Below are positions 1 through 64,000 of a stretch of 64,000 nucleotides of DNA, one piece after another. Each line of letters starts with the position of its first letter. The first letter of the stretch is position 1. The notes below the pieces were generated by a model. The model saw only the letters and a program-made list of their open reading frames with translations, was not told where the DNA came from and searched no databases. This DNA comes from Myxococcales bacterium (GTDB lineage Bacteria > Myxococcota_A > Polyangia > Polyangiales > DASUME01). The stretch covers positions 9,120,001-9,184,000 of the forward strand of contig JASGJH010000001.1 of the NCBI GenBank assembly GCA_047601445.1. The letters run 5' to 3'. The position numbers were made by a program, and so were the translations under genes.

Positions 1-1067
1 CGAGCACGCGCGCGAGCAGCACGGTGAGCGCTTCCTGGGCCGACTCGTCCCCAGCGCCGCGCTTCTGCATGAGTTCGTCGAGCACGTGCGTGATCTTGTC
101 GCCCCTCATGAAGGCCGTGACCAGCACGCGACGCGTCGACAACTCCTTGACCACGCGGGGCGCCTGGATCGGTCCGTCTTCTCCGAAGAACAGCGCCACG
201 CGCTCGGTGAGTGCGGCCTCACGGGTGTAGTCGAGCTCGGCCTCGATCATCGCGCGCGTCTCGCCGATGATGGTGTCGAAGTCCACCGGAGGTAGGTCCT
301 CCGACAAGGCTCGCACGAAGATCTCGAGGAGCATGAGAATCCAGCGAGACCAGCTCCTCGATGTTGGGACGCTGCACCTTCACGGCCACCTCACGCCCGT
401 CTTGCAGCGTGGCGCGGTGCACCTGTCCAATACTCGCCGCCGCCAGCGGCTCCTGATCGAAGGCCGCGAAGACGTCCTCGATGGGCTGGCCGAGCTCTTC
501 TTCGATCAGGCTCATGACCGCAGGGAAGGGCACCTCGGGGGCGGCGTCCTGCAGCTTCGAGAGCTCCCGGATGTAGACCTCGGGCAAGAGGTCGGGGCGA
601 GCCGAGAGCATCTGTCCAACCTTGAGGAAGGCGCCTCCGTGGCGGACCGAGAGATCGTAGAGCCGGCGGGCCGACTCGCGATGCAGGTCCTCGAGCGCCC
701 GCGCCGCGCGTTCGCGCGACAGGAAGGCGGCCTTGGTGGTGTGCAGTCGGTAGCCGGCGGCGATGCGGGTCAGCACGAACCCCGTGGCCGTGAGGCGCGC
801 CAGGCGCTCGGGCCAGGTGGAGAGATCGTTGGCCAGGTTTCGCGAGCCCACCGCGAAGCGCCCCAGGACGCTCTGGGCGCCCTGGAAAGCATCCTGGGCG
901 GCCTTGCCCACGGATCGCACCTGCCAGGCGGTCTGCTCGATGGCGACCAGCAACGCATCGACGACCTGGAGCCAGAGCTTGATCTGACTGCGCACGTCGA
1001 ACCCAGCATCGGTAAAAGGATCTCGAGGGCCAGATCGGCGTGAGCGGTAACTCTTGTGAGGGGGCAT
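1..1067 (-). CDS. ABC1/UbiB/AarF-family atypical kinase, apparent +1 frameshift at ~338, 3' end runs off the window
   Basis: Motifs GAFLKVGQMLSARPDLLP, AAASIGQVHRA, VAVKVQRP. Dropping one base at 338/339 continues the frame as DLMLLEIF...AELDYTREA...APRVVKELSTRRVLVTAFMRG, the expected UbiB continuation. GGAGG RBS before ATG 1067. Confidence 0.85.
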
Positions 1068-1194
1068 CGCAGCGTCCTCCGTCATCTTCGGTATTACGCG
1101 TGTGTAATACGACGGATGACGACGACGCAAGCACTACGTGCGCCCGTGTGCGCTTTTCCGGCTGCGCCCCCCGATACCGAGAGCGCTGCGGCCC

Positions 1195-1767
1195 CTAGCG
1201 AACTTCCTTGGCTGCCGAGAGGGTCTCGAGACAGTCCGGGCAAACCCACACTCGTGGCATGTCCGGTCGGTCATTCATGCCTAGATAGGCGCGAGTTCCC
1301 CGCGCAATCACACAGCCGCACTTGGCGCACTCGGCCTGGCGGTTGAGCACGAGCTCCTGGAAGCCGTAGACGTGGGCCAGGGGGCTCTCCTCGCTGAGCT
1401 CTTCCTCTTCCTCCGGCTCGGCGGGGGGCTCCTCCTCCACCTCCCGTGTCTCGACGACCTCGGCGGGGGGCACGGAAGACGTGCTGTTGCGGTGCGAGGT
1501 TTCGCCCCGTGCGGTGGCGGCCAGTCGTGCCGCATCTCGCTTGAAAGTCTGAGCCATTTCGACCGAGTCGGTCACCACTCGGTCCACCTCGGTCACCACG
1601 TTGTCGACCAGGTTGAAGGTATCTTCGAGGACGTTACGAATCAGGTGAGACACCGAAAGCCTGCGCCGGCGCGCTTCATCCTTGAGCGTGCTCTCGAGAT
1701 TTTGCGGGACGCGTGTCTGGATCAGTCGGTCCTTACGCTGCCGGTCGTTCCCGTCCATACCTGCCAT
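1195..1767 (-). CDS. Hypothetical protein: ribbon-helix-helix-like N-terminus plus C-terminal CxxC...CxxC zinc ribbon
   Basis: RLIQTRVPQNLESTLKDEARRRRLSVSHLIRNVLE resembles CopG/RHH; CAKC and CPDC near the C-terminus; acidic linker. Confidence 0.6.
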   Translation of the reverse strand: MAGMDGNDRQRKDRLIQTRVPQNLESTLKDEARRRRLSVSHLIRNVLEDTFNLVDNVVTEVDRVVTDSVEMAQTFKRDAARLAATARGETSHRNSTSSVPPAEVVETREVEEEPPAEPEEEEELSEESPLAHVYGFQELVLNRQAECAKCGCVIARGTRAYLGMNDRPDMPRVWVCPDCLETLSAAKEVR

Positions 1768-1871
1768 CGCCTCACGTCCTGTTATAGCGGAGTCAGGCGG
1801 AAATCACGGTCGGTTTCGCGCTTTCCGTCTCCCTGACGTGCTCCGCCGCAGGACCGAAGCAGGTTAAACAC

Positions 1872-1894
1872 AAAAAGCCCGCGAACAAGCGGGC
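1872..1894 (-). terminator. Intrinsic terminator downstream of rpsU
   Basis: Minus strand GCCCGC-TTGTTC-GCGGGC followed by TTTTT. Confidence 0.75.
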
Positions 1895-1920
1895 CAGCCC
1901 CGGACCGTAGTCCCGGGAGC

Positions 1921-2148
1921 TCAGCGGCCTTCGGCCTGCTTGCGAGCGCGCTTGCGACGGTTGCGCTCCGCTTCCGCCTGCTTCTTGCGGCGCTTCACGG
2001 AGGGCTTCATGTAGCTGCGACGCTTCTTGAGCTCACGCATGATGCCTTCCGAGGCCATCATGCGCTTGAGCTGCTTGATCGCACGCTCGACGCCACGCTC
2101 GCCAACCTCGACCTCGACTGGCTTACACTGAACCGGATCCGCTGCCAT
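1921..2148 (-). CDS. rpsU: 30S ribosomal protein S21
   Basis: VERAIKQLKR...GIMRELKKRRSYMKPSVKRRKK; AAAGGA RBS before ATG 2148; 75 aa. Confidence 0.93.
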   Translation of the reverse strand: MAADPVQCKPVEVEVGERGVERAIKQLKRMMASEGIMRELKKRRSYMKPSVKRRKKQAEAERNRRKRARKQAEGR

Positions 2149-2286
2149 GAGTGTCCTTTCAAACCGGGCCGCAGTGATATCCGCCTGGAGCTCAAACGCA
2201 AGCCGAATGGCCCAAGAAAGGGCCGAGTCCCGTTGTTCCGTCCCGCGTTGTTCCGAACCCCGGCGGCCTTGCGGTACGCTGGGGCC

Positions 2287-2889
2287 GTGATCTCCCGTCG
2301 TTCCTTGCGCCGGTCCCTCAAGCGTGCCCGCATTCGCGTGGCGCGTCATGCGGTTTTGGTTGGGATCTTGGGCCTGTTTGGAATCGCCGCTCTCAACTGG
2401 GGGGTGCGCTCCGCGGGCGGCTCGGTGAGTCTGCTCTCGATGTCTCGGCTCGGACCCAAGGCCGAAGCGTTGTCCACACTGGCGCTCCACGGCCTACGTT
2501 GCGATGGCCACGATCAGACGAGCATCGAAGCTGCCATCCGAAGCGCGGCACGGCGTCACCAGGTCTCGGAGGGGTTGGCGCTGGCGCTCGCGCGCGTCGA
2601 GTCCTCGCTCGTGCACACTCGGATCAGCTCGACGGGCGCGATGGGACTCATGCAGCTCATGCCCAACACCGCACGCGAACTCGGCGTTCAGGATCCCTTC
2701 GACGTCGCACAGAACGCCGACGCAGGTGTGCGCTACTTGAAGCAACTGCTCGGCAGTTATCGCGGCGACGTGAAGCGCGCGCTCGCGGCCTACAACGCGG
2801 GTTCCGCGCGTGTGCCGCGTAAAGGTCCGCTGAACGGTCTGCCCCTCGAGACCAGGACGTATGTGTTTCGAATCGTTGGTGGTATTTAA
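2287..2889 (+). CDS. Lytic transglycosylase (SLT domain) with N-terminal membrane anchor; start uncertain
   Basis: ARVESS (catalytic E), GAMGLMQLMP, NADAGVRYL, ALAAYNAG. Confidence 0.88.
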   Translation: MISRRSLRRSLKRARIRVARHAVLVGILGLFGIAALNWGVRSAGGSVSLLSMSRLGPKAEALSTLALHGLRCDGHDQTSIEAAIRSAARRHQVSEGLALALARVESSLVHTRISSTGAMGLMQLMPNTARELGVQDPFDVAQNADAGVRYLKQLLGSYRGDVKRALAAYNAGSARVPRKGPLNGLPLETRTYVFRIVGGI

Positions 2890-3040
2890 GTCGGCAAATT
2901 TTGCGCCGTTTTCTGCGCGAATCGAACGGATCGTGAAAGAATCGCTGGCACTGTTTGGCATCGCGCGTTTGGGGCGATGACGTGTTGCACAGCGGGCGCG
3001 GTCGAGCCTTTGCCGAGGCGTTCGCAGGAGAAACGAGATC

Positions 3041-4309
3041 ATGGGTCGAGGCGCTCTGTTGAAGCGGATCGGGCTCGTCGGCTGCTTGCTGGCGATGTGG
3101 GGTGTCCTGGTGCTGCCGTCGCAGTCACGGGGTGAATCGGGGATCTTGGCGCGTGGTCCGGGCTCGACACCGGTTGCTCAGCCGGACGGCGCTGGCACCT
3201 TCGTCGACCGCATCACCGAGCAGGGCCAGCGCGCGCGCGGGCTCTACATCACGTACCCGTACTTGCACATCTACGGTACCAAGGGCGTGATCAGCATGCT
3301 CAAGCATGCCCACCTGGATACGGCCGTGCTCGACCTCAAGGACGACGCCGGGCGCATCAGCTTCCCGACTCAGGTCGAGGCCTTCAAGCCGCAGATCGTG
3401 CCGGAAACAAACGACCTGGCCCAGGCCGTCAAGGACCTGCACGCGGCCGGCATGTACGCCGTCGGGCGCATCGTCTGCTTCAACGACCCGAGCCTGCCCA
3501 AGCGTGAGCCCGACCGAGCCATCCACGATGGGCGGCCCAAGTACGCCGGCCAGAACAAGCCCTGGGTGTCATGGGGCACCGGCAACACCTGGCTCAACCC
3601 GTACAACAAGAAGAACCACGACCTCTACGTCCAGATGGCCAAAGAGGCCGAGTCCATGGGCTTCGACGAGGTCCAGCTCGACTACATCCGGTTCCCGGTC
3701 GACGGCGGCGTGGAGTACGCCCAGTACGAGCCCAGCACCGACGAGCTGCGTCGCTTCGTCATCCTGGACATGTTGCGCCGCATCGACGCGGCGATCTCCA
3801 TCCCCCTCGGCGTCGACGTCTTCGGCCTGACCGCCATCCGTCGCGGCGATCCCACGGGCCTCGGTCAGTCGCTGACCGACTGGACGCCGCACATCGAAAT
3901 CTTCTCTCCGATGCTCTACGTGAACGCCATGCCCGGCTGGCGCATGGACGTGGAGGATCGCGGCCACGTCCTGGTGAAGGGACCCTCCTATATCCTGCGT
4001 CAGCGCGTGGGGCGTGGGCCGGTGATCCGACCCTTCATGCAGGCCTTCCACAATGGCCTCGGCGAGAAGTGGAATCCGGACTTCATTGCTCAGGAGATCA
4101 CGGGCGCGCGTGGCGGTGAGGCCGATGGCTTCCTGTTCTGGAACCCCGGCTCCAACTACGCGATGGTGTCGCGCGGCGTGGCCTCGGCTGCCGGACTCGG
4201 CTCGCCGTTCCCGCTCCAGGACCGCGGCAAGTTCCGCGAGCAGGTGTGGGCCAAGGGGGAGCACGATCTCTCGCCGCAGAGCGAACGCAACGACAAGGTC
4301 GGCTGGTAG
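3041..4309 (+). CDS. Exported putative glycoside hydrolase (DUF4015-like TIM barrel)
   Basis: Signal peptide; AVLDLKDDAG, GRIVCFND, WLNPY, GFDEVQLDYIRFP, SPMLY motifs. Confidence 0.75.
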   Translation: MGRGALLKRIGLVGCLLAMWGVLVLPSQSRGESGILARGPGSTPVAQPDGAGTFVDRITEQGQRARGLYITYPYLHIYGTKGVISMLKHAHLDTAVLDLKDDAGRISFPTQVEAFKPQIVPETNDLAQAVKDLHAAGMYAVGRIVCFNDPSLPKREPDRAIHDGRPKYAGQNKPWVSWGTGNTWLNPYNKKNHDLYVQMAKEAESMGFDEVQLDYIRFPVDGGVEYAQYEPSTDELRRFVILDMLRRIDAAISIPLGVDVFGLTAIRRGDPTGLGQSLTDWTPHIEIFSPMLYVNAMPGWRMDVEDRGHVLVKGPSYILRQRVGRGPVIRPFMQAFHNGLGEKWNPDFIAQEITGARGGEADGFLFWNPGSNYAMVSRGVASAAGLGSPFPLQDRGKFREQVWAKGEHDLSPQSERNDKVGW

Positions 4310-4329
4310 TCGACGTCGGCCCTCGACCC

Positions 4330-4371
4330 AAGAGCGGGCTCGCCTCTCCCACTAGGCGGTCCCGCTCTTTT
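4330..4371. terminator. Hairpin/terminator between convergent genes
   Basis: AAGAGCGGG...CCCGCTCTTTT inverted repeat with inner CGCCT/AGGCG. Confidence 0.55.
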
Positions 4372-4382
4372 GCGTTGCGCGA

Positions 4383-4685
4383 CTAGAGCGCGCCTCCAGC
4401 GCCCATCCATCCCGAAAGGGCGAGGGACTCGAAGCAACGCCAGACCGCCACCAGTGCTGCCGCATGGACGGCGGTGGCGCGGAAGACGCGGCGGCCGATC
4501 TGAAGCTCGAGCGCGACGTGGTAGCCGTTGGGCTCGTTGTACTGCAGGCAAGCGCGAAGGGTGTCGCCCTGAATGCGCTTGGAATGCGCGCACCTGCGGA
4601 CGAAGTACACGAGTGCGTCTCTCGGCAGCATTTGCCGGAAGGTCACCTCGATGGCCCGGATCGGGCTTTCTTCCTTCGGCTCCAC
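4383..4685 (-). CDS. Small hypothetical protein, weakly HPF/RaiA-like
   Basis: IEVTFRQMLPRDALVYFVR and YHVALEL resemble the HPF pattern; 100 aa; similarity is weak. Confidence 0.45.
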   Translation of the reverse strand: MEPKEESPIRAIEVTFRQMLPRDALVYFVRRCAHSKRIQGDTLRACLQYNEPNGYHVALELQIGRRVFRATAVHAAALVAVWRCFESLALSGWMGAGGAL

Positions 4686-4852
4686 GGCATCCCCCTCAGC
4701 AGAACACTGCCTATGACTACACTGCGCTACGGGTGTGTCAACGGCTGTTTGTGCTTGTCGCGGAGGATTTTCCTGAGTGTTCCTGCGTTGGTACAGCTCG
4801 TTTCAAAGCCGTTGCCAGGAGCGTCGCAGTGTCTCATGGAGACCCGGTTGGG

Positions 4853-5260
4853 TCAGAAGATCAACTTTCCACCGCCGCCAGGTCCGGGCATGCCCCCACC
4901 TGGGAGTCCGCCACCGCCCTGTCCGGGTACCACGATGCGGGACATCTGCTGACGCTGCATCTCGCGGGCCTGCTCGATGAGGCGTTCCACTGCGGCCTGG
5001 ACGGCCTCCGGGAACTTGTCCATGGCCTCGTTGAGGTCCTTGGCTTCGATCGGGCACTGGATGGGGAGGGGACCGCGGTCCGACATCAAGGTCGTCTCGC
5101 CCGTAAAGAGCACGGGACGGGAAGAGTCCGGCGAGCCGTCCTCCTTGATGGGCGACAACCTCCGCAGGGTAGCCACCTTGAGGTCCGTGAAGGACTCCTC
5201 TTTGTACAGATTCGCTTTGTCGACCTTCACATCACCGAAGGGGGTGTTCTCGTTTGCCAT
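4853..5260 (-). CDS. Conserved-looking hypothetical cytoplasmic protein
   Basis: Clean GC3 codon bias; NLYKEESFTDLKVATLRRLSP...SRIVVPG with Gly-rich tail. Confidence 0.75.
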   Translation of the reverse strand: MANENTPFGDVKVDKANLYKEESFTDLKVATLRRLSPIKEDGSPDSSRPVLFTGETTLMSDRGPLPIQCPIEAKDLNEAMDKFPEAVQAAVERLIEQAREMQRQQMSRIVVPGQGGGGLPGGGMPGPGGGGKLIF

Positions 5261-5570
5261 GGGCGCACTCATGCCAAATACCGGCGCGGGAATCAACGTG
5301 ATGGGTGTGACCAGCGCTCAATCAAAACGCACGATCATGTAGGGTCAGCTACTTCGTTAGGGGCAAAAAAATGATACGGTGCGCCAAGTAGGTTGCCCGA
5401 CCTGGGGAGCGTGTGCTTCCGGTCGGGTTTCGCGCGGGTCCAGGTCAGCGCAACTCCGCTCACCGGCGGGGAGAACCAGCAGCGTCTTTCCGTATCAGTC
5501 AGTTCGAAAAGTGTGTCGGGTCAGCCCCGCGACACGCGACACTTGCGGGGCTGGTTGAAGGATTGGGTGG

Positions 5571-6989
5571 ATGGTCTCGAACGGCACGGTTGTGTCCACG
5601 GAACGGAGTAACGCAGCCTGGCTGATGCGACTCCTGGACGCCTGCCTGATCGGCTTCGCCCACTACCTCGCCTCCCTGCTGCGCGAAGAAGACCCGGGCG
5701 CCGATCTCTATCTGGTGGTGGCGACCCTGGTGGCGGCCGTCATCTTCAACGTCATCGGTGACGCCAACGGCCTCTACCGACCCAACCTCCGGTCGGCTTT
5801 CGGCAAGGTGGAGATCGGCAAGATCTGGACGAGCTGGGCCCTCACGCCCCCCCTGCTGCTCACCGTCGCGTTCACCTTCAAGATCAGCGACTCCTATTCG
5901 CGCGCCGTCACGCTGGTGTGGTTCATCCTCGCGCCCGTGATCCTGAGCGTGGTGCGCTACGCCACGCGGCGGGTGAACGGCGAGCTCTCACGGCGCGGCG
6001 TCGCCACGCGCTCCGTGCACATCGTGGGGGCCACCAAGATGGGGGCCCTGATCGCCCAGCGCATCATGGACGATCCGACCTCGGGCCTGCGCGTCCAGGG
6101 CTTCTTCGACGATCGCGACCCCGAGCGCCTGCACCCCATGCCCAAGGGGCTGGGTGAGTGCATGGGCAAGCTCGACGGTTTGCTCGAGCTGGCCCGCAAG
6201 GGGCAGGTGGACATCGTCTACGTGGCGCTCCCGCTGCGCGCCGAGTCCCGCATCAGCGAAATCGTGCGGCGCTTGGCCGACAGCACGGCCTCCGTGTACG
6301 TGGTGGCGGACTTCCTGGTCTTCGACTTGGTCCACGCCCAGTGGTCCAACGTGCAGGGGTTGCCGGTGGTCAGTGTGTTCGAGAGCCCGTTCTACGGGGT
6401 CAACGGCTGGCTCAAGCGCTTCGAGGACATCGTGCTCGGCTCCTTGATCATGCTGCTGATCTCGCCGGCCATGGCGCTGATCGCCCTGGGTGTGAAGTTG
6501 AGCTCGGCCGGCCCGGTGTTCTTTCGGCAGCGCCGCTATGGGCTCAACGGCGAGGAGATCCGGGTCCTCAAGTTCCGCACGATGACGGTGCTCGAGGACG
6601 GTCCCGAGGTGAAGCAGGCGGTCAAGGGAGACCAGCGCATCACGCGCTTCGGCGCCTTCCTGCGGCGCACCTCGCTCGACGAGCTACCCCAGTTCATCAA
6701 CGTGCTCTCGGGGGAGATGTCCATCGTGGGTCCGCGCCCGCACGCGGTGGCACACAACGAGATGTACCGCCGGATGATCCACGGCTACATGCTGCGGCAC
6801 AAGGTCAAGCCCGGCATCACGGGCTGGGCCCAGGTGAACGGCTGGCGCGGTGAGACCGACACGCTCGAGAAGATGGAGCAGCGGATCAACCACGATCTGC
6901 ACTACATCCAGAACTGGGGCCTGTTGTTCGACATCAAGATCATCGTGAAGACCGTGGTCGGCACCGGGACCCGCCAAAACGCCTACTGA
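5571..6989 (+). CDS. wcaJ: Undecaprenyl-phosphate glucose phosphotransferase (priming sugar transferase, WcaJ/GumD type)
   Basis: Four N-terminal TM helices, CoA-binding-like middle; KRFEDI, KFRTM, RRTSLDELPQFINVL, SIVGPRPHA, KPGITGWAQVNGWRG. Confidence 0.92.
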   Translation: MVSNGTVVSTERSNAAWLMRLLDACLIGFAHYLASLLREEDPGADLYLVVATLVAAVIFNVIGDANGLYRPNLRSAFGKVEIGKIWTSWALTPPLLLTVAFTFKISDSYSRAVTLVWFILAPVILSVVRYATRRVNGELSRRGVATRSVHIVGATKMGALIAQRIMDDPTSGLRVQGFFDDRDPERLHPMPKGLGECMGKLDGLLELARKGQVDIVYVALPLRAESRISEIVRRLADSTASVYVVADFLVFDLVHAQWSNVQGLPVVSVFESPFYGVNGWLKRFEDIVLGSLIMLLISPAMALIALGVKLSSAGPVFFRQRRYGLNGEEIRVLKFRTMTVLEDGPEVKQAVKGDQRITRFGAFLRRTSLDELPQFINVLSGEMSIVGPRPHAVAHNEMYRRMIHGYMLRHKVKPGITGWAQVNGWRGETDTLEKMEQRINHDLHYIQNWGLLFDIKIIVKTVVGTGTRQNAY

Positions 6990-7002
6990 TCGGCGGCTTT
7001 TG

Positions 7003-7128
7003 ACGGGGCGCTCACGCGACCTCCTCGCCCGTCGCAACAAAGCTGCGCCCGGGCCCACCCCACCGTGAGGTTCGCTGCGCTCACGGGGCGCAGGGGTGGA
7101 CTCCACCGCGAGGTTCGCTGCGCTCACG
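7003..7128 (+). repeat. REP-like palindromic intergenic element, copy 1 (84-bp unit plus partial second unit 7103-7128)
   Basis: 8 mismatches in 84 bp (hand alignment) versus 30634-30717; internal hairpins. Confidence 0.85.
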
Positions 7129-7198
7129 CCTACGCGCCTGCAACCGGATCGGGCCTTTGCGCGCCGGCGCCTCGCGCTATGTTTCGCGAGGTGATTTC

Positions 7199-8029
7199 AT
7201 GAAGCGATTCGGACTTTGGTGCGCCGCCCTTTGCGCCGCGCTCGTCATCGGCGGCTGCATGGGGCCGCAAAAACCTCCGCGTCAACGCTTGCCGGACGCC
7301 AACACGACCACCACGCCGGTCGGGACCGAGGGCAGTTCGCCCAAGGCGCCGGCCCCCGAGGTCGTCGAGGTGCGCGTGCTGTTGGTGTCGTACGCGGGCG
7401 CCAAAGGGGCTCCGCCTACCCAAACCCGCAACAGGGAGCAGGCGCTCGAGCGTGCGCGCATGATCTCGCGCATGGCCCGCAGTGGAGATCGGCTCTCGGA
7501 GCTCGTGCGCAAGTACAGCGAGCTCCCGGGCGCGAGCACCGACTACGGGCTGTTCCGAATCCGCCCCGCGCAGCCCGGTGCCTTCGGTACGGAGGTCGGC
7601 CAGGCGGCGGTGGCGCTGCGACCGGGGGGCATCAGCGATCCGGTGGACGCCCCGCTCGGTTACTTCGTCGTCGAGCGGCGCAACGATCCTCCAGGGGGCC
7701 CGACGCGCGTGGCCGCTCGCCATATCTTGATCAGCTACAAGGGCGCGCCGCACGCGATTCCGGGGGTCACGAGGACCGAAGCCGAGGCGCGTACCATCGC
7801 GACCCAGGTCGCTCGCGACGCGAAGCAACCCGACGCCAACTGGAATGCACTCGCCGCCAAGTACACCGATGAGCCCGGTTCGAAGGAGACGGGCGGCGAC
7901 CTGGGCAAGTTCGGGCGTGGGCAGATGGTGCCGGCCTTCGAGAACGCGGCGTTCGCGCTCGCCGTGGGGCAGATCAGTGACGTGGTGCAGTCGCCCTTCG
8001 GGTTCCACGTCATCATGCGCTACGAGTAG
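7199..8029 (+). CDS. Parvulin/PpiC-type peptidyl-prolyl isomerase lipoprotein, two rotamase domains
   Basis: Lipobox VIGGC; ARHILISYKG, GGDLGKFGRGQMVPAFENAAF, SPFGFHVI; GAGGTG RBS. Confidence 0.92.
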   Translation: MKRFGLWCAALCAALVIGGCMGPQKPPRQRLPDANTTTTPVGTEGSSPKAPAPEVVEVRVLLVSYAGAKGAPPTQTRNREQALERARMISRMARSGDRLSELVRKYSELPGASTDYGLFRIRPAQPGAFGTEVGQAAVALRPGGISDPVDAPLGYFVVERRNDPPGGPTRVAARHILISYKGAPHAIPGVTRTEAEARTIATQVARDAKQPDANWNALAAKYTDEPGSKETGGDLGKFGRGQMVPAFENAAFALAVGQISDVVQSPFGFHVIMRYE

Positions 8030-8032
8030 TGG

Positions 8033-9868
8033 TCAGTCGGCTCGCAGCAGGTCGAGCAAGGCACTCCCGTACTTCTTGATGCGCTCCTCGCCCATCCCCC
8101 AGACCCCCTGGAGATCCTCCTGTGTGCGCGGACGCGCCGCACAGAGGGCCTCCAGGGTCCGATTCTGGAAGACCTGATAGGGCTTGATGCGGCGGCGCTT
8201 GGCCTCGTTGCGACGGAAACGCTTCAGCGAGGTCTCGAGCGAGTTGGCGCGAGGGCGCGGGGCGGAGCCTTCGCTGCGGACAGGACGCACGCGCTTCCCG
8301 GCCACCCACAGGGTGGGGTACTTCTGGCCCTTGGGTTCGAGCAGACCGCGCGCGAGCAGAGTATCGATGGCCCGGAAAATGGACTCTTCCGAGGCGCTCT
8401 TGAGCGCGCCGAAGTGGGGATTTCGTTGCAGTCGCTTGCGCGTCACGTCGCGGGCATTGCTGCCGCGCAGACCGCGCATCACGTAGCGGCGCCCGAGCGG
8501 CTTGGGTAGCGCATCCACGAAGGCCACCACCAGCTCGAGGTCGCGCTCGTCGAGCTCCACCGCGGCGGCGCTGCTCTCGGCCTGGGCGCGTTTCTTGGCT
8601 TTGACCGTGGCCACCTGCCCGTGTTGGCGGTGGGCGGCGAGCTGCGCGCTGACCGCGGTCGAGTCCGCGCACACGTCGCAGTTGCCACATTCGCCGCTGG
8701 CGAGCTCTCCGAAGTGCTGGGCCATCTCGCGCTGACGGCAGCCGAGCCCGACCGCGTAGCGCTCGAGCGCCTCGAACCCGAGCAAGCTACCGGGCGCTGG
8801 CGCGGGACCGCGTAGCTTCTCGTGCACGCGTCGATCCGCCTCGGAGTAGGCGAGCCAGCATTCGGCGTCGGCACCGCCGCGCCCGGCGCGCCCTGCCTGT
8901 TGGACATAGGCCTCGAGACTCGCTGGCGATTCCACGTGGATGACCACGCTCACGTCCGGCATGTCCACGCCCATGCCGAAGGCGCTGGTGGCGACCAACA
9001 CGGGCGTGGTGCCGGCGGCGAACAGCGCGGCGGCCCGTGCCCGCGCCGAGTCGCGGCGCCCCGCGTGGTAGTAACCTGCGCGGATGCCGGCCTTGCGCAG
9101 CGCGCGCTGTACTGCCTCCGCTCGCTTGCGGGTGGCCGCAAACACGAGCGCACGTCGGGTGGCTTTGCGGGCAGCAAAGCCCAGTTCTGCCAGCTTCTCA
9201 ATGACCCAGCGGGTGCGTGTCTGATCGCTGTCGAGGAGCTTGACCCTGAAGCTCAGGTTGGCTCGGCGGAGTGCACCGCGGATCACCTCGGGTTGCTGGA
9301 GCGCGAGTGAAGCCTCGATGTCCTGCGCTACGCGTTGGGTGGCAGTGGCGGTGAGCGCCATGAGGGGCAAACCAAGCGTGTGCTTGAGCCAGCCGAGCTC
9401 CCGATACTCGGGGCGAAAATCGTGGCCCCATTCGCTGATGCAGTGGGCCTCGTCGATCACCGCGCGGGCCAACCCGGCGCGCTCGAGTTGGGCTCGAAAG
9501 CGCGCGTTCTTGAGGCGCTCTGGGCTCGCGTAGACCAGCTCCTGTTCACTCAGGCGCGCGAGCTCCCGGGACTGCTCCTTCCACGGGATGCCCGAGTGCA
9601 GCGCGACCGCGCGCACGCCGCGCGCGCGAAGCGTGGACACCTGATCGTCCATCAGGGCCATCAAGGGGCTCACCACCAAGGTCGGTCCCTGGCCTTGTCG
9701 GGCCAGGGTCACCGCGGGCACCTGGTAACACAGGGACTTGCCTGCCCCGGTTGGAAGCAGCACCAGCACGTCGCGACCCAGGAGGAAGCTCTCCACGGCG
9801 TGCGCCTGGCCCCAACGAAACTCCTGCAGCCCAAACACGCTCGCGAGTACGGAAAGCGGCGACGGCAC
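8033..9868 (-). CDS. recQ: RecQ-family ATP-dependent DNA helicase with Zn-binding region and C-terminal HRDC
   Basis: [55 protein letters not shown]-like C-terminus. Confidence 0.9.
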
Positions 9869-9947
9869 GGGCCGACTCTATCATCGGCGTCCGGGGTTCG
9901 CCGGATTCACGGTGCGCGGTCGCGCCTGGTTAGCGACCCAGAAACGC

Positions 9948-9980
9948 AAAAACGCGCGCCCGTATGCGAGGCGCGCGTTT
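9948..9980 (-). terminator. Intrinsic terminator downstream of the sigma factor gene
   Basis: AAACGCGCGCC/GGCGCGCGTTT stem, with TTTTT on the minus strand. Confidence 0.75.
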
Positions 9981-10011
9981 CGAAAGCCGGGTCGAGCGAC
10001 GACCCGAGTCG

Positions 10012-11673
10012 TCAGACCTGCACGTGGCGGCGCATCTTGCCGAGCGCCTGCTCCTGCAGCTGACGGATGCGCTCGCGGGAAAGGTTGTACTTGTCCCCGA
10101 TCTCCTTGAGCGTGAGCTCGTCCTCGTTGTCGAGGCCGAAGCGCCAACGCACGATGCGCGCTTCCATGGGGGTCAAGGTCTTCATGAGCTGCTGCAGCTG
10201 CTCACTCCAGGTCTTGGTCTCCAGGTCTTCGTGGGGCGAGGGAGTGTCCTCCGCCGGAATGAAATCGATGAAGCGACGACCGTCCTCGTCGCCCACGTTG
10301 CGGTCGAGCGAGAAGGGGGCCACCGGCGTGCTCTGCTGGAGCTGCTTGAGCTTGTCGGCGCTGACGCCGGTCTCCTTCTCGATTTCCTCCGGGGTCGCCT
10401 CGCGGCCCGTCTGGGCCTCGATGGCGCGCGCCACGCGGGCCACGCGCTGGTAGGTATCGAGCATGTGCACGGGCACGCGCACCACGCGCGCCTTGTCGGC
10501 CAGGGCGCGGTTGATGGCGTGACGGATCCACCACGAGGCGTAGGTGCTGAAGCGGTAGCCGCGCGTGTGGTCGAAGCGCTCCACACCCTTGAGCAAGCCG
10601 AAGTTGCCCTCCTGGATGAGGTCGATGAGCGGCATGCGGCCGTGGTTGTAGCGGCGCGCGATGGAGACCACGAGGCGCAGGTTCGCGGTGACGAAGCGGT
10701 TCTTGGCCGCCTGCTGGGCGCGCTGGGCGGCCCGCACATCGTTCAGGTACTTGCGGAAGGCCACCGTGACCTGGAACTCGCCCACCACCATGTCGCGTTC
10801 GGCGGTGTGCGTACCGGCGAGGCGCTCCACGGCCTTCTGCGACTCGGCGACGAAGATGCGGTCGGCATCGAGCTCGCGCAGCTTGAGCGAGAGGGCGTCG
10901 GCCGTCTCGTCCCAGCGCTTTTGATCGGTCTTCGCGAGGGCCTTCTTGGGGGCCTTGGCCAGCTTGCGCAGCGTGGCCACCTCGGGGGGCAGCTCCTCCA
11001 AGTGCAGCTCGAGCACGCGCGAGACGGTCTCGAAAGCAGGCAGGTGCGAGAACAGCGCGCGCCAGTAGGCGACCTCGAGCTGGTGGATGCGACGGGCCGC
11101 CTCGAGCTCCTCGTCAGGCGAGAGCACGCGGTGGTTGGCCATCTCGCGGAAGTAGCGGCCGAGCATGGAGCGATCGTTGCGCTCCAGGTCACCGATGGCC
11201 TTCGCGGTCTCCTTCTCCACCTCTTCGAGGTCCTCGGCGCTCGGCTCGTCGCGAGGCTCGCCATCCATGCGCTCCTCGTCGGCCTCGGCGGGGGCCGCGG
11301 CCGCGGGGGCCTTGTCGTCGGCAGCAGCCACAACAGCCTTCTCCTGGACCTTCGCGCTCGTCTTGCCGGCCTTGGCGACGGCGGGGGCCTTGCCGGCCTT
11401 CTCGGGGGCCTTGGCAGCAGGCGCTACCGGCTCGGCCTTGGCGGCCGGCTTGGACTCGGCCTTGGCAGCCGTGGGCTTCTCAATCATGCGCACGCGACTC
11501 ACCGGTTCCGCCTTGGCTTCCGTGGCCTTGGTGGCCGGCTTGGCCATCACCCTGCTAGCGGGCTCGGCGGGCCCCTTGGGGGCCTCGGCCTTGGCGGTCG
11601 GCCGCGAGGAAGCAGCGGAAGAACGAGAGACCTGCTTCCCGCGAGCACTCGGCTTTTGCGCGCGCATTTCCAT
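10012..11673 (-). CDS. RpoD/SigA-family (group 2-like) sigma-70 factor with long Ala/Lys/Pro-rich N-terminus
   Basis: Region 1.2 [50 protein letters not shown]; region 4 TLKEIG...SRERIRQ; AAGGAG RBS. Confidence 0.93.
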
Positions 11674-12069
11674 CGACACGAGCTCCTTGCGCCGCTTGGC
11701 GCAGGCAGAATGAGAGCGTCCAGCGGGGGTTCAACTCCGAGGACGTGCGTTTCGTTCCAAGCTTTCCAACCAATCGTATTTGCCGCGTCGCGAGCGAACG
11801 TACCCGGCCTGGTCCAGGTCACGCGGTCAATAGATGGTTGGTGGGCCCCCCAGCGGGGTCCGTTACATGAGGCCTCCGGGCCCCGTTTGAGGCGACAGGA
11901 TGAAGGCCAAGGGGCCCCCTTGCGCAAGCAAAATCATCCGGTCGCGCGGATTTTCTACGCCCAAAAACCTTCGGGGTCGAGTCCTCATTCCCGATTTGGA
12001 CCAAATGCGTCGAGCAATGCGCTAACCCAGCTCCGGAGAAGGGTCCTACTCGGACGGGACCCCTGTACC

Positions 12070-12516
12070 TCAACTCCCCGAAAGGAGACGCTTTACCAGC
12101 TCGCTCAGGGCCTTCCCGTCGACCCCGCTGAGGCGCTCTTTGGCCGCTTGCATCACCCGTCCCATGTCCTTAGGTGAGCTGGCGCCTAGCTCGCTGATTA
12201 CAGCTCGAACGGTGCTCTCCACCACAGATGCATCGGGAGCGGCAGGCAAATATTGTTCGAGAATGTCCTTCTCGAGACGTTCCTTTTCCGCCAAATCCGA
12301 ACGACCGCCCTGTTCGTACTGTTCGATGGCTTCCACTCTCTGCTTGCGTAGTCCGCGCACCAATTCTGCGATGCCGGCGTCGTCGACCTCCTTTTGGGAG
12401 TCTGCTTCGCGCAAGGTGATGGCCGCTTTGATCGAACGCAGGGCGTCGAGCTGAACGGTGTTCTTGGCGCGCATGGCGGCCTTGAGGTCCTCGGCGAGTT
12501 TGGCTTTCAGGCTCAT
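12070..12516 (-). CDS. GatB/YqeY domain protein
   Basis: MSLKAKLAEDLKAAMRAK, KQRVEAIEQYEQGGRSDLAEKE, DMGRVM. Confidence 0.92.
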   Translation of the reverse strand: MSLKAKLAEDLKAAMRAKNTVQLDALRSIKAAITLREADSQKEVDDAGIAELVRGLRKQRVEAIEQYEQGGRSDLAEKERLEKDILEQYLPAAPDASVVESTVRAVISELGASSPKDMGRVMQAAKERLSGVDGKALSELVKRLLSGS

Positions 12517-12525
12517 GACGGTTTC

Positions 12526-13566
12526 CTACTTTGCTCCTGCGACCGGGTGGGTGCCCGGGTCCGCCTCGACCAGGCCAGACCAGAGTCCCTCGGCGCCGCC
12601 TCGGCGCGCGCGTGCGCCCAGGAAGAGCGCGAACACCCGCTCGGGTCCGAACTCGGCACGATAGCTCAGCAAGCGCTGCGTGTAGCGGTGCAATCGATGT
12701 TCGCGTGTGAAGCCGATGGCCGCGTGCACGGCATGGCCGACCTCGGCGGCTCGGCGTGCGGTGGTGCCGGCCTGGAGCTTGGCCGCCGCGATGGCCTGGC
12801 CTGCCCCGGTGATAGCGAGCAGGCCGTGAGCATCCAATGCCGCACAGGCCACATCGACCGCCAGGTTCGCCGCTGCGACTTCGCAGGCGAGCTCGGCCAG
12901 CTTGTGCTGCACCGCTTGAAAGGTCCCGATGGAGCGCCCGAACTGGACCCGGGTCTGCGCGTGTTCGAGGCAGCTCGCCAATACCTGCTCGGCGAGCGCC
13001 GCTATTTGCACGGAACGCCCCAGCGCGCCGAGGAAAAACAGCTCGCTCACCTCCCCAGAGGTCTGCATTCGAAAGCAGACCGGAGCTCCGGCGATCGAAA
13101 GCGCGTCACGGGGCTCGTAGGCCAGGTTCAGCCCGGCTCGCGCCTCCACGCCACGGATCTCCATGAGCACGAGTTCGCGCCGACGCTCTTCCGAATAGGC
13201 CTCGACCCAAAGTTGGGCGGCCACCGCCGCGTGAGGAACGAAGTTCGCTTGGCCGCGTACACCGCTTTCGCCCACCACCAAATCGCTCGCCCGTGGGTCG
13301 GCCAACGTGACCAGCTGATCATCCATCGCGATGCCCAGCTGTGCGGCGACATAGCTGGCCATCAGTTGCTCGGTGAACGGGATGGCGACGGCGCGCTCGC
13401 TCGCGCAACGAATGAGTTCTGCCCCCTCCGACCAGCTGCTCAAGCCCTGCTGAAAGGGTGTCAGCAGGCCCGCTTGGCGTAGTTGTTCCCAGCTCGCGCC
13501 GCGTGGGTCGTCGTGCTCCGCGTGGTCGAGGATCTTGCCGAGGGTACCGCGCAGGATGTCGATCAT
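12526..13566 (-). CDS. Acyl-CoA dehydrogenase family protein (shorter partner subunit of a tandem pair)
   Basis: RVQFGRSIGTFQAVQHKLA, HAVHAAIGFTREH; ATGA overlap with the upstream ACAD. Confidence 0.85.
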   Translation of the reverse strand: MIDILRGTLGKILDHAEHDDPRGASWEQLRQAGLLTPFQQGLSSWSEGAELIRCASERAVAIPFTEQLMASYVAAQLGIAMDDQLVTLADPRASDLVVGESGVRGQANFVPHAAVAAQLWVEAYSEERRRELVLMEIRGVEARAGLNLAYEPRDALSIAGAPVCFRMQTSGEVSELFFLGALGRSVQIAALAEQVLASCLEHAQTRVQFGRSIGTFQAVQHKLAELACEVAAANLAVDVACAALDAHGLLAITGAGQAIAAAKLQAGTTARRAAEVGHAVHAAIGFTREHRLHRYTQRLLSYRAEFGPERVFALFLGARARRGGAEGLWSGLVEADPGTHPVAGAK

Positions 13567-14699
13567 CGCAGGAGCTCCTTGGCGATGATGCCGCGCAGGA
13601 TTTCGCGGGTGCCACCCCGCAAGGAGTAGGACGGAGCGAGCTGGCTGATGACCGCGTGCACCTGCATCAGGGTGTCGCCTCCCTCCAGCATTGCAGGGGT
13701 GCCGAGCACGTCGTGGATGGCCTGGGGGAGAGCTTGTTCGAAGCTGGTTCCCAGCTCTTTCACGATGGCCGCCTGGACGCCGACTTCTTCGCCACGGCTC
13801 AGGCGTGCCGCGACCGACAGCGACATCTGGCGCAGCACCGACAGCCGACCGCACAGGCTCCCGAGCAGAAGCTCTTGCTCGGGCTCGCTCGCAACCGTGG
13901 CGAGTTGCCGTAGCAGCTCGAAGCTCGACAGGATGCGCTCGGGACCGCTGCGCTCGAGCCCGAGCTCAGCCACCACCTGCTGCCAGCCCGCTCCCGCGCT
14001 GCCGATCAAGCGCTCCTCAGGGACGAAGGCCTCCTCGAAGGTGACTTCGCCGAAGTGATCGTGTCCAAGCAGGTCCAACACCGGCCTCACGGTGATGCCA
14101 GGGCAATCCAGATCGATCAGCAGTTGCGACAGGCCCGCGTGCTTCTGTGGAAGTCCGCTCTGGGTCCGCACGAGGGCGATCATGTGGGGAGAGCGGGTGA
14201 CGTGGGTGCCCCAGAGCTTGGTGCCGTTGACTATGAAGCCGCCCGGGACGCGCACCGCGCTGGTGCGCACCGACGCCAGGTCCGAGCCTGTGTCGGGTTC
14301 ACTCATGCCGATGCAGAAGTAGGCCTCACCGCGCGCGATGCGAGGCAGGAAGGTGCGCTTGAGGTGCTCGCTCCCAAAGCGCAGCAAGAGCGGACCACTC
14401 TGACGGTCTGCCATCCAGTGGGCCGCCACCGGGGCTCCCGCCGCCAGCAGTTCCTCGATCACGACGTAGCGCTCGAGGGCGCTCATGCCGCGTCCACCGT
14501 AGGCCTCGGGGAAGGTCATGCCCAGAAAGCCATGGCCGCCCAGTTTGCGACTGAAGGCGGCGTCGAAGGCGGTCCAGCTCAGGGCGCGCTGTGCAGCCGA
14601 GCGCTCGGGCAAGTGTTCACGTAGGAACGCGCGAATCTCCTCGCGAACGCGGTGACAGCTCGGCGGCAGTTCGGCGTGCGCGAAGCGCAGGGCTTGCAT
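13563..14699 (-). CDS. Acyl-CoA dehydrogenase
   Basis: PEAYGG, FCIGMSEPDTGSDLAS, NGTKLW, LGLERSGPER, GGTREILRGIIA. Confidence 0.92.
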   Translation of the reverse strand: MQALRFAHAELPPSCHRVREEIRAFLREHLPERSAAQRALSWTAFDAAFSRKLGGHGFLGMTFPEAYGGRGMSALERYVVIEELLAAGAPVAAHWMADRQSGPLLLRFGSEHLKRTFLPRIARGEAYFCIGMSEPDTGSDLASVRTSAVRVPGGFIVNGTKLWGTHVTRSPHMIALVRTQSGLPQKHAGLSQLLIDLDCPGITVRPVLDLLGHDHFGEVTFEEAFVPEERLIGSAGAGWQQVVAELGLERSGPERILSSFELLRQLATVASEPEQELLLGSLCGRLSVLRQMSLSVAARLSRGEEVGVQAAIVKELGTSFEQALPQAIHDVLGTPAMLEGGDTLMQVHAVISQLAPSYSLRGGTREILRGIIAKELLR

Positions 14700-14721
14700 G
14701 GGCCGAGCTATACCACTCGGG

Positions 14722-16233
14722 TCACTTGGCGGCGGCTTTGGCCGGGGGAGCGCTGGCGCTCGGCGGTTGAACCGAGGGGGCGCTCGGAGCGGGCGGCGAC
14801 GGAGCGGCGGGCGCGGCCGCAGCTGCCGGTGCGGCGTGGACGGGCGCAACTGCGGGCGCCTGGGCCGTCGTGGGCGCGGGGGCAGAGGCTGCAGCGGGAG
14901 CCACGGGAACTGCGGACGCCGCATGGGTGGGATGCCCCGCCGGCACCGGAGCGGGCGCAGCAGCAGGGGTTGGCTTGGCTTCCTTGGCCACGTCATGGGC
15001 GCGCTTGCGCAGGGCCCGCAACATCATGACCTGGCTGGCGGCAGCCAGGCCGTGGCCCATCGCCGGGTCCATGGCGGCAATCTTTTCGATCAACCAGGTG
15101 GTCTTGGTGATGTCGAAGGTGGAGTAACCGAGCACCACCGCTTCCCCGCCTGGCAATGTGGGCGTCTCGAAGCGCCACTTGCCCCCCTTGAGAGCACCGT
15201 CGACTGCATCGATGGAAAGCGTCTGGCCCTGGTCATTCATCAACATGACCCCCGAAGTCCCGATCAAAGGCAGGCTGATGCCCCACTCGAAGGTCTTTTG
15301 GGTGCCTTCGCGCTTGGTGACGCGCGTATAGCTGCCCGGGACCAGGGCTTTGCCGAAGGTCTCTGGCTCGGTCATCACCGGTCGGATGGCGGCCGGGGTC
15401 ATCCCGGTGCGCCCGAGGATGGTCAGCTTGCCGAGTCCGCTCGGGGTGAGCTCCATCATTAACAGATCCGCACGAGCCATCAGCTTCTTGAGCTTGTTCA
15501 GATCGTAGCTAGGAGCCTCGAACACGCTCTTGGCCAGCGTGGTGGGGGCGCGCCCTTCGCGGCGCTCGGCCTCGCGCTTGGTGCCGAGCACCATCACGTA
15601 GCAGAGGGCCAGGTTGACGGAGCGGTTGACGCTCTTCGCCGCGGCCTCGAGCTGCTTCATCACGAAGTTCGCCTCGCGCATGTCCACTCGCATCGCGAGC
15701 ATCAACAGGCTGCGCTTCTCGCCGGCCGGGAACACGCGCCAAAGCAAGCGGCCTTCCCCCAGCTGTCCGCGCTCGCTCTTCACGCTGATGCGGTGACCGA
15801 GCTCCGGATGACCGGCGGGCGGGGGAAACGAAGTCATCCGGTTCTCCCCCTCGAGGAACAGGACCCCGGTCTGCCAGGTCCACTTGTAGGCGGTCTGGGT
15901 CTGGTTCTGGGAGAGCACCTCGACGTGGTCGAGGGTCTTCATGAACTTCGGGTATTCCTTGGGGTTCGAGATGATATTGGCCACCGCCGCTGCGGGCGCA
16001 TCGACGTACGTGGCCACCAGCACAGCCGGTAACGTCTCGTCCTTGACCAGCTCCACCAGCGCCACGGGACCCCGCTCGAGCATCGGCGCGAGCAGGGCGC
16101 GCTCTTCTTCGTCGAGTGCGTCGAGACGCTGATTGAGCGCTTCTGCCGGGGTGTCGTCCGCCCGGGCCGAACGAGCGGCGCCGAGGCCGATGAGGAGGCT
16201 CAGGCAGGTGACCATCCATGCAATTCGTTTCAC
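14722..16233 (-). CDS. Exported protein with two SRPBCC/START-like (polyketide cyclase/Coq10) domains and Pro/Ala tail
   Basis: Signal peptide ending ARA; VDAPAAAVANIISNPKEYPKFMKTLDHVEVL is START-like; second repeat ...DAVDGALKGGKWRF. Confidence 0.6.
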   Translation of the reverse strand: MKRIAWMVTCLSLLIGLGAARSARADDTPAEALNQRLDALDEEERALLAPMLERGPVALVELVKDETLPAVLVATYVDAPAAAVANIISNPKEYPKFMKTLDHVEVLSQNQTQTAYKWTWQTGVLFLEGENRMTSFPPPAGHPELGHRISVKSERGQLGEGRLLWRVFPAGEKRSLLMLAMRVDMREANFVMKQLEAAAKSVNRSVNLALCYVMVLGTKREAERREGRAPTTLAKSVFEAPSYDLNKLKKLMARADLLMMELTPSGLGKLTILGRTGMTPAAIRPVMTEPETFGKALVPGSYTRVTKREGTQKTFEWGISLPLIGTSGVMLMNDQGQTLSIDAVDGALKGGKWRFETPTLPGGEAVVLGYSTFDITKTTWLIEKIAAMDPAMGHGLAAASQVMMLRALRKRAHDVAKEAKPTPAAAPAPVPAGHPTHAASAVPVAPAAASAPAPTTAQAPAVAPVHAAPAAAAAPAAPSPPAPSAPSVQPPSASAPPAKAAAK

Positions 16234-16381
16234 GATTGTCTTGACCCCCGAATCGCTTCCGATCTTCAAGGTAGCTCGAATGCTGCCTGCGGAGCGCTGC
16301 TCATGGTGCTGAGACTCGAGCAGGCACGCTTGACCGGATGGGCCCACTCAACCAAACCTGTCCCCATTAGAGGCCAGAACC

Positions 16382-17029
16382 ATGAAGATTTTCATCGATA
16401 GCGGTGACCTGAACGAGATTCGCGACGCCGCAGCCATGGGCGTGGTGGACGGCGTGACCACCAATCCCACCTTGGTCGCCAAAGCCGGACGTCCGCTTCC
16501 CGCGTTGATTGCCGAAATCTGCGAAATCATCGACGGCCCCATCAGCGCCGAAGTGATCGCCACCGACGTCGAGGGAATCCTCCGTGAGGGGCGTGCGCTG
16601 GCCAAGATTCACAAGAACGTCGTGGTCAAGGTGCCGCTGATCGCCGACGGCATCAAGGCGGTGAAGGTCTTTACCCAGGAGGGCATCAAGACCAACGTCA
16701 CCCTGTGTTTCAGCGCGACCCAGGGCTTGCTCGCGGCCAAGGCCGGCGCCACGTACATCAGCCCGTTCATCGGCCGCGTCGACGACATCGCGGGCGACGG
16801 CATGATGCTGATCAAGCAGCTGGTGCAGATCTACAAGAACTACGACTTCAAGACCCAGGTGCTGGCGGCCAGCATCCGCCACCCGATGCACGTGGTGGAC
16901 GCCGCCATGGTCGGGGCCCACGTCGGGACCCTGCCGCACAAGGTGATCTTGCAGCTCCTGCAGCACCCGCTCACCAAGAGTGGTCTGGAGCAGTTCCTGG
17001 CTGACGCCAAGAAGATCCCGCAGGGCTGA
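16382..17029 (+). CDS. tal: Small-type transaldolase (Fsa/TalC family)
   Basis: [31 protein letters not shown] Glu and SPF Phe favour transaldolase over FSA. Confidence 0.9.
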
Positions 17030-17068
17030 GGCACTCCTCTGCTTTCTCTCTGGCTGCGATCTTGGGGC

Positions 17069-17581
17069 GTGCGATTCGGCGGCACCCGGGTGCTCCTTCT
17101 GGGGGCCATCACCTGGGTGCTGGCGGCTTGCCTGTCGAGCACCTCTGCGCAGGCCCAACCCCTGGTGCATGGGGCGGTCGACGGGCGTGCGTTGATCGAG
17201 ACCTCGGGCCGCTATGGCGGGGCCATCACCGCAGACCTCTGGTGGGGGAAAGCGCTGCTCAAGGCGGGCCTCGCCGCCGGCGTCGGTGCGGTATCGAATC
17301 GCCGCGACGCGAGTTCGCGGGTGTTCACCCCGCTCGGGCTGTCGCTCTCGCTGGCGCCCAAGGCCCCTGACACGAGTGGCCCCCTGGCCACCCTGCGCCT
17401 CGGCTTTGCTCCCGGCGCTCAAAAGGGCGGCTTCGTCGTGGCGGGCTGGGCCAGCTGTGCCCTGGGCTACCGATTCTCCCTGGGTGAGGGGGCGAGCCTG
17501 CGGCTCGGGGCCGACGCGTGGTTCCTGATTGGGAAGCAAGGCGGCGTGTTTTTCGGTCCATTCCTGGGCCTAGGCTTCTAG
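17069..17581 (+). CDS. Small putative outer-membrane beta-barrel protein
   Basis: Signal peptide (AQA), alternating amphipathic strands, terminal FLGLGF. Confidence 0.6.
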   Translation: MRFGGTRVLLLGAITWVLAACLSSTSAQAQPLVHGAVDGRALIETSGRYGGAITADLWWGKALLKAGLAAGVGAVSNRRDASSRVFTPLGLSLSLAPKAPDTSGPLATLRLGFAPGAQKGGFVVAGWASCALGYRFSLGEGASLRLGADAWFLIGKQGGVFFGPFLGLGF

Positions 17582-17635
17582 CTCCCTTTCGCTGTAGAGT
17601 GCGCGCCTGTTGGGCTTTCTTTTGTCCGCGGGATC

Positions 17636-20600
17636 GTGAGGTTTTCGATGTGGCGCAGCGCACCGAGGAAGGGTGCCCGTCTGGGGTCTGCTCGCGATGG
17701 CTTCACTGTCTTGGCTTGCGTGGTGTCCCTGGTGGGGCTCTCGGCATGTAAGCCGGAGTTCGAACCGCTGAGCGATGAACGATCGGCCCGCGGTAGCCTC
17801 GGCGAAGAGGTCTACAAGGCCTTGTGCCGCCGCGTTGCTGGCACCGAGATGCCCGACGATCTCGACGGACGCGAGACCGAGGTGCTGTGCTTGCACTCCG
17901 CGAGCGAGGCCGAGCAAGAGCTCGCCAATCGCCCCGGGGCGTTTCCTCCGCGCCTGGTGGCGCTGGCGCAGCGCCGTGCGCGCATCGTGCGGGCTGTCGA
18001 CGACACGTTGCCGGTGGGAGTAGGGGACGAGCTCGAGCTCTTGATGCGCCAGCTCTTGCCCTTCTACGACCCGCCTGAGGAGCGCATCCAAAACAACACG
18101 CGCGCTTTCGCCGCGTTGCTGCGCAAGATCGCGGCTGACTCGAACGCGCTCGAAGCGCTGCAGCGCGTGGCGCGCGACGGCATGCTGTCTCGCGAGGGCT
18201 CCTTCGGCCTTTACCGGGGGCTCCTCTCGTACGACGAGTTGAATGGACTGTTTTCGGCGCTCTTGCCGGTGCTCACCCAGGACGCCTCGGTGCGGCCCTA
18301 CTTCGAAACCACGCTGGTGGGCATGGCGCTCGAGCTCGCGACGAGTGAGCTCGACGATGCACCCGACTCCGACACGCGTCTGATGAAGGACCTGTTGTCG
18401 CGCACGCATCCCGAGTTCGGCTCGGGACGCGCGCTGTTCGTGACCAAGCGCGACGTGCGGGGCATGCCGCTGCCGACGGCCGTGGACGGTCAGGCGGTGC
18501 CGTTTCCGTTCGTGGACGAGGATCGCGATGGCCTGGCCGACGTGGCAGGCGCGGAATTCGTGGTGGACGGACGCTTTGGGCGCGACTTGCCCGAGCCTTT
18601 TGCGGAGATTTCGGAGCAAGGCGTCGCGCGCGACGAGGCCGGACGCGCCTGCGCGCTGCAAGCGGATGGCACGCCGGAATGCGCGCGTACGCTCTATCAG
18701 ACCCAGGACGCCGACCTGACCATGCTGTCGGGCGCGCTGCGGGAAGCGGCCAAGCTATTCGATGGACAGTCGCAGACTGCTGTCCACGTTGCGCGATTGG
18801 TGCCGGCGATCTTCGGCGATCGCGTCGAGCATCCCGAGGTCTATGGCAAGGCCACCCTCAAGTATTCGGCGCCCGACACGTCCAAGAGTCCCATCGTGGA
18901 CCTGGTCCATGCTTCCACCGCCGTGCTCGATCGGCCGCTTTACGAGCAGTCTCTGGAGCTGACCCAGACCCTGGTCGACGAGCACGAAGCGGTCTTGGTG
19001 GAGGCGCTGAATCCGCTGCTCGCCCTGGAGCGTCGCACGCGCACGCAGGGCGACGCCTACCCAGGGGCCAAGCTCGCGAAGGACAGCACCTTCTGGGACC
19101 AGCTCTTGTTCGAGGCCGAGCGCATCAGCAGGCGCCGCAAGACGGCCGACGGTCCGACGCTGCTGGAGCTCTTGCTGCGCGGGGCTCTGGGCTACGCGCG
19201 CAATCCCTCCAACGGTGGGGTAGTGGAGCGTGTGATCGACCCCAACGTGCTCAAGCACCAGGGCGCGTTGATCGCCACGCTGATGCGCTACAAGGACGAA
19301 TGGCGCAACAACCCGCTCGGCGAGTCCAAGCGTGCGCCGAGCGACCCGCGTACCATTGGTAGCTTCCGGATCCCGGTGGATCGCAGTCCCGGCGCCAAGG
19401 ATTCGCCCGCGACCTGTGGCAAAGACGGCTGCGGTGGCGTAATCGACGGCTCGCCCTTCGAGCGCTGGAAGACCTCGCCTACCCAGAACTGCATGGTCCA
19501 GCGCGAGGGCCGTCCGGTGACGGGCAAGGACTGCGGTGCTCCTTCGAACCAGAGCATCCTGCAGCGCTCCATGGGATTGATTTGGGAGATGGCCGGGCGC
19601 TCCCAGTGCAACAAGGCCATCAGCCTCGGCGACTTGCTCGACTTCGCGGTGCTCAAGGACCCCTGTCAGAACCTTGAGTCCAGCCTCTGCACGCCGGGGA
19701 ACAACGATTGCGCATGTGCCGTGGATGCCGATTGCAAGGCCATTTTCGGGGGCAATGACTTCGCCTGCGACACGAGCGCCAACCGGTGCATCGCCAAAGC
19801 CGAGTCTGACAGCTGCAAGGCGCTCAAGCAGCAGCAGCGGGCAGACCGGCAGAAGCAGATCGACAACGCCGAGAACAAGGTCTTCAAGGACTACGCCTGC
19901 CCCAAGGACCAGCCGGCCGCCTTCTGCAACGGCATGGCCGACGCAGACAAGTACCCGGCCGCCTTCTACGACCCCGACGGCCCCGTCAACGGCGTGCCCT
20001 CGACGCTGTTGGAATGCCACCTGATCAACCTGCCCGACGTCGGGCGCTCGTTCGGTCGCGCACTGAGCCACGAGTTCACCATCGACATCCCGAACCCGTG
20101 GATGAAGCGCTACCTCACCGACGTCGCCCTGGCCAAGAACCCGGGGCGGCCCGATTGCGCGAATGACTTCCGCATCACGAACCCGTACGAGGACCCGGGC
20201 TGTGTGACGAGCTCGGCCAAGCTCTCGCGCGAGGTCTACACGGAGATGACCTACGAGCGCGTGCACGAGCTCGGGCAGCTGATCGCGTGGCTCATGGACG
20301 ACTCCTCGCTGTTCACCAACAGCAAGGACAGTCAGGAGCTGCGACCGGAGGTGGCGGCGCTCACGCGCGTGTTGTTCGCGCCGCCCGGCAGCAGCAGCTT
20401 CCTGATGTTCGATCCGCTGTTGATCCGCGGTGCACCGGCGGCCTGCCAGCCCGGTGGCAACATCCCCGAGTGCACGCTCGACGACAGCATGGGCAAGCTC
20501 GGTGAGACCTGCTGCATCGCCGACCTCAAGGCGCCCCCGTTCCGCTACCGACTGGACACCTACTATGGGGCCACGTCGTTCGCCTGGGAGCACCCCGTGA

Positions 20601-22198
20601 CCTTCACGGACGGCACCCAGCTCTCCTTGCTCGACGCCATGAAGACGCTGGCCGACGGTGTGAACCGCACGGACTTCGAGCTCGGGGTGGACGACCCCAA
20701 GAACTTCGAGGGCACCGACTTCCTCTTCTCCACGCTCGGCCAGGTGGTGGGACAGCACTACGACTCACCGGGGAATCCACTCGCGCAGAACACGGCTCCC
20801 AACGGGCCCTTCTACCGCAGTCTCACCAACATCGTGAGCTACGAGGACCTGATGGCGGACGCGCTGGACGACGGTTCCCTCGACGTCAATCAGCCAGCTC
20901 CCCACGAAGGCACCCTGTTCGACGGCGCGAACTTGCCGAGCGGGCCCAACCGGCAGCTGGGACTGATCTACCACTCCTATCCGCTGCTCGAGCTGTTCGA
21001 GACCTTGCAGGTAGGTGGCACCGACGCGCTGAGCTTCAGCGCCAAACTCGGCGAGCTGCTCTTGAACCCGCACGCGTCGTGCGCGCCAGACGGCGGCGAC
21101 CTGCGCGTGATCGACGGCAAGGGCGCCTGCGACGCGCTGGCTTCCGGGGTCACGCCGAGCCCGGATCGCTGCGACGGGGCCGCCGCCCGCCCCGAGGGCT
21201 ATCGCAAGCCGCTCACCTATCGTGATGGGCGCGCCACCATCTGCTGGAACGACGGCACCTGCTTCGACAAGCCGGGCGACTGCCGCTGGGCCAGCCCGCT
21301 CTATCTGGCGCTCGATGCGCTCGGGGGCATCGACGACCGTATCGGCGATAGCACCACGCTCAACGACGCTTTCGACGGCGCGCGCGCGGGCCTCTTCGAT
21401 ACGTACTTCTCGACGGACGACGCACAGCTCAAAGATCGGCGCCTGCGGGCCTTGCTCCTGGTGGGACTCGGCTACGTGCGCGAGCGCTGGGCCAAGGAAG
21501 CCGCCGCAGGGACCCTCGCGACGCTCGGGCCGGAGACGGTGCAGGACACCGTGGACCTCATCGAAGGGCCGGTGTTCGCGGGCGGCCTCGGGGTCGTGGA
21601 GCAGCTGAGTGCCAACGAACAGGCCACCGCCGCGCTGAACCGCTACGTGAACGCCGTGTTGGGCGGCGGGCAGAGCGACGCCCAGGTGCGCGCGCTGGTC
21701 GCTACCTTCGCCGACGTGCTCGAGCTGTTGCCGGGCGATCAAAACGTGCTCGCCCTGATGCACGTGATGGCCTCGAGCGTCCTCGCGAACCCGGACGCCA
21801 TCGTGGCCAGCGGCTGGCCCCAGAAGGCCGACGGCAGCGTGAGCTCGCCGACCGAGGTGCTGCAGAGCGGCATGATCTGGCGCAGCCTGGACCTCATGCG
21901 AGAGGTCTCGAACAAGGACTCGCGTCGCGTGCTCGATCGCGTGTTGAACAACGTGGTGGCGCTGCCGGGTTATGGGACGAGCGAAGAACGCGCGGCTCCC
22001 ATGGTGGAGCTCTACGACGTGCTGCTGGCGATCAACCGACCCGTCCCTGGCGCGCACGGTAGTCTGAGCAGCCAAGATTGGGCTCAGGTGTTCAACAGCA
22101 TCGCGGACGTGATGCTCGACGAGCGCCGTGGGTTCGAGCGTCTCTACGAGATCGTGCAGTGCCGCAACGGCTCCACCGACAAGGTGAAGTGCGAGTGA
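17636..22198 (+). CDS. Giant (~1520 aa) lipoprotein of unknown function with Cys-rich centre
   Basis: Long ORF with strong GC3 bias; lipobox LSAC; DEDRDGLAD Ca-binding-like loop; start 17636 or 17648. Confidence 0.85.
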   Translation: MRFSMWRSAPRKGARLGSARDGFTVLACVVSLVGLSACKPEFEPLSDERSARGSLGEEVYKALCRRVAGTEMPDDLDGRETEVLCLHSASEAEQELANRPGAFPPRLVALAQRRARIVRAVDDTLPVGVGDELELLMRQLLPFYDPPEERIQNNTRAFAALLRKIAADSNALEALQRVARDGMLSREGSFGLYRGLLSYDELNGLFSALLPVLTQDASVRPYFETTLVGMALELATSELDDAPDSDTRLMKDLLSRTHPEFGSGRALFVTKRDVRGMPLPTAVDGQAVPFPFVDEDRDGLADVAGAEFVVDGRFGRDLPEPFAEISEQGVARDEAGRACALQADGTPECARTLYQTQDADLTMLSGALREAAKLFDGQSQTAVHVARLVPAIFGDRVEHPEVYGKATLKYSAPDTSKSPIVDLVHASTAVLDRPLYEQSLELTQTLVDEHEAVLVEALNPLLALERRTRTQGDAYPGAKLAKDSTFWDQLLFEAERISRRRKTADGPTLLELLLRGALGYARNPSNGGVVERVIDPNVLKHQGALIATLMRYKDEWRNNPLGESKRAPSDPRTIGSFRIPVDRSPGAKDSPATCGKDGCGGVIDGSPFERWKTSPTQNCMVQREGRPVTGKDCGAPSNQSILQRSMGLIWEMAGRSQCNKAISLGDLLDFAVLKDPCQNLESSLCTPGNNDCACAVDADCKAIFGGNDFACDTSANRCIAKAESDSCKALKQQQRADRQKQIDNAENKVFKDYACPKDQPAAFCNGMADADKYPAAFYDPDGPVNGVPSTLLECHLINLPDVGRSFGRALSHEFTIDIPNPWMKRYLTDVALAKNPGRPDCANDFRITNPYEDPGCVTSSAKLSREVYTEMTYERVHELGQLIAWLMDDSSLFTNSKDSQELRPEVAALTRVLFAPPGSSSFLMFDPLLIRGAPAACQPGGNIPECTLDDSMGKLGETCCIADLKAPPFRYRLDTYYGATSFAWEHPVTFTDGTQLSLLDAMKTLADGVNRTDFELGVDDPKNFEGTDFLFSTLGQVVGQHYDSPGNPLAQNTAPNGPFYRSLTNIVSYEDLMADALDDGSLDVNQPAPHEGTLFDGANLPSGPNRQLGLIYHSYPLLELFETLQVGGTDALSFSAKLGELLLNPHASCAPDGGDLRVIDGKGACDALASGVTPSPDRCDGAAARPEGYRKPLTYRDGRATICWNDGTCFDKPGDCRWASPLYLALDALGGIDDRIGDSTTLNDAFDGARAGLFDTYFSTDDAQLKDRRLRALLLVGLGYVRERWAKEAAAGTLATLGPETVQDTVDLIEGPVFAGGLGVVEQLSANEQATAALNRYVNAVLGGGQSDAQVRALVATFADVLELLPGDQNVLALMHVMASSVLANPDAIVASGWPQKADGSVSSPTEVLQSGMIWRSLDLMREVSNKDSRRVLDRVLNNVVALPGYGTSEERAAPMVELYDVLLAINRPVPGAHGSLSSQDWAQVFNSIADVMLDERRGFERLYEIVQCRNGSTDKVKCE

Positions 22199-22211
22199 TG
22201 GCGATCTAGCA

Positions 22212-23387
22212 TCAGCCCTTGAGCGCGTTCAGCACGGCCGCCACCAGGCCCAATACGATGGCCACCAGCGTCGCGCGCACGAGCATGCTCTTACGCTTGC
22301 GGCTGGCCTCGAGGCTCGCGGCCTCGGCGTCGAGGTCGTGGGTGAGCGCGTCGCGCATGGCGGCTCGCTCGATGCGGCCGGTCTCGTTCTCGCGGGTCCA
22401 CAGTTCCGGGCGCTGGTCGATGCGCGGCGATAGTTTGGCGTCGGCGCACAGGTCGCTCACGTAGCCGCCGACCTCGCGGGCCTTCACTGCGGTGCCCTCC
22501 GAGATGAGGAAGCGCTCCAGGGCGGACTGCAGCTCGAGTGCCGTGCCGTAGCGCTGGTCGCGGTTCTTCTCGAGGGCCTTGGCGATCACGTCGTCGAGAC
22601 CGCGCGGCACGCCCCGGCGGTACACGCTGGCGCGGGGGGCCGGATCGTCGGAGACGATGGCGCCCATGGTCTCGTACTCACTCGAGCGATGAAAGAGCGC
22701 CAGCCCGGTGACGGCCTCGTACATGCAGGCACCGAGCGAGAACACATCGGCACGGCCGTCGAGTTCGAGTCCCTGGTACTGTTCGGGTGACATATAGGCG
22801 AACTTGCCCTTGAGCATGCCGGCCTCCGTGCGCACCCGCTGGGAGGCGGCCTTGGCGACTCCGAAGTCCAGCAGCTTCACCTTGCCGTCGAAGCTCACCA
22901 TGATGTTGTCGGGCGTGACGTCGCGGTGCACCAGGCGCAGGGGCTCGCCCTCGCCGCCTACGGCGTTGTGGGCATAGTGCAGGGCGTCGGCGATCTCCGC
23001 CGCGACGCGGGCCACCACGTTCGGCGGCAGTCCCGACTCGTTGCGCTCGAACAGGCGCTTGTGCATCTGGGTGATGGAGACCCCCTGCACCCACTCCATG
23101 GCGATGAAGTACTCCCCGTCTTGCTCGCCGAACTCGTAGATGGTGCACAGATTCGGATGGTTCAGGCCCATCGCGAGCTCGGCCTCGTGCAGGAACATCT
23201 CCACGAAGCGGGGATCGTCAGCCACGTGCGGCAGGATGCGCTTGACCACCACGGCGCGCGTTCCGCGTCCCGGGCCGCGTTCACGCGCGAGGAAAATTTC
23301 CGCCATACCACCGAGGGCCAGACGACCGAGGATCTCGAAGCGACCGAAGTTCGCGATGGCTGGGAGTGACAGGGGCGAGATGGACAC
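22212..23387 (-). CDS. Hanks-type Ser/Thr protein kinase with C-terminal TM anchor
   Basis: LALGGMAEIF, VVVKRI, HRDVTPDN, DFGVAK, GKFAYMSPEQ, DVFSLG. Confidence 0.95.
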   Translation of the reverse strand: MSISPLSLPAIANFGRFEILGRLALGGMAEIFLARERGPGRGTRAVVVKRILPHVADDPRFVEMFLHEAELAMGLNHPNLCTIYEFGEQDGEYFIAMEWVQGVSITQMHKRLFERNESGLPPNVVARVAAEIADALHYAHNAVGGEGEPLRLVHRDVTPDNIMVSFDGKVKLLDFGVAKAASQRVRTEAGMLKGKFAYMSPEQYQGLELDGRADVFSLGACMYEAVTGLALFHRSSEYETMGAIVSDDPAPRASVYRRGVPRGLDDVIAKALEKNRDQRYGTALELQSALERFLISEGTAVKAREVGGYVSDLCADAKLSPRIDQRPELWTRENETGRIERAAMRDALTHDLDAEAASLEASRKRKSMLVRATLVAIVLGLVAAVLNALKG

Positions 23388-23540
23388 GAGGCGAGGCTCG
23401 ATTGTACGCCGGTCAGCGGACCGTGTGGGGAGCGAGGAGGACTATGTGCCGAAATTTGGCGACGCCGATCCAGGTGTGCGTAGGGTCCGGGTACGACGCT
23501 GAACAGGATTGTAGGCGCGAGTGACGACGAGGAGGCCGAG

Positions 23541-24401
23541 ATGGTGGCGCGGGCAGAGGCAGAGCTGGGTCTAGAGGACGAGACCGTGAAGACGGAGGCA
23601 GAGCTGCTCGACGTGCTCTACGAAGTGCTGGCTCAGGGTGTTCCGGCCGGTAGCAAGCTTACGAGCGCGGACGTGGAGCGCTTCCTCCACGAGCACGCGC
23701 GCAGCCGCAAGAGCTCGGCCGAGATGCTGGCTTTCTTCGAGCAGCACGGCCTGCCGACCAGCGCCGGGGACTACGGCGCGGACCCCGAGCTCAGCCAGCT
23801 AGCCAGCGGCCTGCACCGCGAGCGCATGGTGTCGCCGGTGTCTCCTCTGGACGCCGACTTCGGTGCCCTCTCGGATGCGCGGGCTTCCGCCGGGCCGATG
23901 GACCTCAACCCGCCCCACGAGAGCGGACCCGTACGCAAGGCCCTGCCCGCGACCGACCGGGTCGGTGACCAGGCCGGCGCCATCGAAGACGGCTCGACGG
24001 TGCGTGCCCGCGTGGGCGCGCCCGCCAAGGCTCAGCGCGGGCTCCTGATCGCCATGGCCGTGGTGGCCCTCGGGTCCCTGGTGGGCTTCGCCCTCAGCTT
24101 CAAACACGAGACCGACCTGGAGGATGAGCTCAAGCGCGCCCATCTCCAACTGCGTGCCACCGACTATGCTTTGTCAGCTCTCGAACAACGCGCCGAGGGG
24201 CTGCGCGGTGCACTGACCCAGAGCGAAGCCGAGCGGGCAGCCCTGGCCGGTCGCTTCGACAGCTTCGCCGCCGAGACGCGGCGTGAGCACGAGGCCGAGG
24301 AGGAAGTCCTCAAGCGCATGCTGGGCAAGCGTTACGAAGCGCTGCGCACGCAGGCGCTGGCCGCCCCCTCGACGTCGGCCGGCACGCCCAGCACACCCTG
24401 A
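23541..24401 (+). CDS. Hypothetical membrane protein with one TM helix and C-terminal coiled coil
   Basis: GAGGAGG RBS; GLLIAMAVVALGSLVGFAL; heptad-rich tail. Confidence 0.7.
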   Translation: MVARAEAELGLEDETVKTEAELLDVLYEVLAQGVPAGSKLTSADVERFLHEHARSRKSSAEMLAFFEQHGLPTSAGDYGADPELSQLASGLHRERMVSPVSPLDADFGALSDARASAGPMDLNPPHESGPVRKALPATDRVGDQAGAIEDGSTVRARVGAPAKAQRGLLIAMAVVALGSLVGFALSFKHETDLEDELKRAHLQLRATDYALSALEQRAEGLRGALTQSEAERAALAGRFDSFAAETRREHEAEEEVLKRMLGKRYEALRTQALAAPSTSAGTPSTP

Positions 24402-24454
24402 ACATCCGGGCGAACCGCTTTGGCTGAAGTTCACCGTCGCGCTAGTCTCAGCGG

Positions 24455-26605
24455 GTGACGGTTCCTTTTCCTGAGACCTATCAAACCGACGCTGGTGTCC
24501 GCGTTCGTCGGGTGATCGAAGATATCGACGGGACACGCAGCATCGAACAGCTCGCGACGGACCTCGACGTTCGCCGCGGGGCGCTGCTTACTTCGAGCTA
24601 CGAGTACCCCGGCCGTTACACCCGTTGGGATCTCGGGTTCGTGGACCCACCGCTGATGTTGTGGGCCAAGGAGCGCGAGGTCTGGATCGAGGCGCTCAAC
24701 GCACGCGGCGAGGTGCTGCTGCCCGCCTGCGAGCGCGCCTTGCGCGACCTCCCGGCCATCGCCGCCATCGAGCGGCAGAGCAGCGCCAAGCTGCGCGTGC
24801 AGGTGGTGGAGCCCAGCGGCACGTTCACGGAGGAGCAGCGCACGCGTTTGCCCAGCGTGTTCAGCGTCCTGCGTGCCCTCTTGGCAGCCTTCCACAGCAC
24901 CCGCGATAGCCACCTGGGTCTCTACGGGGCCTTCGGCTACGACCTCACGTTCCAGTTCGACCCCGTCCGACGCAAGCTGCAGCGTCCGGCCGACCACCGC
25001 GATCTCGTGCTCTTCGTGCCCGACGAGCTCTACGTGGTCGACCACATGCGCGAGACCGCCCAGCTCATCCGCTACGACTTCGAGGTGGATGGGCGCTCGA
25101 CCGTGGGCTTGCCGCGCACCGGTCCGCGTGAGGCCTATCAGGCCGCGGGCTCCGTGGAGCGCGAGTGCGACCACGAGCTCGGCCAGTACGAACAGGTGGT
25201 CGGCAAGGCCAAGGAGGCCTTCGCGCGCGGCGACTTGTTCGAGGTGGTCCCGGGACAGACCTTCTTCCGCGCCTGCAAGAAGCGCCCGAGCCAGGTCTTT
25301 CGCAGGCTGCGCAAGACCAACCCGGCGCCCTACGGCTTCTTCGTCAACCTGGGCAACGCAGAGTATCTGGTGGGCGCCTCGCCCGAGATGTTCGTGCGGG
25401 TCAACGGGGAGCGCGTGGAGACGTGCCCCATCTCGGGCACCATCGCTCGTGGTGGCGATGCCATCGCCGACGCGCGCCAGATCCTGGCCCTGTTGAACTC
25501 CCCCAAGGAGGCGTCCGAGCTCACCATGTGCACGGACGTGGACCGCAACGATAAGTCGCGCGTCTGCCGCCCCGAGAGCGTGCGCGTGATCGGGCGCCGG
25601 CAAATCGAGATGTACTCCAAGCTGATTCACACGGTGGATCACGTGGAGGGCATGTTGCGACCCGGCTACGACGCGCTCGACGCCTTCGTCACGCACACCT
25701 GGGCGGTCACCGTCACGGGGGCGCCGAAGCTGTGGGCCATGCAGTTCATCGAGGACCACGAGCAGAGCGTGCGCGCCTGGTATGGCGGCGCCGTGGGCAA
25801 GCTCGGGTTCGACGGGGCACTCAACACCGGCCTCACCCTGCGCACCATTCGCCTCAAGGGGGGCGTGGCCCAGGTGCGCGCCGGCGCGACTCTGCTGTAC
25901 GACTCCGATCCTGCCTCCGAGGAGCGCGAGACACGCCTCAAGGCTTCCGCACAGCTCGAAGCCATCGAGCTCGACGACGTGGCGCCCTCACGGGTGGACC
26001 TGGTGAGCGGCTATCCGGGCGCTCGGAAGCGGGTGTTGCTCGTCGACCATCAGGACTCCTTCGTGCACACACTGGCGGGCTATTTCCGTCGCACGGGTGC
26101 CGAAGTCATCACCTTGCGCAACGGCTTCGATCCGTCCGAATTCGATCGCATCGCGCCGAACCTGGTGGTGATGTCTCCCGGTCCCGGCTCGCCGCGCGAT
26201 TTCGACACCGCAGGCACCATCGGTCAGGCGCTCCAGCGCAAGCTGCCCATCTTCGGGGTATGTCTCGGGCTCCAGGCCTTGATCGAGTATTTCGGCGGGG
26301 AGCTCGGCGTGCTCAGCTACCCCATGCACGGTAAGCCGTCCGAGGTCACCGTGCTCGGGGGAAGCCTGTTCAAGGGCATTCCTCCCACCTTCATCGCGGG
26401 GCGCTACCACTCGCTCCATGCCCTGCGCGTGCCGGACGAGCTGGTCGTCACGGCCCGCGCGGACGAACCCAACGTCGTGATGGCCATCGAGCATCGCGAG
26501 TTGCCCATCGCCGCCGTGCAGTTCCATCCCGAGTCCATCCTCACGGCCGATGGCGACCGTGGACTCGGCATCATTCACAACTGCGTGCGCAGTCTCGCGA
26601 CCTGA
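24455..26605 (+). CDS. trpEG: Fused anthranilate synthase components I+II
   Basis: LTSSYEYPGRYTRWD, GASPEMFV, TVTGAPK, then GATase domain DHQDSFVHTL, SPGPG, GVCLG, QFHPES. Confidence 0.95.
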   Translation: MTVPFPETYQTDAGVRVRRVIEDIDGTRSIEQLATDLDVRRGALLTSSYEYPGRYTRWDLGFVDPPLMLWAKEREVWIEALNARGEVLLPACERALRDLPAIAAIERQSSAKLRVQVVEPSGTFTEEQRTRLPSVFSVLRALLAAFHSTRDSHLGLYGAFGYDLTFQFDPVRRKLQRPADHRDLVLFVPDELYVVDHMRETAQLIRYDFEVDGRSTVGLPRTGPREAYQAAGSVERECDHELGQYEQVVGKAKEAFARGDLFEVVPGQTFFRACKKRPSQVFRRLRKTNPAPYGFFVNLGNAEYLVGASPEMFVRVNGERVETCPISGTIARGGDAIADARQILALLNSPKEASELTMCTDVDRNDKSRVCRPESVRVIGRRQIEMYSKLIHTVDHVEGMLRPGYDALDAFVTHTWAVTVTGAPKLWAMQFIEDHEQSVRAWYGGAVGKLGFDGALNTGLTLRTIRLKGGVAQVRAGATLLYDSDPASEERETRLKASAQLEAIELDDVAPSRVDLVSGYPGARKRVLLVDHQDSFVHTLAGYFRRTGAEVITLRNGFDPSEFDRIAPNLVVMSPGPGSPRDFDTAGTIGQALQRKLPIFGVCLGLQALIEYFGGELGVLSYPMHGKPSEVTVLGGSLFKGIPPTFIAGRYHSLHALRVPDELVVTARADEPNVVMAIEHRELPIAAVQFHPESILTADGDRGLGIIHNCVRSLAT

Positions 26606-26619
26606 GTGAGGGAAGGGAG

Positions 26620-27642
26620 CTAGGCGTTCGAGCGCTGGATCCAGCGCTCAAGCACGTCTTGGGCGCGCTTCTCGTCGATGGTGCGAGCCGCCAGGGCCAC
26701 GCCTTCCTTGAGGTTCTGCACCTTGTCGGCCACGAGCAGGGCAGCGGCCGCGCTCATCAGGGTCATGTCGCGTGGAGCGCCGCGTTCGGTGCCGGAGATG
26801 ACCGCACGCACCAGCTCGGCGGCATGGTCGAGATCGCGTGCCACCACGGCGTCGCGTGGAGCACGCGAGAGTCCGAGCTCCTCCGGCGTCACGCGCTCGG
26901 CGCGCAGGCCTTCCGGCGTGACGTGCACTAGGTCCGTGGGAGCCGAGATGGAGAGCTCATCGAGGCCGTCTTCGGAGTGCATGACGATGGCGCGGCTCGC
27001 TCCCAGCGCGCGCAGTGCGCCTGCGATGGGCTTCAAGAAGCGAGCATCGTAGACACCCATGACCTGACGCTTCGCTCCAACCGGATTGGTGAGCGGCCCG
27101 AGCAGGTTGAACAGGGTCGGGATGCCGAGCGCCAGCCGCACGGGCATCACGTTCTTGATCGCCGGGTGGTGGTGAACGGCGTAGCAGAAACAGATCCCGA
27201 GCTCGTCGAGGCAGGCCGCCTGGGTCGCACGGTCAGCGTCCACTTGAATGCCGACCACGCGCAGGGCCTCCGCCGACCCGCGGCCCGTCCGTGACCGGTT
27301 GCCGTGCTTGGCCACCTTGGCGCCCGCCGCTGCCGCCACGATGGCAGCCGTGGTGGAGACGTTGAAGGTCTTGGGAGCGCCTCCCGTGCCGCAGGTGTCC
27401 ACCAGCTGCTCCGGGTCCGTCCGGGCAGGCACACGCTCCACGTGCTCTCGCATCACCAGCGCCGCACCGAGGATCTCCTCGGAGGTCGGGATACGCGTGG
27501 CGAGCACCCCCAAGAAGGCCCCCACCTCGGCTGGCCCGGCATTGCCCGCCATGATGCACTCGAAGGCTTCGCGGCTCTCGTCGGCGGTCAGGGTACGGTG
27601 GCCGATCAGGATCTTGAGCGCCTGGGTAACACTGTTGGACAT
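26620..27642 (-). CDS. trpD: Anthranilate phosphoribosyltransferase
   Basis: DTCGTGG..TFNVST, KHGNRS, FNLLGPLTNP, DGLDELS. Confidence 0.93.
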   Translation of the reverse strand: MSNSVTQALKILIGHRTLTADESREAFECIMAGNAGPAEVGAFLGVLATRIPTSEEILGAALVMREHVERVPARTDPEQLVDTCGTGGAPKTFNVSTTAAIVAAAAGAKVAKHGNRSRTGRGSAEALRVVGIQVDADRATQAACLDELGICFCYAVHHHPAIKNVMPVRLALGIPTLFNLLGPLTNPVGAKRQVMGVYDARFLKPIAGALRALGASRAIVMHSEDGLDELSISAPTDLVHVTPEGLRAERVTPEELGLSRAPRDAVVARDLDHAAELVRAVISGTERGAPRDMTLMSAAAALLVADKVQNLKEGVALAARTIDEKRAQDVLERWIQRSNA

Positions 27643-27656
27643 GGACGTCAGGTCTA

Positions 27657-28583
27657 CTACGCGAGTTGCTGGTTGAGCCAATCGAGCAAGTCGTGGGTCA
27701 CTTCGTCCCGATTGGTCTCGTTGGTTAGCTCATGGCGGGCGCCCTGGTAGAGCCGCACGGTGACCGACTTCATGCCCGCGTCCTCATAGGCTTTACGGAG
27801 CTTGCGGATGCCGGCTAGCTTGTTGTTCACGGGGTCCTGCTCACCGCTCATCACGTAGACGGGCAGGGTCTTGGGCATACGCGCGATCTGGCTGGGGGTG
27901 CAGATCTCGGCCAGTCCGGTCATGACGTCGTGCCAAAGCTGGTTCGAGCACTGGAATCCGCAGAACGGGTCGGCCACGTACTTATCGACCTCGGCGGGGT
28001 CCCGGCTGAGCCAGTCGCAGGGCGTGCGCGGGTTCTCGAACTGCTTGTTGAAGGCCTCGAAGGTGAGCTTGCTGATGAGGCCGCTCGTGCCGCGCTTACC
28101 AAGCCGCAAGTTCTCGGCCCCGATGATCATCCGCAGGCTCTTGTAGACCGTGGGCGAGTCATGGCCGGTGCCGGACAGCACCAAAGCCCGGTACTCGTCC
28201 CCGTGCCGTAGGGCCGCGCCGCGCGCGATGTAGGAACCCATGCTGTGCCCAAACAGGACCACGGGCAGCCCCGGGTGGCGCGACTTGATCTCCTCCGTGA
28301 GGACCTGCTGGTCGTCCACTACCTTTTCCCAGCCGTCGCTGTCGGCAAAGTAGCCCAGCGCCGAGGGGGCGGGCGCGGTGTGGCCGTGCCCTCGGTGATC
28401 ATTGGCGTACACGGCGATGCCCTGAGCCGTGAGTGACTCGGCCAGGCGGGCGTAGCGGGCCGAATGCTCGGCCATACCGTGGGATAGCTGGAGGACCGCC
28501 CGAGCTGGTCGGTCGGGTACAAACACCCTCACGAAAATGGGGGTTCCGTCGCGGGCCGGAAGCCTGAAGTCGCTCGCTTGCAT
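27657..28583 (-). CDS. Alpha/beta hydrolase (lysophospholipase/monoacylglycerol lipase type)
   Basis: HGMAEHSARY, DHRGHG, GHSMG nucleophile, GEQDPV, ARHEL. Confidence 0.9.
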   Translation of the reverse strand: MQASDFRLPARDGTPIFVRVFVPDRPARAVLQLSHGMAEHSARYARLAESLTAQGIAVYANDHRGHGHTAPAPSALGYFADSDGWEKVVDDQQVLTEEIKSRHPGLPVVLFGHSMGSYIARGAALRHGDEYRALVLSGTGHDSPTVYKSLRMIIGAENLRLGKRGTSGLISKLTFEAFNKQFENPRTPCDWLSRDPAEVDKYVADPFCGFQCSNQLWHDVMTGLAEICTPSQIARMPKTLPVYVMSGEQDPVNNKLAGIRKLRKAYEDAGMKSVTVRLYQGARHELTNETNRDEVTHDLLDWLNQQLA

Positions 28584-28646
28584 TGTTGCGCATGGTAGCC
28601 GCACGACGGGGCAGGGTGTCGTACAATTCGTGGTGAGGTCTCTCGG

Positions 28647-30311
28647 GTGAAGCTGCGCGAAAGCAATCTGGTCAAGCTCGGTCAGCGGCAGTTCGACGTG
28701 CTCATTGTCGGGGGCGGCATCAACGGGGCGGTCAGCGCCGCGGCGCTCAGCGCACAGGGAGCCAAGGTCGCCCTGATCGACCGCGACGACTTCGCGGGCT
28801 TCACCAGCCAGGAAAGCTCCAACCTGGTGTGGGGCGGCATCAAGTACCTGGAGAGCTTCGAGTTCCTGCTCGTCCGCAAACTGTGCCTCTCGCGCAACCG
28901 CTTGCTGCGCGCGTACCCGTCGAGCATCCGCGAGATCCGCTTCTTCACCACGCTCGAAAAGACCTTCCGGAAGAGCCGTTTCTTGGTGTGGTTGGGGGCG
29001 GTCCTCTACTGGTTCATCGGCAATTTTTTCACGCGTCCACCACGTTTGCTGTCGGTGGCCGACATCGATCGCGAGGAGCCGGTGGTGCGCACGCAGGGCA
29101 CCCAGGGGGGCCTCGAGTACTCCGATGCCTACCTGGTCGACAACGACGCGCGCTTCGTCTTCAACTTCGTACGCAGCGCCATCAACTGCGGCGGCATCGT
29201 GGCCAATTACGTCACGTCGCTCGGCGCCACGCGCGAGGCCGACGGGCTCTGGCACTGTCATGCGCGTGACACGGTGGGCGGACGCGAACTCACGATTCGC
29301 GCCAAGATCCTGATCAACGCCTGCGGCCCCTTCGTCGACGCGCACAATCGGTCCACGGGCGTGACCACCCAGCATCGCCACGTGTTCTCGCGCGGCATCC
29401 ACCTGATCGTGAACTCTCTGACGCCGTCGCGGCGCGTGCTGACCTTCTTCGCCGACGACGGCCGCTTGTTCTTCGTGATCCCGATGGGCAACAAGAGCTG
29501 CATCGGCACCACGGACACGCGCGAAGAGCAGTTGCCAGCCCACGTGCACGAGGAAGACCGGCGCTTCGTGCTGGAGAACATCAACAAGCGGCTGAACCTT
29601 CAGACACCGCTCCGCGAAGCCGACGTCCTCGCCGAGCGCTGCGGCGTGCGACCTCTGGTGGTGCAGAACAGCGGCAACGGCGCCGGTGAGGCGGACTGGC
29701 TGACCCTCTCGCGCAAGCACGAGGTGGAGGTCGACCGCGTGCGCTCGCACATCAGCATTTTCGGCGGGAAGCTCACGGATTGCTTGAACGTTGGCGAAGA
29801 GATCGCCGAGCTGGTGCGGCAACTCGGGGTCGCCTTGCCCTATGCCAATCACCGCTGGTACGGCGAGCCGCCGGACGAGGTGCGCGACGAGTTCTTCCAC
29901 CAGGCCCGCCTGATGGACCTGGACGCGATGACCGCGAGCGAGTCGTCCGAGCCACTATCGACGCGTATTTGGCGACGCTACGCGGAGAGCGGTCTGCGCT
30001 TGCTCGAGGACATCCGCGCCGATCCGTCGATGGCCGAGGTGCTGATCCGCGGCACCGAGTACATCCGCGGCGAGCTCTATCACGCCGCGCGACGCGAGAT
30101 GATCACCAAGCTCTCCGACTTCCTGCGGCGGCGCTCCAAGATCGCCTTGATCGCCAACACGGCGACTATCCGAGAAGCTCCAGGGCTGTTCGAGGCCTGT
30201 CGCATCCTCTTCGGGGACGAGGCCGAGTCCAAGTTCATGGAGTACTTTGGCGAGCGGCCAAGCCTCGAGGTGATCCGCGATTCGGTGCGACCTGCGAGTC
30301 CGCTCGGTTAG
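28647..30311 (+). CDS. glpD: FAD-dependent glycerol-3-phosphate dehydrogenase/oxidase
   Basis: DVLIVGGGING, SSNLVWGGIKYLE, INACGPFVD, GTTD, GVRPL, GGKLT. Confidence 0.88.
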   Translation: MKLRESNLVKLGQRQFDVLIVGGGINGAVSAAALSAQGAKVALIDRDDFAGFTSQESSNLVWGGIKYLESFEFLLVRKLCLSRNRLLRAYPSSIREIRFFTTLEKTFRKSRFLVWLGAVLYWFIGNFFTRPPRLLSVADIDREEPVVRTQGTQGGLEYSDAYLVDNDARFVFNFVRSAINCGGIVANYVTSLGATREADGLWHCHARDTVGGRELTIRAKILINACGPFVDAHNRSTGVTTQHRHVFSRGIHLIVNSLTPSRRVLTFFADDGRLFFVIPMGNKSCIGTTDTREEQLPAHVHEEDRRFVLENINKRLNLQTPLREADVLAERCGVRPLVVQNSGNGAGEADWLTLSRKHEVEVDRVRSHISIFGGKLTDCLNVGEEIAELVRQLGVALPYANHRWYGEPPDEVRDEFFHQARLMDLDAMTASESSEPLSTRIWRRYAESGLRLLEDIRADPSMAEVLIRGTEYIRGELYHAARREMITKLSDFLRRRSKIALIANTATIREAPGLFEACRILFGDEAESKFMEYFGERPSLEVIRDSVRPASPLG

Positions 30312-30425
30312 CTGGCCTTTCAAACATGCTTCGAACGACAGTGCGAGATTGCAGCAATGAAAGCAAAACGGGCTTTCTGCGCCGTCCGCTGAACGAAATC
30401 CTCAAGCTTTTCGCGAGCGCGGATG

Positions 30426-30442
30426 TTGGCCTGGTTCTAGCT
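30426..30442 (+). promoter_or_regulatory. Sigma54-type -24/-12 promoter
   Basis: TTGGCCTGGTTCTAGCT: GG 30428-29 and GC 30440-41 separated by exactly 10 nt; no + strand CDS follows. Confidence 0.55.
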
Positions 30443-30454
30443 ATGTAGGCTTCC

Positions 30455-30610
30455 GTGAGTACGAGGTTTGTTCGGGACCCCTAGACGTCCCCCGCCCGAA
30501 CAAGCCCGAGGGCATCGCCGAAAACTCCCCCGTTTTACCCCGCGAAACCTCAAAGTATTCCAAAGCGCGCGTCCCGCCCCCCCTTGGGACGCGCGCTTCC
30601 CCCTATTTTA
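30455..30610 (+). ncRNA. Candidate structured small RNA with C-rich loops
   Basis: Closing helix GAGTAC-GAGGTTT / AAACCTC-GTATTC, inner hairpins, then a perfect 13-bp stem (30563-30598) and TATTTTAT; starts ~13 nt after the sigma54 motif. Confidence 0.5.
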
Positions 30611-30633
30611 TCGGGAGGGCACGCGGCTTCTCT

Positions 30634-30717
30634 ACGGGGAGGTCACGCGACCTCCCCGCCCGTCGCAGCAAAGCTGCGCCGGGGCCCACCCCACTGCGAG
30701 GCTCGCTGCGCTCACGG
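30634..30717 (+). repeat. REP-like palindromic intergenic element, copy 2
   Basis: Matches 7003-7086; hairpins GGGGAGGTC/GACCTCCCC and GCAGC/GCTGC. Confidence 0.85.
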
Positions 30718-30773
30718 TCGTGTTCGTTTCGGGCCTATTGTGGGGGGGCCCGCGCCCTCCCGTTGACTCCCAG

Positions 30774-33671
30774 TTAGCGCAGGAGCTCGAGCAAATCGCT
30801 GCGCGTGATGCCCGCCGCTGCCTCGGCGCCGTCGGTGGCCACGGCGGAGAGTGCGCGCTTCTTCTCCTGCAGGACCAGGATGCGCTCCTCGACGCTGTCC
30901 TTGGCCACCAAGCGATGCACGAGCACCGGGCGGTCCTGGCCGATGCGGTGCGCGCGGTCGGCAGCCTGATCTTCGGCGGCGGGGTTCCACCAGGGATCCA
31001 TCAGGAACACGTGGTCGGCTGCGGTCAGGTTGAGGCCCACGCCACCGGCCTTCAGCGAGAGCAGCATCACACCCACGCCGGGGTCGTCCTGGAACTCTCT
31101 CACGACCGCAGCGCGGTCGGCCGTGGAGCCGTCGAGGCGCACGAAGCGCACGTTGCGACCCTCTAGGTGCGGCTCCACCAGGTCCAGCAGGCTCGTCCAC
31201 TGTGAAAACACCAGCGCCTTGTGCCCCTCGCTGAGGGCCTCGTCGAGGGTCTCTAGCAGCACGTCCAACTTGCTCGAGCGGGCCGCCGACTGGCCGGGCA
31301 AGAGGGCGCGATGACAGCAGGCTTGCCGCAGCCGCAACAGCGCCTCGAGCGCTGCCAGCACACTGCCGCCGCTCTCGAGCTGCTCCACCACGTCCTTCTG
31401 GGTCGCCGCACGCACGCTCTCGTAGAGGGCCCGCTCGTCGTCGTCCAAAGTGCAATGCAACACCACATCCGTGCGCGGCGGGAGCTCTTTCACCACGTCG
31501 CGCTTCAAGCGCCTCAGTACGAACGGCTTGATGCGTGCGCGTAGTCGCCTGGCCGCTTCGCGGTCGCCCTCGGCGATGGGATTGCCGTAGGCGGCCTCGA
31601 AGTCCGCGCGCCCTCCCAACAGACCGCGGTTGAGGAAATGGAACAGACTCCACAGATCGGTGAGCCGATTCTCTACCGGGGTACCGGTGAGCGCGATGCG
31701 TCGCTCGGCCGGCAGCTCGTAGGCCGCGCGGGCCACCTGACTGTCGGGGTTCTTGATGGTCTGAGCTTCGTCGAGGATCAGCGTGGCCCAGTGCTTCTGG
31801 CTCAGCTGCGCCGCGTCCATGCGCATGATCGCGTAGGTCGTGATGGTGACGTCTGCCGTGACGTCGAGCGCGCGTTGCGGCCCGTGATAGGTGCACACCT
31901 TGAGCTCGGGCCTGAAGCGCGCGATCTCGGCCGCCCAGTTGAACACCACGCTGGCTGGACAGACCACGAGCGCCGGCGGCCTGAGCGCGCACAGTGCCTG
32001 CAGGGTTTTGCCCAAGCCCATGTCGTCGGCGAGCAGGGCCCCCATCTCCGCTTCGCCCAGGAAACGCAGCCAACGGTAGCCCGCGAGCTGATAGCTGCGC
32101 AGGTCGGCACGCACGCCCTCCGGCAGCGCAATCTCCGGGATGCCCGAGAAGTCTTCGCTCAGCGTGCGCAGACGCGCGAGCTCCGGCGGGGCAGGGTAAT
32201 CGAGTGCCGAGCACAGCCGCGCGAGATCCACCAGGGCCGCTGCGGGCAGGGAGTCGTCGCGCTCGTCCTTTGCAGCCAACAGGTCGCGCACCAGGTGCCC
32301 GTGCAACGCGAGGAAGTCTCGCGGCAGCGGTGCGAAGCCGCCGCCCTCGAGGGCGACCAGGGGGGAGCCATGCTGGAAGGCTGCCACCACGGCTTCTGCG
32401 GATGCGCGCTCGCCCTTCTCGGTGCGGAATGACAGCGCGAAGCTGTGACCTTCCACCGAGAGCTCGGGCGTGAGCGCCCCGCGTAACGAGAAGTTCTCGA
32501 GGCCGCTGCCGGAGATCTGCACGTCGTCCAGGGCACGCACGCGATCGGCCAGGCGTAGCGCTGCTTCACCCTCGAGTCGCTTGCGCCGGCCCACCTCGAG
32601 ACCGAGCTTCGTCTCCACCAACTTGCTCAGTCGGAGCTCCGCGTCCACGTCACGCAGCGCCACCGGGCCGCCCAGATAGGTGAGCTTGCCGCCGTCCACG
32701 CGCGCGCAGGGCGGATCGCCATAGACGATGGTCGGCAATACCTCGAGCACGCCTGCCATGATGTCCGCCGACAGCGAGAGCCGTGCGGGCAGTGCTTGGG
32801 CACCTGGCAGGAGCTCTTCCGGCACCTCCACCGGGATGCGCTCGCGCAATGCGGGGATCACGCGTCCCACGAGATCGGCCACGTCGTTCAAGGGGACGTG
32901 GCGTCCACGCTTGAGCGCCGCGAGATCGGTCTCGGACAGCTGCGGTTCACGCACCAAACACAGCTTGTCGTCGAGCACGGCAACGCCACTCTCGAAGCTC
33001 CGTGTCAGGCGCTTGTTCTCACGCGCGATCAGGCGAAAGCCCTCACGGTCGCGCTCCACGCGCGCCACCACCGAGTCCACCGGCTCACCCAGCGCGATGG
33101 GCTTGCCTTCGAAGGTCACGTCTTCGCATTCGGCGAGCCAGCCGAGCAGCTTGGGCACGAAAGCTCGCGGCACAGGCCCCTCGCGCATGTTGCCGATCAG
33201 CAGATCGATCTCCACGTCGGCGCGGCTCGTGCTGATCTGGGCCGCTTCGCCCTTCTGACGCTCTTCGATCAAGCGCGTGCTCAGCTTCTTGCGTTCGTCG
33301 CCTTGCTTCACCATGCGCGTCATGAACAGCTGGTCGCCCTTGGCGCTGAACTCGTAGCCCAGCGTGGCGGCCGGGCCGCGCACGCCGAGCAGGTCCGTGC
33401 CCTCTTTCTCTGCCTGCGCCAGCAGGATGACCGCCGCCGCTGCGTGCTGGCAGACCGGCTCCTGCGAGGGACACTCGCACGACCACTCGGAGTGCTCGGG
33501 CGACAGCGTCACGAGCGGCGAGGTCATGCCGCCCTTGGTCGCGATGCGCACTTCCAGGGAGCCGTCGCGTGCACGCTTGCCCGAGAGCGTCCCGCTGCGT
33601 GCCTGGGTGACGGCGCGGGACCAGGTGGCCGGTGAGCATTCCTCACGAATCGCTTCCAACAGTTTCTGCAC
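30774..33671 (-). CDS. SWIM zinc finger-SNF2/SWI2 family helicase
   Basis: CECPSQEPVCQH SWIM motif; LADDMGLGKT, DEAQTIKN, TGTPVEN, LKAGGVGLNLT, QAADRAHRIGQ. Confidence 0.93.
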   Translation of the reverse strand: MQKLLEAIREECSPATWSRAVTQARSGTLSGKRARDGSLEVRIATKGGMTSPLVTLSPEHSEWSCECPSQEPVCQHAAAAVILLAQAEKEGTDLLGVRGPAATLGYEFSAKGDQLFMTRMVKQGDERKKLSTRLIEERQKGEAAQISTSRADVEIDLLIGNMREGPVPRAFVPKLLGWLAECEDVTFEGKPIALGEPVDSVVARVERDREGFRLIARENKRLTRSFESGVAVLDDKLCLVREPQLSETDLAALKRGRHVPLNDVADLVGRVIPALRERIPVEVPEELLPGAQALPARLSLSADIMAGVLEVLPTIVYGDPPCARVDGGKLTYLGGPVALRDVDAELRLSKLVETKLGLEVGRRKRLEGEAALRLADRVRALDDVQISGSGLENFSLRGALTPELSVEGHSFALSFRTEKGERASAEAVVAAFQHGSPLVALEGGGFAPLPRDFLALHGHLVRDLLAAKDERDDSLPAAALVDLARLCSALDYPAPPELARLRTLSEDFSGIPEIALPEGVRADLRSYQLAGYRWLRFLGEAEMGALLADDMGLGKTLQALCALRPPALVVCPASVVFNWAAEIARFRPELKVCTYHGPQRALDVTADVTITTYAIMRMDAAQLSQKHWATLILDEAQTIKNPDSQVARAAYELPAERRIALTGTPVENRLTDLWSLFHFLNRGLLGGRADFEAAYGNPIAEGDREAARRLRARIKPFVLRRLKRDVVKELPPRTDVVLHCTLDDDERALYESVRAATQKDVVEQLESGGSVLAALEALLRLRQACCHRALLPGQSAARSSKLDVLLETLDEALSEGHKALVFSQWTSLLDLVEPHLEGRNVRFVRLDGSTADRAAVVREFQDDPGVGVMLLSLKAGGVGLNLTAADHVFLMDPWWNPAAEDQAADRAHRIGQDRPVLVHRLVAKDSVEERILVLQEKKRALSAVATDGAEAAAGITRSDLLELLR

Positions 33672-33771
33672 GGTCCTGAGGGGTAGCACGGAGGAAAGGC
33701 GCACCGTGGCGGGGCACGTGGGCATGGGGGGCCTGGCCCGGGCGACCCCGATCGCGCATCCTTGGGCCTCC

Positions 33772-34809
33772 GTGTCCACGCCGTCCTCCTTCAGCGAGCG
33801 CTATCTGCGCGAGCGCCACCTGGTCGCAGCGACCCCGCACGACGCGGGGTTGTTCCTGGTGTTGGCCCCGATGGACGGCGTGACCGACTGGGTGCACCGA
33901 GAGCTCGCATCGAGCCTCGGTGGCGTGAGCCAGTGCGTGACCGAGTTCGTGCGTGTCACCGATCGCGCACCGCCAGCGCGCGTGTTCCTGCGCGACTGTC
34001 CCGAGCTCACGCGCGGCGGGGTTACGTCGAGCGGCGTACGCGTGTTCGTGCAGATTCTGGGCGGCGATCCACACGCGATGGCCCAGGCCGGGAAGCTCGC
34101 CGCGCAGCTCGGCGCACCAGGCATCGACATCAACTTCGGCTGTCCTGCCAAGCGCGTGAACAACCACGACGGCGGGGCCAGCATTCTGCGCTGTCCCGAG
34201 CGTGCCGAGCACATCACGCGCGCGGTGCGCGACGCAGTGCCGAGCGAGATCCCGGTCACGGTGAAGGTCCGCGTGGGCTGGTCCGATGCCGACGCCATGG
34301 TGGAGATCGCGCAGGCGGTGGAGCGCGGTGGCGCTTCGTGGCTCACGGTTCACGGGCGCACGAAGAGTCAGATGTACGCGCCGCCGGTGGACTATCAGGC
34401 GATCGGTCGAGCGCGCGCAGCCATCTCCATTCCCGTCGTCGCCAATGGCGATCTCGTCAGCGAAGCAAGCTTGCTTGCGTGCTCCGAGCAGAGCGGCGCC
34501 AGCGCTTTCATGGTGGGGCGCGGGGCGCTCGCACGTCCCTTCGTGTTCCGCGAACTACGCGGTGAGCCTGTGAGTGAGCCGAATGTGGGCTACCTCGCAG
34601 CCTACGCGGGGGTCCTCGTTCGCTACGCAGAACTCATGACCTCCGGCGGCTTTACGCCCGAGGGCACCCTGCGTCGCCTCAAGCAGTGGCTGAGCCTCGC
34701 GCGCACCTTTGCGCCCGAGATTTTGCCGCTGTTCGAGCGTATCAAGCTGCAGAGCGAACTGGCTTCCGCGCTGCGTGCGCTGGAGCCCGAGATCGCCGAC
34801 GCCGCCTGA
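33772..34809 (+). CDS. dusC: tRNA-dihydrouridine synthase (DusC-like)
   Basis: LAPMDGVTD, DINFGCPAKRVNNHDGGA, TVHGRT, ANGD, MVGRGAL. Confidence 0.85.
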   Translation: MSTPSSFSERYLRERHLVAATPHDAGLFLVLAPMDGVTDWVHRELASSLGGVSQCVTEFVRVTDRAPPARVFLRDCPELTRGGVTSSGVRVFVQILGGDPHAMAQAGKLAAQLGAPGIDINFGCPAKRVNNHDGGASILRCPERAEHITRAVRDAVPSEIPVTVKVRVGWSDADAMVEIAQAVERGGASWLTVHGRTKSQMYAPPVDYQAIGRARAAISIPVVANGDLVSEASLLACSEQSGASAFMVGRGALARPFVFRELRGEPVSEPNVGYLAAYAGVLVRYAELMTSGGFTPEGTLRRLKQWLSLARTFAPEILPLFERIKLQSELASALRALEPEIADAA

Positions 34810-35157
34810 ATTTCTGGCTTCGAAATTTCAGGGCAAGGTGCGGGAAGTGCGCGCATGTCCGGCGCGCAGGGGTTCCCAAGCAGGCATGTGGGCACCCGCC
34901 AAGGCGCTGCGAACTGCCTCACGAAGTGACCCCCCAAAGTCGCGAAATCGCGCGCGAAGAGATCTGCCCACACCGCGCGACCGAAGCCGAGCTTCGCCGA
35001 GATCCACGGAAGTGTCGTGGATGTGATCCGGCAGCTCACTGACACCTAGCGATTTTTCGCGGACTCTTGAAAAGATTCGTGGTTTTTTGACGGCCCTTGA
35101 TACCTTGCCCGACGAGTGAAATGTAGTGTCACGCACCGTCACTCGGGGGGGCTCCAA

Positions 35158-35427
35158 ATGGTTGTCAGGTCCATCAGCATCATGGCGGGTCGGGATCGGG
35201 TGAGCGCCGTGCTCGAGCCTCTCCTCGGCTTCGAGCTGGGCCGCGAACGCGCGAACAACATTGCCCAGGTGCTCATCTTCAGTCCCGAGGACGCGGTCTG
35301 CATCGCGTTCGGGATGCTGAAGAGCACGGGGCTGCTCGACCCCAGCGCGGTGGCCGAGGAGGTCGCCGAGGCCTGGGCACAGGGCGTGCGCGCCGTCGAA
35401 GCGGTCGAGATGGAAAAGGTCGCCTGA
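35158..35427 (+). CDS. Small hypothetical protein (89 aa)
   Basis: GC3-biased ORF with G-rich RBS-like run, behind a ~350-bp non-coding region. Confidence 0.6.
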   Translation: MVVRSISIMAGRDRVSAVLEPLLGFELGRERANNIAQVLIFSPEDAVCIAFGMLKSTGLLDPSAVAEEVAEAWAQGVRAVEAVEMEKVA

Positions 35428-35566
35428 GATTTCGCGCGCGCAGCCTCGTGCCGCGCGCAGGGCGTACTTCGGAAAGCGCAGCGAACCACGCGGGGGGGGC
35501 CCGGCGCGGCTTGCCGCGGAGCTGAGGGGACGAGTTCTCAGCGGTGCTGCGACGGCGGCTCTCCGT

Positions 35567-37897
35567 CTACAAAATCACGATGGGATCGCAGCCGAACTCG
35601 ACGACCAGGCTGGTGGTGCGGTTGTTCTTGAAGTCCGTGCAGGCCTGACCGTACATCTGGATTTCGACCTGCGCCGGGTCAGCCCAACCCCAACCCTGGG
35701 TCTGATCGAACGGAACGACCTGGCCGTTGAGGTAGAGGTTCACCTTGGTCTTGTCCACGTAGGGATCCTTCAGCTCGCCGAGCGTGAAGGCGCAGGTGGC
35801 CAAAGACTGCGAGATGCCATCGAGCACCATGTTGAGCTTGGCCTCGTCCGGAGCAGGGTAGTAGCGGGGGGCGCTCGGGTTGTTCGGGTCTTTGATCGCG
35901 GTACCACCGTTGTCGACGATGGCGTCGAGGATCTCGTCGTCGCCGGCCGTGGCGGCGTCCACGGAGCCGAAGCGAATCACGTAGGTCTTCACTCCGAGAG
36001 CGAGCAGCTTGCTGGCCGCAGCGCCCGCGCGCGCCACGGCGTCGGCCTGGGCCACGCCACAACTCTCGGAATCGCCGCCGTCGCTCACCACGATCACGGC
36101 GCCCAATACCTGAGCCTCTGCGAGGCGGCCGGGTGAGTTGGCGACCCTCTCCAGCGCGTCGACCAGCGGCGTGAAGCCAAGCGGCAGATTCGAGAGGACC
36201 GAACGGATGATGGTGAGCTCGGTGCTGGGGCCAGGATCGACCTCGGCCTTCTCGAAGATGTCGCAAGAGCCTGGCGCGGCACCCGCGCTAGGGAACATGC
36301 GCAAGCCGAACTCGACTTCGTCGTTCACCGTGGCGACGACCGTCTTGCCGATGGATTTGGCCATCACGCCCCAGTACGTGAGCCCGCCGCCGCCGCCCAG
36401 ACTGGTGGGGATGCAGCCGGCCGTATCGGTGTTCGAGCAGTCGTTCATGCTGAGCGAGCGATCGAGCAGCCACTCCACGGCGCGCGGCTTGGTGGCCACC
36501 TGCGTGGCGGACGTGCCGCACACCTCGGCGGAGCAGCCCTTGCGCGCCTCGAGCGGCTTGCCGAAGCGAATCGCCTCGCAGGATTTGCCGTAGAACTCCA
36601 CCTCGCTGGTGTTGCCGTTGACGAAGTTCCAGCCGTCCGCCTGGTTACGGTCGCGATCAACCAGCTTGCCTGCGAGCACGAAGTTGAGCTCGAAGGGGTT
36701 GAGGTTCTGCGAGGGATCGAGGGTGGCGGGGATGGAGAAGCGGCACGGTCGCACGCGCTGGGCCACGGTCGTGAGCGCGGTCACCAGGTCCTCGACCTTG
36801 TCCGCCGCGAGGGCCTTGTCGAGACCCGTACCGCCGTTCTTGGCCAGTGTATCCATGGCGTCGAAGTTGGTCATGCGGGGCTTGCCCAGGGCCGTCAGCT
36901 GAGCGCTTGCTGCGTCGAAGCCGATTGGCAGCACGCGAATGTGCTTCTTCACCAGCTCGATGCCGAGCTTCTCGTAGGCCAGCAGCTTGTCGGCTTTGCT
37001 CGCGAAGGCGGTGCCGAAGCAGTTGTCGTTGCCGTCCGAGATGAACACCAGGTAGTTGGTGCTCTTGGGGTTCTCGAGCAGCGTGGTGTGCTCGAGGTAG
37101 TAATTGAGCGGGTCGATGACCGGCGTGAAGTCGTAGAAGATGTTGCCCTGGCCAGGCGCCTGCGGGCCCATGAAGGGCAGCACCTTGGTCTGCTGCCCGG
37201 GCATCGGCTCGAGCACGTCGTTGCGGTTGAGGCCGCAGAAGTTGAAGCCGGCCGCCACCGCTTCGCTGAAGTCGTCCGTGGGCTGTCCCCAGAACACGTG
37301 CATGCCGTAGTTCAGCTTGGGGTTATCCAGAATCATGTCGCGAATGGCTTCCTGGACTCGATACCAGTAGCTGTTCATCGACTTCGAGCCGTCGACCGCG
37401 ATCATCACGTTCACGCCGACCGGATCGAGATCGAACTTCTCTTCGCCGCAGCCCACCGGCGCCCCGGCGTCGTCGCTTTCGCCGCAGAAGGGGTTATCGG
37501 GTGGGCACACGTCGTCGGGTTTGCTGCCGGGAAGGGGCGGGCCATCGGGCAGGGGCTGGTCGGCGATGCCATCGCCGTCCGTGTCGACGCCGTCGGCTTT
37601 GCCGTCTCCATCGATGTCGATCGCGATTCCGTCGTAGAGGCCGTCGCCGTCGAGGTCGACGGGATCGTTGGGCAGAATACCGGGGTCATCCCCGCGCGGT
37701 GGGAGCGGGTTCGGGATCGTGGCCGTGGGCTCGCCGCAGCCAATGGTTAGACCAGTCAGCGCCGTCAGCAGCAGCGAGCAGGCGAGGGCGCTGCGCTTGG
37801 CGCTGCTCGGGGAGGCCTCCAGGCCCGGCGTCGAAGCGCATCCTCGGGCGCGCGAGCCGAGAGCGGAGCGCATGATTTGGCGCGAATTCTTGGTCAT
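35567..37897 (-). CDS. Lipoprotein with DxDGDG Ca-binding repeats and two vWA (MIDAS) domains
   Basis: Lipobox TIGC; AVDGSKSM and LLDRSLSM (DxSxS); ISDG/VSDG; ATGA overlap with the upstream gene. Confidence 0.85.
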   Translation of the reverse strand: MTKNSRQIMRSALGSRARGCASTPGLEASPSSAKRSALACSLLLTALTGLTIGCGEPTATIPNPLPPRGDDPGILPNDPVDLDGDGLYDGIAIDIDGDGKADGVDTDGDGIADQPLPDGPPLPGSKPDDVCPPDNPFCGESDDAGAPVGCGEEKFDLDPVGVNVMIAVDGSKSMNSYWYRVQEAIRDMILDNPKLNYGMHVFWGQPTDDFSEAVAAGFNFCGLNRNDVLEPMPGQQTKVLPFMGPQAPGQGNIFYDFTPVIDPLNYYLEHTTLLENPKSTNYLVFISDGNDNCFGTAFASKADKLLAYEKLGIELVKKHIRVLPIGFDAASAQLTALGKPRMTNFDAMDTLAKNGGTGLDKALAADKVEDLVTALTTVAQRVRPCRFSIPATLDPSQNLNPFELNFVLAGKLVDRDRNQADGWNFVNGNTSEVEFYGKSCEAIRFGKPLEARKGCSAEVCGTSATQVATKPRAVEWLLDRSLSMNDCSNTDTAGCIPTSLGGGGGLTYWGVMAKSIGKTVVATVNDEVEFGLRMFPSAGAAPGSCDIFEKAEVDPGPSTELTIIRSVLSNLPLGFTPLVDALERVANSPGRLAEAQVLGAVIVVSDGGDSESCGVAQADAVARAGAAASKLLALGVKTYVIRFGSVDAATAGDDEILDAIVDNGGTAIKDPNNPSAPRYYPAPDEAKLNMVLDGISQSLATCAFTLGELKDPYVDKTKVNLYLNGQVVPFDQTQGWGWADPAQVEIQMYGQACTDFKNNRTTSLVVEFGCDPIVIL

Positions 37898-38775
37898 CGG
37901 CACACCTTGTATCCGGGGCGGGCACTGGCGGCGTCGCCGGTGGTTACGCTCTTGTCTTGTTCGGGTTGGCAGGTCTTGCCGGGCGCCTTCTGACAATCGT
38001 CGTTGTCATTGCAGCTCAGCACACCCGTGGGCACGCCGTTGGCGGCGCCGACATCCAGGCAGGCGTCGAGGTCCATGCACTGCCGGCCGGCGCCAGGGCC
38101 GCTCCAGTGGTCCAGGCTGCCGATGGGCGAGCCCTGGCGCACGTAGCAGCAGACCTGGCTGTCCTTGCAGTCTTCGCGGCCATCGCAGGTGCTGGTGATG
38201 GCGCGGTCGACGAGCGTTCCCACGATGTAATAGAGCCCCGGGTCGTCGGGCTCATCGAGGGTGGGCGTGATCGTGCAGGCGTCTTCGGTGATGCACTTGG
38301 GCTGATTTTTGAAGCCCGAAAGCACGTTCCACCCGTCGCAGCACATGAAGTCTTCTTTGATTGCGCACTCGCTGTTGCCGCACTGGACCTTGGCCAGCGG
38401 GATCTCGATATCGAGCGGCGCGTCCCCATCGCCATCTCCATCGCCGTCGCCGTGATTCACGGGCGGCTTGTCTCCGTCGCCGTCCCCATCACCCGAGCCA
38501 GGGTCGCTGCCCGCATCGTCGGAACCAGCGTCCTTGTCCGAGTCGGGCTTGGAGGGCTTGGCCCAGGGCAAAATGGCGTCCGCCATGCCGTCGCCATCGA
38601 GATCCACGCTGTCGGCCACGCCGTCGCCGTCGGTGTCGAGGGCGATGCCGTCCTGAACGCCGTCGTTGTTGATATCGACGCCCTCTCCGACCTTCACGGC
38701 GGACCCGGAGGCCCCGTCGCCGCCGCAGGCGGTCGACACCATGAGGAACAACAACAGACTGGAGCGGCGCGTCAT
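37894..38775 (-). CDS. Cys-rich lipoprotein with DxDGDG repeats and GD linker
   Basis: Lipobox STAC; DINNDG, DTDGDG, DLDGDG; Cys-rich C-terminal half. Confidence 0.8.
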   Translation of the reverse strand: MTRRSSLLLFLMVSTACGGDGASGSAVKVGEGVDINNDGVQDGIALDTDGDGVADSVDLDGDGMADAILPWAKPSKPDSDKDAGSDDAGSDPGSGDGDGDGDKPPVNHGDGDGDGDGDAPLDIEIPLAKVQCGNSECAIKEDFMCCDGWNVLSGFKNQPKCITEDACTITPTLDEPDDPGLYYIVGTLVDRAITSTCDGREDCKDSQVCCYVRQGSPIGSLDHWSGPGAGRQCMDLDACLDVGAANGVPTGVLSCNDNDDCQKAPGKTCQPEQDKSVTTGDAASARPGYKVCR

Positions 38776-39049
38776 AAATCTCCGAAAGATAAGCCCAACT
38801 GCGTCAGGACAATTCGGGGGCATTTCAAAAGAACAGCAGAGGAAAATCGACTCCGTCTAACATCGCCCTACATTCGCGGTCAACGAGCTTGGGCTCGCAA
38901 AAGCCGCGCTTTTCTATGCATTTCTGCCCCCTCGGGGGCAGCTCGGTCTATCCGCACCGGGAAGTTCGCTCCAACCGCACCTGACTACTCTGGGTAGCCG
39001 TGCCCCGAGCCCGCGGCACCGGCTCAACGAGCGAGCTAAAGACCAGACG

Positions 39050-39718
39050 ATGTCGACGCGGGCATACGAGACTTTCTCCAAGCAAATCACCAAGCGAGAA
39101 GCGCGGATCGTCGAAGGGCTGAATGCGCCCGAGCAGATCCAAGCGTTCCTCGATCGCACGCCGTACAGCACCGAGCCCATCTATCGGAGTCCGTTGACAG
39201 TGCTGCGGGATCGGAAGGCTCACTGCTTCGATGGGGCCTGCTTTGCGGCCCTGTGCCTGGCGCGGCTCGGCCATCGTCCGCTGCTCGTGGATCTCTTGCC
39301 CTGGGACGACGACGACCACGTGCTCGCGCTCTTCAAGCGCGGCGCCTGTTGGGGGGCGTTGGCCAAGTCCAACATCGTGGGCCTGCGCTACCGGGAGCCT
39401 GTCTATCGCTCGCTGCGCGAGCTCGTGATGTCGTACTTCGACCCCTACTTCAACCTCTCCTCGTACCGCACCCTGCGCGGTTACACGCAGCCTCTGAGCC
39501 TCAGCCGCTTCGATCGCGATCTGTGGCCGGTGCGCGACAACACCATGGACCTAATTGCGGATGGGCTCGACGCGCGGCCCAAAGTCACGCTGTTTTCGGC
39601 GGCGCAGATTCGCGCGCTGACACCCATCGACCCGATCACCTACCGCGCCAACCTCTCGATCGCCGATCCCAAAGGGCTCTACAAACCCAAGCAGAGTCGC
39701 GGCCGAAGCCCGGGTTGA
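39050..39718 (+). CDS. Transglutaminase-fold protein, vasohibin-like
   Basis: AHCFDGA (Cys), DHVLA (His), WGALAKS (Ser), LRYREPVYRSLRELVMSY. Confidence 0.7.
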   Translation: MSTRAYETFSKQITKREARIVEGLNAPEQIQAFLDRTPYSTEPIYRSPLTVLRDRKAHCFDGACFAALCLARLGHRPLLVDLLPWDDDDHVLALFKRGACWGALAKSNIVGLRYREPVYRSLRELVMSYFDPYFNLSSYRTLRGYTQPLSLSRFDRDLWPVRDNTMDLIADGLDARPKVTLFSAAQIRALTPIDPITYRANLSIADPKGLYKPKQSRGRSPG

Positions 39719-39847
39719 GGCCGCGTGAAGTCTGCGGGGGCGAGGCAGTTCGAGCCGAAATTTATGGGCTCACCCGATGGGGGCTGCGCGCGCTCGGCAG
39801 TCTGTGGGGCGCGGCGGCTGCGGGGCCCACACGTGTCGTGCAAAACC

Positions 39848-39864
39848 TTGGCGACAAGGTTGCT
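39848..39864 (+). promoter_or_regulatory. Sigma54-type -24/-12 promoter upstream of the TSP3/vWA lipoprotein
   Basis: TTGGCGACAAGGTTGCT: GG-N10-GC with TTGC at -12. Confidence 0.65.
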
Positions 39865-39951
39865 CGGAGCGCCACCCATGCCCTACCTTCGTCGGGGAGT
39901 CGGAGGGCGAAAGGGCGATGAACGCCCCGCTGCCTGGCCACTCGAGAACTT

Positions 39952-42900
39952 GTGTTCGATCGACGGGGCAATCACGTGCTCAAAGTATTTCCAGCGCTCA
40001 AACCCGGTGTTGTTAGCGTCCATACGGGCGCGCTCCTTCCCGCGCTCCTCAGCGCCTTGGTCGTCTGTTCCGCTGTCGGCTGTTCCGGCGACGGCGGAAA
40101 GGGTGGCGGCGACTCGATGGATGGGGGCGGTGACGGCGACTGGTCCTACGACGGATCGCTCGACGGCGACGGGGGCCGCGATGATGACGACGACGATGAC
40201 GACGACGGTTTCCTCGATCGCGTCGACAACTGTCCGACCAAGGCCAACCCCAGCCAGAAGGACACCGACCGCGACGGAGTCGGCGACCAGTGCGACAACT
40301 GTCCGGCCGACGCCAACTCGGCCCAGGAGGACAGCGACGGCGACACCATCGGGGATGTTTGTGAAAACCCGCTGTTCACCTTCAATGGGGACAACGACGG
40401 CGACGGCATCCTGAACTCGCTGGACCTGTGCCCGTTCAAGGCGGATCCGAGCAACGTGGACAGCGACGGCGATCACGTGGGCGACGCCTGCGACAACTGC
40501 CCCGCCACCGCGAACACGCTGCAGGAAGACGGCGACAAGGACGGCATTGGCGATGCGTGCCCGGGCGGTGAGGCGTTGCCCATGGACACCGACGGCGACC
40601 AGCTGCCCGACGCGAACGACAACTGCCCGGGTGTGGCCAACCCCGGACAGGAAGACGAAGACCACGATGGTCGCGGCGACGTCTGCGACAACTGTGTTCA
40701 CGTGGCGAACTACCAGCAGCGCGACACCGACGGCGACAACATCGGCGATTTCTGTGAGCAGGTGTTCGTGGACCCCAACGGCGATGACGACGGGGACATG
40801 GTGAAGAACAGCGCCGACAACTGTCCCGGCACGTCCAACCAGAACCAGGCCGACGCCGACAAGGACAAGGTGGGTGATGCCTGCGACAACTGCCCGAGCG
40901 TCGCCAACGCCGATCAGGCGCCCGGGCCCCAGGGCACAACGTATGGCGAGGCCTGCGCACCCGTAACGCCGGGTGGCGACAGCGACGGCGATGGAGTGCT
41001 CGACTCCGACGATAACTGCGACACCGTGGCCAACGGCGCCGCGCAAGCGGGCACCGCCGGCGTGGGCAACCAGACCGACACCGACAAGGACTCGGTGGGC
41101 GACGCCTGCGACAACTGCCCCACCATCGCGAACCTCGGCCAGGCCGACGCGGACAGCGATCACATCGGCGATGCGTGCGAGAAGCTCGCCACGGACTCCG
41201 ACGGCGACGGCATCCCGGACTACCTCGACAAATGCCCCAAGAACGGCACCAGCACGAGCGAGGCCGACAAGGACCAAGATGGAGTGCCGGACCTCTGCGA
41301 CAACTGCATCGATCAAGCCAACAAGGCCCAGAAGGACTCCAACAACGACGGCCAGGGCGACGTCTGCGACTCCGACGCATTCCCGCAGGGCACGGCCTGC
41401 TCCAGCGGTAAGACCGCGGCCAAGCTGATCCCGCCGAACCTCTACTTCTTGATCGACGCCTCGCTCTCCATGCAGGAAGGCGCCTGCGCGTACAGTCAGA
41501 CCTGCGCGTGCGCCGCCGGCGAAGACGAGGACGACGACTGCTACGACATCCATCGCGAGAACTACGACAACAACCCCGCCAACGACGTCACGCCCCAGTT
41601 CGTCCCGTCGCGCGAGCGCGCCTGGGAACGGGCGCTCACCACGCTGGCGCCGCAGCTCGCCAACGGCTCCTACAACCTGGGCGTCGCCAACTTCACCGCG
41701 GGCTATTTCTCCGACGCCAATACCTGCAACGCCCTGCCCACGCAGACCATGGCGATGCAAGTTCCGGCCGCCAACTTCGCCACGACCTTCACCACCGCGG
41801 CGAATTTCACGCCCACCAGCTACACGCCCACCGCGGCGGCCCTGTCTGGTGTGCTCAACCCCAACCACGACAACAGCAACGCCGACGCGCGCTTCCTGCT
41901 GCCGAACGACACCGAGCCCACGCGCAACAAGGCCGTCATCATGGTGACGGACGGTCTGCCCACGACCTGTCCCAACGACGGATCCGCGGACTGGAACGAG
42001 TCGGGCATCACCAGCGTGTACGAGATGAACGAGGCGCTCAAGGCAGCGCGGGCCCTCGCACTCTCCGATGCCAACAAGCGCGTGCGTCTGTACGTGCTCG
42101 GCTTCGCCATCAACGAGAATCAGCGCCTGGGGATGCTCGCGAACGCCGGCGATCCCGACTACTCGGGCCCCTACTTGCTGTGCGGCGCGGGCGTGACCAC
42201 CAACTGCTACTGCAACGCCACGTCTTCACCGGCGGGCTGCACCAACTGGGTCGAGCCTGCAACCAAGAAGTGGTACGAGGTCGGCAACACCGCGTCGATC
42301 GTGTCGGCGGTACAGGCCATCGCCACCAAGAGCCTCGGCTGCGACATCACCCTGGCCAACACGGGCACCGTCGACAACCAGACGCTCCACCTCAACTTGG
42401 TCAACGGCAACACCCGCACGCCGATCCCGTCGAACCAGTACACCCGCTCGGGTGCCTGCGCGACGCCGGCCGGCGCCGGGGCCTGCAAGGTCACGCTGGA
42501 TGCGGCGACCTCCTGCCAGGCCTATCACACGGCCGTCACCGGCAACGCGAATGCCTACGTGGAAGCGGAGATCGCCTGCGCGTGCATCCCGGCGGCAGCC
42601 GAGAACTGCAACGACAACATCGACAACGACTGCGACTCCTTGATCAACGAGGGGTGCTTCCCGCCCGTGACCTGCGCCGCCAACAGCAGCGATCCGAACT
42701 GCCCGAACCCGAACTGCAACCCCCAGGGGCTGGAGATCTGCAACGGCAAGGACGACGACTGCGACGGTCTGGTCGACGAAGGGTGTCCGCCGCCGTCCTG
42801 CACCAATCCGGCCATGGAGCTGTGCGGTGACGAGAAGGACAACGACTGCGACGGCAAGGTCGACGAGGACTGCCCGCCGATGTGCATCTCGCACCCCGAG

Positions 42901-43128
42901 ATCTGCAACGGCGCCGACGATGACTGCGACGGCCTCACCGACGAGGGCTGCGGCGACATCGGTTGCATCCCCTACACCGAGATCTGCAACGGCATCAGCG
43001 ACGACTGCGACGAGGAGGTCGACGAGTACTGCCTCAACTGCGCGAACCCGGAGAACGAGATCTGCGACGGCCGCGACAACGACTGCGACGGCATGATCGA
43101 CGAGGGCTGCGACGTTATCCTGCAGTAG
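39952..43128 (+). CDS. Lipoprotein with thrombospondin type-3 repeats, a vWA domain and C-terminal EICNGxDDDCDG repeats; start uncertain
   Basis: Lipobox AVGC; many DNCP..N..Q.D.D.DG.GDACD units; LIDASLSM, VTDG; about six EICNG.DDDCDG..DEG-type units. Confidence 0.9.
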   Translation: MFDRRGNHVLKVFPALKPGVVSVHTGALLPALLSALVVCSAVGCSGDGGKGGGDSMDGGGDGDWSYDGSLDGDGGRDDDDDDDDDGFLDRVDNCPTKANPSQKDTDRDGVGDQCDNCPADANSAQEDSDGDTIGDVCENPLFTFNGDNDGDGILNSLDLCPFKADPSNVDSDGDHVGDACDNCPATANTLQEDGDKDGIGDACPGGEALPMDTDGDQLPDANDNCPGVANPGQEDEDHDGRGDVCDNCVHVANYQQRDTDGDNIGDFCEQVFVDPNGDDDGDMVKNSADNCPGTSNQNQADADKDKVGDACDNCPSVANADQAPGPQGTTYGEACAPVTPGGDSDGDGVLDSDDNCDTVANGAAQAGTAGVGNQTDTDKDSVGDACDNCPTIANLGQADADSDHIGDACEKLATDSDGDGIPDYLDKCPKNGTSTSEADKDQDGVPDLCDNCIDQANKAQKDSNNDGQGDVCDSDAFPQGTACSSGKTAAKLIPPNLYFLIDASLSMQEGACAYSQTCACAAGEDEDDDCYDIHRENYDNNPANDVTPQFVPSRERAWERALTTLAPQLANGSYNLGVANFTAGYFSDANTCNALPTQTMAMQVPAANFATTFTTAANFTPTSYTPTAAALSGVLNPNHDNSNADARFLLPNDTEPTRNKAVIMVTDGLPTTCPNDGSADWNESGITSVYEMNEALKAARALALSDANKRVRLYVLGFAINENQRLGMLANAGDPDYSGPYLLCGAGVTTNCYCNATSSPAGCTNWVEPATKKWYEVGNTASIVSAVQAIATKSLGCDITLANTGTVDNQTLHLNLVNGNTRTPIPSNQYTRSGACATPAGAGACKVTLDAATSCQAYHTAVTGNANAYVEAEIACACIPAAAENCNDNIDNDCDSLINEGCFPPVTCAANSSDPNCPNPNCNPQGLEICNGKDDDCDGLVDEGCPPPSCTNPAMELCGDEKDNDCDGKVDEDCPPMCISHPEICNGADDDCDGLTDEGCGDIGCIPYTEICNGISDDCDEEVDEYCLNCANPENEICDGRDNDCDGMIDEGCDVILQ

Positions 43129-43960
43129 CCTTGAGCGCGTGGGTTAGGCGACTGGCCTCACCCGCGGCGCGCTCCTTCCATGTGCCCTGCGCCGCATCCT
43201 CGCGGGCAGGGCACAGTTCGTTGAGCGGGCACTCGCGGCAGTAGGGGCGCTTGGCGAGGCACGTGTAGCGTCCGTGCAGCAGCACGCGGTGGGACATGTC
43301 CACCCAGTGCGCTTCCGGGAACCCCTGGCACAGGTCGGCCTCGATCTTCACCGGATCCGTGTGTTCCGTCAGGCCCAAGCGGCCCGCGACCCGGGTCACG
43401 TGGGTGTCCACCACGAAGCCCGAGGCGATGCCGTAGCCGGTGCCGAGGACCACGTTGGCGGTCTTGCGGGCCACGCCGGGTAGCTCCACCAACTCCTCGA
43501 TGGTCTTCGGGACCTTGCCGCCGTGATCGCTCATGATCTTGGCTGCCGCGCCGCGGATGGACTTGGCCTTGTTGCGGAAGAAGCCGGTGCGCTTCACCAC
43601 TTCCTCCACCTCTTCTTGGCCTGCCTCTGCGAGGGCCTTGGGGGTGGGCCAGCGCTTGAACAGCACGGGCGTCACGCTGTTCACGGTGCGGTCGGTGCTC
43701 TGCGCGCTCAGGATGGTCGCGATTAGCAGCTCGAACGGATTCTTGTGCTCGAGTTCGCACACCGCGTCTGGGACCGCCTGTTCGAGGCGCTCGCGTACAT
43801 CCTCGAAGGAGGCAGCCTGTGGGCTCGCCTTGCCGGCGTGTGCGGGCTTCTTGGACGCTGACTTCGAGGCTCTCGCTGGAGCCGCCTTCTCGGTCTTCTT
43901 GGGGGCCTGCTTTGCGGCCTTCTCGGGGGCCGCCTTCGCGGCCTTCTTGCGTGCTGCCAT
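43115..43960 (-). CDS. nth: Endonuclease III with Ala/Lys-rich N-terminal tail
   Basis: LLIATILSAQSTD, LPGVARKTANVVL, VDTHV, C-x6-C-x2-C-x5-C 4Fe-4S motif. Confidence 0.95.
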   Translation of the reverse strand: MAARKKAAKAAPEKAAKQAPKKTEKAAPARASKSASKKPAHAGKASPQAASFEDVRERLEQAVPDAVCELEHKNPFELLIATILSAQSTDRTVNSVTPVLFKRWPTPKALAEAGQEEVEEVVKRTGFFRNKAKSIRGAAAKIMSDHGGKVPKTIEELVELPGVARKTANVVLGTGYGIASGFVVDTHVTRVAGRLGLTEHTDPVKIEADLCQGFPEAHWVDMSHRVLLHGRYTCLAKRPYCRECPLNELCPAREDAAQGTWKERAAGEASRLTHALKATAG

Positions 43961-44037
43961 GGGCCCAAGTGTAGTCGCGGACCTTGGGCGTGGGGTGGCT
44001 GGGGTTTGGGCCCGAGAGCGACTATGCTCGGCAGGCT

Positions 44038-44910
44038 TTGATCGTCACCCTGCTCGACGGAACCTACGAACTCTTCCGCGCCTTCTACGGCGCTCCCGCG
44101 GCGCTCGCCCCGGACGGTCGTGAGGTCGGCGCCACGCGCGGACTCTTGCGCTCCTTCGCAGGCCTGCTGTCGGAGCCGGATACCACGCACGTGGCCGCGG
44201 CCTTCGACACCGTGATCGAGTCCTTTCGGAACCAGCTCTTCGACGGCTACAAGACCGGTGCAGGCATCGACCCCGCACTGTGGGCCCAGTTTCCGCTGGC
44301 GGAACGCGCGACGCGGGCCCTCGGCATCGTGACCTGGTCGATGATCGACTTCGAGGCTGACGACGCCCTGGCGACCGGGGCACGGCGCTACGCCGCGGAC
44401 GAACGAGTGCAGCAGGTGCGCATCGCGTCGCCCGACAAGGACCTGTGTCAGTGCGTCAGCGGTCAGCGCGTGGTGCTGCTCGATCGCCGCAAGCAGGCGA
44501 TCACCGACGAGCCCGGAGTGTCCGTGCGGCTCGGTGTACCCCCGGCCAGCGTGCCCGGTTTTTTGGCGCTGGTGGGTGACACCGCGGACGGCATCCCTGG
44601 CGTGCCGCGCTGGGGCGAAAAGAGCGCAGCCAAGGTGCTCTCCCACTATGGCCTGGTGGAAAACATCCCGGACCAGGCCAGTGCCTGGGCGGTCACCGTG
44701 CGCGGTGCGGACGCGCTCGCACGCGAGCTCGCGAGTCATCGCGCCGAGGTGGTGCTCTACGAGAAACTCGCGACGTTGCGCTTCGATGTTCCCCTGGAGG
44801 AAGACCTCGACGCGCTGCGCTGGCGCGGGCCCACGCCGGACCTCGCGGTGTTCTGCGAGGAGCTGGGCATGCCGGACCTTACCCCGCGCCTGTCGGGAAT
44901 TAACCCTTGA
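44038..44910 (+). CDS. Stand-alone 5'-3' exonuclease/flap endonuclease (Pol I N-terminal-like)
   Basis: LLDGTYELFRAF, FEADD, SPDKDLCQ, LVGDTADGIPGVPRWGEKSA. Confidence 0.9.
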   Translation: MIVTLLDGTYELFRAFYGAPAALAPDGREVGATRGLLRSFAGLLSEPDTTHVAAAFDTVIESFRNQLFDGYKTGAGIDPALWAQFPLAERATRALGIVTWSMIDFEADDALATGARRYAADERVQQVRIASPDKDLCQCVSGQRVVLLDRRKQAITDEPGVSVRLGVPPASVPGFLALVGDTADGIPGVPRWGEKSAAKVLSHYGLVENIPDQASAWAVTVRGADALARELASHRAEVVLYEKLATLRFDVPLEEDLDALRWRGPTPDLAVFCEELGMPDLTPRLSGINP

Positions 44911-44950
44911 GACACACGCGGGAAACGCCTCGCGCGCAGGCTGCAGCCTA

Positions 44951-45532
44951 ATGCTGGCTTTGTTGAGTGGTCTCTTGGCGGGCTCGCTGCACACGCTCAG
45001 CGGTCCAGACCACCTGGCTGCCGTGCTGCCGCTGGCCGCCCATGCGCCGGCCCGCGCCCGCTTGTTTGGTACCTTTTGGGGACTGGGGCACGGCGGGGGC
45101 ATGCTGTTTTGGCTGCTCGTCGGGTTGAGCTGTCGCAGCGCTGCGCCGCTCGCGCGGGTCTCGCACTGGGCCGAGCTTTTGGTGGGGTTCTCGCTCGTTC
45201 TGGTGGGGCTGTGGACCCTGCGCTCGCGCACGCGGGAGCGCCCAGGGCACCACCACAGCGAGCGCGCAGCCCTGGGACTCGGTGCGCTGCACGGCACGGC
45301 CGGTGCGGGGCATCTGTTTGCCGCGCTGCCGTTGCTCGGTCTGAGTGTTCCAGACGGAGTCTTCTACTGCCTGGGCTTCGTGATCTCGGGTGTGGTCTCG
45401 ATGGCTGGAGCAGGTCTCTTCATGGGGCGCGTCGCGGGCCGTCCGAGCTTCACGGCCCACGCGCGTCCAGTATGCGCGCTCATTACGTTTGTCGTTGGTT
45501 GCGCCTGGATTGCAGACGCGCTCTCGGTCTGA
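44951..45532 (+). CDS. UreH/HoxN-like nickel permease
   Basis: LHTLSGPDHLAA, WGLGH, GALHGTAG; hydrophobic; upstream of the urease locus. Confidence 0.75.
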   Translation: MLALLSGLLAGSLHTLSGPDHLAAVLPLAAHAPARARLFGTFWGLGHGGGMLFWLLVGLSCRSAAPLARVSHWAELLVGFSLVLVGLWTLRSRTRERPGHHHSERAALGLGALHGTAGAGHLFAALPLLGLSVPDGVFYCLGFVISGVVSMAGAGLFMGRVAGRPSFTAHARPVCALITFVVGCAWIADALSV

Positions 45533-45843
45533 GATCTTTCGAGCCCGAAACACGCCGGACCATCGCCGAGCAGTATTCGCCCACTTTGCTCGGGTTAGGC
45601 GCGGGGACGCGTCGCCTTTTGCGCAGCAAATAGAGCGTCAAAGCGACTCACAAAATGTTGCTCCGGTCGCGTTTTAACTACGACGACAACGGCTCGAAAT
45701 AGAAGGGGGGCACGTTCGCATACGTGAACCGCCAGCGTGCGAAATGATCGCACTCCGCGATTTGCTCGCGCGAAACGGCGCGTGCGTCGACGGCACGAGA
45801 CTCGTGCGCTCGATGTCCAGGGTGCTTCCTCGGAGGAGAAGAT

Positions 45844-47205
45844 ATGCAGAAATGGCTCGGAAGAACGTTGATCGCGACCGCGTGTTTGGCGGCCTCTGCC
45901 TGCGGTAAGACCGAGGCACCCGCATCGACCGGCGAGCCCGCGGCTCCCACGGCCGCAGCGCCCGCCGAGCCAGCGAAGGCCGAAACGGGTCCGATCAAGG
46001 TGGGCATTCTTCACTCCCTGTCCGGCACCATGGCGATCAGCGAGACGTCGCTGAAGGACGTGGCGCTCATGACCATCGACGAGATCAACGAGAAGGGCGG
46101 CCTGCTCGGCCGCAAGCTCGAGGCCGTGGTGGTCGACCCCGCCTCCGACTGGCCGCTGTTTGCCGAGAAGGCCAAGGAACTCATCTCGCGCGAGAAGGTC
46201 GCAGCGGTGTTCGGTTGCTGGACCAGCGTGTCACGCAAGTCCGTGCTCCCGGTGTTCGAGGAGCTCAACGGCCTGCTGTTTTACCCGGTGCAGTACGAAG
46301 GTGAAGAGTCCTCCTGGAACGTGTTCTACACGGGCGCCGCACCCAATCAGCAGGCCATCCCCGCCGTGGAATACCTGATGGATCCCAAGAACGGGGGCGC
46401 CAAGCGCTTCGTGCTGCTGGGCACCGACTACGTGTATCCGCGCACCACCAACAAGATCCTCCAGTACTTCCTCAAGTCCAAGGGCATCGCCGAAGCCGAC
46501 ATCATGGAGAAGTACACGCCCTTCGGTCATAGCGACTACCAGACCATCGTGGCGGACATCAAGCGCTTCGCCCAGGGCAAGCCCACGGCGGTGATCTCCA
46601 CCATCAACGGCGACTCCAACGTGCCCTTCTACAAGGAGCTCGGCAATCAGGGGCTCAAGGCCGAGGACATCCCCGTGGTGGCCTTCTCCGTGGGTGAGGA
46701 AGAGCTGCGCGGCATCGACACCACGCCGCTCGTCGGCCACCTGGCGGCCTGGAACTACTTCGAGAGCATCGAGTCTCCCGAGAACAAGGCCTTCGTGGAG
46801 AAGTGGATGGCCTACGTGAAGAAGAACAACCTGCCGGGCGGCGACAAGCGCGTCACCAACGACCCGATGGAAGCCACCTACACCGGCATCAACATCTGGG
46901 CCCAGGCCGTGAAGCAGGCGGGCACCACCGAGATCGACGCGGTGCGCCAGGCCATCGGCTACCAGACCTTCAAGGCTCCCTCGGGCTTCGTCGAGCAGAT
47001 GGACGCCAAGAACCACCACCTTCACAAGCCGGTCTACATCGGCGAGATCAAGGCCGACGGCCAGTTCCAGATCGTCTGGAAGACCGAAGGACCTATCCGT
47101 GCCCAGGCCTGGAGCCCCTTCATCCCGGACAGCGCCAAGAAGGTGGCTGACTGGACCTATCCGTGGGCTTGCGGCAACTGCGAGACCGCCAAGTTCGTGA
47201 ACTGA
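45844..47205 (+). CDS. urtA: Urea ABC transporter substrate-binding lipoprotein
   Basis: Lipobox ASAC; KVGILHSLSGTMAISE, GCWTSVSRKSVLP, YPVQYEGEE, NHHLHK. Confidence 0.95.
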   Translation: MQKWLGRTLIATACLAASACGKTEAPASTGEPAAPTAAAPAEPAKAETGPIKVGILHSLSGTMAISETSLKDVALMTIDEINEKGGLLGRKLEAVVVDPASDWPLFAEKAKELISREKVAAVFGCWTSVSRKSVLPVFEELNGLLFYPVQYEGEESSWNVFYTGAAPNQQAIPAVEYLMDPKNGGAKRFVLLGTDYVYPRTTNKILQYFLKSKGIAEADIMEKYTPFGHSDYQTIVADIKRFAQGKPTAVISTINGDSNVPFYKELGNQGLKAEDIPVVAFSVGEEELRGIDTTPLVGHLAAWNYFESIESPENKAFVEKWMAYVKKNNLPGGDKRVTNDPMEATYTGINIWAQAVKQAGTTEIDAVRQAIGYQTFKAPSGFVEQMDAKNHHLHKPVYIGEIKADGQFQIVWKTEGPIRAQAWSPFIPDSAKKVADWTYPWACGNCETAKFVN

Positions 47206-47292
47206 GTCGTCGATACTCCCGTGCGCGCGCCGGAGCGCGAGTTCCGAGCGCGCGCGATGTCTTCGAGATGGCTGCTTCAGAAGGGACGCCGC

Positions 47293-48906
47293 ATGCGCTT
47301 TTCTCTCGTCCTCGTCTTCGCTCTCACGGCCCTGGTGATCGCCTGGCCCGAGCGAGTACACGCCGATGCATTCGCCGATGCGGTAGGCAAGTTGGGTTCC
47401 GAAGACGTCGAGCAGATCCGCGCCGGCATCGCGGGTGTGGCCGAGACGGACGATCCGCGGGCACTGCCGCTTCTCACGGCATTGCGCGAGGGCAAGCTGC
47501 GCGTGGAAGCAACCACCTCGAAGCTGTTTTGGGAGAAGGGCGGGGCCTTCAAGGGCGTGCTCGATGATGCGCCGGGGTCCGCCGCCGGAGGCCGCACCAT
47601 CGTGGTGAACAACGCGATCCGGCGTGCCCTGAGCGCCGCGCTCGCGCGACTGGAGCTCACGGCCAAGGATGTGAAAATCCGCAAGGCAGCCGCCGAGTCG
47701 CTGGCGACGTCGCCCAGCAGCGAGCTCTTGCCCGTCTTGCGCAAGGCTTACCAGGTCGAGAACGATCCCGGCATCAAGCGTACGTTGGGCCTGGCGCTGG
47801 CGCAGGTGGACCTCGACTCGAGCGATCCCGCCGCACGCTTGAGCGCGGTGCGAATCCTGGGAGACACCGGCGAGCTCTCGTTCAAGCCGAAGCTCGAGCG
47901 TCTGGTGGAGAAGAACGACAAGGGCGAGTATCTGGAGCAGGACGCCAAGGTGCGGGGTGCGGCCGAGAAGGTGCTCGCCAGTCTGTGGTGGACCGAGACC
48001 ATGACGCGCCTGGTGGGGGACTTGATGTACGGTCTCAGCCTCGGCAGCGTCCTCCTGCTGGCAGCGCTCGGGCTCGCGATCACGTTCGGGCTGATGGGCG
48101 TGATCAACATGGCCCACGGCGAAATGCTGATGCTCGGGGCCTACGTGACCTATGTCGTGCACGTCGCCTTTCAGCGCTACGCGCCCGCGTACTTCGACTG
48201 GTACGTCGCCGCCGCGCTGCCCACGTCTTTCGTGATCTGCGCCATCGTCGGCATGGGCATCGAGCGCGGCGTGCTGCGCTTCCTCTATGGACGTCCCCTC
48301 GAGACCCTGCTCGCGACCTGGGGGGTGAGCCTGGCCTTGATCCAGACGGTGCGCCTGATCTTCGGCGCGCAAAACGTGGCGGTGGCAGCGCCCTCGTGGC
48401 TGTCAGGCGGCTACGATCTCATGCAGGGGATCGTGCTGCCCTACAACCGCATGGCCATCGTGGTGTTCGGCGGCCTGGTGCTGCTCTTCGTGTGGATCGT
48501 GCTCACGCGCACGCGGCTCGGTTTGGACGTGCGCGCGGTGACCCAGAATCGCGGCATGGCGGCCTGCATGGGCATCCGCACCGCCCGCGTCGACATGTGG
48601 ACCTTCGGCATCGGCTCTGGCGTGGCCGGCTTGGGGGGCGTGGCGCTCTCGCAGATCGGCAACGTGGGGCCGGAGCTCGGTCAAGGCTACATCGTGGACT
48701 CCTTCATGGTCGTGGTGCTCGGCGGCGTCGGCAAACTGGCTGGCACCGTGGCGGGTTCCTTCGGCCTCGGCATCGTGAACAAACTACTCGAGCCCATCTC
48801 GGGCGCGGTGCTCGGTAAGATCATCGTGCTCGCCTTGATCATCCTGTTCATTCAGAAGCGACCGCAGGGCATCTTCGCCCTCAAGGGACGCATGGTGGAG
48901 GGCTAG
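47293..48906 (+). CDS. urtB: Urea ABC transporter permease
   Basis: GLAITFGLMGVINMAHGE, RPLETLLATWG, IQKRPQGIF. Confidence 0.95.
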   Translation: MRFSLVLVFALTALVIAWPERVHADAFADAVGKLGSEDVEQIRAGIAGVAETDDPRALPLLTALREGKLRVEATTSKLFWEKGGAFKGVLDDAPGSAAGGRTIVVNNAIRRALSAALARLELTAKDVKIRKAAAESLATSPSSELLPVLRKAYQVENDPGIKRTLGLALAQVDLDSSDPAARLSAVRILGDTGELSFKPKLERLVEKNDKGEYLEQDAKVRGAAEKVLASLWWTETMTRLVGDLMYGLSLGSVLLLAALGLAITFGLMGVINMAHGEMLMLGAYVTYVVHVAFQRYAPAYFDWYVAAALPTSFVICAIVGMGIERGVLRFLYGRPLETLLATWGVSLALIQTVRLIFGAQNVAVAAPSWLSGGYDLMQGIVLPYNRMAIVVFGGLVLLFVWIVLTRTRLGLDVRAVTQNRGMAACMGIRTARVDMWTFGIGSGVAGLGGVALSQIGNVGPELGQGYIVDSFMVVVLGGVGKLAGTVAGSFGLGIVNKLLEPISGAVLGKIIVLALIILFIQKRPQGIFALKGRMVEG

Positions 48907-48909
48907 ACC

Positions 48910-50064
48910 GTGCTGCCCAATGAGCTGACGAGTTTGCACACCAAGCGAGGCTGGATCGTGACCGCGGCGTTGTTCGCGTTGTTCGCGCTGATCGTACCCG
49001 CGCTGCACGTGTATTTGCCCCAGGACTCCGCCCTCCACGTGCCTGGCTACCTGGTGCAGCTGCTGGGGAAGTTCGCTTGTTACGCCGTGTTGGCGCTGGC
49101 GCTCGACTTGATCTGGGGGTTCACCGGCATCTTGAGCCTCGGACAGGGCGTGTTCTTCGCGCTCGGGGGCTACGCGATGGGCATGTACCTCATGCGCTCC
49201 ATCGGCAAGGAGGGCGTGTACCGCAGCGAGCTGCCCGACTTCATGGTCTTCCTCGACTGGAAGGAGCTGCCCTGGTACTGGCAGGGCTTCCAGAGCTTCC
49301 CGTTCGCCATGCTGATGACGCTGCTCGTGCCGGGCGCGTTGGCCTGGGTGTTCGGGTTCTTCGCGTTCCGCTCGCGCATCCGCGGCGTGTACTTCTCGAT
49401 CATCACGCAGGCGATGACCTTCGCGCTGATGCTGCTCTTCTTCCGCAACGAGACCGGCTTCGGCGGCAACAACGGCATGACGGACTTCAAGCGTATCCTC
49501 GGCTACTCGCTGCAGGAGACCAGCACCAAGGTCACGCTCTACGTGCTCACCATGCTGATGTTGTTCGGCGCCTACTTCGCCTGTCGCTTCCTGGTGCGCA
49601 GCAAGGCCGGCCGCGTGCTCACGGCCATCCGCGACGCCGAGAGCAAGGTGATGTTCTGCGGCTACAACCCGCGCGACTACAAGCTGTTCGCCTGGACCTT
49701 CGCGGCCATGCTGTCGGGCCTGGCGGGGGCGCTCTACGTGCCGCAGGTGGGCATCATCAATCCGAGCGAGATGGAGCCTGCCAACTCCATCGAGATGGCC
49801 ATCTGGGTCGCCGTGGGAGGGCGCGGCACGCTGGGCGGAGCGGTGCTGGGTGCGGGCATCGTGAACGGGCTCAAGAGCTTCCTCACCGTCACCTATCCAG
49901 ACGCCTGGCTCTACGCGCTTGCCGCGCTGTTCGTGCTGGTGACGTTGCTCTTGCCCGACGGTGTGGCCGGTGTGGTCGCCAAGCTCGGAGCGCGCTTCGT
50001 GCGCCCGCAGGCGGTGCCCGCGCCGATTCGAGCCGCCGCAGAGCCCACCAAAGGAGAGGTTTGA
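48910..50064 (+). CDS. urtC: Urea ABC transporter permease
   Basis: LPDFMVFLDWKELPW, RSRIRGVYFSIITQA, NETGFGGNNG. Confidence 0.95.
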   Translation: MLPNELTSLHTKRGWIVTAALFALFALIVPALHVYLPQDSALHVPGYLVQLLGKFACYAVLALALDLIWGFTGILSLGQGVFFALGGYAMGMYLMRSIGKEGVYRSELPDFMVFLDWKELPWYWQGFQSFPFAMLMTLLVPGALAWVFGFFAFRSRIRGVYFSIITQAMTFALMLLFFRNETGFGGNNGMTDFKRILGYSLQETSTKVTLYVLTMLMLFGAYFACRFLVRSKAGRVLTAIRDAESKVMFCGYNPRDYKLFAWTFAAMLSGLAGALYVPQVGIINPSEMEPANSIEMAIWVAVGGRGTLGGAVLGAGIVNGLKSFLTVTYPDAWLYALAALFVLVTLLLPDGVAGVVAKLGARFVRPQAVPAPIRAAAEPTKGEV

Positions 50065-50066
50065 CC

Positions 50067-50936
50067 ATGGCCGATTCAGTTGGCGAAGCGGTGCTCGATA
50101 TGCGCGAAGCGCCCTCGGCCGAAGTGGTGCGCGACGCGCAAGAGGTTGCGGCCAAGGCGGCCACCGATGCGGCCATCGATAGCAAGCCCCACTGGGAGAA
50201 CTCCATCCTCTTCGTGGACAACGTGAGCGTGAACTTCGACGGCTTCTACGCGCTCACCAACCTCAGCCTGGTGCTCGAGCCGGGCGAGCTGCGCTGCATC
50301 ATCGGTCCCAATGGCGCCGGCAAGACGACCATGATGGACGTCATCACCGGCAAGACGCGGCCCACCGAGGGGCGCGTCTACATGCACGGCCAGCGCATCG
50401 ACCTGACCCAGCACAGCGAGTACGAGATCGCGCGGCTCGGCGTGGGTCGAAAATTCCAGCGTCCCACGGTGTTTCCCGGGCACACGGTGTTCGAGAACAT
50501 CGAGCTCGCGCTGTCGGCCAACAAGGGGGTGTTCCGCAGCATCTTCGCGCGTCTGAGCGGCGAACAGCGGGACACCATCGATGGCATCCTCAAGACGGTG
50601 GGACTCGAGAGCGAGCGTGGGCGCATGGCGGGACTCCTCTCGCACGGGCAAAAGCAGTGGTTGGAGATCGGCATGCTGCTGGCGCAGAAGCCCAAGGTGC
50701 TCCTGGTGGATGAGCCCGTGGCGGGCATGACGCACCAGGAGACGGAACGAACCGCGGAGCTTTTGACCAGCCTGGCAGGCGAGCACACGGTGGTGGTGGT
50801 CGAGCACGATATGGACTTCGTGCGCAGCATCGCGCGCCGCGTCACCGTGCTGCACATGGGGAGCGTGCTCGCGGAGGGGCGCATGGAGCACGTGCAGGCC
50901 GACCCCAAGGTGCTCGAGGTCTACCTGGGACACTAG
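50067..50936 (+). CDS. urtD: Urea ABC transporter ATP-binding protein
   Basis: IGPNGAGKTT, GRKFQRP, LSHGQKQWLEIG, EHDM; AAAGGAG RBS. Confidence 0.95.
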   Translation: MADSVGEAVLDMREAPSAEVVRDAQEVAAKAATDAAIDSKPHWENSILFVDNVSVNFDGFYALTNLSLVLEPGELRCIIGPNGAGKTTMMDVITGKTRPTEGRVYMHGQRIDLTQHSEYEIARLGVGRKFQRPTVFPGHTVFENIELALSANKGVFRSIFARLSGEQRDTIDGILKTVGLESERGRMAGLLSHGQKQWLEIGMLLAQKPKVLLVDEPVAGMTHQETERTAELLTSLAGEHTVVVVEHDMDFVRSIARRVTVLHMGSVLAEGRMEHVQADPKVLEVYLGH

Positions 50937-50990
50937 AGCGGCGTCTGGCGCCGGGCTCAACGCACGAAGATTCGTTGCCGAGGACGTGAA

Positions 50991-51689
50991 ATGAGTCTCG
51001 AGATCGACAACATCCATCAGTTCTACGGACAGAGCCACACGCTCTGGGACGTGTCCCTCAAGTTGCGGGAGGGGCGGGTCACCTGCCTGATGGGACGCAA
51101 CGGGGTCGGCAAGACCACGCTGCTCAAGACCATCATGGGGCTCGTGCCGGCGGCCTCCGGCAGCGTGCGCTTCGGCAATTCGGAGCTGATCGGCAAGCGC
51201 CCGGACGTGCGCGCCCGCATGGGCATCGGCTACGTACCCCAGGGGCGCGAGATATTCGGCCAGCTCACGGTGGAGGAAAATCTCAAGATCGGCCTATCGT
51301 CGCGCAAGGACAAGCTCAAGACGGTGCCCGATCAGGTGTACAAGTTCTTCCCGGTCCTCAAGGAAATGAAGCAGCGCCGCGGCGGTGACCTCTCGGGTGG
51401 TCAGCAGCAGCAGCTCGCCATCGGGCGCGCGATGGTGCTCGACCCCAAGCTGCTCATCCTCGACGAGCCCACCGAGGGCATCCAGCCCAACATCGTGGCG
51501 GAGATTGGGGAATTGATCGTGCGCATGTGCAAGGAGCTCGGCATGAGCGTGCTCCTGGTGGAGCAAAAATTGCCCATCGTGCGCAAAGTGGCCGAGGACT
51601 TTGCCATCCTCGACAAGGGGCGCCTGGTGGCGGGCGGCGAACTTTCGGAGCTCACGAGCGAGCTGGTGGCGCGTCACTTGGTGGTATAA
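50991..51689 (+). CDS. urtE: Urea ABC transporter ATP-binding protein
   Basis: GRNGVGKTT, YVPQGREIF, LSGGQQQQLAI, DEPTEGIQP. Confidence 0.95.
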   Translation: MSLEIDNIHQFYGQSHTLWDVSLKLREGRVTCLMGRNGVGKTTLLKTIMGLVPAASGSVRFGNSELIGKRPDVRARMGIGYVPQGREIFGQLTVEENLKIGLSSRKDKLKTVPDQVYKFFPVLKEMKQRRGGDLSGGQQQQLAIGRAMVLDPKLLILDEPTEGIQPNIVAEIGELIVRMCKELGMSVLLVEQKLPIVRKVAEDFAILDKGRLVAGGELSELTSELVARHLVV

Positions 51690-51691
51690 GC

Positions 51692-52651
51692 GTGCGCGTG
51701 AAGGCTGAAGACCTGGGCCCTCGCGGGGAAGTTCCGGCAGTGCACGCAGCCTCGGGAGTGGCGTTGGCGCAGGCGCGCGCGCAGGCGGTGGTTTGCGCGC
51801 CGACGCGCGCGGGCTGGCGCGCCGAGCTCAGCCTGGGCTTTCAGCCGCGCTATGGGCGCACGCGCATCACGGAGCAAGCCCACCTGGGGCCGCTGCGCAT
51901 CCAGCGACCGTTCTATCCAGAGCCCAACGGTACCTGCCACGTGTACGTGCTGCATCCTCCCGGCGGAGTGGTCGGGGGAGACGTGCTCGACGTGACGCTG
52001 CGCGGCGCCGAGGGGGCCCGCGCCCTGCTCACCACGCCGGGCGCCACCAAGCTCTACCGCAGCCCCGGGGCGCGTGCGGAGATTCGTCAGCAATTCGAGT
52101 TCGGCGAGCACAGTTGCCTGGAGTGGTTTCCGCAGGAGACCATCGCCTTCGAGGGCACCCACGCCTCGGTCAAGACCCACGTGCGGCTGGCTGCCACGGC
52201 CTCTTACGCGGGCTGGGAGATCGTGTGCCTCGGGCGTCCGGCCGCAGGAGAGCGCTTCCGCGCCGGCAGCTTGAGGCTCGAGCACAGCATCGAGCGGGCG
52301 GGGCGGCTCCAGTGGATCGAGCGCGCGGAGTATGGTGGCGGAGACGCCATGCTCGAGGCCGCCTGGGGCATGGCGGGGCATGCCGTGATCGGTACCTTCG
52401 TGATTGCTCCAGGCAGCCCGCCCGAGCCGGAATGGGTCGAGCAGCTCCGCGCGTCGCTCTTGCCGTCGCAGGGCGAAGAACCCCACGGCGTCGCGGGGCA
52501 TTTCGCGCTCACACTCGTCTCGTCCGCCATCGTTCTGCGCTACCTTGGGGACCACGCGCATCAGGCCAGCACGTTCTTCAGGCGCGCCTGGCAACTGATC
52601 CGCCCTCGCTACGCGGCCGCGGCCGTGGCGCCGCGCATTTGGCACACCTGA
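51692..52651 (+). CDS. ureD: Urease accessory protein UreD; start uncertain
   Basis: [38 protein letters not shown]. Confidence 0.93.
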
Positions 52652-52682
52652 GTCGACACGGAACCTTCGAACGGAATCCAGC

Positions 52683-52985
52683 ATGGAACTCACGCCTCGC
52701 GAAAAAGACAAGCTGCTCCTCTTCACAGCAGGCCTGCTCGCCGAGCGTCGCAAGGCTCGGGGGCTCAAGCTCAACTACCCGGAAGCCATCGCGTACATCT
52801 CGGCTGCCATCCTGGAGGGCGCGCGCGATGGTCGTACCGTGGCCGATCTCATGAGCTACGGCGCCACGCTGCTGAAGCGCGAGGACGTCATGGAGGGCAT
52901 CGCCGAGATGATCCCCGAGGTCCAGATCGAAGCAACGTTTCCCGACGGCACCAAGCTGGTCACGGTGCACGAGCCCATCCGCTGA
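52683..52985 (+). CDS. ureA: Urease gamma subunit
   Basis: [32 protein letters not shown]. Confidence 0.98.
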
Positions 52986-52998
52986 GCACGAGGTCCCC

Positions 52999-53303
52999 AT
53001 GATTCCCGGTGAGATCGAAACCTATGAAGAGGAACTGGAGCTCAACGCGGGGCGCCCCCGCGTCACGGTGACGGTGGCCAACACGGGCGACCGACCGATT
53101 CAAGTGGGCTCCCACTATCACTTCTACGAGACCAACTCCGCTCTGCGCTTCGATCGCGAGGCCACGCGGGGCTTTCGGCTGGACATCGCGTCGGGCACGG
53201 CGGTGCGCTTCGAGCCCGGACAGGAACGCGAGGTCACCCTGGTGGCCTACGCGGGAGAGCGCAGGGTCTACGGGTTTCAGGGCAAAGTGATGGGAGAGCT
53301 GAA

Positions 53304-53307
<4 letters not shown>
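52999..53307 (+). CDS. ureB: Urease beta subunit
   Basis: [29 protein letters not shown]. Confidence 0.98.
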
Positions 53308-55007
<1,700 letters not shown>

Positions 55008-55018
55008 GGGGGCCCACG

Positions 55019-55567
55019 ATGCTGGAGATTCGCGAGAAGGTTCGAAGCGGTGAGGTCACGGCCACGTTGACGTTGCCGTTCGAGGAGCGTCAGCGCACGC
55101 GGCGTCGCGTACGCCTGAGTACGGGCGAGAGCGCGCTGTTGTTGACGCCCCGGGGGACGTTGCTGCGCGGAGGAGACATCTTGTCGCTCTCCGATGGGCG
55201 CTGCGTGCGCGTGGTGGCCGCACCCGAGCAGGTCTCCACGGTGCACGCGGCGGAGCCACGCGCCCTGGCGCGTGTGGCGTACCACCTGGGAAATCGACAT
55301 GTGGCCCTGGAAGTGGGCGATGGCTTCGTGCGTTACCTCCACGACCACGTCCTGGACGACATGGTACGGGAGCTTGGGTTGAACGTGGTGGTGGAGAACG
55401 CAGCATTCGAGCCGGAGGGCGGGGCCTACGCGGGAGGTCACTCGCACGCGCACGGTCATTCTCATGCTCATCCCCACCCGCACGCTCCAGGTGAGGGGCA
55501 GAACCGCGTGAACCTCCAGGACCAGGGCGGCGAGCGCAGCGAGCTCCCGGGAGAGCCCAAGTGGTGA
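55019..55567 (+). CDS. ureE: Urease accessory nickel chaperone UreE
   Basis: AYHLGNRH, FEPEGGAY, His-rich tail. Confidence 0.95.
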   Translation: MLEIREKVRSGEVTATLTLPFEERQRTRRRVRLSTGESALLLTPRGTLLRGGDILSLSDGRCVRVVAAPEQVSTVHAAEPRALARVAYHLGNRHVALEVGDGFVRYLHDHVLDDMVRELGLNVVVENAAFEPEGGAYAGGHSHAHGHSHAHPHPHAPGEGQNRVNLQDQGGERSELPGEPKW

Positions 55568-56233
55568 GCTCGCGGGCCCCACTCCTGCGGCTGTTGCAGC
55601 TGGCGAGCCCGGCTTTGCCCATCGGGGCGTACGCCTATTCGCGCGGTCTCGAGAGTGCGGTGCATTTCGGCTGGGTCAAAGACGAAGCGGAGGCCTGCCG
55701 CTGGATCGAGGGCATCCTCGAGCGCTCCGTGGCATCCCTCGACGGTCCCGTGTTTTTGCGGCTCTTCGACGCCTTCGTGGCCCAGGACACGGCGTGCGTG
55801 GAGCGTTGGAACGACTTTGCGTGTGCCGCCCGCGAGAGCCACGAGCTGGCCCTGGAGGACAGGCAGTTGGGGCTCGCGCTCGCGCGCGTCTTGAATGACC
55901 AAGGAGTCGAGGCTGCCGCCCATTTCCGCGGGCGCGGAGGCTACGCCACGCTGTTCGCGTTGGCCGCCAGCACCTGGGGAGTCGAGCGGGTGGACGCGCT
56001 CAGCGCGTTCCTGTTCGCGTTCGTGGAGAACCAGGTGAGCTGTGCCATCAAGTTGGTGCCGCTCGGGCAGAGCGCGGGGCAGCGCATTCTTTCCAGGTTG
56101 GTTGGGGTGGTTGACCGCCTGGTGCAGAGGGTCCTCGAGATCGGGGACGATGAGAATCGGTTCCTACACACCGCGCGTGGCGCTCGGCAGTGCCTGGCAC
56201 GAGACCCAGTACACGCGTCTTTTCCGTTCTTGA
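55564..56233 (+). CDS. ureF: Urease accessory protein UreF, apparent +1 frameshift at ~56155
   Basis: [23 protein letters not shown]; canonical C-terminus [11 protein letters not shown] lies in another frame and is restored by removing one A at 56155/56156. Confidence 0.92.
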
Positions 56234-56242
56234 GGAGGAGTC

Positions 56243-56857
56243 ATGACCAAGAGTGCGCTGCGATTGGGGGTGGGCGGCCCGGTGGGTTCGGGCAAGACGG
56301 CGTTGGTCCTGGCTCTGTGTAGACGGCTCCGCGATCACTACGACATCGCGGTGGTCACCAACGACATCTACACCAAGGAAGACGCCGAGTTCCTGCTGCG
56401 CAACGAGGCGCTGCCCCGCGAGCGTATCGCCGGCGTGGAGACCGGCGGCTGTCCCCACACCGCCATCCGAGAAGACGCCTCCATGAACCTGGCCGCCGTG
56501 GAGGACATGGTGCTCAAGTTCCCGAAGCTACAGATGGTCATCATCGAGAGCGGGGGCGACAACCTGAGCGCCACCTTTAGCCCGGAGCTGTCCGACCTCA
56601 CGCTCTACGTCATCGACGTGGCGGCGGGCGACAAGATTCCGCGCAAGGGCGGGCCCGGCATCACCAAGAGCGACCTCTTGATCATCAACAAGACCGACCT
56701 GGCGCCCCACGTGGGCGCATCGCTCGAGGTCATGGATCGCGACGCCCGCAAGATGCGCGGCGAGCGGCCCTTCGTGTTCACCTGCTTGAAGACGGGCGAC
56801 GGTCTGGAGAACGTCGTGCGCTTCATCGAGCAGGAAGGGATTCTAGCCGGAGACTGA
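56243..56857 (+). CDS. ureG: Urease accessory GTPase UreG
   Basis: [27 protein letters not shown]. Confidence 0.98.
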
Positions 56858-56920
56858 CGAAGTCAGTCCCCGGCCCGTGCCGGCCTTGCGCAAGCAAGGC
56901 GCGCCTGTGCGTGTGCCCGC

Positions 56921-59455
56921 TCAGAAGGCGGCCTTCAAGCCGATATGGAACCAGCGCGGGGCGTTGGGGCGCGCGCCGAACGGGCGGTGCGACACCAGGT
57001 AGACCGAGTTCAGCAGGTTGTTGATGGTGCCGTAGATCTGCAGCGGGCCCCACACCTTGGCCCAGGCGCTGGCGTCCACCAGGGTCTGCGCGTCGGTGTA
57101 CAGCTCGCGGTGATCGGAGCCCACGCCGGTGCTGCCGTCGCCGGTCTTGCTCATGTAGCTCACGGCCACCGCGCCGCCCGCGGGCTTGGCCTCTACGCCG
57201 AGGCTCGCGCGCATCAGGTGCTGGGGCACGTTGGGCATCAGGTCGCCCTTCTCCACGTCGCCCCAGATCGGGTTCTGCGATGAGAAAGTCTCGAGGAACT
57301 GCGCCTGGGTGCGCGTATAGGCGAAGGTCAACGGCAGCTTGAGGTTGCCCACCGGGATGTCGTGGCCCACCAGCAGCTCGACGCCGTAGATGCGTGCGTG
57401 TCCGCCGGTGAAGTACTTGTCCTGCGCCGAGCTCGGTCCGCCGTCGTTGCCGATGGAGGAGATGTTTTGGTAGTCGTTGTAGAAGCCGATGGCCTCGGCG
57501 CGTAGCGCACCCTTGGTGTAGCGAGCGCCGCCTTCGTAGTTGACGCTGAATTCCGGCTTGGCGTGCTTGCCGGCATCGGGCGTGGCGGCGCTGAAGCCGC
57601 GGTAGACACCCGCCAGTACACCGAGCTCCTCGGTGATGGCGTAGTAGAGGCCGACTCCCGGCAAGAGGGCGTAGTTGAAGAACTTGTCGCCATTGCCGGT
57701 CGCGCGATCGATAAACGACATGCGCATCAACTCGGTGCGCATGCCGGGCGTGACGGTGAGACCCGCGACCGTGACCGCGTACTGCACGTGCGGGGCGAGC
57801 GCGTAGGTGGCCGCCTTGTTGAAGGCGGTGACCGTGGTGGCCTGCCCGTCGGGGTACGGTTCGCCGCCGTAGAGCTGCGACCCGAAAGCCGTGTGGTGTC
57901 GCTCGATGCGGTCGTAGTGGAGCCGCATGCCAGCCTCGAAGCGGTGCTGGATCTTGCCCGTCTCCGTGTCCCAGCGGAACAAGGACTGCACGCCCTCCGA
58001 GACGAAGTCACGCTGATTGCCAGCGGACACCACGCGCGCATTGGGATCGCCCAGCGCATCGGCGAACGTGCTCTGTCCGCGCAGCACCGAGAGGTACGTG
58101 TAGCGCATGCCCGCCGGGCTATTCGGCGAAGCCGACGCGGAAGCCGTGTTGTCGAGGACGTCGAAGAGGTTGGCCCCCGGAATGTTGTCGACGCGGTTCC
58201 ACAGGCGGGTGAAGTTGTTGCGATAGGCGGTGGTGGTGAGCGTCATGCGCCGCTTGAAATCCACCTGGTGCGTGAGCGCGATGCTCGAGCGGTGGTTCTT
58301 CATGCGGTCGTTGGCGGTGGCGCCATAGCGAGCGTAGGGGTTGTCCTTGAAGTCCTGCTCCGAGAGACCCATGTAGGTCTCGTTCGAGACCTCGTCGGAG
58401 TAACCGAGCTTGAGACGGAACTCGTTGCGCACCTCGGCCCGCGGATCCACCACGTACGAGAACTTGGCCATCCACTCGTCCTTGGTGAAGCCAGTGTCCG
58501 CGTCGGGGTTCGTCATCAGCTCCTTGAAGCCGTTGTTCTGTAGACGTACGCCCTCGACCAGGAAGCCGAACTGGTCGTTGCTGGCGCCGAAATAGGCGTG
58601 CCCTTTGCCGTAGCCGTAGGCGCCCGCGGCCAGGTCGATGGCGCCCGAGGCGTTGGTGGGAATCGCGCGCGTCTGCAGGTCGACGGCGCCGGCGATGGTC
58701 TGGGGACCCGAGGTCACGGCCGACGGCCCCTTGATCACGCGCACGCCCGTCATACGCGTGATGATGGGAAAGTAGTAGGCAGCGGGGGCCGAGTAGGGAG
58801 CGGGTCCGAACAGGACACCATCCTCCATCAGCGTGATCTTCTTGCTGCGGTCGGGGTCCACGCCGCGAATCGCGATGTTGGGGCGCAGGCCCATGCCGTC
58901 TTCCGTGCGTGAGTACACGCCGGGCACGGCGCTGAGCACCTGGGCCACGTCGTCGTACTCGAAGCGCTGCAGCTCCTTGTCGCGGATGACGTGGGCGGAG
59001 CCTGGCGTGCGCGAGAGGCGCGTGCCGACGATGGTGACTTCGAGCGGCTGGTTGGATGCCGGCGGTGGAACCGGAGCGGCCTCTGCGGGTGCTGGCTCGG
59101 GGGTCGCAGCCGGAGGTTCGGCTGGCGCGTACTCGGGAGCGGGCGCAGGCAGCTCAGGCTCCACGGGCGGCGCGGCAGGTTCTGCAGGCGGCTCGGCAGG
59201 CAGAGCGGGCGAAGGAGCACTCGGAGGGGCCTCGGGTGCAGGCGCGAGCTCAGTGGGCGTCGCGGGTGCAGCCGGCTCGGAGTTCGCCGCAGGTGGTGGC
59301 GCAGCCGGCGCAGGCGCGTCAGTCGACGGCTCGACGGCGGGTGGTGCCTCCGGGCTCGGCGTGGCCTGGGCCAGCGCCGTCGCGGCGGTGAAGGGGACCG
59401 AAAGGGCCAAGAGGCACACCAGGCGCTTGGCAGAAGAAAGGGCAGGGGACGTCAC
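56921..59455 (-). CDS. TonB-dependent receptor, FecA-like, with long Pro/Ala-rich N-terminal linker
   Basis: Signal peptide; LEVTIVG TonB-box-like; EDGMGLRPNIAIRG, MEDGV, PAPYSAPAAYYFP, GARPNAPR; terminal F; GGAG RBS before GTG 59455. Confidence 0.92.
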   Translation of the reverse strand: MTSPALSSAKRLVCLLALSVPFTAATALAQATPSPEAPPAVEPSTDAPAPAAPPPAANSEPAAPATPTELAPAPEAPPSAPSPALPAEPPAEPAAPPVEPELPAPAPEYAPAEPPAATPEPAPAEAAPVPPPASNQPLEVTIVGTRLSRTPGSAHVIRDKELQRFEYDDVAQVLSAVPGVYSRTEDGMGLRPNIAIRGVDPDRSKKITLMEDGVLFGPAPYSAPAAYYFPIITRMTGVRVIKGPSAVTSGPQTIAGAVDLQTRAIPTNASGAIDLAAGAYGYGKGHAYFGASNDQFGFLVEGVRLQNNGFKELMTNPDADTGFTKDEWMAKFSYVVDPRAEVRNEFRLKLGYSDEVSNETYMGLSEQDFKDNPYARYGATANDRMKNHRSSIALTHQVDFKRRMTLTTTAYRNNFTRLWNRVDNIPGANLFDVLDNTASASASPNSPAGMRYTYLSVLRGQSTFADALGDPNARVVSAGNQRDFVSEGVQSLFRWDTETGKIQHRFEAGMRLHYDRIERHHTAFGSQLYGGEPYPDGQATTVTAFNKAATYALAPHVQYAVTVAGLTVTPGMRTELMRMSFIDRATGNGDKFFNYALLPGVGLYYAITEELGVLAGVYRGFSAATPDAGKHAKPEFSVNYEGGARYTKGALRAEAIGFYNDYQNISSIGNDGGPSSAQDKYFTGGHARIYGVELLVGHDIPVGNLKLPLTFAYTRTQAQFLETFSSQNPIWGDVEKGDLMPNVPQHLMRASLGVEAKPAGGAVAVSYMSKTGDGSTGVGSDHRELYTDAQTLVDASAWAKVWGPLQIYGTINNLLNSVYLVSHRPFGARPNAPRWFHIGLKAAF

Positions 59456-59514
59456 GCGTACTCCAGGAGGATGGGCAATCGGGCGAAAGGGACGATGCGA
59501 GTTCGTCGCTGGAC

Positions 59515-60897
59515 TCAGATGGGCTTCAGGTGCGGTGGGGGTTCGGTGGGCGCCGGCAGGATCCAGGTCGCCTTGGCGAAGCCGTCGCGGATGTGGGTCA
59601 GGTCGGCTTTGGGGTCGATCAGGCGTTGGCGCCTGCGGCCGTTGAGGGAGGCGATGGCGTCGGCGCGCACCTCCACCTCGCCGAAGCCGCGCCGGGCGTA
59701 GTCCGCCTGAATGTGCTGGGCAAGTTGAAGGACCAGGTCGGGCTGCCCCGACATCTCGAGCTCCTGGTACCTGGTCAGGTAGGTGCGCGGGAACACCAGC
59801 CACGAGCGGCCGGTGCTCTTCTGCAGGACCTCGAAGGTCACGCTGCCGTTCTTCTCGCGCACCATCACGCGCCAGGAGAAGCGCATGCCCTGCTCGTGCC
59901 AGCGCACGTTGTCGCCGTAGGCCAGGTAGCGCATGGGGATGGTGATCTGCAGCAGGCAGTAGCTGGCCACCAGCATGCCCGCCCAGCGTGGGACGGGGCG
60001 TGTGACGTTGGTCTGCGCGGGAGCGGCGCCAGCAGTGCGCCCCATGCCCAACGCCGAAAGCAGGCGGCGCGGCCAGTCGGCAGGGAAGAACACCAGCGCG
60101 ACCATGACCATGATGGCCGAGAACATGCCGATGGCCGGGAACAAGGTGCGCGTCATGGCATGGAACACGAGCACGGCGGCGTAGGCGAACACGCGCGTGC
60201 GCCGCCAGAGCAGAAACCAGATGATGAAGGTGTCGAACAAGAAGCCGGCCCAGCTCATCGCCAGCGGCACTCCGTCGATGCGGAAGAGCCCCCCGAGCAC
60301 GGGTAAGTCGGTCTGGGAGGCCAGCCAGATACGCAGTGGCTGAGCGTGCAGCAGCCAATCGCCGTGCGCCTTGGCCAGACCCGCGAACGTGTAGACGATA
60401 CCCACCTGGAAGCGGAACAGGAACTGCCACATCCGTGCCACATGCTCGCGCGCGTAGCCCGGGTTTCGCCAGGCCTTGATGGAGCCCCAGCGATCGGCCG
60501 GCGAGAGCGCGAGCAGAAACGAGAGCAGCGTGGCGAGGTAGTAGTGGTTCAGGTACGTGGTGACGTCGAGCAGCTGCAGATACGCGAAGCCGATGGCGAA
60601 CAACCAGGCAGCCAACCGGAACCACACCCCCAGCGCGATCAAGATCGCGAGCAGGGCGAGTCCCCCAAACACCGCGTGCATGCCCAAGCGCGGCAGCGGC
60701 TCGAGCCAGCCGAAGCCGTAGTACTTGAAGTGAAAGCTAGGATTCACGAAGAAAGCGTCGACCCAGCCGTAGACGATGGAGCGCATCATGCTGATGCACA
60801 TCGCCAGGCCGAACAATACCCGTAGGGCACCGAGCCACGCGATGTCGACGTGTTCGCCGAGGGCCGTCCGAGCCTTGTTCGTCCAGCCCTCAGTCAT
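59515..60897 (-). CDS. HTTM-domain protein, vitamin-K-dependent gamma-glutamyl carboxylase homologue
   Basis: FHFKYYGF, YLNHYYL, YTFAGLAKAHGDW, IGMF, FSWRVMVREK, QPDLVLQLAQHI, SLNGRRRQRLIDP. Confidence 0.9.
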   Translation of the reverse strand: MTEGWTNKARTALGEHVDIAWLGALRVLFGLAMCISMMRSIVYGWVDAFFVNPSFHFKYYGFGWLEPLPRLGMHAVFGGLALLAILIALGVWFRLAAWLFAIGFAYLQLLDVTTYLNHYYLATLLSFLLALSPADRWGSIKAWRNPGYAREHVARMWQFLFRFQVGIVYTFAGLAKAHGDWLLHAQPLRIWLASQTDLPVLGGLFRIDGVPLAMSWAGFLFDTFIIWFLLWRRTRVFAYAAVLVFHAMTRTLFPAIGMFSAIMVMVALVFFPADWPRRLLSALGMGRTAGAAPAQTNVTRPVPRWAGMLVASYCLLQITIPMRYLAYGDNVRWHEQGMRFSWRVMVREKNGSVTFEVLQKSTGRSWLVFPRTYLTRYQELEMSGQPDLVLQLAQHIQADYARRGFGEVEVRADAIASLNGRRRQRLIDPKADLTHIRDGFAKATWILPAPTEPPPHLKPI

Positions 60898-62215
60898 TGT
60901 CGCCGACAAGCATCATCGGGGCGTCGAGGTTCAATACCGTGATCACGTCGGTCTTGAGCACGTCGCTGATAGCCTTGAACGCAGCGTACACCGGGGCGAC
61001 GCTGCCCGGATTCTGCTCAAATGCGCCATTCAGATCGAATTGCGCGATGGCCGCGTCGGCCGCGTCGAGAGCCGCTGACATCTCGTCCGCCACGCTGTCC
61101 GCGCCCACCGCGTGGAGCCAGTCGTCGAACCCGAGGCCCTGGTAGTCCGGTCCGCAGCCTTGGTACAGCAGGCGAAATGCCTTCAGGTTGGCCCGCACGT
61201 TGTCGCTGGCCACGCGCGCATAGCGTGTCTCGGCGTAGCCCGCGCAGTTCGCGGTGCACTCCACGAGCCCGGCCGGCCGCCCGAGCTTCCACTGCTTCAC
61301 GTCCTGCTCCAGGTAGAACAGGCCGTTGCTCACCGCGTTGAGGGCAGCCTGCTCGCTCATGTACACCGCGCCGCCGGGACCCGCGCTGGCGAGCGTCTGC
61401 GCGAAGTTTCCACCGCTCGCGCTCCAGGCGGAGAGTAAGAGCGCCGACTTGGCGCGGATGTCGTGGCCCAACGCGCCTGCGTAAGCCACCTTGCGATTCG
61501 CGAGCTCCTCGGCCGAAAGCATCGACCAGAGCTGCTTGCCATTGAGCCGATTCAGGGCCGTGCAGCCGTTGTCCGTGTTCGTGTAGAACAGCATGTACTC
61601 CACGGCGCCGAGCCCGCGCGCACCGGCGGGGGCCATGTCGAAGGTGGAGCCCGCATAGGTCTGATCGTAGAGCTGCTCCTCCATCGAACAGCGGTTCACG
61701 GCGGGGAAGGCGTAAATCTCGTCGCGCAGTCCCTCTCCGCCCGGGTCGCCCTTGGGGGCCTGCGGGCCGAAGCCGAACATCTCGAGGATCTGCCACTGCT
61801 GCAGCGCGTGGTACCAAGCGTCGCGCGCACCCGTCAGCGACTCGGGAGATGGGGCCGCGGCGTAGGCCGCGAGCTTGGTCTCCAGCTCCACCGCGAGCGG
61901 GTCGAACTGGCATAGCTGCTGCTGCGTGCACTGGGCCACGCTGGTGAGCAGTGCGCTCTTGGAGAAGGGCGCATCGAGGTTGGTCAGGAACGCGCAAGCG
62001 GCGCTCCCTATGCCCGCATCGCCAGCGCCGCCGTCGGAGTCCGTTGGCGAGGGAGTGCTCGGGACGAAGGTCATGCCCGAATCGAGGTGGCCGCCGACCC
62101 CAGGGTTCGACGCGGGGGCCATCGGGCTGACGTGCTCGGGGAGAGCCAGCTTGTCGCAGCCCATGGCGAACCCCAGTGCGACCAAGAACCCTGCGCGAAG
62201 AGACTGCGAACCCAT
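60890..62215 (-). CDS. Imelysin-like (peptidase M75 fold) lipoprotein
   Basis: Lipobox AMGC; ARDAW...WQ.LE...FGP; RGLGAVEYMLF; KLGRPAG; terminal GDND. Confidence 0.8.
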   Translation of the reverse strand: MGSQSLRAGFLVALGFAMGCDKLALPEHVSPMAPASNPGVGGHLDSGMTFVPSTPSPTDSDGGAGDAGIGSAACAFLTNLDAPFSKSALLTSVAQCTQQQLCQFDPLAVELETKLAAYAAAPSPESLTGARDAWYHALQQWQILEMFGFGPQAPKGDPGGEGLRDEIYAFPAVNRCSMEEQLYDQTYAGSTFDMAPAGARGLGAVEYMLFYTNTDNGCTALNRLNGKQLWSMLSAEELANRKVAYAGALGHDIRAKSALLLSAWSASGGNFAQTLASAGPGGAVYMSEQAALNAVSNGLFYLEQDVKQWKLGRPAGLVECTANCAGYAETRYARVASDNVRANLKAFRLLYQGCGPDYQGLGFDDWLHAVGADSVADEMSAALDAADAAIAQFDLNGAFEQNPGSVAPVYAAFKAISDVLKTDVITVLNLDAPMMLVGDND

Positions 62216-62261
62216 ATCGATTACCTTCTCAAAATCCGTATTTTACGGGCGTCTTCATAGC

Positions 62262-62290
62262 AAAAGGCGCGGGAGCTCGCTCCCGCGCCT
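62262..62290 (-). terminator. Strong intercistronic hairpin/terminator after the delta-60 gene
   Basis: AGGCGCGGGAG/CTCCCGCGCCT stem with a T-run on the minus strand. Confidence 0.7.
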
Positions 62291-62313
62291 GAGGACCATC
62301 GGCCGCGCTGGGT

Positions 62314-64000
62314 CTACTGCTCTTGGAGCGAGAAGATCACCAGGGCCGCGTTGTCGTTGGCTGCCGTACTGCCCGCGCTGGCACCGGCGGCCACCACGTA
62401 CTTGCCGTCGGCAGATTCTGCGAGACCGAGGAAGTTGTCGTTCGTCTGGTTGAAGTCGTAGGCCTTGTGACCGACGGTGTTGAACGTCGTGTCGGCGACG
62501 CCGTCCTTCGTGAGCATGCCGATCACGGCGCTCTTCTTCTTATCGGCGGCCACACCCACCGCGCCCTGACCCACATACACGACGCGGTCGTCGTGCAGCA
62601 CGATCACGTTGCGGCCGTTCTCGGCGCCGGTGGCCGCATTCTCGGCGTTGGAGAGCTTGTCGAGCTGGAAGTAGCCCTGGCCGTTGCTCCAATCGGAGTC
62701 GGGTTCGCCGGTGCCGGAGATGCGGAGCGAGAAGATGGAGTCGGCCGGATCACCGTCGGAGTGCTCACCGTAGCCGATCGTCACGAAGGAACCGTTCGAC
62801 TGACGGGCGGCGCCGTACGCCTCGCAGGCACCGGTCGTGCTCGGATCATTGGTCTGGAAGGGGTTGAACACGAGCAAGCCGCCGATGGCGAAACCCGGCA
62901 CGAAGTGTCCCTGCGCGTCCAGGCGCGCGATGATCATGTTGGCCTTGCCGTCGATCTGCTGGTAGCCGGCCGAAACGATCTCGTCGTTGGGCAGGATGTC
63001 ATTGCGGCGCGCGTTCTCGGAGCGGTCGCCGGGGGCATTGATGGCCACGGTGCCGCTGGTCCCGAAGTCAGCGTCCAGGGCGCCGTCGCGTTCGAGGCGC
63101 GTGATGTAGCGGTCGAAGTCCTTGCGCTCGCCGATGGCCTTGGAGCGCGTGGAGAGCACCAGGCGATTCTGGCTGTCCACGTCGATGTCATAGGCGTCGT
63201 CGTTGAGGGGATTGCCCAGCGAGTACACCGGAGGTTGGTCGGTGGTAGCGCTGATCACGGGGACCATGGGCCCTGCGATCCAGAGGATGCCGTCTTCGTC
63301 GCCGGGCGAGAACATGTGGTCGCCGGAGTCGTCGTGGTCACCATTGGCGGTGAAGCGCGCGACGTAGATGTCGATGTTGCCGAACTGCTTGCTGAAGATC
63401 CGCGCCGCCGCCAGGGTTCGCGACCGTGAGGGTCTCCTTGGCGGTCTCGGCCGTGCCGAGGATCACGACCTTGCCATCCGACTGCACGGCGAGCGCCTTG
63501 GCGGACTCCACGGACTCCGCGGCCGCCGCGCTGGCGGGCACGGTGTTCCAGGTGGCGATGCCGCTGCGTGCGCCGCCGCCGTTCTCGATCAGATCACCGA
63601 ACGACGTATCGAGCTCGCCGTTGAGCTTGAAGCGAGCCACGGCCGAGAAGCGGTCGAGCACCTTCTTCTCTTCTTCGCTCGCCTGGCCCGGGTTGAGCAC
63701 GAAGGTGCGCTCGACGGTGATGTAACCGGAGGCGTAGATGAGTCCGTTGGGGCCAAAGGTGGCCGACAGGAAGCGGTCCGCTTGCGGAAGGTCGAGTGCG
63801 TCGGCCGTGGAGAACCTCTCCACGAGGGGCAGCGTGGGCTCGACATCGCCGTCCCCGCCAGCATCCCCGTCGCCGTCCCCATCCCCATCGCCCGTGGGCG
63901 TGTGGGCGTCGATGCCCGCGTCGCTCGGGGCGGGCGCATCGCCATCACCATTCGCGTCGCCGTCCCCATTGCCCGGCAGCTGTCCAGAGTCGCCCTGGCC
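62314..64000 (-). CDS. Delta-60-repeat (beta-propeller-like) surface protein, 5' end beyond the window, apparent +1 frameshift at ~63395
   Basis: Repeats ARFKLNGELDTSFG, ALAVQSDGKVVILG, RLERDGALDADFGTSG, LTKDGVADTTFN; GD-rich linker; frame open to 64000; the two ORF halves join on removing one base. Confidence 0.8.

Follow-up and report, generated by a model that had tools for sequence, protein, structure and literature searches.

A candidate sigma-54-dependent small RNA with C-rich loops behind glpD and its putative relatives in the Polyangiales

The element between glpD and an SNF2 helicase gene of a soil Myxococcales bacterium (genome G000) is, to judge from its sequence and its relatives, very probably a conserved and uncatalogued gene for a sigma-54-dependent RNA with C-rich loops. 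It lies in a window of 64,000 nucleotides (the whole stretch of DNA that was analysed), for which 401 genomes of the order, including the ten of the genus, were used for comparison, and it would be a stand-alone regulatory RNA gene, one of three sisters in G000 and part of a family spread over the order Polyangiales. The stand-alone sigma-54 small RNA gene of the original prediction finds support in a promoter, fold, loops and terminator that are conserved in homologues, in sisters at unrelated loci, and in the presence of rpoN in G000; that the C-loop RNAs are transcribed and act in trans is what we infer.

The gap (30312-30773) separates a glycerol-3-phosphate dehydrogenase-like glpD gene (+ strand, ending at 30311) from the convergent SNF2 helicase gene (- strand, ending at 30774), and it holds all the motifs that had been described for it. 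Among them is a GG-N10-GC motif (GG at 30428-29, GC at 30440-41, ten bases between), which forms part of a putative sigma-54 -24/-12 promoter (30426..30442, + strand; predicted start near 30453) and which, as had been noted, has no + strand coding gene behind it in the gap. This copy of the promoter is imperfect (TGGCCT..TAGCT), being off consensus at three positions. The predicted small RNA (30453..30611, + strand, about 155 nt, type P1) has three C-rich hairpin loops and six runs of at least four C that are mostly unpaired, and the longest closed ORF within it comprises nine codons. Its supposed unannotated status agrees with an Rfam scan, which gave no threshold match at the locus, in homologues or sisters, or in 20 relatives from the order. 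On the 3' side of the RNA, an REP-like palindromic repeat of about 83 nt (30634-30716) sits inside an inverted repeat (about 30612-30764); it has 171 matches in G000, 129 of them near full length, occurs also in G002, G003, G005, G006, and G007, and is missing at the glpD locus of G007.

A folding energy of -63.3 kcal/mol (z -7.1) was computed for the segment 30453-30612, and none of 200 dinucleotide shuffles was equally good. In the predicted structure a closing helix (30457..30560, + strand; 30457-62/30555-60, pair probability 0.93-0.95) encloses hairpin A (30465..30506, + strand), with 12 bp (30465-76/30495-506, pair probability 0.85-1.0) and an 18-nt loop containing two C-runs, and hairpin B (30508..30551, + strand; pair probability 0.95-1.0), with an apical UCCCCC loop (30526-31) and a C-rich 3' bulge (30537-41). 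The terminator-like hairpin (30563..30611, + strand) consists of the perfect 13-bp stem with a C-rich loop that had been foreseen (30563-75/30586-98, C7 loop); C5 and a brief U-rich tail come next, and this tail is weak in the window copy and reaches U4-U5 in G004, G008, and G009, and a simple terminator scan called no terminator at the window RNA. The several exposed C-rich loops postulated earlier are likewise present, with C-runs that are accessible at an unpaired probability of 0.84-1.0. The multibranch fold proposed at the same time holds in part: the closing helix and the pairings 30470-76/30495-501 and 30521-25/30532-36 were recovered, whereas a helix 30463-69/30545-51 and a GCCC-GA-GGGC hairpin, the latter with a 2-base loop, have pair probabilities of about 0.02 each and were given up. 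In an alignment of three sequences, that helix keeps 75% of cells paired versus 92% for the extended hairpin A.

The RNA is found behind glpD in five of the ten genus genomes (G000, G007, G004, G008, and G009). The glpD gene itself is present in all ten, with nine readable downstream stretches, since the contig of G001 ends inside the gene; in G002, G003, G005, and G006 the RNA lies neither behind glpD nor behind their SNF2 gene. In all five glpD-linked RNAs, z lies between -6.3 and -10.0 and the hairpin loops, three in each, are C-rich; a canonical promoter (TGGCAC-N5-TCGCT/TGGCT) stands at the same place in G004, G008, and G009. A BLASTN search with the element in the 401 order genomes gave full-length matches only in G000 and G007 (86%); these two genomes share 85.9% identity over the element and 82.5% and 83.7% over the flanking genes, and the remainder of the gap is unalignable. 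A model of the long form (R2) matched only in G000, G004, G007, and G008 among 41 genomes. Four soil metagenome runs yielded one contig each matching within 30409-30604 at about 93-96% identity (5-13 differences over 111-196 bases), and a metagenome scan via glpD kept 80 of 567 loci, none with the RNA.

Fold, loops, and terminator are conserved in these homologues, and none of the computable grounds for rejecting the original prediction applied. Across the three alignable long-form sequences, 95.5% of cells pair and four pairs are changed on both sides, a compensatory count that was as high in 9 of 500 shuffles; slid controls were 28-50% paired. This covariation, drawn from three sequences, is supportive but thin. 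The closing helix has 100% of cells paired in the three aligned sequences, with one A-U/G-U/G-C series, and is not formed in the folds of the G008 and G009 homologues; hairpin A lies in a 43-nt block that is invariant in G007 and shows one compensatory pair in G004; the hairpin B stems of G007 and G004 have another sequence with the pairing re-formed; and the terminator stem is 100% paired with two compensatory pairs. It is most improbable that the structure is no independent gene and merely represents a glpD 3' UTR or terminator, a bidirectional terminator or a decayed repeat. The location on the same strand as glpD between convergent genes, the adjoining REP-like repeat and the three departures of the promoter from consensus would fit such an origin. 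However, the RNA segment is single-copy in the genome and the multicopy repeat, of which it might have been a part, begins 3' of it; G007 has the RNA without an adjoining repeat; glpD and SNF2 are adjacent without the RNA in the metagenome locus L073; and the sisters follow unrelated genes and have promoter and enhancer in every case.

These sisters emerged from a scan of G000 for a sigma-54 site combined with C-loop hairpins and a U-tail, which gave nine candidates, three of them clean: the window RNA and two genes of about 90 nt (G000:C1:6132626-6132750 and G000:C1:5818973-5819092, both - strand), each with two hairpins, a sigma-54 promoter, and C-loops. A pattern built from the two sisters, in which no C-run was required, matched 13 genes in nine of the ten genus genomes and none in the 391 other order genomes (four matches in the reversed control), and all 13 have C-runs in both loops. 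Throughout a set of 18 RNAs, every one of the 41 hairpin loops contains a run of at least four C. An RNA-only model of the short form, built from seven short sisters, added 12 genus matches of E<1e-3, each of them preceded by a sigma-54 promoter at a distance of 21-32 nt; among its weaker matches, two from the genus lacked such a promoter and one of six non-genus matches (G020) had one. Two to four copies are present in each genus genome; some stand in tandem, and the genes that they adjoin are unrelated (lytic transglycosylase, ruvB, sspB, oxidoreductase). Short-form alignments made with MAFFT contained 0 and 4 doubly changed pairs. The long form receives only weak scores from the short-form model (E 0.12-0.8), and the kinship of the two forms therefore rests on the shared promoter, enhancer, and architecture.

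A loose sigma-54+C6 pattern applied to 61 genomes was unspecific alone, with reversed-pattern controls of similar size, so that only follow-up folding separates signal. The order survey comprised 98 distinct non-genus sites among the matches listed, plus two G004 sites. C-loop hairpins (one or more) with a tail were formed at 27 of these 98 listed sites, two of the 27 being doubtful, and 17 of the 98, in nine families, have at least two C-loop hairpins and a U-tail; as background, this arrangement was seen at 7 of 2426 C6 runs of the G000 genome, the two sisters included. Three-loop forms resembling the window RNA occur, among the matches listed, in G053, G059, G011, and G032. One- to three-hairpin forms are found across the order, the stems diverge freely in sequence, C-run length varies from 5 to 12, and loop number ranges from one to three or more. 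No description of such RNAs in Polyangiales was found in the literature searched, whose coverage excludes most subscription papers.

A terminator-only pattern run over all GTDB species returned 26 stretches, the promoter-bearing ones being genus-type genes (in records mostly titled Polyangiales), a G020-type gene, and one Calditrichaceae site. The latter (L216, 354-430), outside the myxobacteria, combines a sigma-54-like promoter with a C5-loop terminator hairpin within 50 nt; it may have arisen by chance or may represent a tiny RNA of analogous kind. A conserved C-loop terminator behind a small gene (family f7) was also seen in G045 and G035 (L184 and L186), with no sigma-54 promoter.

Upstream of the window promoter, 78 bases before its TGG, lies an exact copy of a putative activator (enhancer) palindrome, TTKCR-N4-YGMAA (30349..30362, no strand assigned), and a further half-site occupies 30318-30322. 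Half-sites (TGMAA/TTKCA) are phased 55-110 bases upstream, at least two of them in 17 of 18 genus promoters. At least two were found at 3 of 66 strict sigma-54 sites of G000, two of the three being the sisters, and half-sites occurred at 9 of 230 looser intergenic sigma-54 sites, three of which are family RNAs. Among the 27 exact intergenic palindromes in G000, the window site is the only one paired with a TGG-type sigma-54 promoter. The consensus was drawn partly from the window site, and the tests on the 18 genus promoters and the 27 G000 sites are therefore partly circular. This is less so for the RNAs outside the genus, where 12 of 24 accepted RNAs versus 0 of 59 rejected sites have half-sites (Fisher 3e-8, with kin that are not independent; sites among the matches listed, 15 partial or doubtful rows excluded), and for the activator loci described below.

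Exactly one of the 27 palindromes stands directly behind an NtrC-type gene. This conserved gene (G000:C1:2163700-2165094, corresponding to L363:3201-4595, - strand) is followed by the palindrome, then a CGG-type sigma-54 promoter, and then a gene for a 134-aa single-domain response regulator. A single strong match to it was obtained in each of 41 order genomes out of 61. For the best 30 of the 41, of which 29 were long enough, an exact palindrome follows the gene at 10 of the 29 loci, compared with 8 out of 1500 G000 genes picked at random; if one mismatch is allowed, the figures are 17 of 29 (again for the best 30 of 41) and 98 of 1500. In 5 of the 29 loci (G011, G033, G039, G051, and G055) the candidate activator gene is directly followed by a sigma-54 promoter with a C-loop hairpin RNA, and a sixth case, in G005, is doubtful. 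Palindrome enrichment and the C-loop RNAs directly behind it make this gene the best candidate for the activator, with binding that we infer from sequence. No kinase gene precedes it in G000, its homologues carry only generic names, no activator or kinase gene is near the three G000 RNA copies (49 activators are listed in this genome), and neither an activator nor a kinase gene lies directly upstream of the RNA in the 20 order loci.

Another activator, at G000:C1:5072785, was dropped as RNA activator since it precedes its own operon; in this region (G000:C1:5072785-5078436) an REP copy comes after the sigma-54 activator gene, then direct-repeat sites in tandem and a sigma-54 promoter that precedes a three-gene operon. 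A conserved non-coding motif with TGCAA/TTTCA half-sites was further observed at G000:C1:184976-185448 (also in L200, L202, and L203), upstream of a Crp/Fnr-family gene behind sspB. A family RNA occupies this sspB-Crp/Fnr gap in G001, G005, and G006, not in G000, and in G021 one is located behind an sspB-like gene.

In the proposed mode of action, the NtrC-type enhancer-binding protein would bind the palindrome and fire the sigma-54 promoters of all copies together. Comparison of the RNAs shows rigid stems of G+C and, as the only single-stranded feature that is conserved, C-runs, and it is modestly probable, by analogy, that the loops pair with G-rich mRNA at ribosome-binding sites. Such pairing would engage G-runs in several mRNAs without an RNA chaperone and would lower their translation, as for the 6C RNA, which binds G-rich ribosome-binding sites through C-loops in a chaperone-free manner (PMC6486639). 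Hfq, CsrA, and ProQ were not found in G000 (98.7% complete): there was no match to PF17209 (Hfq), a profile that, as a control, matched in 5 of 14 genomes, and none to PF02599 (CsrA). Because the loops are C-runs and not CCUCC, the likely partners would be G-run ribosome-binding sites and not the ordinary GGAGG. A G6 run at -20..-3 precedes 43 of 6977 crudely called G000 genes versus 18 in a control window (2.4-fold), an enrichment that may reflect ordinary Shine-Dalgarno composition. The one gene examined as a target was the best candidate, a WS/DGAT gene whose leader contains G8; its G6 is kept in G007 and not in the best match of G004.

A real sigma-54 RNA might also work by another route, through pairing with G-runs that lie elsewhere than in ribosome-binding sites (in coding regions, G-rich structures, or other RNAs) or as a processed precursor in the manner of Pxr-L/Pxr-S. 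We regard this as quite improbable: nothing in the sequence speaks positively for it and the 6C precedent favours ribosome-binding sites, even though pure C-runs fit the usual GGAGG poorly, the 16S tail of G000 is the standard CCUCC, and Pxr is processed stepwise by RNase D (PMC10217877). Unlikely, to a lesser degree, is the explanation that the RNAs are redundant decoys titrating a poly(C)-binding protein, e.g., one with an RRM or KH domain, as Csr/Rsm RNAs titrate CsrA. The variable loop number and C-run length, the freely diverging stems, the two to four copies per genome under one proposed activator, and the five to seven C-runs of the long form, including bulges and linker, would all suit a decoy, and RRM-domain matches occur at five places in the genome, along with two of the KhpA/B type. 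Features of Csr/Rsm decoys are nevertheless lacking, with no unpaired GGA in any of the 18 RNAs and no CsrA found in G000, and there is no RNA-binding gene among the neighbours checked; we know of no bacterial poly(C)-specific repressor. Moreover, a single C-to-A change within Pxr's first loop is reported to abolish its function (PMC5684412), which fits a pairing seed at least as well.

For pairing through the loops, the closest parallels are the 6C RNA of Actinobacteria (RF01066) and Scr3202 of Streptomyces (RF02833), in which, as here, two hairpins bear C6-type loops, the second hairpin is the terminator, and the high-GC host has neither Hfq nor ProQ. The 6C pattern of at least two hairpins with loops of about six C recurs in the family, in which 41 of 41 loops have four or more C. 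The two models gave 21.2 bits at the locus (6C) and up to 31.8 and 33.1 bits in the 20 relatives, below their cut-offs of 47 and 52. Unlike 6C and Scr3202, the family belongs to another phylum, is under putative sigma-54/enhancer control, and is dispersed in multiple copies. Several redundant sigma-54 small RNAs under one enhancer-binding protein, as proposed here, are known from Qrr of Vibrio. The half-sites of the LuxO box, which reads TTGCA-W3-TGCAA (PMC10328515), equal those of the family, with a spacer of 3 instead of 4. In contrast to Qrr, no Hfq was found in G000, C-loops take the place of the Qrr seed, and there is no sequence similarity. Modular hairpins with C-rich loops in multiple copies also characterize Cuckoo/CcsR and alpha-r7 of Alphaproteobacteria (RF02791 and RF02342), whose models reached sub-threshold 19.2 and 27.6 bits in the relatives; the loops of those RNAs are CCUCCUCCC, whereas those of the family are C-runs. 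Scr3202, 6C, ar7, and CcsR1 were the nearest Rfam models for the 20 order relatives, all below cut-off. Separately, three Aurantimonadaceae-type records (L235, L239, and L241) contain multi-hairpin RNAs with C/CU-rich loops and a similar terminator and no sigma-54 promoter, which are probably cuckoo-like.

Pxr of Myxococcus xanthus (RF01812), with which the original prediction had drawn an apt comparison given that the first Pxr loop is itself C-rich, shares with the family a myxobacterial host, a sigma-54 promoter, an NtrC-type activator (a candidate here), and three stem-loops. In its first hairpin the stem is bulged on the left side and the loop is C-rich, as deduced from a primer for positions 13-33 (PMC5568312). 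Such a bulged C-loop hairpin recurs throughout the family; in the window RNA it is hairpin B that has the bulge, hairpin A having none. The pxr gene lies directly behind pxrR, just as five family RNAs lie directly behind the NtrC-type gene; the window copy is not beside an activator. At the glpD/SNF2 locus and the 20 order loci the RNA is not behind pxrK-pxrR, and the NtrC-type gene precedes a family RNA in the said 5 of 29 activator loci. The two also differ in that all loops of the family are C-rich, as against non-C loops for SL2 and SL3 in the Pxr consensus, and in the two to four dispersed copies per genome, unlike Pxr. Neither the SL2 tetraloop hairpin nor the SL3 core of Pxr was seen in folds of the window RNA, homologues, or sisters. 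RF01812 had no match at the locus or sisters, with a genome best of 16.6 bits elsewhere (cut-off 80) and, in one of the 20 relatives, a wrong-strand score of 20.3 bits. A search for the pxr locus gave none in 121 phylum genomes by model, one non-matching hit in 301 by primer motif, and none in viral contigs, and, having no positive control, is silent on the range of Pxr.

A tentative proposal, to which we give slightly less than an even chance, is that the RNA family represents the branch of the Pxr system found in Polyangiales: both the C-loop hairpin and the NtrC-type activator would predate the split from Myxococcus, the activator would be the PxrR/SpdR orthologue, and the single gene would have multiplied in Polyangiales into a Qrr-like set of two to four dispersed, chaperone-free poly-C-loop RNAs that together make up a single regulatory layer. 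Pxr is reported from Cystobacterineae only and described as young, and it acts as the gatekeeper of fruiting-body development with no direct target named in the literature consulted, which describes no other myxobacterial small RNA having a clear genetic role. If the proposal is true, Pxr would not be a recent invention of the Cystobacterineae, and its targets could be searched for as G-runs conserved in both groups. Since pairing through C-loops is already known as a mechanism, the family widens a known kind of RNA and founds no new one. An uncatalogued order-wide family with a Pxr-type promoter, a C-loop module, and a candidate shared activator would make seed, enhancer, and targets accessible to inference from dozens of diverged sequences, and it suggests how Hfq-less, GC-rich Gram-negative bacteria may run small-RNA control.
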